Below, one piece after another: positions 1-64,000 of a stretch of DNA of 64,000 nucleotides (positions within the stretch are counted from its first letter, which is position 1; each line of letters starts with the position of its first letter). The DNA comes from Candidatus Pampinifervens sinense. GTDB lineage: Bacteria > Aquificota > Aquificia > Aquificales > Aquificaceae. A program made the translations under genes and the position numbers. The stretch spans positions 32,001 to 96,000 of the forward strand of contig JAXSPP010000003.1 in the NCBI GenBank assembly GCA_037927135.1, written 5' to 3'. A model generated the notes under the pieces. It saw only the letters and a program-made list of their open reading frames with translations, searched no databases and was not told where the DNA came from.

Positions 1-1348
1 TTAGTATCATTATCTTCACATCCACACCGCCCACATCGCATATACAGTCCGCATCGGGGAAGAAGTGAAGGCCCGCCGTGGCATGGGCCACCGTTTCCAC
101 CACAGCCACATCCGCACCCAGAATATCTTTAAGTAGGTCCTTGCCATAGCCCGTCAGGCCAAGGGCCAAAACCTTCCCATCACCAAGATAATCCCTTATC
201 CTTCTAAATATCTCCTTTGCATCCTCTATAGGGTTTCCTTTGCTCAATGTGTAGCAAGAGAAAACTATCTCCTTTTCCGGTGTTATGCATACGGCCTTTG
301 CCGTTGTAGAACCAAAATCACAGCCTATTATGACCTCTCTTGCCTTCTTTGGCACTATGCGGTTTTCCACAACGTAAGAATACTTTCTCTTGAACTCCTC
401 AAGCTCTTCTTCTGAACTTACAAGCCCCCTCTTCCCTTCCTTTAGCTTCTGCTCATACTGGCCCTCCTCCACCCACCACCTTAGCCTTTCATGACCCATA
501 TATACTCCTCCCTCCTCCTCAAGGGCTGTAAAGACACAGCCAAGGCTGGCATAATAGAGGGAGTTTTCCGGCACTATTACAAGCTTTTCCATGTCTTCCT
601 TGCTAAAGTCTCCCACACCCCTTTCCTTCCAAAGCCTTTGAAGGTGAACCCTCCACGCCTGCTGAAGGCCCTTAAAGAAGAGGTTAGGACCACCTAAAAG
701 AAGGACCTTTGGAAGGGGAGTGTTTCCTTTTGTGAGCTGGGCCAAATTTTGATAGACTACAGCCTCAAAGAGGGAGGCTATTATCTCTTCCACTGGAACG
801 CCCGCCTTTACAAGGGAATTCACATCCGCCTCTGCAAAGATGCCACACTTGGAGCTTATACGGTGGAGTGTATAGCCCTCATAGTCCATCTGGGATAACA
901 CCTCTGGTGGTATGCCAAGCTTTCTGCCCACCTTTTCTATAAAGGTGCCCGTTCCTCCAGCGCAAGCATTCTGCATATACACCTGTTTGCTCTTTTTCCC
1001 CTCCTGCTCCTTTATGAAGATGGTCTTCATGTCCTCCCCGCCTATCTCGCTCACAAACCTCACGTCAGGATGCAACCTTTCTACCGCCGTGGCAACGGCC
1101 ACCACCTCCTGCACAAACCTTGCACCTATTAGCTCCCCTATAAAGCCACCACCGGAGCCCGTCATATAAACCCTGTCCCTTCCGGGTTTTAAGCCATATT
1201 GACCTTCTAGCCTTAGGAGAAACTCCAAAACCTTTTCCGCCTGCCTTGTGTTATGCCTCTCATAGGCCTTGTCAAGGATGTTCCCCTTTTCATCCGTCAA
1301 AACATACTTACAGGTGGTGCTTCCCACATCTATACCAAGCAAAAGCAT
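1..1348 (-). CDS. CoA-substrate-specific enzyme activase (BadF/BadG/BcrA/BcrD ATPase, tandem domains), runs off window start
   Basis: Not in ORF track. Manual translation from ATG 1348: MLLLGIDVGSTTCKYV...EIGGEDMK...NACAGGTGTF...SSKCGIFAEAD, then a second domain GCDFGSTTAKAV...DVGGVDVK. These are ASKHA ATPase/[4Fe-4S] activator motifs. Confidence 0.85.
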   Translation of the reverse strand, partial: MLLLGIDVGSTTCKYVLTDEKGNILDKAYERHNTRQAEKVLEFLLRLEGQYGLKPGRDRVYMTGSGGGFIGELIGARFVQEVVAVATAVERLHPDVRFVSEIGGEDMKTIFIKEQEGKKSKQVYMQNACAGGTGTFIEKVGRKLGIPPEVLSQMDYEGYTLHRISSKCGIFAEADVNSLVKAGVPVEEIIASLFEAVVYQNLAQLTKGNTPLPKVLLLGGPNLFFKGLQQAWRVHLQRLWKERGVGDFSKEDMEKLVIVPENSLYYASLGCVFTALEEEGGVYMGHERLRWWVEEGQYEQKLKEGKRGLVSSEEELEEFKRKYSYVVENRIVPKKAREVIIGCDFGSTTAKAVCITPEKEIVFSCYTLSKGNPIEDAKEIFRRIRDYLGDGKVLALGLTGYGKDLLKDILGADVAVVETVAHATAGLHFFPDADCICDVGGVDVKIMIL

Positions 1349-1350
1349 GG

Positions 1351-2862
1351 CTACACCCTACCCATAAGCTTGGCCACATGCATCACGTAGTTGCTGGCAG
1401 TGCCTGCATACCCATAGTGAGGCACCCTATAGGTGGCTTTTTTTAGCTCAGGATGCTTTTCTTCAAAGTCCCTTATATCTTCTACCGTTAGGCCTGTCCT
1501 TTCTAGCACCTCTTCAAACTCCTCCCTTGCTCTCCTTTTGGCCTCCGTTAGTATCATCTGACATCTTGAGTAGGCATGAACCTCCGCATCTCCCTTTATC
1601 TCAATGGGTGCATAAAGTAGGTCCGGGTAGTCTCCTAAAACCTTTGCCATGGCACCTATGGACATGGTATTGGGCAAACACCCATAGGGAGAAAGCTCGC
1701 ATATCATATGGGCCTGCTTTTTCTTATAGGCATACAGGGCCTTCCCTATTAGCATGTGGCCTTCCCCACCGGTAAGCCTGTAATAAAAGTATGGCCTTGC
1801 CAGCTCTTTCAGCTCCCTCTGGTCTGGCAGTGGGTTTGGTATGTTGTTCAAAGCCTTCCTTAGCCTGTTGTAGACAAACCTATAAAGGTAGGCTATTGTA
1901 CCTATGGCCAGCTTTTTAAGGTAATAGTTCTTGACAAAGCCCTTGGCATCCTCAAGCTTGAAGAGCTCCATGTTTATAAGGTAGTCCATCCAAACGGCTA
2001 TAGGCGGTGGGATCACCTCGGCCCCTTCCTTCTCCAGCCACCTCTTTATGTTGTAATTTCCATCCCCCTCATGGGTCTGAAGCCAAAACTCACCCGTTAT
2101 TTTAACCTTTGGCTTTACCCTTAGCCTGTCTACCTCCACCTCATCCCAAAGGCTTTTTACCTCTTTTAGAGCCTTTACAAAGTAGTCTGTAAACACATGC
2201 CAAAGGAGAGAATCCAGCTTTTTGCCCTTTATGGGCCTGTTTTTTAGCCTCTCATAGAGCAGTTCTATGCTCTCCTTTACCACCCTGTCCGTTTGCCCCT
2301 CCTTTACCTCATAGGGCCTTGTGGCATACTCCATATCGGTGATAAGATCTCCCAAAAACATGGCGTATACAAGGCCAAAGGTCAAAGGCATGTTTATCTC
2401 AAGGCCTCCCCCCGGCGCAGACTGCTCCATCTGAAGTAGGTCCAAAAGGAATAGCCTAAAGTCCCTAAGGTTTAAGCCCTCAAGGACCCTCTCATAGGAC
2501 TCGTGGTATTGGCCAAATCTACAAGGACCACAGGCACCTACCGTGACAAATATGTATTTGTTTTTTACAGCCTCCTCCCCTTCCTTTTCTCTAATATTTA
2601 TAAGCGTCCTTGCCAAGTTGCCCGCGGTAAAGGTGGTAGGACAGCATGCCCCCACATCTATGTATTCCTTTCCAATGTCTAGGTCCACCCTTTCTATCTG
2701 GGGCAAAGGCTGTGCCCTATAACCCATCCTTTCCAGAGAGCCTTGTATCAATCTTTCATGCTTCCAGGTTAGACCTCCGAAGAGTATGGTGGTGTGAGGC
2801 CTCTCCTCCTTTGTAAAAGGCCTTGGTCTGTAGGCTCTATAGTGAACCTCCCTTACTTCCAT
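1351..2862 (-). CDS. 2-hydroxyacyl-CoA dehydratase-like, activator-associated Fe-S protein
   Basis: Motifs GACCPT, GACGPCRFGQY, ITGEFW, GGEG, SPYGCLPN. SD GAGGAGG before ATG 2862. Stop lies 3 nt before the activase start. Confidence 0.75.
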   Translation of the reverse strand: MEVREVHYRAYRPRPFTKEERPHTTILFGGLTWKHERLIQGSLERMGYRAQPLPQIERVDLDIGKEYIDVGACCPTTFTAGNLARTLINIREKEGEEAVKNKYIFVTVGACGPCRFGQYHESYERVLEGLNLRDFRLFLLDLLQMEQSAPGGGLEINMPLTFGLVYAMFLGDLITDMEYATRPYEVKEGQTDRVVKESIELLYERLKNRPIKGKKLDSLLWHVFTDYFVKALKEVKSLWDEVEVDRLRVKPKVKITGEFWLQTHEGDGNYNIKRWLEKEGAEVIPPPIAVWMDYLINMELFKLEDAKGFVKNYYLKKLAIGTIAYLYRFVYNRLRKALNNIPNPLPDQRELKELARPYFYYRLTGGEGHMLIGKALYAYKKKQAHMICELSPYGCLPNTMSIGAMAKVLGDYPDLLYAPIEIKGDAEVHAYSRCQMILTEAKRRAREEFEEVLERTGLTVEDIRDFEEKHPELKKATYRVPHYGYAGTASNYVMHVAKLMGRV

Positions 2863-2932
2863 AGGAACCCTCCTCAATTTTTTTAGAAAATTTATACCTT
2901 AAAGGTAAGATTTCTTTATGGTTTTAATCATA

Positions 2933-2941
2933 TGCTATAAT
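2933..2941 (+). promoter_or_regulatory. Extended -10 promoter (TGCTATAAT), probably producing a leaderless argG mRNA
   Basis: TGnTATAAT ends 6 nt before ATG 2948; no SD. Confidence 0.6.
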
Positions 2942-2947
2942 AGGCTT

Positions 2948-4147
2948 ATGCCCAAAAGGGTTATCCTTGCCTATTCTGGTGGTTTGGACACATCTGTAAT
3001 AGTGAGATGGCTCACCGATAGGGGCTATGAGGTCATAACCTACACGGCCGACGTGGGTCAAGGTGAAGAGCTCTCTGAAATTCCTTCCAAGGCAAAGGCT
3101 GCTGGTGCCGTAGAGGCTATAGTGGAGGACCTAAAGGAGGAGTTTGCAAGAGAATACTGCCTTCCTACCCTTAGGGCTTTGGCCCTCTATGAGGGTAAAT
3201 ATCCTCTTACCGCAAGCCTCTCAAGGCCCCTCATTGCCAAAAAGCTTGTAGAGTATGCGGAAAAGTTTGGTGCGGACTATGTGGCCCATGGCTCCACCGG
3301 TAAGGGAAACGATCAGGTTAGGTTTGAGCTTTCTGTCTGGGCCCTAAATCCAGACATTGAGGTGCTGGCACCGGTTAGAGAGTGGGAGTTCAAATCAAGG
3401 GAAGAAGAGGTAGAATATGCCCTAAGACATAAAATACCTGTGAAGGCCACAAAGGAAAAGCCCTATTCTATAGACAAAAACCTTTGGGGAATTTCCATTG
3501 AATGTGGACCTTTGGAGGACCCATGGGAAGAGCCACCAGAAGACGCCTTTGAATGGACACAAAGCCCTCAAAAGGCTCCAGAGGAGCCAGAGTATATAGA
3601 GATAGAGTTTGAGGAGGGTGTGCCAGTTGGCATAAATAGCAGAAGGTATGAAAAGCTTAGCCAGCTTATCCTTGACCTCAACCTCATAGCAGGAAGGCAT
3701 GGCATTGGCAGGATAGATATGGTGGAAAACAGGCTTGTGGGCATAAAGAGCAGGGAGGTCTATGAAGCACCCGGCGCAACGGTGCTTTATGAAGCTTACA
3801 GGGACCTTCTTTCCCTCGTTCTTGACCGATTTACCTTCCACTACTTTTTGACCCATATCCCCCATGAGTATGCCAAGGTGGTCTATGAGGGCCTTTGGTT
3901 TTCACCCTTGAGAGAGGCCCTAGACGCTTTTACCTCAAGGCTTGCCAAGTATGTAAACGGTAAAGTGAGGCTAAAGCTTTACAAGGGTCATGTGCAGGTG
4001 GTAGGAAGGATCTCACCCAACAGCCTTTATGTGGAGGACCTTGCCACCTATTCAGAAAGGGATGCCTTTGACCACAAGGCTGGCGCCAACTTTACCAAGG
4101 TCTTTGGCCTGCCCCTGAAGGTCTTGGGAAGGGTAAGGAAAAGATGA
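2948..4147 (+). CDS. argG: Argininosuccinate synthase
   Basis: LAYSGGLDTS, HGSTGKGNDQVRFE, ENRLVGIKSREVYEAP. Start moved to ATG 2948. Confidence 0.97.
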   Translation: MPKRVILAYSGGLDTSVIVRWLTDRGYEVITYTADVGQGEELSEIPSKAKAAGAVEAIVEDLKEEFAREYCLPTLRALALYEGKYPLTASLSRPLIAKKLVEYAEKFGADYVAHGSTGKGNDQVRFELSVWALNPDIEVLAPVREWEFKSREEEVEYALRHKIPVKATKEKPYSIDKNLWGISIECGPLEDPWEEPPEDAFEWTQSPQKAPEEPEYIEIEFEEGVPVGINSRRYEKLSQLILDLNLIAGRHGIGRIDMVENRLVGIKSREVYEAPGATVLYEAYRDLLSLVLDRFTFHYFLTHIPHEYAKVVYEGLWFSPLREALDAFTSRLAKYVNGKVRLKLYKGHVQVVGRISPNSLYVEDLATYSERDAFDHKAGANFTKVFGLPLKVLGRVRKR

Positions 4148-4806
4148 TGCTTATAGCGGTGCCTCTTTCGGACAAAAACTTTGAAGAAAATCTAAGGCTA
4201 TGCAAAGAAGAGGGTGCGGACATAATAGAGCTTAGGGTGGACCTCTTTGAAAACAAGGATCCAGACTTTGTGCTAGAATGCATAAAAAGGGTTCAAAGCA
4301 TAGGACTTAAAACCATACTAACTGTAAGGAGTGAAAAGGAAGGGGGGACAAAGGTAGAAAATAGGCTGGACATATTCAAGGCCTGCGCACCCCAAAGCGA
4401 CTACACGGACATAGAGCTCTCCTCCAGAGAAATCCTCCCTTATGTGAAGGAAATAGTCAAAAGCTCTGGTAAAAAGCTCATCATCTCTTACCACAACTTT
4501 GATCTTACACCACCCAATTGGATACTAAGAGAGATATTCAGAGAAGCAAAAAGGTGGTCTGCGGACATTGTAAAGATAGCGGTGAAGGCCAACTCTTATG
4601 AGGATACGGCAAGGCTTTTGTGCCTTGGAAGGGAAGAGGAGGGAGAAAAGATTCTCATAGCCATGGGGGACTATGGAAAAGTATCAAGGGTAGCTGGCTT
4701 TGTCTTTGGCTCTGTTATAACCTATTCCTTTGTGGGCTCTGCTGTAGCACCGGGGCAGATAGAATTGAGGGAGATGGTAAGGATTAGGTCCCTTCTTTTC
4801 TCTTAA
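4144..4806 (+). CDS. aroD: Type I 3-dehydroquinate dehydratase
   Basis: ADIIELRVD, ILTVRSEKEGG, SYHNFDLTP, ADIVKIAV, APGQ. Confidence 0.93.
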   Translation: MMLIAVPLSDKNFEENLRLCKEEGADIIELRVDLFENKDPDFVLECIKRVQSIGLKTILTVRSEKEGGTKVENRLDIFKACAPQSDYTDIELSSREILPYVKEIVKSSGKKLIISYHNFDLTPPNWILREIFREAKRWSADIVKIAVKANSYEDTARLLCLGREEEGEKILIAMGDYGKVSRVAGFVFGSVITYSFVGSAVAPGQIELREMVRIRSLLFS

Positions 4807-5125
4807 GGTCTATAAACTCCACCTCCTTATAGTAGGTGGGTCTAAAGAATATCCAGTGCTTTAAGTTCTCCGGTGTTTTTGAATAGCAAACCTCACAGAG
4901 GAGGCCTTCCTGCGTTATCTTTGAGTTGTCATCACAGCAGTCTGTGAGGTTCCAAAACTCGTAGTTGTCATGAAAGATAAGCTTACCGCAAGAAAGGCAC
5001 TCATAGAGCCTACAGCCCTTTGAGGCCAAAAAATCTTCAAGCTCCATATCTTCTGGCAGGCTTTCAAGCTCAAAGACATTCTTTAAAAACTCCTTCTGTC
5101 TTTCTTCAAGCTCTCTTATCCTCAT
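4784..5125 (-). CDS. Hypothetical Cys-rich (CxxC/CC/CxxC) putative metal-binding protein
   Basis: CLSC, CC and CEVC motifs; host-like codons; ATG 5125 lies just after the upstream stop. Confidence 0.6.
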   Translation of the reverse strand: MRIRELEERQKEFLKNVFELESLPEDMELEDFLASKGCRLYECLSCGKLIFHDNYEFWNLTDCCDDNSKITQEGLLCEVCYSKTPENLKHWIFFRPTYYKEVEFIDLKRKEGT

Positions 5126-5129
5126 GTCT

Positions 5130-5645
5130 TCACCTAAAGAGGGAAATCTTTTCAAAGACGCCCTTTACATAGTCCCAGTTGTTTGCCCTTAGCCCGTTGT
5201 ATGCTTTGACAGCCATCACCCAGTTTCCAAACCTTTTGAAGTTCTCATAGAGTATCCTTGCACCTATCTCTATGTTGGTCTCTATATCATAAAGCTGGTC
5301 TGGGTTTTCTATGCCATACTCCTTCATAAGCCTTAGATTGTGCTGGTAATTGACCTGCATAAGGCCCCTGTCTTCTGTGCCGTCCTTGTTTTTGTTGTAA
5401 GCCCATGGGTTGAAGTTGCTCTCCTGCTTTATGATGGCAAGGATTAGCTCTTTTGGTATGGAGTATTTTTGTGAGACCTCTTCCACCTTTGCCTTTATTC
5501 TGGCGTCTATGGGTATATCTATCTTGGGTTCCTTGTTATTGATTCCACCTATGGCAGACTGAAGATAAAAACTAAAGTCTTCTCTTGGCTTTATATGTGC
5601 TTCCCTTGTGGTCTTGAGCTCTAGCTTCCAGCCTTCCACCCTCAT
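5130..5645 (-). CDS. Lytic transglycosylase (SLT domain), no signal peptide, FlgB-like N-terminal peptide
   Basis: AIIKQESNFNP, GLMQVN, NIEIGARIL, AYNG. Confidence 0.9.
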   Translation of the reverse strand: MRVEGWKLELKTTREAHIKPREDFSFYLQSAIGGINNKEPKIDIPIDARIKAKVEEVSQKYSIPKELILAIIKQESNFNPWAYNKNKDGTEDRGLMQVNYQHNLRLMKEYGIENPDQLYDIETNIEIGARILYENFKRFGNWVMAVKAYNGLRANNWDYVKGVFEKISLFR

Positions 5646-6088
5646 GTCTTTTTTCCCTTACACTCCGAACATACACCAAAGATCTCAAGCCTGTGATTTA
5701 GAGGAGTAAAGTCGTGCTCTTCGCATACCTTGTCTTGTAGCTCCTCTATTTCCTCCTTGTAAAACTCTATAATCTTCCCACATTCAACGCATATAAGATG
5801 CTCATGGTGGGGCTTTCCAGCAACAAACTCGTATATGGTCCTGTTTCCAAGCTTTATAACCTCCCTTATGGCTCCAAACTCCTGAAGAAGTCTGACCGTT
5901 CTATAAACGGTGGACCTGCTGGCTATGGACCTGTCCTGATTGGCAATCCACCTCACCAGCTCCTCTATCTCAAAATGAGGACCATAGCTGGCTATCTTAT
6001 CAATTATCTCAAACCTGCCCTTTGTTACCTTATAGCCCTTCTGTCTCAAAAACTGCTCAAATTTACTCTTTAACTCTTCCAACTGCAT
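5642..6088 (-). CDS. fur: Fur-family transcriptional regulator
   Basis: STVYRTVRLL, HHEHLICVECGKIIEF, C-terminal CSEC. Exact subtype (Fur/Zur/PerR) not resolved. Confidence 0.85.
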   Translation of the reverse strand: MQLEELKSKFEQFLRQKGYKVTKGRFEIIDKIASYGPHFEIEELVRWIANQDRSIASRSTVYRTVRLLQEFGAIREVIKLGNRTIYEFVAGKPHHEHLICVECGKIIEFYKEEIEELQDKVCEEHDFTPLNHRLEIFGVCSECKGKKT

Positions 6089-6105
6089 GGCATATAATAT
6101 AAGCT

Positions 6106-6123
6106 AAATGAATATCATTTTCA
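6106..6123. promoter_or_regulatory. Putative Fur-family operator
   Basis: AAATGA-ATA-TCATTT perfect inverted repeat, overlapping TGAATAT-C-ATTTTCA (11/14 match to the 7-1-7 Fur box), between divergent fur and thiE. Confidence 0.5.
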
Positions 6124-6136
6124 ATAGGAGGTTTAG

Positions 6137-6799
6137 ATGAAGAAGCCCAACTTGACCCTTTACCTTGTAACCGATGATAGATACTTTCAAGACAGGGACC
6201 TTGTCTCTACCATAGAGGCGGCCATAAGGGGTGGCATAACAGCCCTTCAGTATAGGTTCAAAAACAAAAGCACAAGGCAGATGTATGAGGAGCTTTTGGT
6301 GCTAAGGGAGCTCACCAGAAGGTATGGTGTGGACTTGGTGGTAAACGACAGGGTGGACCTTGCCCTTGCGGTAGAGGCCGACGGTGTGCATGTGGGCCAA
6401 GAGGACCTGCCACCCGATGTGGTAAGAAAGCTTGTGGGAGACAAGATGTACATAGGCTATTCGGTAAATTCGGTAGATAAGCTAAGAGAAGTGGAGCATC
6501 TTCCCATAGACTACATAGGCTTTGGCTCTATCTATGATACTACCACAAAGGAAAACTATAAGCTTGTGGGCATTGAAGGCCTACGCCAGGCTGTAAAGCT
6601 CACTTCCAAGCCCATAGTGGCCATAGGTGGTATAACCCATTATAGGGTGGGAGAGGTGCTTCAGGCTGGTGCAAAGGGTATAGCGGTAGTCTCGGCCATA
6701 CTTGGCTTTGAGGATGTGGAAAAGGCCACAAGGAGCCTAGTGGAGGCCATGAAAAGCTACTACAGGAAGGCCATGCATGAAGGTTTTATATCTCCTTGA
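6137..6799 (+). CDS. thiE: Thiamine-phosphate synthase
   Basis: LYLVTD, QYRFK, NDRVDLALAVEADGVHVGQED, TTTK, VAIGGI. Confidence 0.95.
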   Translation: MKKPNLTLYLVTDDRYFQDRDLVSTIEAAIRGGITALQYRFKNKSTRQMYEELLVLRELTRRYGVDLVVNDRVDLALAVEADGVHVGQEDLPPDVVRKLVGDKMYIGYSVNSVDKLREVEHLPIDYIGFGSIYDTTTKENYKLVGIEGLRQAVKLTSKPIVAIGGITHYRVGEVLQAGAKGIAVVSAILGFEDVEKATRSLVEAMKSYYRKAMHEGFISP

Positions 6800-7646
6800 C
6801 GGCTCTGCCTTTCTTTATAGAAGCTTTTTTGCCCTACCACCCCTTTCTACCTCAAAGGGCTTTCCCACCGGTGCCATATACGGCTTTATGAGGGCCATCT
6901 TTGCCCTTCTGAAGACGGAAAAGCCTGTCTATTTTGCCATAGCCTTTGACCTTCCAGCGCCTACAAAAAGGGAAAGCCTATACAGGGAATACAAGGCCAA
7001 AAGGCCCACCATGCCAGACCCACTAAAGGTGCAAATACCGGTTATAAAGGAGCTTGTGGACCTTCTTGGCATAAAAAGGTATGAGATAGAAGGCTACGAG
7101 GCCGACGATATAATAGCCACACTGGCTTTGAGAGCCCTTGAGAAGGGCTTTTTTGTAAAGGTTTACTCTCCGGACAAGGACATAATGCAACTGGTGGGCG
7201 ACAGGCTTGTGGTGATAAACCCCATAAGCGGTGAGGTCTTTGACAAAAAGAAGGTTTTGGAGAAGTTTGGAGTTCCACCGGAGAAGCTAAAGGACTATTT
7301 GGCCCTTGTGGGCGATAAGGTGGACAACATAGAAGGAGTAAAAGGCGTTGGGCCAAAGACGGCCATAAGGCTACTCCAGCAGTATGGAAGCGTGGAAAAC
7401 ATCCTAAGAAATTGGGAGGACTTTAGGCTTTCCTTCCCTCAGGCAAAGAAGGAAGACCTTGAGCTTGCCTTGGCCTTGCTTGAGCTACACACAGTGGAAG
7501 GCCTTGACTTTGATGAAGAGAGTTTAAAGCTAAAGGAGCCGAACATACCAGCCCTAAGAAAGAAGTTTGAAGAGCTTGAGATGAAAAGCCTTATAAAGGA
7601 GCTAGAAAACCTTTCAAAGAGGGTAGCCCAAAGGAGCCTCTTCTAA
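6777..7646 (+). CDS. Stand-alone 5'-3' exonuclease / flap endonuclease (PolA N-terminal-like)
   Basis: LLDGSAFLYRSFFA, YKAKR, EADDIIATL, DKD, LVGDKVDNIEGVKGVGPKTA. No polymerase domain. Confidence 0.92.
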   Translation: MKVLYLLDGSAFLYRSFFALPPLSTSKGFPTGAIYGFMRAIFALLKTEKPVYFAIAFDLPAPTKRESLYREYKAKRPTMPDPLKVQIPVIKELVDLLGIKRYEIEGYEADDIIATLALRALEKGFFVKVYSPDKDIMQLVGDRLVVINPISGEVFDKKKVLEKFGVPPEKLKDYLALVGDKVDNIEGVKGVGPKTAIRLLQQYGSVENILRNWEDFRLSFPQAKKEDLELALALLELHTVEGLDFDEESLKLKEPNIPALRKKFEELEMKSLIKELENLSKRVAQRSLF

Positions 7647-8365
7647 AAGCTTTGGTTGAACCTCTCATAAAGGCTGTCCAAGGACCTTATGAGGTTTGCG
7701 TAGGTCTCGTGGACCCTGTGGGTTTGTATAAGGTTTGCCATCTCAAGTATGGGGTTCACGTTGGACATCTCAAGGTATCCTTGAAGGATCCTGAAGTTTT
7801 GCGCTGGCTGAGGCTGGCCTAAAAAGAGGTCCCTTCCTATCTTTTGAGGGTTTTCAAGCCTGAAGATGCCAAGGGTTGCCACCTGCACGTTGTTTACAAA
7901 AACAGACCCATCCCTTCCAAAGGTAGGCACTCCCTCAAGCCTGATTTCATTCAAGTTCTGGTCAAGGACTCTGTAGCCAAGTTCGTTTACCAAAAAGCCG
8001 TCCCTATCAAGCCTGAAGTTTCCCTTCCTTGTATAAAAAACCTCCTGCCCTCTCCTTACAGCAAAAAAGCCCTCACCCTCTATGGCAAGGTCAAGGGGGT
8101 TGGAAGTCTGCCTGATAGGGCCTTGAGAGAGGTCTGTAAAGACCCTTTCTATTATGGGATAAAGGAAGTTATTGTTTGGGTTTTGAGGGTCCGTATCCAT
8201 TATCCTTTGACCCATCGGTGTTTCCCAAAGGCTTGCAAGCATGAGGTCCCTTTTAAAGGAAGGTGTATCCACGTTGGCAAGGTTGTTGGTGATGACCTCC
8301 AGCTTTCTCTGCTGGAGGAGCATACCGCTTGAGAGGATATAAAGGGGCTGGTATTCTATGGCCAT
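7643..8365 (-). CDS. flgF: Flagellar basal-body rod protein, FlgF/FlgG family (probably FlgF)
   Basis: NNLANVDTPSFK, LDLAIEGEGFFAV, YTRKGNF, GYLEMSNVN. 240 aa. SD before ATG 8365. Confidence 0.75.
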   Translation of the reverse strand: MAIEYQPLYILSSGMLLQQRKLEVITNNLANVDTPSFKRDLMLASLWETPMGQRIMDTDPQNPNNNFLYPIIERVFTDLSQGPIRQTSNPLDLAIEGEGFFAVRRGQEVFYTRKGNFRLDRDGFLVNELGYRVLDQNLNEIRLEGVPTFGRDGSVFVNNVQVATLGIFRLENPQKIGRDLFLGQPQPAQNFRILQGYLEMSNVNPILEMANLIQTHRVHETYANLIRSLDSLYERFNQSF

Positions 8366-8407
8366 TTCTTCCCTCCTTCCTTTTTGGAATATTTTAAAAT
8401 AAAGCTT

Positions 8408-8854
8408 ATGCTTACAATAGCCTTGGGGTCGGATCATGCGGGCTACTCCCTAAAGGAGAAGATAAAAGAGTTTTTGCTTTCAAAGGGTTATAGGGTGCTT
8501 GACTTTGGCACTCAATCTACAGAATCTACAGACTATCCACTTTTTGCAAAGGAGGTGTGTCTCTCCATCCAAAGGGGGGAGGCCCAAAGGGGCATCCTCA
8601 TATGCGGTACTGGTATAGGCATGGCTATAACGGCCAACAAGTTCAAAGGCATTAGGGCAGCCTTATGTCTAAACGAGTATATGGCAAGGATGAGTAGGAA
8701 GCATAACGATGCCAATGTGTTATGTCTAGGAGATAGGGTCATAGGGGATGACCTGGCCCTCTCCATAGTAGAAGCTTGGCTTTCCACCGACTTTGAAGGT
8801 GGAAGGCACGAAAGAAGGATAAGGCTTATAAAGGAGATAGAGGATATGCTATAA
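8408..8854 (+). CDS. rpiB: Ribose 5-phosphate isomerase B
   Basis: GSDHAG, ICGTGIG, HNDANVLCLG, FEGGRHERR. Confidence 0.95.
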   Translation: MLTIALGSDHAGYSLKEKIKEFLLSKGYRVLDFGTQSTESTDYPLFAKEVCLSIQRGEAQRGILICGTGIGMAITANKFKGIRAALCLNEYMARMSRKHNDANVLCLGDRVIGDDLALSIVEAWLSTDFEGGRHERRIRLIKEIEDML

Positions 8855-8873
8855 TACTCATAGGAGGCTGATT

Positions 8874-9314
8874 ATGGATATACAGCAGGCCATGTATCCA
8901 AACTTCACCCTCTTTATTCAAATGGTGCTTTTCCTTGTTTTTGTAGCCTTGATAAGATTTCTTCTGGTGAGGCCCTATTCACAGGTTATAGAGGAGAGGG
9001 AAAGGAGGATCCAAAGTAATCTGGAGGAGGCCACTAGGCTGAAGGAGGAGGCAAAAAGGTACTTGGAAGAGGCCAAGGCCATTCTAGAAAAGGGAAGGGT
9101 TGAGTCAAACCAACTTTTAGATAGTGCCAGAAGGGAGGCAGAGAGGTTTAGGGCGGAGCTTATAGCCAAAGTGGAGCAAGAGGTTCAAAGGGAAATAGGT
9201 AGGGCTGTGGAAGAGATAAAAAAGAGCCTAGAGGAGGAGAAGAGGAAGCTGGAAGAAAGGATAGGTGAGGTGGTGGATCTCATTTCAAAGAAGGTTTTGG
9301 AGGAGGCGGCATGA
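8874..9314 (+). CDS. F0F1 ATP synthase subunit b'
   Basis: N-terminal TM helix (NFTLFIQMVLF) plus charged coiled coil; tandem with b and delta. Confidence 0.85.
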   Translation: MDIQQAMYPNFTLFIQMVLFLVFVALIRFLLVRPYSQVIEERERRIQSNLEEATRLKEEAKRYLEEAKAILEKGRVESNQLLDSARREAERFRAELIAKVEQEVQREIGRAVEEIKKSLEEEKRKLEERIGEVVDLISKKVLEEAA

Positions 9315-9805
9315 GCGAAGGACACCACACCATTGAACTCCTTTGGAAAGGCTTCAACATTCTACTCTTCCTTGGAATAGTCTATTACTTTGGAAGAAGG
9401 CCTATAGGCGAGGCTTTTAGTAAGTATTTTGTCGGTCTTACAGAAAGGCTCCTCTCTTCTGAGAAGGAACTAAAGGAGGCTCAAGAGGAGCTTCAAAGGG
9501 CAAAGGAAAGCTTACAGGATGCCAAAAGGAGGTATGAGGAACAGTTGAAGCTGGCCCAAGAGACAGCCAAGGCTATAAAGGAGGAAGAGGAGAGAAAGGC
9601 TTATGAGGTGGCAGGAAGGATAAGGGAGAAGGCTAAGGAGGTTATTGAGATAGAGCTAAAGAAGGCAAAGGAGGAGCTTGTACGCTATGGTGCAGAAAAG
9701 GCTTATACTTTGGCTGTGAATGTGCTGAAGGAAAGGTTTAAAGATGAGGAGGTTCAAAAGGCCTACATTGAAAAGTCCCTTAAAAGGTTGGAGGCTCAAA
9801 GATGA
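9311..9805 (+). CDS. atpF: F0F1 ATP synthase subunit b
   Basis: WKGFNILLFLGIVYYFG TM segment plus coiled coil. Confidence 0.85.
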   Translation: MSEGHHTIELLWKGFNILLFLGIVYYFGRRPIGEAFSKYFVGLTERLLSSEKELKEAQEELQRAKESLQDAKRRYEEQLKLAQETAKAIKEEEERKAYEVAGRIREKAKEVIEIELKKAKEELVRYGAEKAYTLAVNVLKERFKDEEVQKAYIEKSLKRLEAQR

Positions 9806-10338
9806 AGGCTAAGCCTGAGTTGGTAAGAAAGATAGCAAAAGCCCTACTAGAGAGGTCTGGGAAGGAAAGGGAAGAGCTTTTAAAGATCTCCCATCTTCTT
9901 GAGCTTATACATAAGCTTTACAAGTCTGAAAGGGACTTTAGGGGCTTTGTTTTGAACCCAAACATACCAAAGGAAAAAAAGCTTGAATTTATAAGGGAGC
10001 TCAGAAGAAGGTTTGGTGTAGGGGATAAGGTGGATGAGGTCTTTGACTACATGCTTGAGATAAACGCCATACCATTTGTAGGTGAGGTCAAAAGGGTCTA
10101 TGACCACGAGGTGGAAAAGCTTCTAAGACTCAGTAAGGCACTTTTGGTGCTTGCAAGGAAGGTGGATGAGGTGCATCTGGAGAGGATAAAGAAGGTTATA
10201 AAGGACTTTACTGGAAGGGACTATGATTTTGAAATAATGGAAGATCCAGAGCTTATAGGTGGCTTTGTCTTAAAGACATCAAGCTTTGTGTTGGATGCTT
10301 CTGTAAAGAGAAGCCTTGAGGCGATTCTAAGGAGCTGA
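9802..10338 (+). CDS. atpH: F0F1 ATP synthase subunit delta
   Basis: LNPNIPKEKK, DPELIGGFVL...DASVK. Confidence 0.88.
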   Translation: MKAKPELVRKIAKALLERSGKEREELLKISHLLELIHKLYKSERDFRGFVLNPNIPKEKKLEFIRELRRRFGVGDKVDEVFDYMLEINAIPFVGEVKRVYDHEVEKLLRLSKALLVLARKVDEVHLERIKKVIKDFTGRDYDFEIMEDPELIGGFVLKTSSFVLDASVKRSLEAILRS

Positions 10339-10368
10339 TGTATAGCTCCTTTTGGAGGAGGTAAAAAG

Positions 10369-10791
10369 ATGGAGAGGACCCTTGTTATCATTAAGCCCGA
10401 TGCCTTTGAAAAGGGTGCCACAGGCAAGATAATTGACAGGTTTATATCTGAAGGCTTCAAGATAAGAGCCTTGAAGCTCTTTAGGTTCACAAGGGAGCAG
10501 GCGGAGGGCTTTTATGCCGTTCATAGAGAGAGGCCCTTCTTTGGAGAGCTTGTAGAGTTTATGACATCGGGTCCTGTGGTTGCCATGGTGCTAGAAGGTG
10601 AGGATGCCATAAGGAGGGTAAGGGAGATAATAGGTCCAACGGATAGCAACGAGGCAAGGAAGGTGGCACCAAACTCCATAAGAGCCCTCTTTGGCACAGA
10701 CAAGGGCAAAAACGCCATCCACGCTTCCGATTCAAAAGAATCCGCAGACTACGAGATATCCTTTATCTTTTCACAGCTTGAGATAGTCTGA
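10369..10791 (+). CDS. ndk: Nucleoside diphosphate kinase
   Basis: ERTLVIIKPDA, FMTSGPV, NAIHASDS. Confidence 0.97.
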   Translation: MERTLVIIKPDAFEKGATGKIIDRFISEGFKIRALKLFRFTREQAEGFYAVHRERPFFGELVEFMTSGPVVAMVLEGEDAIRRVREIIGPTDSNEARKVAPNSIRALFGTDKGKNAIHASDSKESADYEISFIFSQLEIV

Positions 10792-11768
10792 AGGACAAGC
10801 TCTTTTAGGGCTTGTATATACAGAGGATGTGTTTGCAAGGTTGGTATCCTTATAAGCTCCACACCCCTTTCCCTTGCCATCCTTCCATAGAGGTAGTCAA
10901 GCTCATAGAGGGTTTCTGAGTGCTCGCAGGTAAAAGAAACTGGCACAAGGGCTATTTTCTTTACTCCAGACTCTATTAGCTTTTTCAAAAGGTCCTGTGT
11001 AAAGGGCTCAAGCCATTTGGTGGGCCCCACCTTACTTTGATAGCCTAAGGCATAGTCCACGCCTGGAAAGTGTTCCATTATGAGCCTTACAGTTTCTTCC
11101 GTTTGCCTTTGATATGGATCTCCTTCCCTTATGATGCTTATGGGAAGGCTGTGGGCCGTAAAGAGAAAGAAGAACTCTTGCCAATTGGGAAGGTTCTCCT
11201 TTATGTTTTCCACCATGGCCCTAATATAGGTAGGATGGTTATAATAGCAGTTTATCCTGTGCACTGGAATGTTTGAGGGATAAAAGTAAGGCCTCTCTTG
11301 CCCCTTTAGGGTGGTAAGGTTGAAGCTTTTCCCCCTTCCCACCATCCTTCTGAAGATCCTGTCAAACTCGTTAAAAGAGGATCCTGTAGTAGTTCTACTG
11401 TACTGTGGATAGAGGGGAAGGAGAACTATCCTCTCTATGGGATACATTAAGAGCTCCTTGAGTGCTTCTTCTGTGAGCGGATGCCAATACCTTAGGGCCA
11501 CAACCACCTTATAGCCTTCTCCTAAAGCCTTTTGTAAGGCCTGAGCCTGTGCCTGTGTTTGCTCCCTTTGCGGAGACTTTCCACCCATAACCTCATAATA
11601 GTGTCTTGTCTTCTTTGCTCTAAGGAAGGATATGAGGTAAGCTATGGGCTTTTGAATAGGCCTTGGTATCCTTATAATGTCGTGGTCGGAAAAGAGGTTG
11701 TACAAAAAGGGCCTCACAGCGGAGAGGCTATCGGGACCACCCATATTAAAGAGGACCACACCTATCAT
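10749..11768 (-). CDS. hemH: Ferrochelatase
   Basis: NMGGP, LPLYPQYSRTTTGS, FTAHSLP, GDPY, YQSKVGPTKWLEP, EHSETLYELD. Confidence 0.95.
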   Translation of the reverse strand: MIGVVLFNMGGPDSLSAVRPFLYNLFSDHDIIRIPRPIQKPIAYLISFLRAKKTRHYYEVMGGKSPQREQTQAQAQALQKALGEGYKVVVALRYWHPLTEEALKELLMYPIERIVLLPLYPQYSRTTTGSSFNEFDRIFRRMVGRGKSFNLTTLKGQERPYFYPSNIPVHRINCYYNHPTYIRAMVENIKENLPNWQEFFFLFTAHSLPISIIREGDPYQRQTEETVRLIMEHFPGVDYALGYQSKVGPTKWLEPFTQDLLKKLIESGVKKIALVPVSFTCEHSETLYELDYLYGRMARERGVELIRIPTLQTHPLYIQALKELVLQTISSCEKIKDIS

Positions 11769-11775
11769 GGAAAGA

Positions 11776-12501
11776 TTATAAAAGCTCTCTGAGGTCTATC
11801 TTTCCTTCGTATATGGCCTTTCCAACCACCACACCTTCAACAACATCCACAAGCCTGTATATGTCCTCCAAGCTTGCCACACCACCAGAGGCAAGCACTG
11901 GCTTATTTACAAATCTTTTAAACTCCCTATAGGGCTCCGCATCCACACCCTCCAGCGTTCCATCCCTTTCTATATTGGTATAAAGGTAGCCCCATATGGG
12001 CTTTTGGTCGTATTTTAGTGCAAGGTCTTCTGGCCTCAGAGCACTTTCCTCCCTCCATCCACCCACAGCCACCTTTCCACCCTTTGAATCCACCGCAAGT
12101 ATAACCCTCTCCGGAAACTCACAGAGGATCTCTTCAAAAGCTCCAGGATCCTTCACAGCCAACGTGCCTATCACAAAAAGGTCCACACCTTCCTCCCTTA
12201 ACATCCTACAGCTTTTTAGGCTCCTTATACCACCACCCACTTCAACGATGCCAGAAAAAGCTTTCCTTATGGATCTTATGGCTTTGAGGTTTACCGGAAG
12301 GCCCTCAAGACTCCCATCTAGATCTACCACGTGTATCCTTCTAAAACCCAAATCTTCAAAAAACTTTGCCATATCTTCTGGAGAGGTGGAATAAACCTTT
12401 GTCTTGGCAAAATCACCTTTAAAAAGTCTCACCACCTTTCCCTCTTTTAGGTCAATGGCTGGGATCAAAAAAGCCTTTAAACTCTCCTTTCCTGGCCTCA
12501 A
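11776..12501 (-). CDS. hisA: ProFAR isomerase (histidine biosynthesis)
   Basis: IPAIDLKEGKVVRL, HVVDLDG, EVGGGIR, RDGTLEG, ASGGV. Confidence 0.95.
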   Translation of the reverse strand: MRPGKESLKAFLIPAIDLKEGKVVRLFKGDFAKTKVYSTSPEDMAKFFEDLGFRRIHVVDLDGSLEGLPVNLKAIRSIRKAFSGIVEVGGGIRSLKSCRMLREEGVDLFVIGTLAVKDPGAFEEILCEFPERVILAVDSKGGKVAVGGWREESALRPEDLALKYDQKPIWGYLYTNIERDGTLEGVDAEPYREFKRFVNKPVLASGGVASLEDIYRLVDVVEGVVVGKAIYEGKIDLRELL

Positions 12502-12518
12502 GGTTTAGAATATTATAA

Positions 12519-13055
12519 ATGAAGGAGATAAGGTCTACCACCATTCTGGCGGTCAGAAGGGATAACATAACCGTTATGGGCGGGGATGGTCAGGTTACCC
12601 TTGGCTCCTCCGTTATAAAGCACAGGGCCAAAAAGATAAGGAAGCTTTACAAAGATACCGTTTTGGTAGGCTTTGCAGGCTCTGCAGCCGATGGACTTGC
12701 CCTTATGGAAAGGCTTGAGGCAAAGCTGGAGGAGTTCAGAGGAAATCTTCTGAGGGCATGTGTGGAGCTTGCAAAGGACTGGAGGATGGACAGAAGCCTA
12801 AGAAGGCTAGAGGCTCTACTTTTGGTAGCGGATAGGGAACACATGTATCTACTTTCTGGAAACGGTGATGTGATAGAGCCAGATGAGCCCGTGCTTGCCA
12901 TAGGTTCTGGTGGGGACTATGCTAGGGCAAGCGCCTTAGCCCTCTACCGAAACACCAATATGTCCGCAGAGGAGATAGTGAAAGAATCTCTAAGGATAGC
13001 GGGGGAGATATGCATATACACCAACCAAAACTTTATCATTGAAAAGCTGGAGTAA
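12519..13055 (+). CDS. hslV: ATP-dependent protease peptidase subunit HslV
   Basis: TTILAVR, GDGQVTLG, GFAGSAADG, AIGSGG, ICIYTN. Confidence 0.96.
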   Translation: MKEIRSTTILAVRRDNITVMGGDGQVTLGSSVIKHRAKKIRKLYKDTVLVGFAGSAADGLALMERLEAKLEEFRGNLLRACVELAKDWRMDRSLRRLEALLLVADREHMYLLSGNGDVIEPDEPVLAIGSGGDYARASALALYRNTNMSAEEIVKESLRIAGEICIYTNQNFIIEKLE

Positions 13056-13065
13056 AATTTTATCC

Positions 13066-14493
13066 ATGTTTAAAAAGGTTCTGATAGCCAACAGAGGAGA
13101 GGTGGCCCTAAGGATAATAAGGGCCTGTGAAGAGCTTGGAATAAGAACGGCAGCCATATACTCTGAAGCGGATACAAAATCCTTGTATGTGAAAAAGGCA
13201 GATGAAGCCTATTTGATCCCTGGTGACCCTATCAGAGCTTACCTTGATTATGTGAGGATAGTGGACCTTGCCAAATCTATAGGTGCCGATGCTATACATC
13301 CAGGCTATGGCTTTTTGGCTGAGAATGCAGACTTTGCAAGATACTGTGAAAAGAGGGGAATAACCTTTATAGGACCATCACCGGAGCATATAGAGCTCTT
13401 TGGAGATAAGGTAAAGGCGAAGAAAGCTATGGAGAAGCTTGGCATACCCACCATACCCGGCTCTCCAGAGCCTCTTAGAAACTATGAGGACGCCCTGCAC
13501 TACGCAAGGGAGATAGGCCTGCCTGTAATACTCAAGGCTGCGTACGGTGGTGGGGGAAGGGGTATGAGGGTTATAAGGAGTCTTGAGGAGCTTCCAAGGC
13601 TTTTTGAGTCGGCATACAGGGAAGCGGAAACCTTCTTTGGAAAGGGAGATCTGTTTCTAGAGAAATACCTTGACAATCCAAAGCACATAGAAGTTCAAAT
13701 CATAGGCGACAAGTACGGCAATGTGGTCCATCTTGGTGAAAGGGACTGTTCTGTCCAAAGGAAGCATCAAAAGATCATAGAAGTCACACCCTGCCCAGTT
13801 CTTCCAAAGGACCTAAGGCAGAAGATGCTTGGATTGAGCGTTAAGGCCATGATGCAAGTGGGCTACTATAGTGCAGGCACCCTTGAGTTTTTGGTGGACC
13901 TCAAAAATAAAGAGTTTTACTTTATAGAGATGAACACGCGCCTTCAGGTGGAGCACACCATAACGGAGATGGTTACAGGTATAGACATTGTGGAAACTAT
14001 GATAAGGGTAGCCATGGGCGAACCTCTACCCTTTACCCAAAGCGATATAACCTTTAGGGGCTATGCCATAGAGTTTAGAATAAACGCAGAAGATCCAAAA
14101 AGGAACTTTGCTCCTGCACCAGGGAAAATAACGGCCTACTACTCGCCCGGTGGGCCTGGTGTAAGGATGGATGCGGGCGTGTATAAGGACTACGTTATAC
14201 CACCCTATTATGATTCTATGATAGCAAAGCTTAGCGTTTGGGCCCTAACATGGGACAGGGTTTTGGCTAGGGCAAGAAGGGCCATAGACGAGTTTATAAT
14301 AAGGGGAGTCCCTACCAATATACCCCTTCACAGGGAAATAATAAGGGATCCAGACTTTATCTCTGGCTACTTTGGCATAAGGTTCCTTGAGGAGAAGCTA
14401 CCTACCTATGACTTTGAGATTGAGGGAGAGAGGGATCCAGAAACCCTTGCCCTAGCCCTTTCAGCGGCCATAGCAGCCTATTACGGACTGTAA
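13066..14493 (+). CDS. Biotin carboxylase subunit, probably subunit A of a two-subunit pyruvate carboxylase
   Basis: KKVLIANRGE, HPGYGFLAEN, GGGGRGMR, ERDCSVQR, EMNTRLQVEH, YYDSMIAKL. The C-terminal LSAAIAAYYGL tail is typical of PycA/CfiB-type subunits rather than AccC. Confidence 0.85.
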   Translation: MFKKVLIANRGEVALRIIRACEELGIRTAAIYSEADTKSLYVKKADEAYLIPGDPIRAYLDYVRIVDLAKSIGADAIHPGYGFLAENADFARYCEKRGITFIGPSPEHIELFGDKVKAKKAMEKLGIPTIPGSPEPLRNYEDALHYAREIGLPVILKAAYGGGGRGMRVIRSLEELPRLFESAYREAETFFGKGDLFLEKYLDNPKHIEVQIIGDKYGNVVHLGERDCSVQRKHQKIIEVTPCPVLPKDLRQKMLGLSVKAMMQVGYYSAGTLEFLVDLKNKEFYFIEMNTRLQVEHTITEMVTGIDIVETMIRVAMGEPLPFTQSDITFRGYAIEFRINAEDPKRNFAPAPGKITAYYSPGGPGVRMDAGVYKDYVIPPYYDSMIAKLSVWALTWDRVLARARRAIDEFIIRGVPTNIPLHREIIRDPDFISGYFGIRFLEEKLPTYDFEIEGERDPETLALALSAAIAAYYGL

Positions 14494-15227
14494 TCTATGC
14501 TCACCCCCTTGCTTTCAAATCCAAGGGGATTTATAACCTTTACAGTGAACGTGGTCCTATCCTTAGGCAAAGGAAGTTCAAAGGAATAGCCCACCGTCCT
14601 TCCCACCTCTTTTCCCTTCTCATACACCACAAACTCCCTGTATTCATCCCTATAGAACCAAACAAGGTAAAGCTTACCTTCCCCCACTCTAACTTCAAGA
14701 TCCTCCACATCCTTCACCAAGGGTGGTAGTTTGGGCTTTACGCAAAGTTTTACTGGATCACTCTCCAAAGGACCCTTTACCCCAGTAATGGCAAAACACC
14801 TCTCCCAGTAATCCCTCTCAATATGGACCCTATCCCTAAAATCTTTGGCCTCTTCCAAGTCTATGTTCTCCTCTTTTACAGGATATATCCTGTAAGAATC
14901 AAAGCCAAAGGCTCTTAACTCTATACCATCCTTATCTTCCTTTACACTCAAAGATGGCCTTTCTTCCAGCCTACCTTCTACGCAAAACTTACGAGACTTG
15001 CCACCCACCCTTTCCACAGAAAAGCAAAAGGCCTCCCTATTCTCCTTAACCCAGTAGCTTCCCCTCCTTTCAAACTCCCTTACCCTTACCTCTCCAGAAA
15101 GGCTTTTAACATATACCCTATCACCTATCCTCCTTATCCATACCTCAGGCTCTTTCAATACTTCCGGATTGGCCTTTATACCACAGCCTGCGGAAAAAAG
15201 GGTGATAAGGAGAAGGCCTTTTTTCAT
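14481..15227 (-). CDS. Hypothetical lipoprotein, possible FnIII-like C-terminal domain
   Basis: Lipobox MKKGLLLITLFSAGC; beta-rich C-terminus (LYLVW...VKVINPLGFES). Confidence 0.6.
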   Translation of the reverse strand: MKKGLLLITLFSAGCGIKANPEVLKEPEVWIRRIGDRVYVKSLSGEVRVREFERRGSYWVKENREAFCFSVERVGGKSRKFCVEGRLEERPSLSVKEDKDGIELRAFGFDSYRIYPVKEENIDLEEAKDFRDRVHIERDYWERCFAITGVKGPLESDPVKLCVKPKLPPLVKDVEDLEVRVGEGKLYLVWFYRDEYREFVVYEKGKEVGRTVGYSFELPLPKDRTTFTVKVINPLGFESKGVSIDYSP

Positions 15228-15541
15228 CTTGGTGGGCCAGATTCCTTTTCATAAGGCCACACCAGTATACCACCAGCCAGGTTATAAGCTTCATAGCCCA
15301 TATGCCTGAGGAAGTAGGTGGCAAAGGCACTTCTCTCTCCACTCCTACAGTAGACTATATAAACCTTATCCTTAGGCAAGTCTTTGTAAGCATACCTTAG
15401 CTCATCAAGCGGTATAAGTATGGAGTTTGGTATTCTAAGCTGTACATGCTCTTGAGGTGTTCTCACATCCAAAAGGACCACATTCTCCTTCTGTAACATC
15501 TCCTTAGCTTCCTGTGGGCTTATTTCTGGCACCTGAAACAT
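15224..15541 (-). CDS. Single-domain rhodanese / sulfurtransferase
   Basis: LLDVRTPQE, VYCRSGERS, NLAGGILVW. Confidence 0.9.
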   Translation of the reverse strand: MFQVPEISPQEAKEMLQKENVVLLDVRTPQEHVQLRIPNSILIPLDELRYAYKDLPKDKVYIVYCRSGERSAFATYFLRHMGYEAYNLAGGILVWPYEKESGPPR

Positions 15542-15559
15542 GCTTACCTCCTTTGGTAT

Positions 15560-16768
15560 TTAATTATATTCTAAAACTCTAAATGGATCTCTGCCCGCTA
15601 AGTTAAACAACCTTGCCCAAAAAAGCAGTAGTTTATACTTTGCTTCCATCACCTGCCTTTCGGCTTCACTCTTTTCCGCCATAGCATATCCAAGATCAAA
15701 GGCCAATTCCAGCTCATACTCAGACCTTTTAAGCATCAGATTTTCCTCAGCAAACCTGTCTTTAGTTATAGCCTCCGTCCATTTGGCCTTCAGATACTCC
15801 CACTCGTAAGGTGCAGAGAAGAATATCAGACCTATACTTTGCTCCAAAGCCTCCTTCTCTTTTTGAACCATACCTTTCAACGCAACAAGATACTCAACCT
15901 TATAGGGCCTTCCCCAGTCGTAAATAGGCGTATATACCTCCAACCCACTCTTATCGGTGGATATTTTTAAATTTACCTTGGGTGCTATGGTTTGTTTTGC
16001 GGATTTTATCTCCTCTTCATAGCTAGCTATCTCTAAATTTTTAAGCCTTATGCTTGTATTGCCCTTTAAGGCTTCAGCCTTTAGCTTTGAAAAGTCTTCT
16101 AGAAGTTTTTCCGGTTCTTCAAAAGGTAGATCTTTTAGCTCCACAAAGGTTTCGTAAGGTATGCCGGCTAGCTGTTTTATCTGAAGAAGTACTTGGTTAT
16201 ACATATGCTGTGCATAAAAAAGCTCAGCCCTCTTCTCCCTGTATACACTCTCCAACCTTAATACCTCGTGATCTGTAGAAAGTCCTAAAGCCTTCTTCTC
16301 TCTGGCTCTGTCAAAGCGCACATAAGCTATGGCCATCTCCTCCCTCTTTACCTCCGCAAGCTTCTTGTAAAGATGGGCTTCTGTAAACAGCTGCAAAATC
16401 TTAAGCTGTATATCTCTGTATAACTGTTCTAACATCAGATTAGCTATGTCCCTTTTTATCTTTGCCACTTCAATCCTAGCTTTAGTCTTTTGAAATTCAT
16501 AGATAGTGCTTACTACAGAAAGGTTGAAGTCAGTTCTAGCTTTTCTATCGTATAGATCATACAATAAAGATCCTCCAACATAAACAGTTGGTAGATAAAA
16601 CTTCCTTGCCAACTCATAATCTATGTTTAACGATCTTATCTGCTCTAGCAGTCTTTGTATATCTCTATTATTTTTCAATGCAAGTTCATAAACTTTCCTA
16701 TAGTCAAGGGTTAAAACCTCTTGCGCAAAAGAGAAGTTTAAAAGAAGGTATAGAACGAAAAATATCAT
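15560..16768 (-). CDS. TolC-family outer membrane channel
   Basis: Signal peptide, ALKNN, two helical OEP-like repeats, about 400 aa. Confidence 0.75.
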   Translation of the reverse strand: MIFFVLYLLLNFSFAQEVLTLDYRKVYELALKNNRDIQRLLEQIRSLNIDYELARKFYLPTVYVGGSLLYDLYDRKARTDFNLSVVSTIYEFQKTKARIEVAKIKRDIANLMLEQLYRDIQLKILQLFTEAHLYKKLAEVKREEMAIAYVRFDRAREKKALGLSTDHEVLRLESVYREKRAELFYAQHMYNQVLLQIKQLAGIPYETFVELKDLPFEEPEKLLEDFSKLKAEALKGNTSIRLKNLEIASYEEEIKSAKQTIAPKVNLKISTDKSGLEVYTPIYDWGRPYKVEYLVALKGMVQKEKEALEQSIGLIFFSAPYEWEYLKAKWTEAITKDRFAEENLMLKRSEYELELAFDLGYAMAEKSEAERQVMEAKYKLLLFWARLFNLAGRDPFRVLEYN

Positions 16769-17262
16769 CTTCCTTTGTTTTCTTTAAGGAACTGGATGAG
16801 GTTTTTGTTCTTGTAATGCCCCTCAACCACATACCTACCTATTAAGATAAACTCCTTAGGTTCTATGTAACCTGGCACCTTCAATACCACCTTCCCTTCC
16901 TTATCAAAGAACATAAAGACAGGAGTCAACCTTATACCATGCTTTAAGGCAAACTGTCGTTCTGTTAGCTTTTTTCCATCAAGATCTATCACTTCATTAG
17001 AACCTCTTATATCTATTTCAATCATGTAAAAATGCTTTGTATAGTATTCTTGAACAGCTCTATCTTGGAAGGTTATCCTTCTCATCTTATCGCAGAAAGG
17101 GCAACCTTCTTGATGGAACATTATGAAAAGAAACTTATTATTCCTTCTTGCCTCCTCTAAATCTTCTTTAAGGTTTAAAAAGGAAGGTTTAAGAAAGGGT
17201 ATAACTTCTGCGCAGAGGGCAAATACAGGTAGTAGAAGTATCAGTATAAAAGGCTTCATCAC
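16765..17262 (-). CDS. Periplasmic thioredoxin-fold protein, SoxW-like
   Basis: Signal peptide, SFLNLKEDLEEA, QEGCPFCDKM, LTPVFMFFD, PGY. Confidence 0.8.
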   Translation of the reverse strand: MMKPFILILLLPVFALCAEVIPFLKPSFLNLKEDLEEARRNNKFLFIMFHQEGCPFCDKMRRITFQDRAVQEYYTKHFYMIEIDIRGSNEVIDLDGKKLTERQFALKHGIRLTPVFMFFDKEGKVVLKVPGYIEPKEFILIGRYVVEGHYKNKNLIQFLKENKGR

Positions 17263-17645
17263 ATTACCTCCTTAATTCTGTCTTCCCTCTCCAATATATC
17301 AATGATCCTTACACCAAATTTATCTTCTATTATAACTATCTCTCCTTTGGCCACAAGCTTTCCGTTCACCTTTATATCAACAGGAGTTTCTACATTTTGA
17401 TCTAGCTCAACGATTGATCCAGAATCCAATTGTAGCAGTTCTCCTAGGGTGAGGACCGTGGATCCAATTACCACTTCTACATGCAGTGGTATGTCTAAAA
17501 ACCTCTTTAGCTTGTCCGGCAGTTCTTCTTGTTTTTCCTCCTTCTTTGTCTCTTGCCTTTGCTCCTCTTTTTTGGATGCTTCCTCCTGCTCTTTTAAAGC
17601 AGAAGCCCACATCTCCATAATATCCTCTTGCTTTTGTTCCTCCAT
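17259..17645 (-). CDS. fliN: Flagellar motor switch protein FliN
   Basis: LDIPLHVEVVIG, GSIVELD, VNGKLVAKGEIV, FGVRI. Confidence 0.93.
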   Translation of the reverse strand: MEEQKQEDIMEMWASALKEQEEASKKEEQRQETKKEEKQEELPDKLKRFLDIPLHVEVVIGSTVLTLGELLQLDSGSIVELDQNVETPVDIKVNGKLVAKGEIVIIEDKFGVRIIDILEREDRIKEVM

Positions 17646-17646
17646 C

Positions 17647-18603
17647 CTAGTCCTCCTTTTCTATATGCTTATATATCTTCACAGCCTTTTTTTTGCCAAG
17701 CTGACCAAGGAAGGCTAGAAACTTTGGCACACCCTCCACTCTGACTTTTAAAGGACCCTTTACCGAACTATCAAGCGTTATCGTATCTCCTACCTCTAGC
17801 TCAAGTAGTTTTTTAAAACTTATCTGAGTTTCTCCAAGTATAACCTCAAGCCTCAAGGGTATCCTTTGAAACACTTCAACAGTATTTTGATTAAATCTAG
17901 ACCTTATTTCTGTTGCTCCTTTTAGCAAATCCTTAAAAGGTGCTATTGAAGCTTCGGGAATAGCCAGGTATATGTAGCCTTCACTCCCTTCCACGATCAA
18001 AGTCAGTTTCAGTAGTATAAACTTTTCCTTTGATCGTGCCACAGTCAGTAAGGTGGGGTTTGTCTCTATGCTCAGAGGTACTATCTTCACCTTCATTACA
18101 GTATTCCAAGCAAGCTCTAACTCTTGATAGCACAAGTTCAATAGCTTCTGGATAAATCTCATTTCAATCCTTGTAAACTCTTTACCCTCTATCTTGTATT
18201 GCCTAATGCTTCCACCAAAAACACTGCTTATCACTATATATATCAACCTTGGGTCTATGGCCAACAGGCATTGGCCCCTTAACGGTTCAATGTTAAAGAT
18301 GCCTATGGCACATGGTAAGGGTAGCTTTGATACAAAATCACCAAACCTCACAATACCAACGCTTTCCTTGAAGATGTCTGGTATGGTAACAATAAGAGAT
18401 GTTAAACCTTTTCTTAACCCGTTTATCCATCTTTCAAAGATAAGCTCAAGGCCCGCTATCCTACCCGCTGATATGTGTTCAAAGAGTGTAAGGTCTAGGG
18501 GTTTTACCTTCTCCTCTTCTACTACTGTTTCCTTTCTTTCTTCCTTTCCTAGGGTTTGAAGAAGTAGGTTTATTTCCTCTTGGCTAAGGATTTCGTCCGC
18601 CAT
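17647..18603 (-). CDS. fliM: Flagellar motor switch protein FliM
   Basis: ILSQEEINLLL, FGG, KEFTRIE, C-terminal SpoA domain. Confidence 0.92.
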   Translation of the reverse strand: MADEILSQEEINLLLQTLGKEERKETVVEEEKVKPLDLTLFEHISAGRIAGLELIFERWINGLRKGLTSLIVTIPDIFKESVGIVRFGDFVSKLPLPCAIGIFNIEPLRGQCLLAIDPRLIYIVISSVFGGSIRQYKIEGKEFTRIEMRFIQKLLNLCYQELELAWNTVMKVKIVPLSIETNPTLLTVARSKEKFILLKLTLIVEGSEGYIYLAIPEASIAPFKDLLKGATEIRSRFNQNTVEVFQRIPLRLEVILGETQISFKKLLELEVGDTITLDSSVKGPLKVRVEGVPKFLAFLGQLGKKKAVKIYKHIEKED

Positions 18604-18608
18604 GTCTA

Positions 18609-20111
18609 TTAACCCTTACTCTTTAACCATTTTCTTAATATCTTTGCCACCTTTTCTGGCTCCTCTTTTGCCACCTTGACTATCGCTTCTACAGCCTCTA
18701 CCTTTTCAGCCTTCAGCCTTATCTCTTCTGCAGCTTCTATAGCTTCAATGGTCGCTACACCTGTAGGAACGGGCATGGGAGGAACCTCTTTCTTCTTAAA
18801 GAGTTTCCTTAAAGCTACCAGCAGTATTGTAAGTGCTATAAGTGATAGGATCATAAGAAGGGCTATCTTTATATACCTTTCATAGTCTGGTGCGGGTCTT
18901 TCAATGGGGGGTCTTTGGAAGGGTATGGCTTCAACGGTAATGGTGTCACCCCTTTGAGGATCTATACCTGCAGAAGCCACCACTATCCTCCTCACCTTTT
19001 CTATATCCAAGTTCTTTATGTTCGCATCTACCACCACACCCACACTCAGCCTTTTAACCTTTATAAGCGGGTCTATTGTATAAACCTCCTTTTTGCTTAC
19101 CTCATAGTTGGTTATAGTCTCGCTCTTTTCTGTGATAACCTGACCACCGCCAGCCACAGCCCCAACTCCTGGTGGTATATTGGCCTGTGCACCGGGCACA
19201 CCAGCCACACCCCCACCTATAGTCCTTTCCTTCTTCTTCTGCTGGCTTACTATCGCCGTCATATCTGGGTCATAGACCTCCTCCTTTTGCTCCCTCTTTG
19301 TAAGATCAAGCTCTGCGGAGACCTTGACCCTCGCAGATCCAGGCCCAAGCACATCTTCCAATGCCTTTTGAATCTCCTTCTCAAGCCTTCTTTCAAACTC
19401 CAGCTTCAGCTTCAGCTCTTTATCTCCTACAGGCTCCTCCTCTTCCAAAAGGGCCGTAAGGTCCCTTCCAAGGTTGTCCACCACCACAACCTTTTGAGGT
19501 CTAAGCCTTGGAACGCTCGCAGAAACGAGGTTTCTTATTGCTTTAACTTGTTCTGGTGTGAGTTCATAACCAGGCTTTAGCTTTATGAATACGCTAGCTG
19601 TAGGCTCCTCTTCTTCCCTTACAAATATGGACTTTTGAGGCATGCCTATGCTTACCCTTACATCCTCCACCCCTTCCATCCTGAGTATAGTCCTTGCCAG
19701 CTCACCTTCCACAGCCCTTTTGAAGTTCACCTGATTTTGAAAGTCGGAGACACCTATACCAGTCTTGTCAAAAACCTCATAACCCACTATGCCTTTACTA
19801 GGAATTCCTTTTGCTGCAAGCTTAAGCCTTATGTCCCTTGCCCGGTCTTCTGGAACAAGTATACTCCTTCCGTCTTGACCCACCTTATAGCTTACACCTT
19901 CCTTGTCCAGTTCGGTCATTATGGCCGACATGTCCTCTTGAGAAAGGCCTGCGTAAAGTATGGTATAGCTTGGCTTTGTGGCAAAAGTTGCCATTAGGAT
20001 AAGAAATGTAAGGGCAAGGGCAGGAAGGCCAATTACAAGAAGTTTTTGAGTGAGTGGAAGGCTTACAAACTTATCCTTTAAGTTGTTTATAACCTCTCTA
20101 ATTTCGGCCAT
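18609..20111 (-). CDS. fliF: Flagellar M-ring protein FliF
   Basis: GYEVFD, RAVEGELARTI, PTASV, RLSVGVVVD, two TM segments, C-terminal ILRKWL. Confidence 0.95.
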   Translation of the reverse strand: MAEIREVINNLKDKFVSLPLTQKLLVIGLPALALTFLILMATFATKPSYTILYAGLSQEDMSAIMTELDKEGVSYKVGQDGRSILVPEDRARDIRLKLAAKGIPSKGIVGYEVFDKTGIGVSDFQNQVNFKRAVEGELARTILRMEGVEDVRVSIGMPQKSIFVREEEEPTASVFIKLKPGYELTPEQVKAIRNLVSASVPRLRPQKVVVVDNLGRDLTALLEEEEPVGDKELKLKLEFERRLEKEIQKALEDVLGPGSARVKVSAELDLTKREQKEEVYDPDMTAIVSQQKKKERTIGGGVAGVPGAQANIPPGVGAVAGGGQVITEKSETITNYEVSKKEVYTIDPLIKVKRLSVGVVVDANIKNLDIEKVRRIVVASAGIDPQRGDTITVEAIPFQRPPIERPAPDYERYIKIALLMILSLIALTILLVALRKLFKKKEVPPMPVPTGVATIEAIEAAEEIRLKAEKVEAVEAIVKVAKEEPEKVAKILRKWLKSKG

Positions 20112-20114
20112 CCT

Positions 20115-20396
20115 TTATACCTGCATCCTGTTTAGCTCTTGATAGGCTTCAAGGAGCTTGTTTCTCACCTGGATAAGCAGGTGCAAAGCCACATTCGCCT
20201 TCTCAAACTCAATGACCATCTGGTGTAGTGGAATCTCTTCCCCTTTTAAAACTGCTTCCTTTACAGCCCTCGCCTTCATCTGCTCTTGGTTCACCCAATG
20301 CAAAAACCTGCCAAGCTCCTTTAAAAAGTCTCCTCTTTCTGTTCTTTTTGTTTCAAAGCCCCTTCTTAAAAGTCCACCTATTTCCCTTATCTCCAT
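20115..20396 (-). CDS. fliE: Flagellar hook-basal body protein FliE
   Basis: LHQMVI...QVRNKLLEAYQELNRMQV. Confidence 0.93.
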   Translation of the reverse strand: MEIREIGGLLRRGFETKRTERGDFLKELGRFLHWVNQEQMKARAVKEAVLKGEEIPLHQMVIEFEKANVALHLLIQVRNKLLEAYQELNRMQV

Positions 20397-20800
20397 AGCT
20401 CTAAAGTCCTTTGTGCTATCTCCCTTGTCATCTTAAAGGCGTTGAGGTTTGCCTCATAGCTTCTCATGGCCGAGATCATGTCCGCCATCTCCTTTACAAG
20501 CTCTACATTGGGGTATCTTACAAAGCCTTCCGCATCCGCCCTTGGGTTTGCAGGGTCAAAGACAATCCTAAAAGGCTCCTGAGATTCCCTTATCTCCCTT
20601 ACAATTACAGGCACATAGCCCTTCTGAAGGTTTTCTGGACTCTCTATAGCTTCAAAGACAGGTTCTAGCTTTCTAAAAGGTTCTCCTGTTGTCCTATAAG
20701 ATTCAAAGTTGGCTATGTTGCTTGCAATAGTATTCATCCTTATCCTCTGCGCATACATACCGCTGGCAGATATCTCAAAGGCTCTAAAAAGGTCTATCAT
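20387..20800 (-). CDS. flgC: Flagellar rod protein FlgC
   Basis: ISASGMYAQRIRMNTIASNIAN, DPANPRADAEGFVRYPNV, MRSYEAN. Confidence 0.95.
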   Translation of the reverse strand: MIDLFRAFEISASGMYAQRIRMNTIASNIANFESYRTTGEPFRKLEPVFEAIESPENLQKGYVPVIVREIRESQEPFRIVFDPANPRADAEGFVRYPNVELVKEMADMISAMRSYEANLNAFKMTREIAQRTLELWR

Positions 20801-21168
20801 TATCTTCCCTCCCTTATGACCGTCCTTAGCTTCTCAAGGCTACCTGTAGCAAACCTCATATAAACCTCATAGGCTATCCTGTTTTGACTCAGCTTTGCCA
20901 TCTCCTCCTCTATACTGACATCGTTTAGATCGTTGCCAACTAGCCTTTTCCTCACTTCAAAGACCTTAAAGTTTTCTGAAGATGTAGGCTTTATATGCTT
21001 CTCTCTTGTTGTTTTGAGCTTTGCTGGCATATCAAGGCTGAAGGCCACATCCTTTGTCCTGTAGTTTGGAGTGTCCGCGTTGGCAATGTTGCTAAGTATT
21101 ACCTTATGCCTCTTCCATGTGTAGTCAAGGTAGGGCACGACCCCCCTTACATCCTTGAATATATCCAT
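20800..21168 (-). CDS. flgB: Flagellar rod protein FlgB
   Basis: SNIANADTPNYRTKDVAF, NDVSIEEEMAKLSQN. Confidence 0.93.
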   Translation of the reverse strand: MDIFKDVRGVVPYLDYTWKRHKVILSNIANADTPNYRTKDVAFSLDMPAKLKTTREKHIKPTSSENFKVFEVRKRLVGNDLNDVSIEEEMAKLSQNRIAYEVYMRFATGSLEKLRTVIREGR

Positions 21169-21172
21169 CCTA

Positions 21173-26808
<5,636 letters not shown>

Positions 26809-26833
26809 ATTTATTTCTTTGCGGAGGTTTGAG

Positions 26834-27835
26834 ATGATGGAGCAAAGCATACCTCTTATAGAGCTTTTGAAAGAAGAGAAGGGTCCAATTCTAATAGCAA
26901 GTCATGAGAACCCAGATGCGGACTCTTTGGGTAGCGCCTTGGCCCTATACCTTTTCCTGAAGAAAAAGGGTAAAAATGTGGTGGTGGGTTGCAAGGATAA
27001 GGTGCCACACTTTTTAGACTTTTTGCCTGGAGCAAGAGAGGTTATAAGGCTTCCAGTGGATGATGTGTTTAGCCTTGCCATAGTGGTGGATGCCAGCGGC
27101 TTTTCCCGTGTGAACGCGGAGGTAAAGGCCTTCAGAAAGGCTAGGATAGACCATCATATAGGCGGTGAGTTCTATGGAGAGTATGATTACATAGATCCCG
27201 ATGCGCCCTCTACCACTTCCCTTATCTACAGGCTTTTGTGTGCTTGGGACAAGTCCGCCATAGATGAGGATATAGCGGAGAACCTTTATGCTGGCCTTGC
27301 CACCGATACAGGCTTCTTCAAATATTCTAATACTACTGCGGAAACCTTTGAGCTTGCAAAGGAGCTTGTAGAGCTTGGTGCAAAACCTCACTGGACCTAT
27401 GTGAACTTTGCAGAGAGGGAAAGCATAAACAAGATAAGGCTTATATCAAAGGTTTTGGAGACCCTTACCCTTCATGAAGATGGCCTTGTGGCCGGAATAA
27501 CTATCTTTGATAGATTTTTCAAAGAGACGGGCTGTGAGTATGCGGACAGCGAAGGTCTTGTAAACTATCCAAGGTCCTTAGAAGGTGTGGAGGTGGCCTA
27601 CGCCATCATTGAAAAACCCGAAGAGAAGGTTTGGAAAGTTTCTCTCAGGTCTAAGGGGAAGGTGGATGTGGCAAAGATAGCGGAAGAGCTGGGTGGTGGT
27701 GGCCACAAGTATGCCTCCGGTTGTAAGATAAAGGCTAACAGCTACGAGGAGGCTACGGACCTTCTTTTGAAGGCCATAAAGAGAGGCTTGGAAAGGGAAG
27801 GGCTAATAAAGTATGCCGTAGGCCAAGAGGCCTAA
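26834..27835 (+). CDS. DHH/DHHA1 phosphoesterase (NrnA-like oligoribonuclease/pAp phosphatase)
   Basis: HENPDADSLGS, IDHH, TDTG, SLRS, GGGGHKYASG. Confidence 0.9.
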   Translation: MMEQSIPLIELLKEEKGPILIASHENPDADSLGSALALYLFLKKKGKNVVVGCKDKVPHFLDFLPGAREVIRLPVDDVFSLAIVVDASGFSRVNAEVKAFRKARIDHHIGGEFYGEYDYIDPDAPSTTSLIYRLLCAWDKSAIDEDIAENLYAGLATDTGFFKYSNTTAETFELAKELVELGAKPHWTYVNFAERESINKIRLISKVLETLTLHEDGLVAGITIFDRFFKETGCEYADSEGLVNYPRSLEGVEVAYAIIEKPEEKVWKVSLRSKGKVDVAKIAEELGGGGHKYASGCKIKANSYEEATDLLLKAIKRGLEREGLIKYAVGQEA

Positions 27836-28522
27836 GTGCTCCCTTAGGGCCTTGTAGCTATCATTTAATACGCTCATACGAGGAACGAAGCTGTATAGGG
27901 TGTATCTTTTGTCCTGTTTAAAATCGGTGGGATAAGGTAGAACATCAAGCCCTACACTTTTGAAGGCCTCCACAGCCCTTGGCATATGATAGGCTGAGGT
28001 GATAAGGGCTATTTTTTTAAAGCCTCGCTGTTGGCATATCTCTTTTACATACAAGGCATTTTCGTAGGTATCCCTACTTCTTACCTCTGTGATTATGCTC
28101 CTTCTGTCCACACCAAGCTCTTCCAGCAGTTGCTTCATGACTTCCGCTTCGGGAAGCCTTCCTACACTCGCACCCCCAGAAAGTATGATGGGAAGTCCAT
28201 ACTTCTTGTGAAGTATAAAGCCTGTAAGAAGCCTTTTCATAGAGTCTTCTTTGAGTATGCCTGTGTTGTAAGAGCCACCACCGAGGACCACAAGGGCATC
28301 CACATCCACACTCTGTGGCACAGGGTATTTGTCCTCTAGGGGCCTGTAGAGGGCATCCTTGATAGGTTCTACCGAAAGCAGATACAGGCTAAGGGCTCCA
28401 GAAAGGGCCAAAAGGTTTATAAGCCTTCTTTTTGACAAGAAGAATATGGCCAAAAAAAGTAGGATAAAAAGTGCAGGTGGAAGGATTAAAAAGCTAAAAA
28501 GCTTTTTTAAGAAAAAGCTCAT
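27803..28522 (-). CDS. YdcF/ElyC (DUF218) family protein
   Basis: VVLGGG, LSGG, EAEVM, SRDTYENA, ITSAYHMPRA. Confidence 0.9.
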   Translation of the reverse strand: MSFFLKKLFSFLILPPALFILLFLAIFFLSKRRLINLLALSGALSLYLLSVEPIKDALYRPLEDKYPVPQSVDVDALVVLGGGSYNTGILKEDSMKRLLTGFILHKKYGLPIILSGGASVGRLPEAEVMKQLLEELGVDRRSIITEVRSRDTYENALYVKEICQQRGFKKIALITSAYHMPRAVEAFKSVGLDVLPYPTDFKQDKRYTLYSFVPRMSVLNDSYKALREHLGLLAYGILY

Positions 28523-28908
28523 CTTCTTCTTACACCTATTAGCACATTCTCCACGCCACTCTTCTTCCCTAGGTCCATAAGGGCTACAACGAACTTATGG
28601 GCCACATCCTCATCGGCCTCTATAACCATGGTCTTTGGCTTTTTATTTTTAAGGTCCTCTTCTATCTGTTCTAAGCTTGCCTCCTTTCCGTTTATCATAT
28701 ACTTCCCATCCTTTAGCACTTGAACTCTGTAAACTTGCAGGCTTGCCTTTTCACCCTCCTTCGCAAAGGGTAGCTTTACCGCAAGGAAGGTTATGGGAGA
28801 CTGGAAGGCCAAAAGGGCAAGGAAAAGAAAGACGGCGAGAAGAGTATCCACAAGGGGTACCACGTCTATATAAGCCCTCTCATCGTAGCTAAGCCTTCTC
28901 CTCCTCAT
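28519..28908 (-). CDS. ExbD/TolR family protein
   Basis: IDVVPLVDTLLAVFLF, IEADEDVAHKFVVALMD. Confidence 0.88.
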   Translation of the reverse strand: MRRRRLSYDERAYIDVVPLVDTLLAVFLFLALLAFQSPITFLAVKLPFAKEGEKASLQVYRVQVLKDGKYMINGKEASLEQIEEDLKNKKPKTMVIEADEDVAHKFVVALMDLGKKSGVENVLIGVRRR

Positions 28909-29516
28909 AACACCCTCACCATATCAAAAAGCTCTTCCTCTATCTTGTTTAGTATGTTGTTGCCCCAGATTCTAAAGAGCCAGTAGGCTATTAGGGCTGG
29001 TATGGCTACCGCAAGGCCTGTAGCTGCAGCCACTAGGGCCTCACTTATGCCCTTTGAGAGTAAGGGCATGGCCGTCTCTGGATCTGCTATAGAAAAGGCT
29101 GAAAAGACTTTTATAAGCCCCGTTATGGTGCCAAAAAGGCCAATAAGAGGTGCCACGCTTGCCACGGTAGAAAGAATAGCCAAGTTCTTTTCAAGCTTTG
29201 GCACAAGGAGAGAGATTTCAAAGTCCAGGCCTTTTATAATGTCTTCCTTCTTTATCTTTCCCTCTTTGTAGCTTTGTAAGAGGTCCTTTAAAACCACCGC
29301 CATATGGGAGCTGTCGGTAGAAAGTAACTTTATGGCACCATCTATGTCTCCGCTGGCAAGTAAGGTTTTTAGGTCCTTAAAGGACCTGCTTCTGTAGTTG
29401 GATGGCCTCATGTTCATAAGCCTTTCCACTATAACAGCCCAGGAAAGGACGGAAAGGAAAAGAAGTGGATACATGGCAAGACCGCCTTTTTGCAAAAGGC
29501 TTATAAGCCCCTCCAT
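28905..29516 (-). CDS. MotA/TolQ/ExbB proton channel protein
   Basis: APLIGLFGTITGLI, GISEALVAAATGLAVAIPA. Confidence 0.9.
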   Translation of the reverse strand: MEGLISLLQKGGLAMYPLLFLSVLSWAVIVERLMNMRPSNYRSRSFKDLKTLLASGDIDGAIKLLSTDSSHMAVVLKDLLQSYKEGKIKKEDIIKGLDFEISLLVPKLEKNLAILSTVASVAPLIGLFGTITGLIKVFSAFSIADPETAMPLLSKGISEALVAAATGLAVAIPALIAYWLFRIWGNNILNKIEEELFDMVRVL

Positions 29517-29517
29517 C

Positions 29518-32052
29518 TTATCTCACCTCACACTTTGGTAAGCCCTTTTTAAGCTTATTATACACGCTTGTCTCCTCCGGATTTGCTACATTTAGGTCAA
29601 ACCTCTCCAGCATACAGCTTGCATCCCTTTTTGCACCAAGCTTTAAAAGTATCTTTGCCCCTTCCAAAACTGCAGAGTTATAATAAGGCTCTCCCTTGTG
29701 GTTTAGGCTAATCTCTACAAAGCACTCCAAGGCCCTCTTCCCTTCTCCCTTCTTCAACAGCTCCATACCATAAAGGTACAGAGCCTGCCCTCTTAAGCTC
29801 CTTTCTGGACTTTTTGATACATAGTCAAGTAGGGACAAGTCCCCCGTTTGTTTGTATAGGTCCAGGAGATACCTCTCAAACTCTTGATCCCTATAGCCAG
29901 CCTTTATAAGCTCTTGTGCCAAGCTATGGGCTGAAGAGATGTCCCTTATACTAAGGTATAAGCCTATTGCCTTAACCTTGTCTGGCTTGTCTCCTTCTGC
30001 CAGCATGTCCGCAAGGCTCTTTGTGTCTCCCAAAGAGGAATATATCCTTATGATTTCATCCCTTGCTCTTCTTCTTTCTTCCTCCACGGGCGATTCTTTA
30101 TAGACCTTGTAGAAAAGCACAAGCCTTTTGGAAGGGTCTTCTTCCAAGTCTGCCAGCTTTAGTATGGCTTTGAATTTTATGGGTGTGTCAAGGAGTGTAA
30201 GGAGTAGCCTTTCCGCTTCCGCCTTGTTGCCCTTTCTTGCCATAAGGCTTGCATACTGGTAGATGATCTCAGGAGGTGGATTCTTCTCCTTTTTCATATA
30301 CTCTTCTAGGACCTTTCCCAGCTCCTCGTCATCTATATTCTTTCCAGCAAAATCAAGCAGGGCAAGGGTTGCAGACTTGGCCTCCTCACTGTCTGGAAAG
30401 CTCCTTAGGACCTCAAGATACTTCTCTTTTGCCTTCTCCACATTCCCCATGTTATAGTAGCTCTCCCCCATCTTAAGAAGGGCCCTGGCCCTGTTGGGAT
30501 TATTTGCTGGCACCTTCTCAAAGAATTCAACAGCCCTTTGATAGTTGCCTTCCAAAAAGTAAGAAAGTCCCAAGAGGTAAAACTCCTCTTCAGATTTGCC
30601 GGTCAAAAAGCCCCTTGCCAGCTTTGTATCGCCAAGCATTAGTGCAGACCTTGCCTTCAAAAGCCTTGCCCTTTCGTCCGTCCTTCCTTGAAGGAGGTCT
30701 ATAACCTCCTTATACCTCTTTAGGTTATAAAGGGCTAAGGCCTTATAGTATGGGTCTTCAAAGAAGCCAAGGGCTCCAAGCCAATCGCCCCTTCTAAAGC
30801 TTTCCCATCCTTGGTATTCCTTGTATAGGTCTGGATAGAGCCTTGCCACTTCAGACAGGGTGCCAGACATATCCTCACCGGACCAATAGAGGGCCTCCAG
30901 AAGCCAAAGGTAATCTTCTCTGTCTTTTTTCTTGTTTTTCAAAAGCTCAATGGCCTTTTTGTAGTCCCCCATCTTTATGGCAGAATAGACCGCATACCTT
31001 GTGTTTCCAGCCTCCAAAAAGTTTCTCAAGGCAAGGGCATAGTCGCCAGAGTTGTAGGCTATGATACCAGCCCTTTCCAAAAATCTCACATCCTTTGTAA
31101 GGGTATAGGTAAGCCTTGAAAGATAAACATCCTTCTCGGATATAAAGGCATAAAGCTCTCTTGCAAGGTATGGATTTATGCTTTCTAAGATGCTTGCATG
31201 CCTCAAGGCTTGTTCTCCTTTGCCTTCCCTGTAGTCTATCAAGGACAGATAATAAAGGGCCACGTCCCTGTGGGGCCTTCCAGGCCTGGAGTAATCTTCA
31301 AAGATGGACTTGGCCCCCTTTAGGTTCCCTCCAAAGTAGGCAAGAATGCCAGACCTTAGCCTTGTGCTATCCCTGTAAAGCAGGTTCTCCCTTCCCTTTA
31401 AAAAATCGGATACATACTGGCAGTATTGAACAAAAACTACACCATCGCAAGAAAGGCTAGCTGGCTTTCCTTCCTTTATGGCCTTTACCGCCTTCCAGAG
31501 GCTGTTTTGATTTTCTGGCACAGAACCCTTAAGGGTAAGGCTCAAGGCATAGTAGGCCTCGCAGGCTGGACCCTGATACATATGGGTAAAGTTGCAAGAG
31601 CTTCTAAAAAGCTCTAAGGCCCTTTGTTTTTGATCCTTTGAATAGGCTATTATGCCAAGCACATATTCAGCCATGGGTCCAAAGGCTGAGTTTGGCACCA
31701 AAAGCACCTTTCCAAGCTCTTCTTCCGCAAGGTCATACCTACCCTTCAGATAATAATCCACCCCAAGCCTGTAAGATAGGGCATCCTTTGGCTCTCCACA
31801 GCTTATGCCACTCCTCTCTATAGGCTTTATCTGGGCAAACTCCATGCTCTTTGGTGCCTCAAGGACCATATGGGATAGGTCAAGCTCTTTTGCCTGTGGC
31901 ATAGGAAGGTAGTTGGGTGGGCTAAGCTTGGGCTTTTCTTCATACAGCTTGCCTGTGAGTTCTACCTTTACATCAAACTCCTTTGTTATCTGTTGTGCTA
32001 AAGAGAAGGCCAAAAGCAAAAGAAGGCTAAAGAGCCTTATGGGCTTCCACAT
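29518..32052 (-). CDS. Large exported tetratricopeptide-repeat protein
   Basis: Signal peptide and many TPR-like repeats, including a YbgF/BamD-like ALLKMGESYY...FPDSEEA. Confidence 0.75.
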   Translation of the reverse strand: MWKPIRLFSLLLLLAFSLAQQITKEFDVKVELTGKLYEEKPKLSPPNYLPMPQAKELDLSHMVLEAPKSMEFAQIKPIERSGISCGEPKDALSYRLGVDYYLKGRYDLAEEELGKVLLVPNSAFGPMAEYVLGIIAYSKDQKQRALELFRSSCNFTHMYQGPACEAYYALSLTLKGSVPENQNSLWKAVKAIKEGKPASLSCDGVVFVQYCQYVSDFLKGRENLLYRDSTRLRSGILAYFGGNLKGAKSIFEDYSRPGRPHRDVALYYLSLIDYREGKGEQALRHASILESINPYLARELYAFISEKDVYLSRLTYTLTKDVRFLERAGIIAYNSGDYALALRNFLEAGNTRYAVYSAIKMGDYKKAIELLKNKKKDREDYLWLLEALYWSGEDMSGTLSEVARLYPDLYKEYQGWESFRRGDWLGALGFFEDPYYKALALYNLKRYKEVIDLLQGRTDERARLLKARSALMLGDTKLARGFLTGKSEEEFYLLGLSYFLEGNYQRAVEFFEKVPANNPNRARALLKMGESYYNMGNVEKAKEKYLEVLRSFPDSEEAKSATLALLDFAGKNIDDEELGKVLEEYMKKEKNPPPEIIYQYASLMARKGNKAEAERLLLTLLDTPIKFKAILKLADLEEDPSKRLVLFYKVYKESPVEEERRRARDEIIRIYSSLGDTKSLADMLAEGDKPDKVKAIGLYLSIRDISSAHSLAQELIKAGYRDQEFERYLLDLYKQTGDLSLLDYVSKSPERSLRGQALYLYGMELLKKGEGKRALECFVEISLNHKGEPYYNSAVLEGAKILLKLGAKRDASCMLERFDLNVANPEETSVYNKLKKGLPKCEVR

Positions 32053-32662
32053 ACAAATCCCCCAAATGGCAGGTTATGTTAAGAGCCATTATAACATTCC
32101 TATCCTTTTCCATATGGATAACAGAGTAGCTGGCATTATCACAGCCAAAGGACCAAAACCTTGAAAGGTCCACTTTCAAAAGGGCGCAATACATGGCCCT
32201 CATAGGCACAGTGTGAGAAACTACCGCCACACTTTGACCCCAATGCCTTTCCTTTATCTCTTCCAAAAAGCTCTTTACCCTTTCATATACTTGCAAAAGG
32301 CTCTCACCGCCTTCAAAGCTTACCTTATGTGGCTCTTCAAGCCACTGCCTGAACTGTTCTGGGAACCTTCTTTGCACCTCTTCCACCAGCAAGCCGGACC
32401 ATACACCGTGGTCAATCTCTATGACCCTCTCTTCCGGAATGACCTCCATGCCTTTCCTCTTGGCTATCTCAAGGGCCGTTTGCATGGTCCTTTTGAGCGG
32501 AGAGGAGTATATGGCATGAAGCTCAATGTCTTTGAAGCGCTCTCCTAGCCTTTTGGCCTGTTCCCTTCCCCTTTCTGATAGCTCTGGGTCCAAAAGGCCC
32601 TGATACCTTCCTATTGGGTTCCACTCGCTTTCTGCATGCCTTATAAGATAAAGCTTTACCAT
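32027..32662 (-). CDS. pspA: Metal-independent phosphoserine phosphatase (histidine phosphatase family), PspA type
   Basis: RHAESEWNP-GRYQGLLDP, EIDHG, SHTVPMRAMYC, C-terminal ITCHLG-YVEAHKA. 211 aa, closely matching Hydrogenobacter PspA as recalled. Confidence 0.85.
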   Translation of the reverse strand: MVKLYLIRHAESEWNPIGRYQGLLDPELSERGREQAKRLGERFKDIELHAIYSSPLKRTMQTALEIAKRKGMEVIPEERVIEIDHGVWSGLLVEEVQRRFPEQFRQWLEEPHKVSFEGGESLLQVYERVKSFLEEIKERHWGQSVAVVSHTVPMRAMYCALLKVDLSRFWSFGCDNASYSVIHMEKDRNVIMALNITCHLGDLYVEAHKAL

Positions 32663-33780
32663 ATTCCTTCTTCCATTAAAGCTTGGCTATAAGCCCTTAC
32701 ACCTTCTCCTATGTTTATATCAAAGCCAAGCCTCTTTAAGACAACCTCCAAAAGCCCAATCACCATAAGCCCATCCTTTGGGTCCACACCCATATGGGAT
32801 ATGCGGAAGATCTTACCCTTTAGCTCTTCCTGACCGCCAGCCACCCTCACACCAAGCCTTAAAAGCTCCTTCCTTATCTCCTCCGACCTATCGGACCTTA
32901 TGGCGCTGACCGACAAAGCTGGATTTTGAGCAAACCTTTGTAGATTAAGCACTTCTATAGCTCTTAGAGTTCCTTGCGATATGGCTCTGTGCCTCTTTTC
33001 TATCCTTTCCATACCCTCTTCCAAAAGAAGCTCTAAGGACTCCCTCATGGCAAGTATAAGGCTTATGGCGGGCGTCCAGGCTGTTTGACCCTCCTTTTGC
33101 TTTGGAAGCTCCCTTTTTATGCTAAAGTAAAAGGCTCTATCCACAAGGCTTTTTTCCGCCCTTTCTGAAAACCAAAGGACAGAAAGGCCCGGTGGGAGCA
33201 AAAAGCCCTTCTGAGACCCGCCCACTATCACATCAAGGTTCCAATAAGATGGCTTTATGTTATAAACTCCCAAAGCGGTTATGGCATCGGCCACAGAAAG
33301 CACATCAAACTCCTTGCACACCTCCCCTATCTCTTTAGCGGGATGGTAAGCACCAGTAGAAGTTTCTGAGATCTGAAATAGCACCGCTTTGCAGTCCGGG
33401 TTTTCCTTCAAAAGCCTCCTTACTTCCTCTGGGTCCGCAGACCTTCCCCACTCTACCTTATACTCTATGGGCACAAGGCCCCAATGCTTAGACAGCCTTA
33501 GCCACCTTTCGCCAAACTTTCCACCATTTATTACCAAGACCTTATGGCCTTCTTTGAAGAAGTTCAATATGGTGGCCTCCATGGCACCTGTGCCAGAAGA
33601 GGCAAAAAAGACAAAGTTGTCTGAAGGGTTATCCAAGAGCTTTTTGAAGAGCTCCCTTACCTCAAGGAAGGCCCTTCTGAACTCCTCCGTGCGGTGGTGG
33701 ATAATCTGCCTTCCTAGAACCTCTCTTACCCTTTCTGGGATCTCCACAGGACCAGGTGTAAATATCCTCTCTTGGCGCAT
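32656..33780 (-). CDS. Class V PLP aminotransferase (serine-pyruvate/phosphoserine aminotransferase-like)
   Basis: FTPGP, SSGTGAMEA, GKFGERW, SETSTG, GSQKG, FRISHMG. Start at ATG 33780. Confidence 0.9.
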   Translation of the reverse strand: MRQERIFTPGPVEIPERVREVLGRQIIHHRTEEFRRAFLEVRELFKKLLDNPSDNFVFFASSGTGAMEATILNFFKEGHKVLVINGGKFGERWLRLSKHWGLVPIEYKVEWGRSADPEEVRRLLKENPDCKAVLFQISETSTGAYHPAKEIGEVCKEFDVLSVADAITALGVYNIKPSYWNLDVIVGGSQKGFLLPPGLSVLWFSERAEKSLVDRAFYFSIKRELPKQKEGQTAWTPAISLILAMRESLELLLEEGMERIEKRHRAISQGTLRAIEVLNLQRFAQNPALSVSAIRSDRSEEIRKELLRLGVRVAGGQEELKGKIFRISHMGVDPKDGLMVIGLLEVVLKRLGFDINIGEGVRAYSQALMEEGIW

Positions 33781-33800
33781 GGTAGAATATTTTACTCCGA

Positions 33801-34631
33801 ATGCTTGGTCTATGGCTTGCCATCTTATCCGCCTTCTTTTGGGGAACAAACGACTATTTGAACAAGAGGCTTTTATTAAAGGGACTTGATGAAAACTTTG
33901 TTCTCTGGGTGAGGTTTCCCATAGCCTTTTTGCTTTTGACACCCTTTGGACTCTATTACTGGGATATGAGCCTTAAGCTTTTCCTTTACAGCCTCATCTG
34001 GCTTCCTTTGGAGGTTTTGGGTGGTGTGCTCTTTATGAAGGGCCTAAAGTATGCACCCCTTTCTACAGCCCTCTCCTTCTACTCCTTTATGCCAGTCTTT
34101 TCGGCCTTCTTTGGCTGGCTTTTGCTTTCCGAAAGGCCTTCCCTTTTAGGCCTTCTTGGCATAGGTCTTATCATTCTGGCAAGCCTAATAATGGTAGGCT
34201 TTTCACCAAGGGACTTTTTAAAGAGAAACTGGGGCGTGGTATACATGCTCCTTTCTACAGCCATATTTGGCTTTAACGTCATAATAGGAAAGCTATCGGT
34301 GGTAGAAAGCAATGGCCTATTCTTCAGCTGGTACTACTGCTTGCTAATGGGCTTTGGCTCTCTAATCTTTGTAAAACCCCACCATCTAGTTAAGTTGGAA
34401 AACTATAAACATTGGGAGGTTCCAGCGGTAGGGCTTTTCTTCGCCTTAGGTGATGTGCTTTACAACCTTGCCTTGCTCTACACCTTGTCCTCCTATGTAG
34501 CCTCCGCAGAAAGGCTTTCTCTTTTGATAGCTATCATGTATGGAAGGATCTTTTTAGGTGAGAACTTGGGCAAGGCCCTATTGCCAGCTATCCTTATGAT
34601 AATAGGCAATATGCTCATAGGCTTTGGTTAA
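33801..34631 (+). CDS. DMT/EamA family transporter
   Basis: About 10 TM helices in two repeats. Confidence 0.85.
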   Translation: MLGLWLAILSAFFWGTNDYLNKRLLLKGLDENFVLWVRFPIAFLLLTPFGLYYWDMSLKLFLYSLIWLPLEVLGGVLFMKGLKYAPLSTALSFYSFMPVFSAFFGWLLLSERPSLLGLLGIGLIILASLIMVGFSPRDFLKRNWGVVYMLLSTAIFGFNVIIGKLSVVESNGLFFSWYYCLLMGFGSLIFVKPHHLVKLENYKHWEVPAVGLFFALGDVLYNLALLYTLSSYVASAERLSLLIAIMYGRIFLGENLGKALLPAILMIIGNMLIGFG

Positions 34632-35640
34632 AAAAGGCCTTTGTCTTTAAAAGCACCTCTTGCCACTCTTTTTCAGGCACAGAATCCCAAACTATGCCCG
34701 CACCAGCATAGTAAGAAAGCCTATCAGAAGATCCTATGGCCGTCCTTATAAGCACGCTTAAAGTAAAATCTTCTCCCTTCAGCAAGCCCGCACATCCGCA
34801 GTAGTATTCCCTATTGTGAGGCTCCAAAAGGTCTATTACTTCCACAGCTTTCCTCTTTGGAGCACCCACCACAGAAGCGGGTGGAAAGGTAGCCATTAGT
34901 ATGTTCTGAAGGCTTTCTCCAGTTTTTGCCACAACAGAAGAATGCATCTGATAAAGAGTTCTAAACTTTTCAATCTTAAAGAGCTCTTCCACCTTTACAC
35001 TGCAAGGGAAAGCCACCTTAGAAAGGTCATTTCTTACCATATCTGTTATCATAAGGTTCTCAGCCTTATCCTTTTGACTCCTCTCCAGATCCCTTTTCCT
35101 CCTTGCTGTACCCTTTATGGGCTTGCTTATGATAGTTTCTCCCCTTTTCTCCAAGAACAGCTCCATTGAGCCACTCATAAGGTAGAAATCGTCCATATCT
35201 AAGAAGAAGGCATAGGGAACAGGTTGTGATCTGTAATACTTTAGAAAAAGGTCAATGGGGGAGCCTTCTAAGAAAAAATCAAACCTGCATGTGAGATTGA
35301 TCTGGTATACAACACCTTCCGCAATAAGCTCCTTTACCCTTCTTACTCCATCCATATAGCCCCTATCGTCAAAGGATGAGCCAAGTAGGGTAAGCTTTGC
35401 ACCTTTGGCCCTTCTTTTGAAGGCAGAAAGGCCAGACAGTTCAAGAAGTATGACCTTTGGATACTTAGGCTCCTTCAGTGATAAGTTGAGCGTTTGGGAG
35501 GCAAGATGATAGGAAAGGAGGAGGAAGCCAAGATCTACCCCTTTTATATCCCCTATGGAGTCAAGTATATGAACCCTTTTTATGTTTGCCACAATTAGAC
35601 CATCTTCCCCCAACCACTGGCCTGATAGAACAAGCTCCAT
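34615..35640 (-). CDS. Chorismate-binding enzyme (PabB/TrpE component I-like)
   Basis: YQINLT, SMELF, KPIKGT, KDKAENLMITDMVRNDL, GAGIVWDS. Confidence 0.88.
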   Translation of the reverse strand: MELVLSGQWLGEDGLIVANIKRVHILDSIGDIKGVDLGFLLLSYHLASQTLNLSLKEPKYPKVILLELSGLSAFKRRAKGAKLTLLGSSFDDRGYMDGVRRVKELIAEGVVYQINLTCRFDFFLEGSPIDLFLKYYRSQPVPYAFFLDMDDFYLMSGSMELFLEKRGETIISKPIKGTARRKRDLERSQKDKAENLMITDMVRNDLSKVAFPCSVKVEELFKIEKFRTLYQMHSSVVAKTGESLQNILMATFPPASVVGAPKRKAVEVIDLLEPHNREYYCGCAGLLKGEDFTLSVLIRTAIGSSDRLSYYAGAGIVWDSVPEKEWQEVLLKTKAFFNQSL

Positions 35641-36129
35641 TTAAAGGTTTTTCCTCCACTCCTCCACCATCCTTTCATCCACATCAACCAGAACAACCCT
35701 CTTAAGGCTCTTTGCTTCAAAAGCTTTTATCTCTTCTATCATAGCCCTTGCGGCCACATCCTTTGGAAGCCTGCCCACACCAGTCCCCATACCCGGCATA
35801 GCAATACTTTCAAAGCCAAGCTTGTCAGCCAACTCAAGGGAAGCTCTTACAGCCTTCCTTACCTTCTCTTCTGTTGTTTCCATCGCAGGCTCTTCCATAG
35901 TGGGCGCATGTATAACACCCTTAAAGGGAAGCCTTCCAGCTGTTGTGATTATGGCAGAACCCACTGGTATAGGAGCCTTCTTTATAGCTTCTTTTTCTAT
36001 ATCCTCCCCTCCAGCCCTCTTTATCACTCCTGCCACACCACCACCCATATAGCCATAAGAGTTGGCCGGATTTACAATAGCATCCACCTTTACATCAAGT
36101 AAGCTTCCTAAAAGAACTTCAATCTGCAT
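35641..36129 (-). CDS. Macro domain protein (ADP-ribose binding/hydrolase)
   Basis: DAIVNPANS, MGGGVAG, VIHAPTM, PGMGTGVG. Confidence 0.92.
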   Translation of the reverse strand: MQIEVLLGSLLDVKVDAIVNPANSYGYMGGGVAGVIKRAGGEDIEKEAIKKAPIPVGSAIITTAGRLPFKGVIHAPTMEEPAMETTEEKVRKAVRASLELADKLGFESIAMPGMGTGVGRLPKDVAARAMIEEIKAFEAKSLKRVVLVDVDERMVEEWRKNL

Positions 36130-36139
36130 GGTTTTAAAG

Positions 36140-36213
36140 CGTCCCCGGGAGGATTCGAACCTCCGACCTCGAGATTAGGAATCTCGCGCTCTATCCTTCT
36201 GAGCTACGGGGAC
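36140..36213 (-). tRNA. tRNA-Arg (anticodon CCT), CCA not encoded
   Basis: Reverse complement GTCCCCGTAGCTCAGAAGGATAGAGCGCGAGATTCCTAATCTCGAGGTCGGAGGTTCGAATCCTCCCGGGGACG folds as a cloverleaf with acceptor stem GTCCCCG/CGGGGAC. Confidence 0.95.
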
Positions 36214-36312
36214 TAATACATAATTATACCACCTGAGGGTTCATTTATCAAGGGAGTATATTAAATTTCACTTTTGTAAAACTAGCCTAAATCACCTCAA
36301 TCTTTACTCAAT

Positions 36313-36321
36313 GGTATAATA
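36313..36321 (+). promoter_or_regulatory. Extended -10 promoter (TGGTATAAT) for the fbp operon
   Basis: TGnTATAAT followed by SD AGGAGG and ATG 36346. Confidence 0.55.
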
Positions 36322-36345
36322 TTAGAAAAAGCGTAGGAGGTGGTC

Positions 36346-37491
36346 ATGAAGATAACCCTAAGCGTTATAAAGGCGGATATAGGGGGTTATGTGGGGCACT
36401 CTTCCGCCCATCCTGAGGTGGTGGAAAAGGTAAAGGAGGTAGGATTGAGGGAGGTGGAAAAGGGCAACCTTATTGATTGTGATGTTCTTGTGTGCGGTGA
36501 TGATATTGCTTTGGTGATGACACACCAGCATGGTGTGGATAGTGAGCTTGTGCATGGTATAGCTTGGAGAGCCTTTGAAGAGGGCACTCAGGTGGCCAAA
36601 AAGCTAAAACTTTACGGTGCTGGACAGGACCTCCTTTCGGACACCTTTTCTGGCAATGTAAAAGGCATGGGCCCCGGTGTTGCAGAGATGGAGTTTGAAG
36701 AGAGGCCTTCCGAGCCTGTGGTAGTCTTCTTTGCAGACAAGACTGCTCCAAGCGCATGGAATTTGCCCCTTTATGAGATGTTTGCAGACCCTATGGTCTG
36801 TGCAGGTCTTGTGATAGACCCAAAGATGCATGAAGGCTTCACCTTTGAGGTGCTAGACACCTACACAGGAAAGGCTGTAAAGCTATCCACTCCGGCGGAG
36901 CTTTATGACCTTTTGGCCCTCATTGGCACTGTAGAGAGGTATGCGGTAAAAAGTGTATGGAGGAACTCGGACGGTGAGATAGCGGCTGTAGCTTCTACTC
37001 AAAGGCTTTCTTTGATAGCTGGCAAGTATGTGGGTAAGGATGATCCTGTTATGATAGTGAGGGCTCAGTCTGGCTTTCCTGCCATAGGAGAGATACTTGA
37101 GCCCTTTGCAAGGCCATGGATTGTGGAGGGTTGGATGAGAGGTTCTCACAATGGACCTCTTATGCCCGTATCCTTTAAGTATGCCACACCTACTAGGTTT
37201 GATGGGCCACCAAGGGTCATAGCGGCTGGCTACCAGATAGCCAACGGAAAGCTTATAGGCCCAAGGGACCTCTTTGATGACCCAGCCTTTGATAAGGCAA
37301 GGGAGCAAGCCCAGCTTATAGCGGACATTTTGAGGCGTCAAGGCATCTTTGAACCCCACAGGCTTCCTTCTGAAGAGATGGAGTATACCACCTTGCCCAA
37401 GATACTCAAAAAGCTTGAAGAGAGGTTCTATGACCTTGAAGAGGGCAAAAAGGCACCCACAGGAGAAGAACATCATACGGAGACGGACTGA
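36346..37491 (+). CDS. fbp: Bifunctional fructose-1,6-bisphosphate aldolase/phosphatase (FBPase class V)
   Basis: SVIKADIGG-VGH, GDDI, LYGAGQDLL, GKYVGKDDP, GWMRGSH, FDGPPR, EMEYTTL. Confidence 0.95.
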   Translation: MKITLSVIKADIGGYVGHSSAHPEVVEKVKEVGLREVEKGNLIDCDVLVCGDDIALVMTHQHGVDSELVHGIAWRAFEEGTQVAKKLKLYGAGQDLLSDTFSGNVKGMGPGVAEMEFEERPSEPVVVFFADKTAPSAWNLPLYEMFADPMVCAGLVIDPKMHEGFTFEVLDTYTGKAVKLSTPAELYDLLALIGTVERYAVKSVWRNSDGEIAAVASTQRLSLIAGKYVGKDDPVMIVRAQSGFPAIGEILEPFARPWIVEGWMRGSHNGPLMPVSFKYATPTRFDGPPRVIAAGYQIANGKLIGPRDLFDDPAFDKAREQAQLIADILRRQGIFEPHRLPSEEMEYTTLPKILKKLEERFYDLEEGKKAPTGEEHHTETD

Positions 37492-37943
37492 TGGATAGGA
37501 TATACAGCATAGAGGAAAGGGTTGTCCTTATAGTGAAGGAGTTTACAGAGGACCTTGACAAAAAGGAGCCCTTTCCTTCCCACCTTTCTGAATATAGGTT
37601 TAGATTAAAGTCCAAGCTTGTGGAGCTTATAAACCAGTTTACAGATCCGCAGATGAGGAATGCAAGCTTTGATAGTGCCCTTGAGGGCATAATGAAAAGC
37701 TTAGAAGAGGCCATAAATCACTTGGACCTTCAAGATAGGGAGAAGCTACATCGTTTTATAAGAAGCCTTGAGGAGACCAACGAAGTATTAAAAGAGTTTC
37801 TATATGGAGATCAGATAAGGGACAAGTCGGTGCTTTCAAAAGTGTCTGGAAGGATAGGAGAATGGATAGAAAACCTTAGGATGGAGTTTAAGAGGAGGCA
37901 TGGAGGCCTTCTGAACTTCCTAAAATCCCTCTTTGGTAAATGA
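37491..37943 (+). CDS. Hypothetical helical protein
   Basis: 150 aa, host-like codons, start overlaps the fbp stop. Confidence 0.6.
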   Translation: MDRIYSIEERVVLIVKEFTEDLDKKEPFPSHLSEYRFRLKSKLVELINQFTDPQMRNASFDSALEGIMKSLEEAINHLDLQDREKLHRFIRSLEETNEVLKEFLYGDQIRDKSVLSKVSGRIGEWIENLRMEFKRRHGGLLNFLKSLFGK

Positions 37944-38659
37944 TAGCCTTTTTTGTAGTCTTTTTTGCTTGGTTTTTTCAATCTATAACAGGCTTTGGTG
38001 CGGGTATATTCATAATAGGTATTCTGTCCCTCTTTTACAATCCAAAGATGGTTATAGTCTCCTCCGCCATATTTAACCTTTTGGGAACCCTAAGTCTCAT
38101 ATACCAAAACAGGAAAGGAAGGGTGGAGTATGCTTTGCTTTTTCAGCTCATACTTGGCTCCATCCCGGGCATCTACTTAGGAGCCTATATACTTGATAGA
38201 ATAGGAAACAGGGAGCTCCTTTTTATAGTGGCTACCTTTATCATCCTCCTTGGCCTTTATGACCTTGGAGTTCATAAGGGGTGGCTAAGGATAAGGTTAG
38301 GGGATCATATGGGTGTGCCTATGGGCTTTTTAGGTGGATTTTTTGCAGGGCTTGTGGGTATGGGTGGTCCTCCACCTTTAGTTTTCCTTGCCCAACGCCT
38401 AAAAGACCCTCAATCCATAAAGCTTATGCTAAACATCTACTTTACATCAAACATCCTTTTCAGATTGAGCTTCTACAATTATTTGGATGTAGTTGTCCTT
38501 GATATGGGCTTCCTGTTTTTTGGCTTGATGGGCCTTCTGCTTGGCCTTTTGTTAGGGAACCTTTTTACAGAAAGGCTTTCTGCGGAGCGCTACAGGGCTA
38601 GCATCCCCTACATGGTAATAGCGCTTGGTTTCGTCCTTCTGGTCTTTGAAGTAATATAA
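37940..38659 (+). CDS. TauE/SafE (TSUP) sulfite exporter family protein
   Basis: QSITGFGAG, GLVGMGGPP, multiple TM helices. Confidence 0.88.
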   Translation: MIAFFVVFFAWFFQSITGFGAGIFIIGILSLFYNPKMVIVSSAIFNLLGTLSLIYQNRKGRVEYALLFQLILGSIPGIYLGAYILDRIGNRELLFIVATFIILLGLYDLGVHKGWLRIRLGDHMGVPMGFLGGFFAGLVGMGGPPPLVFLAQRLKDPQSIKLMLNIYFTSNILFRLSFYNYLDVVVLDMGFLFFGLMGLLLGLLLGNLFTERLSAERYRASIPYMVIALGFVLLVFEVI

Positions 38660-38667
38660 TAATTGAG

Positions 38668-39573
38668 ATGAAGGTAGGGTATGTAGCCATAGTAGGAAAG
38701 CCCAATGTAGGTAAGTCCACTTTACTCAACCAGATACTAGGGACAAAGGTGTCCATCATCTCTCCAAAACCTGGCACCACCCGTATAAGGGTCTTGGGTG
38801 TCAAAAACATACCGGGAGAGGCCCAGATAATCTTCCTTGATACTCCCGGTATATACAGGCCAAAGGATGCCCTCGGTGAGGCCATGGTAAGCGTGGCAAA
38901 GTCTTCTCTGGACGATGCAGACATCATACTCTTCATGATAGATGCGGAGGATGGATTTAAGGAGGATGACAGACAAGTCTTTGAAAACCACATAAAGCCC
39001 TACGCTGGTAAAAAGCACATCTTCCTTGTAATAAACAAAGTGGACAAGGTAGGTCATGTGGGCAACTTATTACCTTTGGCCGATGAGCTATCAAAGAAAT
39101 ATCCAGAGTTTGAGGAGATCATTCCCATAAGCGCTTTAAAAGGTTATAACATAGATGAACTTTTAAAGGTAATACTTAAATACCTTCCTGAGGGTGAGCC
39201 CCTCTTTCCAGAGGATATGGTAACCGACCTTCCCTTCAGGCTCATGGCTGCTGAGATAATAAGGGAAAAGGTTCTTCTGAAGGTTCATCAGGAGATACCA
39301 CAAGGTGTGGCTGTGATGGTGACGGAGGTGTCCGAGGGGAGACATGATCCAAGTGTGTTGGTTATAAAGGCGGAGATAATAGTGGATAGGGAAAACTACA
39401 AGCCCATAATAATAGGGAAGGGAGGACAGAGGATAAAGTCCATAGGAAAGATGGCAAGGGAGGAGCTAGAGCTTATAACGGGTAGGAAGGTCTATCTTGA
39501 GCTCTTTGTGCGCGTAAAGCCAGACTGGAAGAAGAGGCCAGAGCTAGTCAAGGGCTTTGGATACACCCTCTGA
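38668..39573 (+). CDS. era: GTPase Era
   Basis: GKPNVGKST, DTPG, NKVD, ISA, KH domain IIIGKGG. Confidence 0.97.
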   Translation: MKVGYVAIVGKPNVGKSTLLNQILGTKVSIISPKPGTTRIRVLGVKNIPGEAQIIFLDTPGIYRPKDALGEAMVSVAKSSLDDADIILFMIDAEDGFKEDDRQVFENHIKPYAGKKHIFLVINKVDKVGHVGNLLPLADELSKKYPEFEEIIPISALKGYNIDELLKVILKYLPEGEPLFPEDMVTDLPFRLMAAEIIREKVLLKVHQEIPQGVAVMVTEVSEGRHDPSVLVIKAEIIVDRENYKPIIIGKGGQRIKSIGKMAREELELITGRKVYLELFVRVKPDWKKRPELVKGFGYTL

Positions 39574-39720
39574 AAGCACTATAATCACATCTGCCTTCTT
39601 GGAAAAATCCTTTTTAATATCCTCTTCTCTTTCCGCCTGAGCCACCACCATACCCCTTTTCAAAAGCCTATGGGTGAGACTTTTGGCTACCCTTTTGTCC
39701 TTTATTTTTAACACCTTCAT
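39544..39720 (-). CDS. Small hypothetical protein (58 aa), absent from ORF track
   Basis: MKVLKIKDKRVAKSLTHRLLKRGMVVAQAEREEDIKKDFSKKADVIIVLSEGVSKALD. ATGA overlap with the DUF302 stop; fills the gap. Confidence 0.6.
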   Translation of the reverse strand: MKVLKIKDKRVAKSLTHRLLKRGMVVAQAEREEDIKKDFSKKADVIIVLSEGVSKALD

Positions 39721-40097
39721 AAGCTTTCCTCCATTATCTTCTTCATCAGCTCTTCCACCTCTTTGGCTACCTCTTCTAGCTCCGGCCTCTTGAAAAGCTC
39801 AAGCATAGCCGTTGGTGCCATTGTGCTCACCTTTGTCTTTCCATCCTCCTCAAATATGGCTATCCTGCAAGGCATGGCTGTGGATATGTAGGGGTCTTTG
39901 GAGAGCACTTGGCTTGCATGCCTTGGAGAGCAAACCTCCACTATAACACACTTGTAGCTTATTGGCACACCCTTGCTCTCCAGTATGTTGGAAACTTCAT
40001 GAACTGCCATAACACCAAAGCCGTTGGCCTTTGCCTTCTCTTCAATGGCTTTTCTGACCTCTTCCACACTCTTTGTTGTCTCATAGCTTATCAGCAT
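39717..40097 (-). CDS. DUF302 domain protein
   Basis: GFGVMAVH, EVCSP, MPCRIAIFE. Confidence 0.85.
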   Translation of the reverse strand: MLISYETTKSVEEVRKAIEEKAKANGFGVMAVHEVSNILESKGVPISYKCVIVEVCSPRHASQVLSKDPYISTAMPCRIAIFEEDGKTKVSTMAPTAMLELFKRPELEEVAKEVEELMKKIMEESL

Positions 40098-40130
40098 CTT
40101 TCCACCTCCTTACTGGAAAGTATAATATCC

Positions 40131-42065
40131 TTATTTTAAAATTTGGTTAAGCTTTTCAAACTTTCTACAGCTTTGACCCTCACATACCACAAGGCCATCC
40201 ACAGGAGCCTTTACCACAAACTTGAAGGGTCTAAACAGCCTTAGGGCCTCTTCAAAAAAGCTCTCCGTTTCCACCTTGTATATGCCCTTAAGGTATGCGT
40301 AAAGGCTTATAAGGTATGAGTGTGAGGCCATAGGCACTTCTCTTACAAACCTTGAGAAGGCTTGAAGAGTCTTTTCTGCGTAGTCTATAAAGCTACCATC
40401 TCCAGTAAGAGTTCCCAAAAGCAAAAGGGTATATCCAGCAGATCCGTTTACAGACTGAGTGGGTGTGTCCTGTAGGTTCTTTAACCTCACCTTTAAGAGG
40501 CCCTCACCTTCCAAGGCAGAGTCATAAAAGCCCCAGTCTTGGCTGTCCCAGAAAAGGTCTAGGGCTTTTTTCATAATATCTGAAGCTAGGTCAAGATATT
40601 CCTTCTTCTGCGTTATCTCAAAAAGAGAAAGAAGGGCCTGTGAAAGAAAGACATAGTCTTCGGAGAAGCCTTCCACACCCTCTCTATGGTATAGCTTGCC
40701 CTCCTTGTAGTATTCCTTTATAAGCCTTTCTGCCGTCCTCTCGGCCATAAGCCTTGCAGACTCATCTCCAAAGACCTTCCAGTAATCACAAAGACCGGTT
40801 ATCATAAGGGCATTCCAATTGGTGTATATGGTCTTGTCTATGTAGGGCATTTCTCTAGACTTTTCCCTATACTCAAGAAGCTTTGCCTTTATAGAATCCA
40901 CAAGCTTCTCTATCTCTTCTGATGGCATGTTTAGAACTTTGGAGATTTCCTCCTCTTCCATGTTTATGTAAAGCACCTTCCTTTGGGGCTCATGGGGCAT
41001 TCCTGCAAAGCCAAAGTATAGCGTGGCCACCTTTAACTCCTCTGGTGTGAGGACCTTTTCTAGCTCTTCCTGCCTAAAGGTGTAATAGCCACCCTCTTCA
41101 AGCTTCCCTATATCCGCATCCTGAGAGGCATAAAAGCCACCCCTCTCATCGTAGCCATAGGCCTTGTAATATTTAAGGATGCCTTCCGCAACCTTTTTAT
41201 AGAGCTTTTTACCAAAGGCCTTATAGGCTATGGAGTAAAGGCTAAGAAGTTCTGCATTGTCGTATAGCATCTTTTCAAAGTGTGGTATATGCCACCTCTC
41301 ATCGGTAGAATACCTAAAAAATCCGCCAAGAAGGTGGTCATAGACTCCACCCCTTGCCATGGCATCCAAGGAAAGGCTTATGGCCTTTTCTAGCACTGGT
41401 GAAGGCACAAAGTAGTTGTGGTATATGAGAAGTTCAAAAGCCTTTGCATGATGGAACTTGGGCGCGCTTCCCACACCGCCATGCTCATAGTCCAAGCTGG
41501 CAAGCAAAGTAGAAATACCCCTTTCAAGAAGGCTCCAGTCTACTAGGTCCTTAAAGCTTTGCTTGCTATAGTTTAAAAGGCTTTCATATATGCTTTCTGC
41601 GGACCTGAGAATCCTATCCCTTTCTTCTTTCCAAAGCTGTGCTATTCTTAGGAGAAGGCTTTTAAAGCCAGGCCTTCCCCATCGGTCTTCCGGTGGAAAG
41701 TAGGTGCCCCCAAAGAAGGCCTTCCCATCGGGTGTCAAAAAGACAGTTAAGGGCCAACCCCCAGAGCCTGTGAGGGCCACAACCACCTCCTGATACCTTC
41801 TGTCTATATCGGGCCTCTCATCCCTATCCACTTTGATTGGAACAAAGTTCTCGTTTATTATCTTGGCTATTTCTGGATTTTCAAAGCTCTCATGGGACAT
41901 CACATGACACCAATGGCACCAAACACCACCTATGGAAAGCAAAATGGGCTTGTCCTCTTCCTTGGCCTTTTGAAAGGCCTCTTCCGACCACTCATACCAG
42001 TCCACCGGCTGGTAGGCAGACTTTCTAAGATAGGGACTCTTTGAATTTATAAGTCTATTGGGCAT
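40131..42065 (-). CDS. YyaL/SSP411 (DUF255 thioredoxin domain) protein
   Basis: [55 protein letters not shown]. Confidence 0.92.
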
Positions 42066-42082
42066 TGTTTTTACCTCCTTAA

Positions 42083-43360
42083 TTATTCTCTTCTTACCCT
42101 TACCGCATAAAAGTGGGCATAAAGGCCCTCAGCCTTTGCTATACTTTCTGCAGCTTCAGCCACCTTTTCAAAGCCTTCCTTTGAAAGGTATATAACAGAG
42201 CTCCTCTTTAGGAAATGGTAAACACCTAAGGGTGAGAAGAACCTGGCAGTGCCACCAGTAGGTAGTGTATGGTTGGGGCCAAGCACGTAATCGCCAAGGG
42301 GCTCGGTGGCATACTTGCCAAGGAATATGGCCCCAGCATGTTTTATGTAAGGCAAGAGGGAAAAGGGGTCTTCTGTGAGAACCTCAAGGTGCTCTGGGGC
42401 TATGTGGTTTGCCACCTCACAGGCCTGGTATAGGTCCTCCACAATGAATATAGTGCCAAACCTCTCTATGGCCTTTTTCGCTATCTCCTTTCTTGGGAAG
42501 TCCTCAAGGAGTTTTTCTACCCAGTGGGCCACCTCTTTGGCGTATTCCTCATCGGTGGTTATCATAAAGGCACCAGCAAGCTCATCGTGCTCAGCCTGAG
42601 AGAGAAGGTCGCTAGCAGTCCATTTGGGATCAACGCTCCCGTCTGCTATGATGAGTATCTCAGAGGGTCCAGCTATCATGTCTATGTCCACAACACCGTA
42701 TAAAAGCTTTTTGGCAAGGGCCACGTATATGTTTCCAGGACCTACGATTTTGTCTACCTTTGGCAAACTTTGGGTGCCAAAGGCAAGCCCAGCTATTGCC
42801 TGAGCTCCACCTATCTGATATACCTTACTCACACCGGCTATAAAGGCCGCCGCAAGGGTGTATTTGTTTGGCTTTGGAGAGACCATTATCACCTCTTCCA
42901 CTCCGGCCACCACCGCAGGAACTGCGTTCATCAAAACTGTAGAAGGATAGGCCGCCTTTCCGCCTGGCACGTATATGCCAACCCTCTCAAGAGGAAGAAC
43001 CCTATTACCTAGCAGTATGCCCTCCTCTTCCACAAAAAAGCTTCTCTCCAGCTGTTTTTCATGGAAGCGCCTTATCCTCTCATGGGCTATTTCAAGGGCA
43101 GACTTTACATCCTCTTCCAGTTCATTGTAAGCCTCCTCTAGGACCTCGTAGGGAACCTCCATAGTATCTGGTGTGAGCTCTATGCCGTCAAACCTTTTTG
43201 TGTACTCTATTATGGCACTGTCTCCTTCCTTTTGAACCCTATGTATTATCTCTTTTACCACAGGCTCATATTCTTCCGCTAAAAATTGCCCCCTCTCTTT
43301 TAAAAACTTTAGCCTTTCATTGAACCTCCATGCAGAATGCCTAAGGTCCTCTATACGCAT
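42083..43360 (-). CDS. hisD: Histidinol dehydrogenase
   Basis: [50 protein letters not shown]. Confidence 0.97.
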
Positions 43361-43389
43361 GAGTGAAATTATAAGCTATATTTATTCCT

Positions 43390-43893
43390 ATGAGAACCAT
43401 AAGCAAGGAGGAACTAAAAGAGCTATATGAAAAGGACTTTCCTCTTTGGGTGGAGAAAAACTTAGAGCTCCTCAGAGAAAAGGCTTATGACTTGGTAGAT
43501 TGGGAAAACCTTCTGGAGGAGATAGAGGATATGGGCCTAAGGCACCTTGAGAGTTGCATAAGTCATCTGGCTGTAATTTTGGAGCATCTCTACAAATGGG
43601 ATCACTTTAGAGGTCTAACAAAGGCTGGAGAAGAAAAGGGAGGACTTAGCTGGATAAGAAGTGTGGAAAATGCAAGGAAGAGAATAGAGATTCTCTTTAA
43701 GAGGTATCCAAGCCTAAGAGCGAAGCTAAAGCCAGAGCTTGATTATGCATGGGAGGAAGCAGTTATCAGATTACGGGAATGGCTTGACAAAATCGGAGAG
43801 GACCCAGACCAATACCATATTTCAGAAAAATGCCCTTATACCTATGAAGAGGCCATGACGAGGGACTTAAGAAAGGAGATAGAAAAAACTTAA
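43390..43893 (+). CDS. DUF29 family protein
   Basis: LYEKDFPLW, DWENLLEEIEDMG, LEHLYKW, SWIRSV, PSL, CPYT. Confidence 0.88.
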   Translation: MRTISKEELKELYEKDFPLWVEKNLELLREKAYDLVDWENLLEEIEDMGLRHLESCISHLAVILEHLYKWDHFRGLTKAGEEKGGLSWIRSVENARKRIEILFKRYPSLRAKLKPELDYAWEEAVIRLREWLDKIGEDPDQYHISEKCPYTYEEAMTRDLRKEIEKT

Positions 43894-44954
43894 TGGTGGA
43901 GATAATAAAAAAGTACCTAAGACTAAGAAGGGGAGGAATATCCTACTATGACCTTTCCTTTGTCCTTCTTGAACTCTCCATGCTTTTAGAATCGGGTCTA
44001 AACCTTATGAGGGCCCTTGAGGTAGTAGCCTCTCAATCTACCAACAGTAGGATAAAAGAAGCCCTTATAGAAGTCAAATCTTCCATGGAAGGTGGAGAGA
44101 CCTTATACAGAGCCTTTTCAAAGGCTGGAGTCTTTCCAGAGTTTTTCCTTGAGATGCTAAAGGTGGCAGAAAGGGGAGAAAACCTTGAAAAGATACTGCG
44201 TATAGCGGGAGAATATCTTCAAAAGACAGAGGAGAATAAGATGAAAATGCTTACTGCCCTTGCCTATCCTTCCTTTGTTATAGTTGCGAGCCTGCTTGCC
44301 CTTTTTGTGGCCGTAAAGTTTGTAGTTCCCAAGATAGCAAGCGTCCTTCAAGGCCTTGGCAAGGACCTACCTCTTATCACAAAAGCCCTTCTTTTCCTTT
44401 CTTACCTTCTTTCCTATGCAATTTACCTTTTGCCAGTTTTTGTAATACTTTACCTTTTTAGGCATAGGCTAATAAGCAAAGAGCTTTGGGACAAGTATTT
44501 TCTTATGCTTCCTATCTTTGGCAAGGTATCCTTCTACTACAACCTTTCGCGCCTTTCTGGCACCTTACTTATGGCCTTGTCCTCTGGCATTCCATTGCCT
44601 AGGGCCATAAGCCTCAGCCTTGGAAGCCTAAGTAATGCCTATCTTAGATACTCCCTCTCTGGTGTGGACAAGGAAGTCTCTAAGGGAAGGAGTCTTAGCA
44701 TGGCCCTAAAAGAAAGGCAGGTGCTTCCAGATACCTTTATAAACCTCTTGGCCCTTGGTGAAAAGAGCGGTGAGCTAGAAAGAAGCCTTAAGATGCTTCA
44801 GGATATGTATGAAAGGCAGGCAGAAAGGATCATAGCCTTTTGGCTTAGGTTTGCAGAGCCTATAGCTATGCTTTTTGTAGGCCTTTTGGTGGCCCTTATA
44901 GTCCTAAGCGTGGTTTTACCGCTTAGCGAGATATCCACAGGAGTAAAAAGGTAG
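43893..44954 (+). CDS. gspF: Type II secretion system F family inner-membrane protein
   Basis: [23 protein letters not shown]...VVLP. Confidence 0.88.
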
Positions 44955-44970
44955 ACTTTATAATTTTCCT

Positions 44971-45371
44971 ATGAGGCAAAAAGGCTTTACACTCATAGAA
45001 CTTTTGGTGGTTATCATCATCCTTGGCATACTGGCAGCCATAGTGGTTCCAAGGATAACGGGAAGGGTGGATGAGGCAAAGATTGAGGCTACCAAAGTTC
45101 AGATGAAGGCCATAAAGGATGCCTTGGAACAGTATAAACTTGACAACGGCTTTTATCCCACCACTGAACAAGGGTTAAAGGCCCTTGTGGAAAAGCCCAC
45201 CATCCCACCCATACCCCAAAGGTGGAGGCAGTATCTGGACAAGCTTCCAAAGGATGCTTGGGACAGGGATTTTATATATATGTCACCAGGGGTAGGAAGG
45301 CCATATGAACTGAGGTCTATGGGCCTGATGGAAAGGAAGGCACGGAAGACGATATAGATGTGTGGCAATAG
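44971..45371 (+). pseudogene. gspG: T2SS major pseudopilin GspG, frameshifted near the C-terminus (or assembly error)
   Basis: [34 protein letters not shown]. The conserved tail [16 protein letters not shown] is present in another frame after about 45322, consistent with one missing base in GGGCCT. Confidence 0.8.
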
Positions 45372-45663
45372 AGGCTTTACCCTTCTTGAGCTTTTGGTGG
45401 CGTTTGTGGTGCTTGCAGTGGGCTTTTCTGTAGTCTTTGAAGTTTTATCCTTTGCAAGGCTTGAATATTCAAATGCTTATGAACTCTCCGAGGACCTAAT
45501 AAAGCTCAATAACGCTCTGGTGGAAGGAAAAACAGAAGGCTTGGAGGTGGAAAGGAAAAGCCTTGAGGATTATCCACAGCTGGAAGAGATAAGCTACAGG
45601 CTTGGGTCTGCGGAAGTATTTATCTATAAATTAAAAGATGAAAAGGGCCTTTACCCTCATTGA
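45358..45663 (+). CDS. Minor pseudopilin (GspI-like, N-methylation motif)
   Basis: RGFTLLELLVAFVVL. Confidence 0.75.
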   Translation: MCGNRGFTLLELLVAFVVLAVGFSVVFEVLSFARLEYSNAYELSEDLIKLNNALVEGKTEGLEVERKSLEDYPQLEEISYRLGSAEVFIYKLKDEKGLYPH

Positions 45664-46123
45664 AGTGCTTTTGGCTTTGACCCTAATGGGCCTCTTCTTT
45701 GCCTTGCTTTCCTATAGCTTTTACTCTTCTTTGCGTAGCTCCTACCTTCTCTCCCAGTCTTCACAGCTTACAAAGGAAGAGATCTTACTCTTTTGGGACC
45801 TTCAAAGAAAGCTAATAGGTGCTACAGACATCTACTTAAGAAAGGACGCTATCTTTATGATAACTTCTTCCGGAGATTACTATCAAGGCATAGTAAAGTG
45901 TGCATAAGTATACAAGGATGGCTGGCTTTATTACTATGAGTTTCCCTATCCTTATGGTGATATAGCCTTTTATGAGGAGGACAGACTTATAAAGCTTGGG
46001 AGGTTCAAGAACCTTTCCTTTAGGGCCTTTTCCAATGGAAGCTACTATGAGGAGTTTAGAGGTCTTCCTCAGTGGGTTGAAATGTCTTTTGATGGAAAGC
46101 TTTTGAGGGTAGGTTTACAATAA
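45638..46123 (+). pseudogene. Minor pseudopilin (GspJ-like) interrupted by in-frame TAA at 45905-45907
   Basis: KRAFTLIEVLLAL. The same frame continues for 71 codons (VYKDGWLYYYEFPYPYG...LPQWVEMSFDGKLLRVGLQ*) to 46123. Confidence 0.75.
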
Positions 46124-46128
46124 TTAAC

Positions 46129-46872
46129 ATGCTTGTGTTTTACCCTTTGCTTCTTTTGTCCTTTTTTGTGCTTATACTATTGTATATTTGGATAGCAAAG
46201 GATATTAAAATTGTGCCGCCAGATTTAAAAAGGGAAAGCCTTCAAGTTTCAAGCCTTTTTTCAAAGTTTGAAAGCCTCTATCCAAAGAAGGAGGAAAAGC
46301 CCACATCCATTAAACTGCTTGCCACGGCCACAGGTTCTTTGCGCCTTGCCCTCATTGAAGTGGATGGCTCCACTCAAACTGTAAGGATAGGTTCAGAAGT
46401 GAAGGGCTACAGAGTAGTGGATATAGAAAGGAACTATATAGTCTTGTCAAGGGATAAGAATAGGCTTGCCGTAGGCTTTGGCTTTAAATCTGGAGAGCCT
46501 CCTATGCAAGCTTCAAAAATCCTATCCCCCACGCCACAAGCCACAAAGAGCCTCCAAGCTAGCGTATCAAGGGAAGAACTCCAGCGCATCACCGCAGATC
46601 CTGGCGTAATGTTTAGGCAGATAAGGCTTGTGCCCTTTGTGCAGGATGGAAGGACGAGGGGCTTCCTCTTTGAGTGGATAGAGCCAGAAAGCATCTTTGA
46701 AAGGGCTGGCATAAAGCCTGGAGATGTGCTACTTTCTATAAACAACCAAGAGATAAAAAGTGGTGAGGATGCCTTTAGAATATTGCAGGTGCTAAGGAAT
46801 GAAAACAGTATAAAATTGAACTTGCAGAGGGGAAGCGAAATTATAGAATTGCTTTTGAGGGTGGAAGGATGA
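46129..46872 (+). CDS. gspC: T2SS protein GspC-like (TM, HR and PDZ domains)
   Basis: LALIE...RIGSEVKGY, GIKPGDVLLSIN PDZ motif, directly upstream of the secretin. Confidence 0.8.
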   Translation: MLVFYPLLLLSFFVLILLYIWIAKDIKIVPPDLKRESLQVSSLFSKFESLYPKKEEKPTSIKLLATATGSLRLALIEVDGSTQTVRIGSEVKGYRVVDIERNYIVLSRDKNRLAVGFGFKSGEPPMQASKILSPTPQATKSLQASVSREELQRITADPGVMFRQIRLVPFVQDGRTRGFLFEWIEPESIFERAGIKPGDVLLSINNQEIKSGEDAFRILQVLRNENSIKLNLQRGSEIIELLLRVEG

Positions 46873-48845
46873 AAAAGATTGTGGCTTTTCTTTTGCTTTT
46901 CTTCCTCTTTGTGCCAGCCTGGTCTCAGGATGCGGAAGCTATTCAAAGGCAAGCCCAAGAGCAAAGAAGAACAGGAAAGGTCTTCCTCAACTTCCAAAAT
47001 GCGGACATTTCTTTAGTGGTAAAGTTCATGTCGGAGCTTACGGGCAAAAACATAGTGCTTGACCCCAACGTGAAGGGAACTATAACCATAAGCTCTGCCA
47101 AGCCTGTGAGCATAAAACAAGCCTGGGAGCTTTTTGTCATGTCCCTTACCCTTCAAGGCTACGGTGTGGTGGAGGACAAAAACTTTGTGCGCATACTTCC
47201 TATAGCTCAGGCTGTTCCTCTGGCGGAGCCAAAAAGGCCTACCACCGGCGCAGATGTGATCCTTTACCTTTATACCGCAGAAAACACCCAAGCCCAACAG
47301 CTCCAGCAAGCCATACAGCCTTTTCTCTCTCCCTTTGCCAAAGTGGGAGTCCACACTCAGTCCAACACCCTCATAGTGGCAGACATTGCCAAAAACATAG
47401 AGAAGATAAAGGGTATACTCAAAGAGCTTGACTCTCCACAAAGAGGTCTAAAGGTAAAGCTATACCCACTCCAAAAGGCTAAGGCGGAAAATGTTTTGCA
47501 GAGCCTTCAGGGTGTGCTAAGCACCCTACAACAGCAAACTGGTGCGCCAAGTGTGGCCACCATAAGCAAAGATGCCAACGCCATAGTGGTGGTGGCAAGG
47601 GAAGACATTCAAGCCATAGTAGAAGAGATAATAAGAACCATAGACCAATCCACGCAGACCACAGAAGACAGAAGCTTTTATGTAATCCCCTTAAAGTTCA
47701 TATCGGCGGAGGAGCTCCACAAAAGCCTTCAAAGCCTTCTTACAGGTGTGGTCCCTACTGTGGCACAGCCCACTCCTCAATACCAAGCGCAACCGGTGGA
47801 TATAAAAGGACTTGAAACGCCCTTGCAAAAGCCCAAACCTCCCCAGCCTCAGCCCCAGCCCATACCACCTATACAGACAAAGGAAGGCATGCGCATAGGC
47901 TTTGACAGAGGAACCAACTCGGTGCTTATATACGCCACTCCACAAGAGTTTGAAAGCCTAAAGGCCCTTATAGAAAAGCTTGATGTGAGAAGGAAGCAGG
48001 TGCTAATAGCTGCCTCTGTGGTGGAGATGTCCACAAGTAAAGCCTTGGATATTGGTGTGCGTTGGCAGGTCCTTGGTTCAAAGGGTGGTGCTGGCTTTGG
48101 TGTGGGAAGCCTTCAGGACATATACAGTTCAATGCTTGCGGGAAGCTTTATCCTTGGCTTTATAAACAACGTAGGGAAGACCATCACCATAGGCGGTGTT
48201 AACCTCTTCTTCCCAGACTTGGTGCTTCTCTTTTCCCTTTTAGAAAAGGGCACGGGCTTTAACCTTATCTCAAACCCAAAGGTGCTCACCCTTGACAACC
48301 AGCCAGCGGAGATAAAAGTGGGCCAGGTAATACCCTATGCCTCCGGCGTAAAGTTTGATATAAACGGACAGCCCGTTATAACCTACGACTATAAGGAGGT
48401 GGGCCTTAACCTAAAAATCACACCCACCATAGCGGAGAACAACCTAAGGCTCACCATAAACCTACAGGTGCAGGAGATAGTGGATTTTATAAGGCCTCAG
48501 GTGGGACAGCTAAGCTATGCGGTGCCTATAACTTCCAACAGACAGGTCAATTCCGACGTGGTAGTAGAAAACGGACAGACCATCATAATAGGCGGGCTTA
48601 TAAACAATAGGACCATAAACACCGTAGAAGGTGTGCCGGGCCTAAAGGATATTCCACTTTTTGGAAGGCTCTTTAGAAGAGATACCAAAACGGAGGATAA
48701 GGTCTCCCTCTTTATATTCCTAACTCCCTACGTGATAGAAAAGCCAGAGGACCTAAGCAGGATAACCCAAGAACATCAAAAACTGGCAGAGGAACTGAGA
48801 AAACTTTTAGAAAAGCAGGGGAAGAATGAAAAGGATAAGCCTTAA
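46869..48845 (+). CDS. gspD: T2SS secretin GspD
   Basis: LNFQNADI, DPNVKGTITI, LDVRRKQVLI, PKVLTLDNQPAEI-VGQ, VPGLKDIPLFGRLFR. Confidence 0.94.
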   Translation: MKKIVAFLLLFFLFVPAWSQDAEAIQRQAQEQRRTGKVFLNFQNADISLVVKFMSELTGKNIVLDPNVKGTITISSAKPVSIKQAWELFVMSLTLQGYGVVEDKNFVRILPIAQAVPLAEPKRPTTGADVILYLYTAENTQAQQLQQAIQPFLSPFAKVGVHTQSNTLIVADIAKNIEKIKGILKELDSPQRGLKVKLYPLQKAKAENVLQSLQGVLSTLQQQTGAPSVATISKDANAIVVVAREDIQAIVEEIIRTIDQSTQTTEDRSFYVIPLKFISAEELHKSLQSLLTGVVPTVAQPTPQYQAQPVDIKGLETPLQKPKPPQPQPQPIPPIQTKEGMRIGFDRGTNSVLIYATPQEFESLKALIEKLDVRRKQVLIAASVVEMSTSKALDIGVRWQVLGSKGGAGFGVGSLQDIYSSMLAGSFILGFINNVGKTITIGGVNLFFPDLVLLFSLLEKGTGFNLISNPKVLTLDNQPAEIKVGQVIPYASGVKFDINGQPVITYDYKEVGLNLKITPTIAENNLRLTINLQVQEIVDFIRPQVGQLSYAVPITSNRQVNSDVVVENGQTIIIGGLINNRTINTVEGVPGLKDIPLFGRLFRRDTKTEDKVSLFIFLTPYVIEKPEDLSRITQEHQKLAEELRKLLEKQGKNEKDKP

Positions 48846-49467
48846 ATCTCTGTTTTTATATACCTTTTTGAGCCTTTTACTTTTCTTTGTGCTTCTTTTT
48901 TTAACACTTCCCAAGTTTTTGATCCTTGATAAGATACTTTTGAAAAATGGCTTATACCTGACGGCGCAAAAAGTAGAAGAGGGGCTTACACATATAAGCT
49001 TGAAGGGTGTTAGCCTTTACGATCAGAGCTCCAAGCTTGTGCGCTTTGATTCTCTTAAAATAAGCCTTTCTCCCTTTGGGCTTAGCCTTTCTGGCTTGTG
49101 TGATGGAAAGAGCCTTTATGTGGAGTGGTCCTTGGGTGCAAAGAAGCTAAGGGCTAAAGACTTTACCTGCCTTGGAGATGTGGAAAGCTTATCGGGAGAT
49201 ATACTTATCAAAGATGGCCTTTATGGCAAGCTGGAGATAAAGGGCCTAAAGGCTCAAGAGCTAAAGCTGGAGGAGCTAAGCCTTGATTTCAAAGGTAGGG
49301 TCTTTACAGCAAAGGGGAGGGCCATGGGCTTTAACTTAGTAGGCGACGGACAGATAGTTTATAACCCTTCAAACCCTCTAAAATCTGCCATAAACGGCCA
49401 GGTCTCCGGCGGTGGCACGAGGCTTGTTATAAGCGGAAGCCTTGAAAGACTGGAAATAAAAAGGTAA
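48826..49467 (+). CDS. Hypothetical membrane-anchored protein, possibly GspN-like
   Basis: N-terminal TM helix ending LTLP, beta-rich body, located after gspD. Confidence 0.5.
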   Translation: MKRISLKSLFLYTFLSLLLFFVLLFLTLPKFLILDKILLKNGLYLTAQKVEEGLTHISLKGVSLYDQSSKLVRFDSLKISLSPFGLSLSGLCDGKSLYVEWSLGAKKLRAKDFTCLGDVESLSGDILIKDGLYGKLEIKGLKAQELKLEELSLDFKGRVFTAKGRAMGFNLVGDGQIVYNPSNPLKSAINGQVSGGGTRLVISGSLERLEIKR

Positions 49468-49477
49468 AATCTTTACA

Positions 49478-49648
49478 GTGGATGTCAAAATCCTGGTAAA
49501 CGGTAAAGAGGTAAGGCTAAAGGACTATCCTAAAAGGGTGCTTTATAACCTACTTGTGGGCTATGTAAAGAGCCTAAACCTTGAGGAAGAGCCAAGAGAG
49601 ATTGAGGTGTATGTCAGGCTCAAGGAAGAGGATTGTAGAAAGTCTTAG
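49478..49648 (+). CDS. Small protein (56 aa) resembling the MobB C-terminal extension domain; absent from ORF track
   Basis: GTG start 7 nt after TAAAAT. MDVKILVNGKEVRLKDYPKRVLYNLLVGYVKSLNLEEEPREIEVYVRLKEEDCRKS. Confidence 0.6.
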   Translation: MDVKILVNGKEVRLKDYPKRVLYNLLVGYVKSLNLEEEPREIEVYVRLKEEDCRKS

Positions 49649-50591
49649 CTTTGAGGTTCAAGAAGAGCATGAGGGCCTAAGGCTTGACCAGTTTTTGGCA
49701 AAGGTCTACCCAGACTTTTCAAGGAGCTACCATCAAAGGCTCATTGAAGAAGGATATGTATACTTGGACGGAAAAGTTTTAGACAAACCAAGTAAAAGGC
49801 TAAAAGTTGGCCAGCGTGTGCAGCTTTTGGTGCCAGAGCCAGAGCCTTTGGAGGTCCTTCCAGAGAACATACCATTGGATATAATCTACGAGGACGATCA
49901 TATACTTGTGCTTATAAAGCCCTGCGGTCTTGTGGTCCACCCCTCCCCGGGCTACACTTCTGGAACCCTTGTCAATGCCCTTTTATACCATGTTAAAAAC
50001 CTCTCCTCCATAGGTGGTGTGGAAAGGCCCGGCATAGTGCATAGGCTTGACAAAAACACCATGGGCCTTATGGTGGTGGCAAAGACGGACATAGCCCACA
50101 GAGGCCTCTCAGAGCAGTTCAAAGAAAGGAAAGTAGAAAAGTTTTACAGGGCCCTTGTTAAGGGCCTGCCAGAAAGGGATTACTATCTAATAGAGGCGCC
50201 CATAGGAAGGCATCAGACAGACAGAAAGAAGTTCGCCATAAGGGAGGAGGGAAAGCCTGCCAAAAGCGAGGTTTGGGTGTTGGAAAGATTTTACCGCCAA
50301 GGCATAAGCCTTTTAAAGGTAAAGATACACACGGGAAGGACGCACCAGATAAGGGTACACTTATCTTCTTTGGGCTTTCCCATCCTTGGAGACACCACCT
50401 ATGGCTTTAAGAGAAGCTCCGTAGACAAAAGGCTACTTCAGACCCTTGGCAATTGCCACATGCTCCTTAGCTATCATCTCTCCTTTGAGCATCCCCAAAC
50501 AGGACAAAAGCTCACCTTTGAAATACAAGAGCCAGAACCCTTCAAAAGCACCTTAGCTCTCATAGAAAAGCTTGAAGAAGAGCTCTCTTAG
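49611..50591 (+). CDS. rluD: RluA-family pseudouridine synthase (RluD-like)
   Basis: S4 domain RLDQFL, GIVHRLDKNTMGL, TGRTHQIRVH. Confidence 0.88.
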   Translation: MSGSRKRIVESLSFEVQEEHEGLRLDQFLAKVYPDFSRSYHQRLIEEGYVYLDGKVLDKPSKRLKVGQRVQLLVPEPEPLEVLPENIPLDIIYEDDHILVLIKPCGLVVHPSPGYTSGTLVNALLYHVKNLSSIGGVERPGIVHRLDKNTMGLMVVAKTDIAHRGLSEQFKERKVEKFYRALVKGLPERDYYLIEAPIGRHQTDRKKFAIREEGKPAKSEVWVLERFYRQGISLLKVKIHTGRTHQIRVHLSSLGFPILGDTTYGFKRSSVDKRLLQTLGNCHMLLSYHLSFEHPQTGQKLTFEIQEPEPFKSTLALIEKLEEELS

Positions 50592-51653
50592 TCTTTGCAC
50601 CACACCCTCTCCACCAAGAACCTGCCTTAGCCTCTTAAACTCAAGCCTTTGGCTTTCCTTCCAATCCTCCTTCAGCTCCGAGAAAAACCTACACAAAGCC
50701 TCTGGACTTTTTTGAACCATCTCGGGCACCACATCCCTCTGGAGTATAAGGTTTGTGAGGGCTATGTTTTTTACCTTAACAAGAAGCCTCCCAAGAAGAT
50801 AGGTTATAGGGCTAACCCTATAAAAGACCACATGAGGAGAGTCCAAAAGGCTTGCCTCAAGCTCCGCAGTGCCACTGGCAAGAAGCGTAAAATCCGCATA
50901 AGCCATAGTGTTGTAAGAAGCCCTATCCAAGTCCCTGTTGGTTATGACCCTTATTGGAAAGCCTGCAAACTCCCTCTCTAAGAAATCCCTAAAAGCCTCA
51001 AAGGTAGGAACAACCATAGGCTTTTCCACCCTCAGACATCTTAGCACCTCCTTCAGATAAGGCACATGCCTTTTTATCTCACTCCAACGGCTTCCCGGAA
51101 GCAAAGCCACATAGTCCTCAAAGCCAAGAAAACTCCTCATAGCCTCTTTGCTTAGGCTTGGCTTTGCCAAATCCACAAGAGGATGCCCCACAAAATGCAC
51201 CCTAAAGCCTTCCCTTGCGTATTTTCTGTAAAAGTCCACCTCAAAGGGAAGTATCACAACAAGATGGTCTACAAGCTCCGATATTAGCCTTGCCCTGCCC
51301 TCCTTCCAAGCCCAAACCTGTGGAGAGATAAAGTAGATAATTTTTCTCACCTTCCCCTTAGCCCTCTTGAGAAGTGGCAAATTAAAGGCAGGAGCATCAC
51401 ACAAAAGGAGCACATCCACCTCAGGAAGAAGAGCCTCTATCTGTCTCCAAAGCCTGTAGACCTTTGGAATTTTTGGAAGAGCCTCTACAATACCCACCAC
51501 GGAAAGCTCCTCTATGCGTGCAAGGCTTTTAAAGCCCAAAGACTCTAACCTCTCATCGGTTATGCCAATAAACTCCACACACCCAAAGTCCTTGAAAATC
51601 TCATAAACATAGTTGCTTGCAGACCTTTCCCCCAGAGAAACAAAAACCCTCAT
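50553..51653 (-). CDS. lpxB: Lipid-A-disaccharide synthase
   Basis: GERSA, DAPAFN, ISPQVWAWKEGR, VGHPL, LLPGSR, ASGTAELE. Confidence 0.95.
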   Translation of the reverse strand: MRVFVSLGERSASNYVYEIFKDFGCVEFIGITDERLESLGFKSLARIEELSVVGIVEALPKIPKVYRLWRQIEALLPEVDVLLLCDAPAFNLPLLKRAKGKVRKIIYFISPQVWAWKEGRARLISELVDHLVVILPFEVDFYRKYAREGFRVHFVGHPLVDLAKPSLSKEAMRSFLGFEDYVALLPGSRWSEIKRHVPYLKEVLRCLRVEKPMVVPTFEAFRDFLEREFAGFPIRVITNRDLDRASYNTMAYADFTLLASGTAELEASLLDSPHVVFYRVSPITYLLGRLLVKVKNIALTNLILQRDVVPEMVQKSPEALCRFFSELKEDWKESQRLEFKRLRQVLGGEGVVQRLRELFFKLFYES

Positions 51654-52066
51654 TCAACCTTTGCAAAAGCCCCAAAGAGCCCTTCACCCTTCCTCTCTAT
51701 CCTAACCCTTACACCCTCCAACCTCACAAAAAAGGCATAGGAAACCTCCACCCTACCAGAGCTCCTCACGCTTACATACCTCTCCGCCCAGCAGTCCTCC
51801 AAGGCATTCCTAAAGGTCGCCTTCAAATAAGCCCCATCATGATGCTCCATAATCTCTGTGTAGACCACCTCCATGTAGTTATTCTCCTCCACCGCAGACC
51901 TCCACAAGCCCTCAAGCCCAGCGTCAGAAACCTCAAAGGACACACCAAACTCCAAATCCTCTGGGTCCACATCCTCAAGATACTCCTCTACCTTTGCCCT
52001 CAACACACCACAAAGCTCCCTTACCCTATCAAGCGAGGTCTGTCTGTAGGTTTCGTCTATAGGCAT
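51650..52066 (-). CDS. Hypothetical acidic protein
   Basis: 138 aa, ATGA-coupled to lpxB, TATCAT 6 nt before the ATG. Confidence 0.6.
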   Translation of the reverse strand: MPIDETYRQTSLDRVRELCGVLRAKVEEYLEDVDPEDLEFGVSFEVSDAGLEGLWRSAVEENNYMEVVYTEIMEHHDGAYLKATFRNALEDCWAERYVSVRSSGRVEVSYAFFVRLEGVRVRIERKGEGLFGAFAKVE

Positions 52067-52092
52067 AGAATTATGATAACATTAAAGTAGCA

Positions 52093-53400
52093 GTGGTTGG
52101 ATATTTAAGAGAGCTTTTCAATACCAAAAGGCAGGAAAGGGTCTTAGAGGCGGTAGTTAAGTCTTCCCTTATAAACCTCCTTGCCCGTGGCTTTGGCTAC
52201 TTTAGGTCTGTTGCCATAGCAGTCCTTCTTGGTTTTAGCTACCAAACAGATGCCTTCTTTATGGCACTTTCTTTGATAGGCATATTTCTCATCTTCGTTG
52301 ATGTCTTTGACTCTGTTGGAGTGCCAGAGCTTGTAAAGGCAAGAATGAAGTCAGAGGAAGAGTTCAAGAAAATTGCAGGTCTTCTCTTTACCTTTACCTT
52401 TACCATCTCCATAGCCATAACCCTCTTGGCACTTCTATTGATGCCCTTTGTTCTGAAAATCCCAGCAGGTTTTTCTGAAAACGCCCTGCAGGCAACAGAG
52501 GTCTCCTATCTTATTCTTCTACCTTATCTGTTCTTTAATTTCTACTTTCACCACTTTGGAGCAGTTCTTAGGGGTCAAAGAAGGTTTACCGCTTACTTTT
52601 TGGGAGAGTTAGTAGCATCCTTTTTTGCTTTTATCTTCACTCTTCTTGGACTTTTCCTCTACAAGGACTACAAAATACTTCCCATAGGATTATCATTAGC
52701 GTATCTTTTGGGAACTATTTACATGCTATATATAGGAAGAGAATACATTCACTTTCATCTCTTTTATAACGAAACCACAAAAAGACTTCTCTCTCATTTC
52801 CTACAGCTCCTTGCAGTTTATGGAGTTCTTCACCTCTACATACTCGTTGACAGAGCTTTTGCTTCTTTTCTTGGAGAGAAAAATGTTTCCGCTTTATACT
52901 ACGGTCTCTTGCTTGCATCCGCACCAAGGGGAGTTCTAAAGTTTGAAAACATAGCCATAACTTCCCTTTCTGAGTCTCAAGGTTCCATTAAGAAGTTGGA
53001 CTTTTACATAAAGAAGTTACTTCTTTTGACCCTGCCCGTATCCGTCTTTCTTTTCCTATTTTCACCCATAGTGGTTAAGCTCTTCTTTGGCTATGGAGCT
53101 TTCTCAAAGGTGGATGTAGAGCTTACCGCAACAGCCCTTAGGTTTTATGCCCTATCTTTGCCCTTCATGTTCTTCTGGCCCCTAATATACAGGGTATTCC
53201 AGATAAGAGGCAAGCTTTTGCCTGTGGGAGTTGTGGGTGCAATAGGTGTAGTGGCTAACGCCCTTTTTAATTATCTCTTTGTCTTTGTTTTCAATTTAGG
53301 TATTGCAGGCATATGCCTTGGCACTTTCTTTGCATATGTGTTTATTTGCACTCTTGGCTATTTTATGCTAAGATATTATGACAAGAGAGCGTGGGGGTGA
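52093..53400 (+). CDS. MurJ/MviN-like (MOP superfamily) glycan flippase
   Basis: NLLARGFGYFRSVAIA, TDAFFMA, LVDRAFASFL, VSALYYG, about 12 TM helices. Heads the glycan locus. Confidence 0.85.
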   Translation: MVGYLRELFNTKRQERVLEAVVKSSLINLLARGFGYFRSVAIAVLLGFSYQTDAFFMALSLIGIFLIFVDVFDSVGVPELVKARMKSEEEFKKIAGLLFTFTFTISIAITLLALLLMPFVLKIPAGFSENALQATEVSYLILLPYLFFNFYFHHFGAVLRGQRRFTAYFLGELVASFFAFIFTLLGLFLYKDYKILPIGLSLAYLLGTIYMLYIGREYIHFHLFYNETTKRLLSHFLQLLAVYGVLHLYILVDRAFASFLGEKNVSALYYGLLLASAPRGVLKFENIAITSLSESQGSIKKLDFYIKKLLLLTLPVSVFLFLFSPIVVKLFFGYGAFSKVDVELTATALRFYALSLPFMFFWPLIYRVFQIRGKLLPVGVVGAIGVVANALFNYLFVFVFNLGIAGICLGTFFAYVFICTLGYFMLRYYDKRAWG

Positions 53401-53403
53401 AAA

Positions 53404-53484
53404 ATGCTTAGATGTCCTGTCTGCCAAAGTGAAAAGGATGAAAGGTATTTTATTGAGACTATAAAGTTGGAGGGAAATACATGA
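53404..53484 (+). pseudogene. 26-codon gene remnant, CxxC N-terminus typical of Zn-ribbon SAM methyltransferases
   Basis: MLRCPVCQSEKDERYFIETIKLEGNT*, preceded by GGGGTGA; ends in an ATGA overlap with the next gene. Confidence 0.45.
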
Positions 53485-54194
53485 TGATTTTTGGAAGAGT
53501 AAAATCGTATTTTAGAAAAAGAATAATTAATCTCATTGATTTCTATATTAAAGAAGTATTATCTTACGATATTAATTACGAACTACAATTAGATGCACGA
53601 AAAAAAACCGCTGATTATGTGAAAAGACATATGAATAAAGTTAATAGTGTTCAAAGTAGGTGGGAAGTAATTGATGAAGCACTCAAGAAAGTGGCATTGG
53701 ATGGGTTGATTTGTGAGTTTGGAGTAGCTTCCGGAGTTTCCATAAATTATATAGCAAAGAAGGTCTATCCCAAAACGGTTTATGGTTTTGATAGTTTCCA
53801 AGGGCTACCAGAAACTTGGCGAGACGGATTTCCTGTAGGTCATTTTAAGATGGATAATATACCAACAGTTCGTAATAATGTTAAGTTAATAGTAGGTTTG
53901 TTTCATGAGACACTGCCTAAATTTTTAAAGGAAACTGACCTTCCTTTCGCCTTTATACATATAGACTGCGATCTGTATTCTTCTACAAAAACTATATTTG
54001 ACTTAGCATATGACAGGATTATACCTGGCACTGTCATTGTATTTGATGAGTATTTTAATTATCCTGGATGGGAAGAGGGTGAATACAAAGCATTTCAAGA
54101 ATTCATTAGGAAGAGTGGTTTGAGCTATGATTATATAACTTTTAATAGATTACATCAACAGGTTGCTATTATAATAAAAGAGAGGAAGCCATGA
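53481..54194 (+). CDS. Class I SAM methyltransferase, TylF/MycF/NovP-related O-methyltransferase
   Basis: EFGVASG, GFDSFQGLPE, HIDCDLYSST, VFDEY. Confidence 0.85.
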   Translation: MMIFGRVKSYFRKRIINLIDFYIKEVLSYDINYELQLDARKKTADYVKRHMNKVNSVQSRWEVIDEALKKVALDGLICEFGVASGVSINYIAKKVYPKTVYGFDSFQGLPETWRDGFPVGHFKMDNIPTVRNNVKLIVGLFHETLPKFLKETDLPFAFIHIDCDLYSSTKTIFDLAYDRIIPGTVIVFDEYFNYPGWEEGEYKAFQEFIRKSGLSYDYITFNRLHQQVAIIIKERKP

Positions 54195-55510
54195 AAAATA
54201 GGATTTATATTCTCGGAGCAGGAATGACGGGGCTATCTGCTGGTGTTATTTCCGGTATTCCTATTTTTGAAGCTGGAGACTATCCCGGTGGAATATGCTC
54301 TTCCTACTATATGCGTCCGAACAGCAGAAATCGTCTACACGAAAAGCCTGAAGATGGTGAAGTCTACAGATTTGAAATAGGAGGCGGTCATTGGATCTTT
54401 GGTAGTGAGGGCTTAATACAGGAGTTTATTAGAAAATTTGTCTCTTTAAAAAGCTATCAAAGAAGATCTTCTGTATACTTTCCAGATAAAGATTTGTTTG
54501 TTCCCTATCCGATTCAAAATCATTTAAGATACTTAGGAAAGGAAATAACTTCAAAGGCATTATATGAAATAATAGACTCATTGAATAAATCTAAGAATTT
54601 TGCTACACTCTCAGAGTGGCTTGAAGCTAATTTTGGCAAAACTCTTTGTGAATTGTTTTTCTTTCCTTTTCACGAATTGTATACCGCTGGTCTGTATACT
54701 CGTATAGCACCTCAAGATGCATATAAGACCCCTATAAACTTAAAAGATATAATACAAGGTGCATTTTCTGATGTGCCACCCGCAGGGTATAATACGACTT
54801 TTGTTTATCCAGAGGAAGGACTTGATGTTCTTGCCCGTAGAATGGCTGAGAGATGTAATGTTAACTACGGCAAAAAAGTTATCAAGATTGATACTAAGGA
54901 AAAAACATTATACTTTGAAGACGGATCGTATGTTGGATATGATATACTCATATCAACCATACCACTCAATAAGGTTATAGAACTTGCTAATTTGTCTTCA
55001 GAGCTTCAATCTAAATCAGACCCATATACGTCTGTCTTGGTTGTGAATATAGGAGGAAAAAAGGGAGAGAAATGTCCTAAGGATCATTGGATATATATAC
55101 CATATAGCAAGACACGTTTCCATAGGGTAGGTTTTTATAGTAATGTTGATAAGTCATTTGTTCCTAAATCTGTTCAGGATTTAGATACACACGTTAGCAT
55201 ATATGTTGAAAAAGCCTACATGGGTGGAGAAAAACCAAGCGAGGAAGAACTTAATGAACTTGTTAAAGACATCATAGAGGAGCTAATTAGCTGGGGGTGG
55301 ATAAATGAGGTAGAAGTAGTAGACCCTACATGGATAGATGTAGCCTATACATGGTCATGGGTAGGTTCAAACTGGAAGACTGAAGCTATAAAACTCCTTG
55401 AAACGTATGGCATTTACCAAGTAGGTCGTTATGGAAGGTGGCATTTTCAGGGCATAGCTGATTCTATTAAAGAAGGATTTATTGCTGGTTCGGTTTTTAG
55501 AGTGAGGTGA
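54191..55510 (+). CDS. FAD-dependent oxidoreductase, UDP-galactopyranose mutase-like
   Basis: ILGAGMTGL Rossmann motif, GGHWIF, VPYPIQN, WIYIP, RVGFYSN, GRYGRW. Confidence 0.7.
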   Translation: MKNRIYILGAGMTGLSAGVISGIPIFEAGDYPGGICSSYYMRPNSRNRLHEKPEDGEVYRFEIGGGHWIFGSEGLIQEFIRKFVSLKSYQRRSSVYFPDKDLFVPYPIQNHLRYLGKEITSKALYEIIDSLNKSKNFATLSEWLEANFGKTLCELFFFPFHELYTAGLYTRIAPQDAYKTPINLKDIIQGAFSDVPPAGYNTTFVYPEEGLDVLARRMAERCNVNYGKKVIKIDTKEKTLYFEDGSYVGYDILISTIPLNKVIELANLSSELQSKSDPYTSVLVVNIGGKKGEKCPKDHWIYIPYSKTRFHRVGFYSNVDKSFVPKSVQDLDTHVSIYVEKAYMGGEKPSEEELNELVKDIIEELISWGWINEVEVVDPTWIDVAYTWSWVGSNWKTEAIKLLETYGIYQVGRYGRWHFQGIADSIKEGFIAGSVFRVR

Positions 55511-55517
55511 ATGTATT

Positions 55518-56480
55518 ATGAAAATTTGTGCTATAGTAGTTACCTATAACCGCAAAAAGTTATTAATTGAATGCTTAAAGGGTATACTAAAGCAGACAAG
55601 ACCTGTTGACGCTATTTATATAATAGACAATGCTTCTACAGATGGTACTCCTGAGCTCCTTTTAAAAGAAGGATATATAAGAGAATTACCTCCTGCAAAT
55701 ATATCTGAACCATGGGAGCATGAACATGAACTGGAGAATCATGTTAATGGCGAGCCTATTAAATTGTTTTATGTGAGAATGCATGAAAATACAGGTGGGG
55801 CTGGAGGATTCCATGAAGGTCTGAAAAGAGCATACGAAAAGGGATATGACTGGTTTTGGTTGATGGATGATGATGTTGAACCATTGGAACATGCTCTTGA
55901 AACCCAATTAAGATATAAGGACATATCTGAGTGTATCCATCCATCTAAGGTTTACTTAGATGGAAGTAGGTTTTTATGGGAAGGTCAAATATGTGAACAA
56001 ACCGGTTTTGAAGTATTTTTTGGTGATGAATTTTTAAAGAATAAAGAATGGACTACAGTTAATTTTGGATGTTTCGAGGGAATGCTTATAAGCAGAAATG
56101 TTGTTGCAAAGATTCCTTATCCAGATAAAAGATTATTTACTATAGGTGATGATACATATTATGGATACTTGGCATCTAAACATACGAACAACATCTATAT
56201 AAATTCGGTATGCTTTATCAAGAAAATAGATAGAAGACTCGCTACACATTCTAGACTTAGTTTTTATTTGTATGGGAGGAATATAGTCGGATATGTTGCT
56301 AGAAAGATAGCTAGAGACAAATTTGCATATTTGTTAGTCGCAACTTATAAATTGCTTAGACACTCTATGGGTATATTGATTAAAAGGAAGGGGCTTATAA
56401 AAGTATACGATTTATGGAGAGGTTATATAGACGGGCTTTTGGAAAGATGGGGTAGGGAAAGAGAATACTTTAAGAGATAA
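55518..56480 (+). CDS. Glycosyltransferase family 2 (GlfT1/WbbL-like)
   Basis: VVTYNR, IDNASTDGT, NTGGAGGFHEG, WLMDDD, FEGMLI, GDD. Confidence 0.88.
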   Translation: MKICAIVVTYNRKKLLIECLKGILKQTRPVDAIYIIDNASTDGTPELLLKEGYIRELPPANISEPWEHEHELENHVNGEPIKLFYVRMHENTGGAGGFHEGLKRAYEKGYDWFWLMDDDVEPLEHALETQLRYKDISECIHPSKVYLDGSRFLWEGQICEQTGFEVFFGDEFLKNKEWTTVNFGCFEGMLISRNVVAKIPYPDKRLFTIGDDTYYGYLASKHTNNIYINSVCFIKKIDRRLATHSRLSFYLYGRNIVGYVARKIARDKFAYLLVATYKLLRHSMGILIKRKGLIKVYDLWRGYIDGLLERWGREREYFKR

Positions 56481-56514
56481 AATGAGAGATAAAATAAATA
56501 GCGTGAGGTGAAAT

Positions 56515-57768
56515 ATGGGAAGCTTTAAAGCTATATTTATTCCATCAATTGGAACAGGTGGTGCGGAAAGGGTGGCAGTTAACTTGATGAAGAAGCTAAA
56601 CTTTGACTATTTAATTCTATTGGATGATACACACATAGCTTATCCCATTCCCTTGCCTAAGGAAAGAATAATATCCATTAAATCACCTGCATCTCAAAGT
56701 TTGATAAAAAAATTTATTAACCTGCCTATAAGGTATTTTAGACTAAAAAGGGTTAAATCTAAATACAAAATCACAACATGTTTAAGCCTACTTGAACCTG
56801 CAAATTTTTTGAATGTTATAACAAAAGGTAAAGATAAAGTTATCCTATCCTTTCGCGCCCATTATTCACAACAGTTTTCAGAGGATCCTTTTTTAGGTAA
56901 TGGTTTAAGAAGAGTTATTATAAAGTTTTTTTATAGAATTATGTTTAAAACCATGTATAACAAAAGCGATATCATGGTAGCCATATCAAAAGCAGTAAAG
57001 AAAGACCTAATAGAAAACTTTGGATTATCTGAGGATAAATTAGTAGTCATTTACAATCCCATATTTGTAGATGAACTTAAGGAGCTTTCCAGAGAGCCTT
57101 TAGGAGAATATGAAACCATTTTCAACTATCCAGTTTTAATAACTGCTGGAAGACTAACCAAACAAAAAGGTCAGTGGTATCTGTTAAGAATATTCAAGGA
57201 ACTAAAAAAGGAATTTCCAGAGCTAAAACTCCTCATTCTTGGAGAGGGGGAGTTAAAGGAATATCTAACTGGTCTTTCAAAGGACTTAGGGCTAAAGACC
57301 TATGTATGGGACAAAGACCAAGTGTCTGAGAGTTTTGATGTTTATTTCCTTGGTTTCCAGAAAAATCCCTTTAAGTTTATAGCAAGGTCAAAGCTATTTG
57401 TTTTTCCATCTTTTTTTGAAGGTTTTCCAAATGCTTTGGCAGAATCCATGGCTTGTGGGACTGCGGTAGTTTCTGCTGACTGTAGGTCTGGACCAAGGGA
57501 GATATTAGCACCAAATACGGACTTTGAATACCAAACCAAGGAGCCAGAGTATGCGGAGTATGGCGTTCTTATGCCTGTTTTTGAGGTAAAATATAAGAGG
57601 GCTGATGAGCCTTTGGATGAGATAGAAAGGATATGGGTGGAAACTTTGAAAGAGTTGCTAAGGAGGGAGGAGTTAATAGAGTTGTATAGACATAAAGCTT
57701 TGCAAAGGGCAAGGGATTTTGATATAGAGAAGATAGTTGAGGAGTGGAAAAATATTTTGGGAAAATAA
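56515..57768 (+). CDS. Glycosyltransferase family 4 (WabH/PglJ-like)
   Basis: GGAERV, IYNP, GRLTKQKG, EGFPNALAESMACG. Confidence 0.9.
   Translation: MGSFKAIFIPSIGTGGAERVAVNLMKKLNFDYLILLDDTHIAYPIPLPKERIISIKSPASQSLIKKFINLPIRYFRLKRVKSKYKITTCLSLLEPANFLNVITKGKDKVILSFRAHYSQQFSEDPFLGNGLRRVIIKFFYRIMFKTMYNKSDIMVAISKAVKKDLIENFGLSEDKLVVIYNPIFVDELKELSREPLGEYETIFNYPVLITAGRLTKQKGQWYLLRIFKELKKEFPELKLLILGEGELKEYLTGLSKDLGLKTYVWDKDQVSESFDVYFLGFQKNPFKFIARSKLFVFPSFFEGFPNALAESMACGTAVVSADCRSGPREILAPNTDFEYQTKEPEYAEYGVLMPVFEVKYKRADEPLDEIERIWVETLKELLRREELIELYRHKALQRARDFDIEKIVEEWKNILGK
57037..57735 (+). repeat. Copy 1 of ~700 bp direct repeat (GT4 C-terminal domain)
   Basis: Matches 58247-58945 at offset 1210, with about 10 mismatches counted by eye. 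Confidence 0.95.
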
Positions 57769-57775
57769 ATACGAT

Positions 57776-58981
57776 ATGGATATTTACTTCCTTCTCAACT
57801 CTCTTGCGGGTGGTGGTGCAGAAAGGGTAGCGGTAAACCTTTCTAAAATATTGCCAGTAAAAAGGCTCTTGCTATTGGAAAGAGAGATAAAATACGAAAT
57901 TCCAGAGGAGAAGATAGTTTTTCTTTCAAGCCATACAACCAAAACAAACCCAATACTAAAGACCTTTTACATACCTCTATATGCTAAGAGCTTGTCTCAA
58001 AGATTAGAAAAAAATTCCCTTGTAATCTCTTTCTTAGAGAGAGCTAACTATGTAAACATATTAGCAAAGCCATACTCAAAACACAGGGCTTTTATTTCCA
58101 TCCGTATGTCGCAATTGACAGGAAGAAAAAGACATCATCCATATAACCTTCTATCTAAACTTCTTTATCCCAAAGCAGACATGGTTATATGCATATCAAA
58201 AGGCATAGCTGAAGAGCTTAAAACCCATTATAAAGTTCCTGAAGACAAATTAGTAGTCATTTACAATCCCATATTTGTAGATGAACTTAAGGAGCTTTCC
58301 AGAGAGCCTTTAGGAGAATATGAAACCATTTTCAACTATCCAGTTTTAATAACTGCTGGAAGACTAACCAAACAAAAAGGTCAGTGGTATCTGTTAAGGA
58401 TATTCAAGGAACTAAAGAAGGAATTTCCAGAGCTAAAACTCCTCATTCTTGGAGAGGGGGAGCTAAAGGAATATCTAACTGGTCTTTCAAAGGACTTAGG
58501 GCTAAAGACCTATGTATGGGACAAAGACCAAGTGTCTGAGAGTTTTGATGTTTATTTCCTTGGTTTCCAGAAAAATCCCTTTAAGTTTATAGCAAGGTCA
58601 AAGCTATTTGTTTTTCCATCTTTTTTTGAAGGTTTTCCAAATGCTTTGGCAGAATCCATGGCTTGTGGGACTGCGGTAGTTTCTGCTGACTGTAGGTCTG
58701 GACCAAGGGAGATATTAGCACCAAATACGGACTTTGAATACCAAACCAAAGAGCCAGAATATGCGGAGTATGGCGTTCTTATGCCTGTCTTTGAGGTAAA
58801 ATTTAAGAGGGCTGATGAGCCTTTGGATGAGATAGAAAGGATATGGGTGGAAACTTTGAAAGAGTTGCTAAGGAGGGAGGAGTTAATAGAAATGTATAGA
58901 CATAAAGCTTTGCAAAGAGCAAGGGATTTTGATATAGAGAAGATAACAGATTTATGGGCACGGATAATACAATTTTGTTGA
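57776..58981 (+). CDS. Glycosyltransferase family 4 (WabH/PglJ-like)
   Basis: NSLAGGGAERV; C-terminal half nearly identical to the upstream GT4. Start at ATG 57776. Confidence 0.9.
   Translation: MDIYFLLNSLAGGGAERVAVNLSKILPVKRLLLLEREIKYEIPEEKIVFLSSHTTKTNPILKTFYIPLYAKSLSQRLEKNSLVISFLERANYVNILAKPYSKHRAFISIRMSQLTGRKRHHPYNLLSKLLYPKADMVICISKGIAEELKTHYKVPEDKLVVIYNPIFVDELKELSREPLGEYETIFNYPVLITAGRLTKQKGQWYLLRIFKELKKEFPELKLLILGEGELKEYLTGLSKDLGLKTYVWDKDQVSESFDVYFLGFQKNPFKFIARSKLFVFPSFFEGFPNALAESMACGTAVVSADCRSGPREILAPNTDFEYQTKEPEYAEYGVLMPVFEVKFKRADEPLDEIERIWVETLKELLRREELIEMYRHKALQRARDFDIEKITDLWARIIQFC
58247..58945 (+). repeat. Copy 2 of ~700 bp direct repeat
   Basis: Matches 57037-57735. Confidence 0.95.
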
Positions 58982-59010
58982 ATAGCAACAATACTTGGAG
59001 GTGATAGAAT

Positions 59011-59877
59011 ATGAAAATGTTTTGGTTTGGGAGAAATTGGAAAAACTATGTAAAAAGAGTTGTAAATGAAAGAGTAATAGAGGAGGCTAAGAATTCGCTC
59101 TTAAAATATGTTCCCAACAACACAAACGCTTTTGAGTTCTATAGGGATAAGGTCTTTATAGATGTAGGATGTGGAAGTGGACTATTTTCGCTTGCTGCCT
59201 GCTTATTGGGATGTAAGGAAGTTATAAGTTTTGATATTCAAGAAGAAAGTTTGGAAGCACTGAATATTTTAAGAGAGAAATATTCATATATGATACCTGG
59301 CGAGGTAAAGTGGAAAGCTTTTGTAGGCGACATATTAGATGATGATTTAGTTAAGAGTTTATACGAAAAGGGAGATATAGTGTATTCATGGGGTGTTTTA
59401 CACCACACAGGAGATATGTATAAGGCTATAAGTAATGTAAGTAAACTAGTTAAAAAAGATGGATTTTTGATAATAGCAATATATAATCATAGTAGAAGCT
59501 CAGTTTACTGGGGAAAAATTAAAGAATTTTATAACCAACACAGGCTTCTTCAACCTATCCTTGGACTAATATATGGGTCATATGTCTCTTTAGGATATGC
59601 TCTAAGAAGAAAAACTTTGAATTTATACAGAGAGAGAGGAATGCATGTGTTTTATGACGCTATTGATTGGATAGGAGGCTATCCTTATGAATACGCTTGT
59701 TTTGAAGAAATAAAAAACTTTGTTGAAAATCTTGGATTTTCTTTGATAAAAGCACCAACTCAACTTCCATGTGAGAAAAACTATAAGTTTAATTCCTTTT
59801 TTCATAAAATTTTTAGCATTTTAAGAACTGCAAATTCCGGTTGTAATGAATTCGTATTCAAAAAATGTGTAGAATAG
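59011..59877 (+). CDS. Class I SAM-dependent methyltransferase
   Basis: FGRNW, IDVGCGSGLFS, YSWGVLHHTG, DWIGGYPYE. Confidence 0.88.
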   Translation: MKMFWFGRNWKNYVKRVVNERVIEEAKNSLLKYVPNNTNAFEFYRDKVFIDVGCGSGLFSLAACLLGCKEVISFDIQEESLEALNILREKYSYMIPGEVKWKAFVGDILDDDLVKSLYEKGDIVYSWGVLHHTGDMYKAISNVSKLVKKDGFLIIAIYNHSRSSVYWGKIKEFYNQHRLLQPILGLIYGSYVSLGYALRRKTLNLYRERGMHVFYDAIDWIGGYPYEYACFEEIKNFVENLGFSLIKAPTQLPCEKNYKFNSFFHKIFSILRTANSGCNEFVFKKCVE

Positions 59878-61778
59878 CAGGCTTTTGGGATTTTAACTTC
59901 AATGACCAATACAACCTTGAGAAGACTGCCATAAGGATGAGAGACTCTCTATCTCATGGTGGTCCAGATGATGCTGGACTATATGTGGACTTGTCTTTGG
60001 GGCTTGCTTTAAGCCACAGGAGGCTTTCTATCTTAGACCTTTCTCCTCTTGGGCATCAGCCTATGGAGTTTGAAAACTTGGTTATAACCTACAATGGAGA
60101 AGTCTATAACTTTCAGGAAATAAGGAAAGAGCTTGAAAGGGAAGGTTATAGCTTTGTATCTAACTCCGATACAGAGGTTATCCTAAAGGCTTTTCATAGG
60201 TGGGGCTTTGATGCGGTTTACAGGTTTAGAGGTATGTTTGCCTTTGCTATCTTTGATAAGGCGAACAAAAGGCTAATTTTGTGTAGAGATAGAATAGGTG
60301 TAAAGCCTCTTTATTACTACTACAAAGATGGGCTTTTTATGTTTGCCTCAGAGCTTAAGGCTTTTCACTTTCATCCCAAGTTTCAAAAGGAGCTTGAGCC
60401 ATCCGCTTTAGCCTTGTTTCTCCAGTATGGATATATAACCTCTCCATACAGCATATTTAAGTATACCTATAAGTTAGAGCCAGGTCATTTTCTTGTTCTA
60501 AACTCCAAAGGTGAGGTATCCTTGCAAAAGTATTGGGATATAGAGGAGTATTTTAGGAAAGGGGAATTTTCTGACCTTTCTGAAGAGGAAATAGCCCAGA
60601 GGCTTGAGGAGCTTTTGATTGAGAGCTTTAAACTTAGGCTTGTCTCTGATGTGCCAGTGGGGCTTTTCCTAAGTGGTGGCATAGATAGTTCCACTGTTTG
60701 TGCCCTTTTGCAAAGGCAAGTGAGCAAGCCCTTAAAGACCTTTACCATAGGTTTTTATGAAAAAGACTATAACGAAGCGGAATATGCCAAAAAGATAGCC
60801 CAATATCTTGGCACAGACCACACAGAGCTTTATTGCACGCCAAAGGAGGCTTTTGAGATAATTCCTAAGCTACCTGAAATTTACGATGAACCCTTTGGAG
60901 ATTCCTCTGCCATACCTACATACCTTGTGTCTCAATTGGCAAGAAGTCAAGTCAAAGTTAGCCTATCTGCGGACGGTGGAGATGAGCAGTTTTGTGGGTA
61001 TACAAGATACTGGATAGTGGGAGAGAGAATAAAAAGATTGGAAAAACTACCTATGCTGGGTCTTTTTAGTCAAGTTTTGAAACTTATAAATCCAGACTTA
61101 GCGGTAAGTCTTTATAAGCTGTTTAGCCCTGTTCTTCCTAAATGGACTAATTTTAGGGACAAGTTTATAAAACTAAGGAATGTATTAAGTGCAAAGTCCT
61201 CGCAAGAGCAGTATGATATTGCAAACAAGTATTTTCTCACAGAAGACCTCAAAAGTCTTGGCTTAGAAACCATAATAGAAAGCCAAACCTTTAGGATAAA
61301 CTCATCCACTATGTTAGAACCTATGAAATACATGATGCTTTATGACCTAAAGACCTACCTACCTGATGATATACTGGTAAAAGTAGACAGAGCTACCATG
61401 AGTGTATCCCTTGAGGGAAGAGAGCCTTTTTTAGACCACAAAGTAGTAGAGTTTACTTCCAGAATACCAGTGAGCCTGAAATACAAAGATGGTATGAGTA
61501 AATACATATTGAGAAAAATATTATACAAGTATGTGCCAAGGGAACTAATAGACCGTCCTAAAATGGGATTTGGTGTGCCTATATACGAGTGGTTTAAGGG
61601 AGAACTCAAGGGTTTATACTTAGAGTATCTATCAAAGGAAAGAATTAAAAAGGAAGGTATATTTAATTCAGAGGAAGTGGACAAACTTCTAAGGTGGTAT
61701 TTAGAAAACAAGGGTGTTAACCATAATAAGCTATGGTTTTTGTTTATATTTCAGCTTTGGAGGGAGAGATGGCTATAG
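59865..61778 (+). CDS. asnB: Asparagine synthase (glutamine-hydrolysing)-family amidotransferase, probably sugar-amidating
   Basis: N-terminal Cys2, HRRLSILDLS, YNGEVYN, LSGGIDSS, EPFGDSS, KVDRATMSVSLEGREPFLD. Confidence 0.9.
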   Translation: MCRIAGFWDFNFNDQYNLEKTAIRMRDSLSHGGPDDAGLYVDLSLGLALSHRRLSILDLSPLGHQPMEFENLVITYNGEVYNFQEIRKELEREGYSFVSNSDTEVILKAFHRWGFDAVYRFRGMFAFAIFDKANKRLILCRDRIGVKPLYYYYKDGLFMFASELKAFHFHPKFQKELEPSALALFLQYGYITSPYSIFKYTYKLEPGHFLVLNSKGEVSLQKYWDIEEYFRKGEFSDLSEEEIAQRLEELLIESFKLRLVSDVPVGLFLSGGIDSSTVCALLQRQVSKPLKTFTIGFYEKDYNEAEYAKKIAQYLGTDHTELYCTPKEAFEIIPKLPEIYDEPFGDSSAIPTYLVSQLARSQVKVSLSADGGDEQFCGYTRYWIVGERIKRLEKLPMLGLFSQVLKLINPDLAVSLYKLFSPVLPKWTNFRDKFIKLRNVLSAKSSQEQYDIANKYFLTEDLKSLGLETIIESQTFRINSSTMLEPMKYMMLYDLKTYLPDDILVKVDRATMSVSLEGREPFLDHKVVEFTSRIPVSLKYKDGMSKYILRKILYKYVPRELIDRPKMGFGVPIYEWFKGELKGLYLEYLSKERIKKEGIFNSEEVDKLLRWYLENKGVNHNKLWFLFIFQLWRERWL

Positions 61779-63130
61779 AGGAGAAACGTTTAATGTATAT
61801 TTTTCCGATTTTAGTTTTTATGTATGTTATATTAATAGGTCTTTTTGTGCAGACCATATTACTTCCCTATCTCATTCCATCAGCACACTATGGCGAAGGT
61901 ATTCTAAATGGCACGGACACTATATATTTTCATGAAGAATCAAAAAAGTTAGCCAAAGAGATAAGTTTATACGGTTGGTCAAGGTGGAGTCTAAAGCCAG
62001 AAGGTCAGATAATGATAGGCATAACTTCTCTTATTTATGCTTTGACCGGTATCTATAAGCCATATGTTATGCTGTTTTATAACGCACTTCTGCACTCTCT
62101 ATCCGCTTTATTTCTCATTAAACTTCTTACTAATTACGGAATAAGCATAAAGTATGCTATATTTGGTAGCCTTCCTTTAGTATTTTTTCCATCAAACCTA
62201 ATGTGGACTTCACAAATTCATAGAGATGGTCTATACGTTCTTGGATTACTTGCTTTTTTCTTATCTATAAGCTATATACACAAGAAAGGTTATAAAACCT
62301 TATTTTATTCTCTGTTTTTACAAGCACTCGGTCTTTTTCTTATATACCTTGCAAGGGAGCATATGATATTGCCCTTTAAATATGTATTCTCCTTTCTTTT
62401 TGTGGTTTCTTTGTTATTTTTAGCCTTAAAGTTTGTTAGATTGCTTAAGGAAAACCTATTGGTGGAAAAACAAGTCCTAAGTAGATTTACTGTTTTGGCT
62501 TTTGCAGTGGTTATAGTCTCCAGCATTTTAGCACCACAAACACAAACACAAACACAAACACAAACACAAACACAAACACAAACACAAACACAAACACAAA
62601 CACAAACACAAACACAAACACAAATTAAGTGGGAAAAAGAGATTTTTGTTCCAGAGAAGATAGATAAAATACTCTACAATATAGCAGTTTGGAGGTATAT
62701 GTTCTTAAATGTATATTTCAAAGATGCCAAGGGAAATATAGAACAGGATTTTATTCCGCAAAAGGCTTCTGACTTCCTGCTTTATCTTCCAAGAGGACTT
62801 TATGTGGGGCTATTTTATCCTACTCCTGAATTCTGGTTTAAGGAAGGCGGAACAACAGGTGGAACCGTAGCAAGGGCTATTATTCCCTTTGAGACAGTAG
62901 TAGTTTGGATAGGTATAATAGGCTTTGTGTTTGCTTTTTATAATCTACCGAACAGATTTAGCATATTCATAATTTTGTTACTATGTCTAATGTTTATATA
63001 TTTGCATGTTATTACTGAACCTAACTTAGGACCCATAGTAAGAAAAAGGTATGTCTATATTAGCACATTGATTGGTTTTTCTTATTCATACCTAATCTGG
63101 AGGCTATCACTTTGGCTAAAAAGAGCATAG
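61769..63130 (+). CDS. Polytopic membrane protein of glycan locus (Wzy polymerase/GT-C-like) with a (QT)14 tract
   Basis: About 10 TM helices, DTIYFH, HRDG, NLGPIVRKR. Located between asnB and a GT4. Confidence 0.6.
   Translation: MAIEEKRLMYIFPILVFMYVILIGLFVQTILLPYLIPSAHYGEGILNGTDTIYFHEESKKLAKEISLYGWSRWSLKPEGQIMIGITSLIYALTGIYKPYVMLFYNALLHSLSALFLIKLLTNYGISIKYAIFGSLPLVFFPSNLMWTSQIHRDGLYVLGLLAFFLSISYIHKKGYKTLFYSLFLQALGLFLIYLAREHMILPFKYVFSFLFVVSLLFLALKFVRLLKENLLVEKQVLSRFTVLAFAVVIVSSILAPQTQTQTQTQTQTQTQTQTQTQTQTQTQTQIKWEKEIFVPEKIDKILYNIAVWRYMFLNVYFKDAKGNIEQDFIPQKASDFLLYLPRGLYVGLFYPTPEFWFKEGGTTGGTVARAIIPFETVVVWIGIIGFVFAFYNLPNRFSIFIILLLCLMFIYLHVITEPNLGPIVRKRYVYISTLIGFSYSYLIWRLSLWLKRA
62535..62624 (+). 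repeat. Perfect hexanucleotide tandem repeat (CACAAA)15, in frame
   Basis: Read directly from the sequence; encodes QTQT...Q. Confidence 0.97.
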
Positions 63131-64000
63131 TTTTAGCCTCTAATACATCTTTTTCCTTATATAACTTCAGACTTGGTCTCATGAGAAGATTAAAGGAATT
63201 GGGATATGACGTAGTTTGCATTGCACCAGTAGATGATTACACAGAATATCTTAAAGAAGAATTTTCCTTTTATCCTCTAAAAAATCTTGACAGAAAAGGT
63301 AAAAATCCGATAAAGGACTTCAAACTTTTTCTTGAGTTTCTCAGTTTATACCGTAAGATAAAACCAGACTTAGTTATAAACTATACTATAAAGCCTAATA
63401 TCTATAGCTCTGTCGCATGCGGAATTTTAAAGATACCATCCATTAGTGTGGTTACTGGGCTTGGTTATGTATTTGTAAGAGGAGGATTGCTTGAAAAACT
63501 AGTGAGAATTCTGTATAGAATTTCCTTTGCATGTAACAATTATATACTTGTTTTAAACTCATATGATTTGGATATTATAAAAAGCCTGACAATTCAAACA
63601 AAATTAGTATTATTAAACGGTGAAGGTGTAAATACTGACTATTTTTCTCCTGCGATTTGCGAAAAATATGAGAAGAACAAAGGAAAAACCGTATTCCTAT
63701 TCATAGGACGATTTCTAAAAGACAAAGGAATTATTGAGTTTATTGAAGCTGGAAAACTCTTATGGCAAGAAAGAAAAGACTTTGAAATATGGTTTGTTGG
63801 TGGCATAGACGATGGCAATCCTCAGTCCCTGCGTGAGGAAGATATAAACAACATAAAAAAGTATGAATTTGTAAAAGTTTTGCCCTTCTCCAAAGATGTA
63901 AGACCTATAATCTGTCAAGCGGACTGTGTCGTTCTTCCTTCTTACAGGGAAGGCATTCCAAGAAGTTTACTTGAAGCCATGAGTATGGCAAAACCTATAA
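63112..64000 (+). CDS. Glycosyltransferase family 4 (CapM/PglA-like), runs off window end
   Basis: Not in ORF track. GGAGG then TTG 63112: MAKKSIVLASNTSFSLYNFRLGL...YTIKPNIY...TGLG...GRFLKDKG...LPSYREGIPRSLLEAMSMAKP. Confidence 0.88.
   Translation, partial: MAKKSIVLASNTSFSLYNFRLGLMRRLKELGYDVVCIAPVDDYTEYLKEEFSFYPLKNLDRKGKNPIKDFKLFLEFLSLYRKIKPDLVINYTIKPNIYSSVACGILKIPSISVVTGLGYVFVRGGLLEKLVRILYRISFACNNYILVLNSYDLDIIKSLTIQTKLVLLNGEGVNTDYFSPAICEKYEKNKGKTVFLFIGRFLKDKGIIEFIEAGKLLWQERKDFEIWFVGGIDDGNPQSLREEDINNIKKYEFVKVLPFSKDVRPIICQADCVVLPSYREGIPRSLLEAMSMAKPI

Follow-up and report, generated by a model that had tools for sequence, protein, structure and literature searches.

In dual-domain FlgJ, the flagellar export system delivers a domain that cuts the cell wall to the rod as it forms. 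According to the abstract of PMC13584718, the hydrolase activity of FlgJ is helpful, but not essential, in Salmonella. Other flagella combine a FlgJ that consists of the rod-binding domain only with a separate lytic transglycosylase (SLT), namely SltF in Rhodobacter sphaeroides and LTaseBb (BB0259) in Borrelia. As described in excerpts of PMC7277832 and PMC8517470, SltF and BB0259 are exported by the Sec pathway and recruited through FlgJ, and the SltF gene sits in a flagellar operon. EtgA, IagB and IpgF are built from a small single SLT domain with E-S...GLMQ(V/I)N motifs and serve a type III machine, which in the case of EtgA is the type III system of EPEC. A Sec signal peptide is present in all three. 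The title of entry 8urn and a table in PMC1084347 connect EtgA with the inner-rod protein EscI.

The rod protein FlgB of Salmonella contains an insertion (residues 58-82) which, in the available text of Johnson et al. (bioRxiv 10.1101/2020.12.05.413195), packs on the inside of FliF's beta-collar, the contact pair His72 (FlgB)/Asn365 (FliF) being described as strongly co-varying. The FlgB loop on the FliF collar is seen in the Salmonella basal-body structures 7BIN, 7NVG and 7CGO. Early subunits of the Salmonella flagellum carry a gate-recognition motif, F-x-x-x-hydrophobic, whose distance from the N-terminus is 19 residues as a minimum and usually 30 or more; in FlgD the motif is 36-FLTLL-40 (PMC8983047).

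The gene studied here encodes a lytic transglycosylase of 171 amino acids at 5130..5645 of the window, by which we mean the whole 64,000-nucleotide stretch of DNA that was analyzed (C3:32001-96000); this and all other features of the window described below are on the minus strand. The open reading frame starts with MRVEGWKLELKTTREAHIKPREDFSFYL. Pfam SLT (PF01464) matches residues 55-163 (5157..5483) and scores 93.5 bits, well over its cut-off of 21.3, and the protein has no Pfam match to Rod-binding, Flg_bb_rod or Flg_bbr_C. We retrieved 88 homologues, and in 36 aligned SLT sequences the catalytic Glu75 of the E-S motif (5421-5423) and the adjacent S76 are invariant. The best solved relative is EtgA (8urn_A, E 4.2e-9; 4xp8_A, 1.6e-5), ahead of Slt70, and the enzyme would be classified from its sequence as an EtgA/IagB-like small lytic transglycosylase. 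It differs from EtgA, IagB and IpgF in that the machine served would be the flagellum, with no injectisome, in that a signal peptide is absent, and in that the protein starts with an apparent copy of a rod-protein loop.

The N-terminal module with this likeness (residues 2-28, 5562..5642) includes the core motif LKTTREAHIKP (residues 10-20, 5586..5618) and is followed by a linker (residues 29-54, 5484..5561) that is poorly conserved and varies in length among orthologues. In the AlphaFold2 model, which has a mean pLDDT of 83.5, the catalytic domain reaches values above 90, residues 1-40 lie at 49-63 and the linker at 52-78, with a short predicted helix spanning residues 24-33. Because of the low pLDDT, the module on its own is probably disordered. 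It is also hydrophilic: the maximum ten-residue Kyte-Doolittle mean within the first 45 residues is 1.10, versus 2.65-3.55 in the hydrophobic leaders of three further SLT-domain proteins, the only others in the genome. By hydropathy of these 45 residues, a Sec or lipoprotein signal is absent from the N-terminus, in agreement with the original prediction.

The start codon of the SLT gene overlaps the stop codon (ATGA) of a Fur-family regulator gene located directly upstream (5642..6088; Pfam FUR, 113 bits), and the two genes are translationally coupled. Of 30 orthologous loci, 27 have a fur gene next to the SLT gene, which is not part of a flagellar operon. A FlgF/FlgG-type rod gene lies 2 kb away (7643..8437; Pfam LlgE_F_G_D1, Flg_bbr_C and Flg_bb_rod). 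The enzyme differs from SltF and BB0259 in lacking a signal peptide, in its location in a fur operon and in its putative use of the FliF-binding loop of FlgB.

The FlgB in question is encoded in the same window (20800..21168, 122 aa) and was assigned by Pfam Flg_bb_rod, by homologues named FlgB and by matches to solved FlgB chains. Its residues 51-61 read LKTTREKHIKP (20986-21018) and are identical to the SLT motif LKTTREAHIKP at 10 of 11 positions. Of the ten residues that agree, five are encoded by differing synonymous codons (aag/aaa, acc/aca, agg/aga, gaa/gag, cca/cct), and DNA identity across the segment is 25/33. These are the data on which the original prediction was built, and the match, its coordinates, the codon pairs and the DNA identity were all reproduced. 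BLASTP extends the alignment to SLT 9-26 on FlgB 50-67, with 11/18 residues identical.

Taken alone, this single 10/11 match is not significant genome-wide. The whole genome comprises 12 contigs, 1.546 Mb and 1614 crude open reading frames, in which 191 protein pairs share an 11-residue segment with at least 10 identities; 19 of these pairs are isolated matches without wider similarity, mostly in low-complexity regions, P-loops and pilin leaders. Shuffled proteomes (n=10) contain 0-5 pairs of the isolated type each, with a mean of 1.6, and the SLT-FlgB match is therefore within expectation at this scale. Far fewer chance matches are expected inside one 64-kb window, as a matter of rough scaling rather than of a computed value. 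A relaxed motif, K-[TIVA]-T-[RK]-x-x-H-[ILVT], was found in the six frames of the genome in SLT, in FlgB and otherwise only in the last residues of one 99-codon frame. What raises the similarity above chance is the conservation of the segment in both families, together with a profile-profile match and a six-frame profile scan.

Among 28 orthologue N-termini taken from genome loci, M1, L10, K11, T13, R14, H17 and F24 are invariant. The consensus start of the 36 aligned sequences is MRIExxxLxLKTTRxxHIxxxxExFxxxL, and L-K-x-T-x-x-x-H is kept in 31 of them, the other five being two variants of 240 aa and three distant proteins. Orthologues from Hydrogenobacter, Thermocrinis and Aquifex keep both the motif and M1. 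The motif thus lies downstream of the start, given the invariance of M1, an open frame that reaches only four codons upstream of the ATG, and the overlap of the ATG with the fur stop codon; the possibilities raised beforehand, of a motif not kept in SLT orthologues or of a true start behind it, are answered by these data. As judged from this conservation, the N-terminal peptide is under selection, as had been proposed from the codon differences.

The corresponding segment of FlgB is similarly constrained: in 30 Aquificaceae, L51, K52 and T54 are invariant and H58 is nearly so. When the SLT N-termini were compared with the FlgB alignment, hhalign placed SLT 2-28 on FlgB 44-70 over 27 columns (probability 95.4%, E 1.9e-8). 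A profile of the SLT N-terminus, run against six frames of 90 Aquificaceae genomes, recovered the SLT gene in 33; among the other rows at E <= 0.1, 47 of 50 fell inside FlgB frames, as judged by eye against coordinates. In Aquifex-type genomes the FlgB match covers positions 2-55 of the module profile, and in 17 of 19 genomes of Hydrogenivirga, which has no SLT gene of this type, FlgB is the sole match.

The same profile was run against 1.84 billion representative proteins and gave seven matches at E <= 0.001, of which six are the focal SLT or its fragments. The seventh, a repeat protein of 3534 aa with six EMKTTRTEHDG copies, was taken as chance. Among these representative proteins the module was thus not found outside the SLT family; FlgB is missing from the matches because the match is too short at that database size.

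The FlgB segment has a structurally defined counterpart. The Aquificaceae FlgB insertion loop (residues 44-70, 20959..21039) corresponds to the Salmonella FlgB insertion 58-82. Within it, the loop aligns to Salmonella V63-Q76, with H58 opposite His72, and the profile alignment sets L-K-T-T-R-E-K-H-I on Salmonella L65-I73 (numbering counted from the printed alignment). The SLT N-terminus and the Salmonella FlgB loop share L-x-x-T-x-x-x-H-I, with the His equivalent to His72, and the partner Asn of FliF is also conserved. FlgB is the first gene of a flgB-flgC-fliE-fliF operon, with flgC and fliE at 20115..20800 (Pfam Flg_bbr_C, Flg_bb_rod and FliE) and the FliF open reading frame at 18609..20111. 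The RBM3/beta-collar region of FliF comprises residues 228-400 (18912..19430), and Asn335 in TNYEV (19107-19109) aligns to Salmonella Asn365 in SNYEV; it is invariant in 10 Aquificaceae FliF sequences. The residues of the contact pair are thus conserved, as H58 in FlgB, H17 in SLT and N335 in FliF.

With H58 opposite His72, N335 on Asn365 and the SLT-FlgB profile match, the SLT N-terminus is, at the level of sequence, a copy of the loop by which FlgB docks on the MS ring. In Salmonella FlgB this loop is internal to a rod subunit, whereas here it stands free at the N-terminus of an enzyme without the N- and C-terminal rod helices.

We modelled the proposed docking by co-folding four chains of FliF(228-400), with a 10-row alignment, and SLT(1-45), with a 28-row alignment. 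The scores were 0.45, 0.11 and 0.39 (median 0.39), as compared with 0.00 for the best of three controls; at least 45% of contacts were common to the runs, and the pLDDT of the partner was at least 41. The mark of the tool was passed, as it is by 116 of 157 solved complexes and by 2 of 215 mismatched pairs. Scores at or below 0.60 were obtained by just 18 of the 157 solved complexes and by both passing mismatches, and the alignments were self-made, unlike those used for calibration of the tool. The modelling of the peptide with FliF, which had been suggested as a check, lends weak support to docking. Since a similar complex, FlgB with FliF, is already solved, the pass may reflect likeness to, or memory of, that complex.

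It had also been suggested that the motif should co-vary between SLT and FlgB. Across 24 genomes that have both sequences, the mean BLOSUM score of the SLT peptide is 33.4 when it is paired with the FlgB loop of its own genome and 31.0 when it is paired with those of the others. Label permutation gives p 0.018, a value to be read with the relatedness of the genomes in mind, and when whole genera are permuted the observed value is attained in 11 of 120 cases. Co-variation is weak, and in its strict form co-variation of the two peptides was rejected as not significant at the genus level; both keep one consensus. A single consensus would fit a shared, invariant partner, without proving it. The orthologue of genus g5 (about 240 aa) has lost the motif in a lineage that kept flagella. 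In that genus FlgB reads LKITNPKKQIQP, with Gln instead of the His, and FliF keeps the Asn. Three-way co-variation with FliF was likewise discarded, as Asn335 is invariant even in g5 and can give no signal.

The FlgJ protein of this genome, encoded on another contig, has 88 aa and matches Rod-binding with 23.9 bits, just under the cut-off of 25.1. It consists of the rod-binding domain only, so that the question raised in the original prediction, whether FlgJ lacks a hydrolase domain, can be answered positively. The combination of a rod-binding-only FlgJ with a separate SLT enzyme is the point of likeness to SltF and BB0259. In comparison with dual-domain FlgJ, a FlgJ fusion is absent and the targeting element would be the copy of the FlgB loop.

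Our preferred reading, to which we assign about equal chances of being right and wrong, is that the flagellar type III system exports the enzyme, which then becomes tethered to the MS ring because its N-terminus mimics the FlgB loop. As a Sec signal is absent, the flagellar type III gate is the most likely exit, through which the enzyme would leave the cytoplasm N-terminus first, like FlgJ elsewhere. Residues 2-28 would dock on the inner FliF collar, which by the Salmonella structure offers 34 sites, 5 of them later occupied by FlgB, and the enzyme could park there. Through the flexible linker, about 26 residues long, the catalytic domain would stay positioned over the MS-ring mouth, and peptidoglycan would be cut exactly at the future passage of the rod above it. 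The flagellar link of the original prediction is supported by these data, but the enzyme, announced as rod-associated, would be associated with the MS ring, because the site of the FlgB loop is known from the Salmonella structure as the inner FliF beta-collar.

A more specific version of this reading, which we consider less likely than not, makes the enzyme one of the first cargoes of the export gate. It would park on the still empty FliF beta-collar, where incoming FlgB would compete with it and displace or silence it. If this were the case, competition for one MS-ring site would order peptidoglycan opening and rod assembly.

For bacteria whose FlgJ lacks a hydrolase, we know of two forms in which wall cutting is confined, namely FlgJ fusion, or export by Sec with subsequent capture by FlgJ. 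An enzyme that has no signal peptide and uses FlgB's loop for docking on FliF would add a third. In the literature searched, mostly outside subscription journals, we found no description of a hydrolase with a FlgB loop or with FliF docking, in line with the earlier statement that the targeting mechanism is undescribed, and within the same scope aq_1579 is not mentioned. An autolysin tethered to the MS ring and timed by mimicry would represent a targeting principle not described for flagellar or injectisome hydrolases, and the MS-ring collar would gain a role as assembly platform for non-axial proteins. The enzyme of these hot-spring Aquificaceae thus suggests a new way of targeting wall digestion to the building site of the flagellum, and enzymes whose start copies the FlgB loop of the same organism would be worth seeking in other phyla. 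Since the proposal rests on a short peptide (T13, R14, H17) and on FliF N335, it is directly testable.

The N-terminal segment of a type III-exported flagellar SLT might instead be an export or ordering signal shared with FlgB, or it might bind FliE, FlgC or the FlgJ cap. The enzyme shares with early flagellar type III substrates an unstructured N-terminus (pLDDT 49-63) and the lack of a Sec signal, and both also suit this explanation. So may F24-x-x-x-L28, which is conserved in SLT immediately ahead of the linker and has the form of the FlgD motif 36-FLTLL-40 (PMC8983047); its spacing of 20 residues behind V3 is above the minimum of 19 but short of the usual 30 or more, and hhalign puts this stretch inside the FlgB-like module. 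Recruitment of the known separate flagellar SLTs via FlgJ, as given in excerpts of PMC7277832 and PMC8517470, and the weak pass of FliF docking point in the same direction. The segment of FlgB, however, is located at 44-70, behind the N-terminal helix and away from the described early-subunit signals, and the sole contact documented for the FlgB insertion in the available text of Johnson et al. is the FliF collar. We therefore consider a shared export signal or another partner unlikely.

According to a further explanation, the N-terminal peptide regulates its own catalytic domain by occupying or modulating it at a binding site shared with the FlgB loop, such that arriving FlgB would switch the activity. 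In excerpts of PMC7277832, the activity of SltF from Rhodobacter is modulated by rod proteins including FlgB, and the best solved relative of the enzyme, 8urn, is an entry of an EscI-EtgA fusion, EtgA working with inner-rod EscI. Self-regulation nevertheless appears distinctly improbable to us, given that residues 1-45 are modelled with low confidence, with no sign, by pLDDT alone, of a packed N-terminus, and that the segment matches the very part of FlgB that is documented, in the available text of Johnson et al., to bind FliF.

The distribution of the enzyme was examined across the Aquificota. Orthologue-level matches to the SLT protein (E <= 1e-30) are present in 42 of 178 genomes, all of them from the family Aquificaceae. 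In the own genus (25 genomes), the gene is intact or cut by a contig end in 20, and flagellar markers are found in 20/20 (FlgB, FlgJ or FlhA were counted; G056, 75% complete, has FlgJ alone). In G055 (99% complete), which lacks FlgB, FlhA, rod C-terminal domains and FlgJ, the SLT gene is cleanly deleted between fur and the downstream open reading frame. G068 (65% complete, no flagellar markers found) has the same deletion, and in G049 (99% complete; FlhA, FlgB and FlgJ absent) the gene is frameshifted. A piece of a rod gene beside the broken gene of G049 was rejected as a sign of decay, as it is cut by the contig end. G066 (95% complete) lacks FlgB, FlhA and rod C-terminal domains and has a FlgJ-like match; the SLT gene was not found there, and the contig ends at fur. 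In the flagellate G064 (86% complete), neither the SLT gene nor fur was found.

In a maximum-likelihood tree of fur and thiE DNA (23 rows, two g7 rows with fur only), G049, G055, G066 and G068 are scattered among flagellate genomes, each at a position of its own, with support of 100/99 for the clade that includes G049, 92/85 for G055+G052 and 100/100 for G066+G065+G069. The SLT gene was lost together with flagella, and the fur-family gene coupled to it is retained in non-flagellate relatives. Where completeness permits judging, intact motif-bearing orthologues are confined to genomes with flagellar markers; persistence of the gene in species without flagella, named beforehand as an argument against a flagellar role, was seen in none of the non-flagellate genomes, as G055 and G068 have the deletion and G049 the frameshift.

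Both the SLT gene and a long or fused FlgJ are missing from several flagellate relatives (G019, G027, G007, G077, G078 and the genera g11 and g12), so that some lineages can do without the enzyme. This patchy distribution fits the non-essential FlgJ hydrolase activity of Salmonella stated in the abstract of PMC13584718. An ordinary housekeeping lytic transglycosylase, with a FlgB likeness that is chance or a functionless relic and a flagellar link that is coincidental, would agree with this absence, with a location in a fur rather than a flagellar operon and with the 1.6 such matches or so expected per shuffled proteome, but is very improbable in view of the motif conserved in both families (profile match E 1.9e-8), of an N-terminal profile that elsewhere in 90 genomes matches almost only FlgB, of a periplasmic substrate that requires another export route in a protein without signal peptide, and of gene loss or breakage in three separately placed non-flagellate genomes that kept the neighbouring genes.

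The focal SLT gene is absent from the Hydrogenivirga genomes scanned, most of which carry a FlgJ-SLT fusion instead: 12 of 17 Rod-binding (FlgJ) matches lie in frames of at least 200 aa, and the four long FlgJ proteins examined are all Rod-binding+SLT fusions of 227-232 aa encoded after flgI (G010 and G017 confirmed by Pfam, G013 and G024 read from motifs). Their SLT domain is of a different subtype, with GxWQLMP...AYNWG. In other Aquificota families, candidate functional equivalents were rejected, as the SLT matches are Sec-signal proteins without a FlgB-like start. Finally, a Cys-rich open reading frame of 113 aa without Pfam family (4784..5125), a neighbour only, begins 5 nt downstream of the SLT gene; it stays beside the SLT gene within the genus and is retained where that gene is deleted.

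The gene of a fur-family metal regulator (5642-6088 in the window) and the 171-aa lytic transglycosylase (SLT) gene (5130-5645), both on the minus strand, form one operon and are translationally coupled through an ATGA overlap. The two genes are adjacent in 27 of the 30 orthologous loci, which come from Hydrogenobacter- and Thermocrinis-type genomes, and fur is retained in non-flagellate relatives. Five nucleotides downstream of the SLT stop codon starts a Cys-rich ORF of 113 aa with CxxC pairs (4784-5125, minus strand), which belongs to no Pfam family and is kept across the genus, also where the SLT gene has been deleted.

In the flagellate genus g5 of the Aquificaceae, the SLT orthologues (loci L086-L089) are about 240 aa long. 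They preserve the MRIE start and carry an extra segment of about 70 aa (FIPFTKDGFMS...MFKFFD), and the LKTTR..HI motif is replaced. The FlgB proteins of the same genomes lack the loop histidine.

Hydrogenivirga-type genomes encode a FlgJ of 227-232 aa that combines the rod-binding domain and an SLT domain in one protein (L105:482-1180 and L107:393-1091, minus strand; L106:483-1166 and L111:244-936, plus strand), with the fused flgJ directly following flgI. The SLT domain of these fusions differs in subtype from the focal enzyme.

In G066, from the host's own genus, a Rod-binding (FlgJ-like) match exceeded the Pfam cut-off (C107:959-1060), and FlhA, FlgB and rod C-terminal domains were not detectable; the match may represent a leftover gene, or the missing markers may reflect an assembly gap. 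A TAG codon stands in frame within the FliF match of a complete Thermocrinis-type genome (locus L100, G074:C1:615851-616438). It may stem from an error in sequencing, fliF may be broken there, or the codon may be read through.

Among the other ORFs of the window, those at 14481-15227 (248 aa) and 1351-2877 (508 aa), both on the minus strand, had no Pfam match at E <= 0.001. The gene directly upstream of flgB, on the same (minus) strand (21173-22945), encodes a TPR protein of 590 aa whose N-terminus is hydrophobic and which may be an accessory protein of the flagellum.
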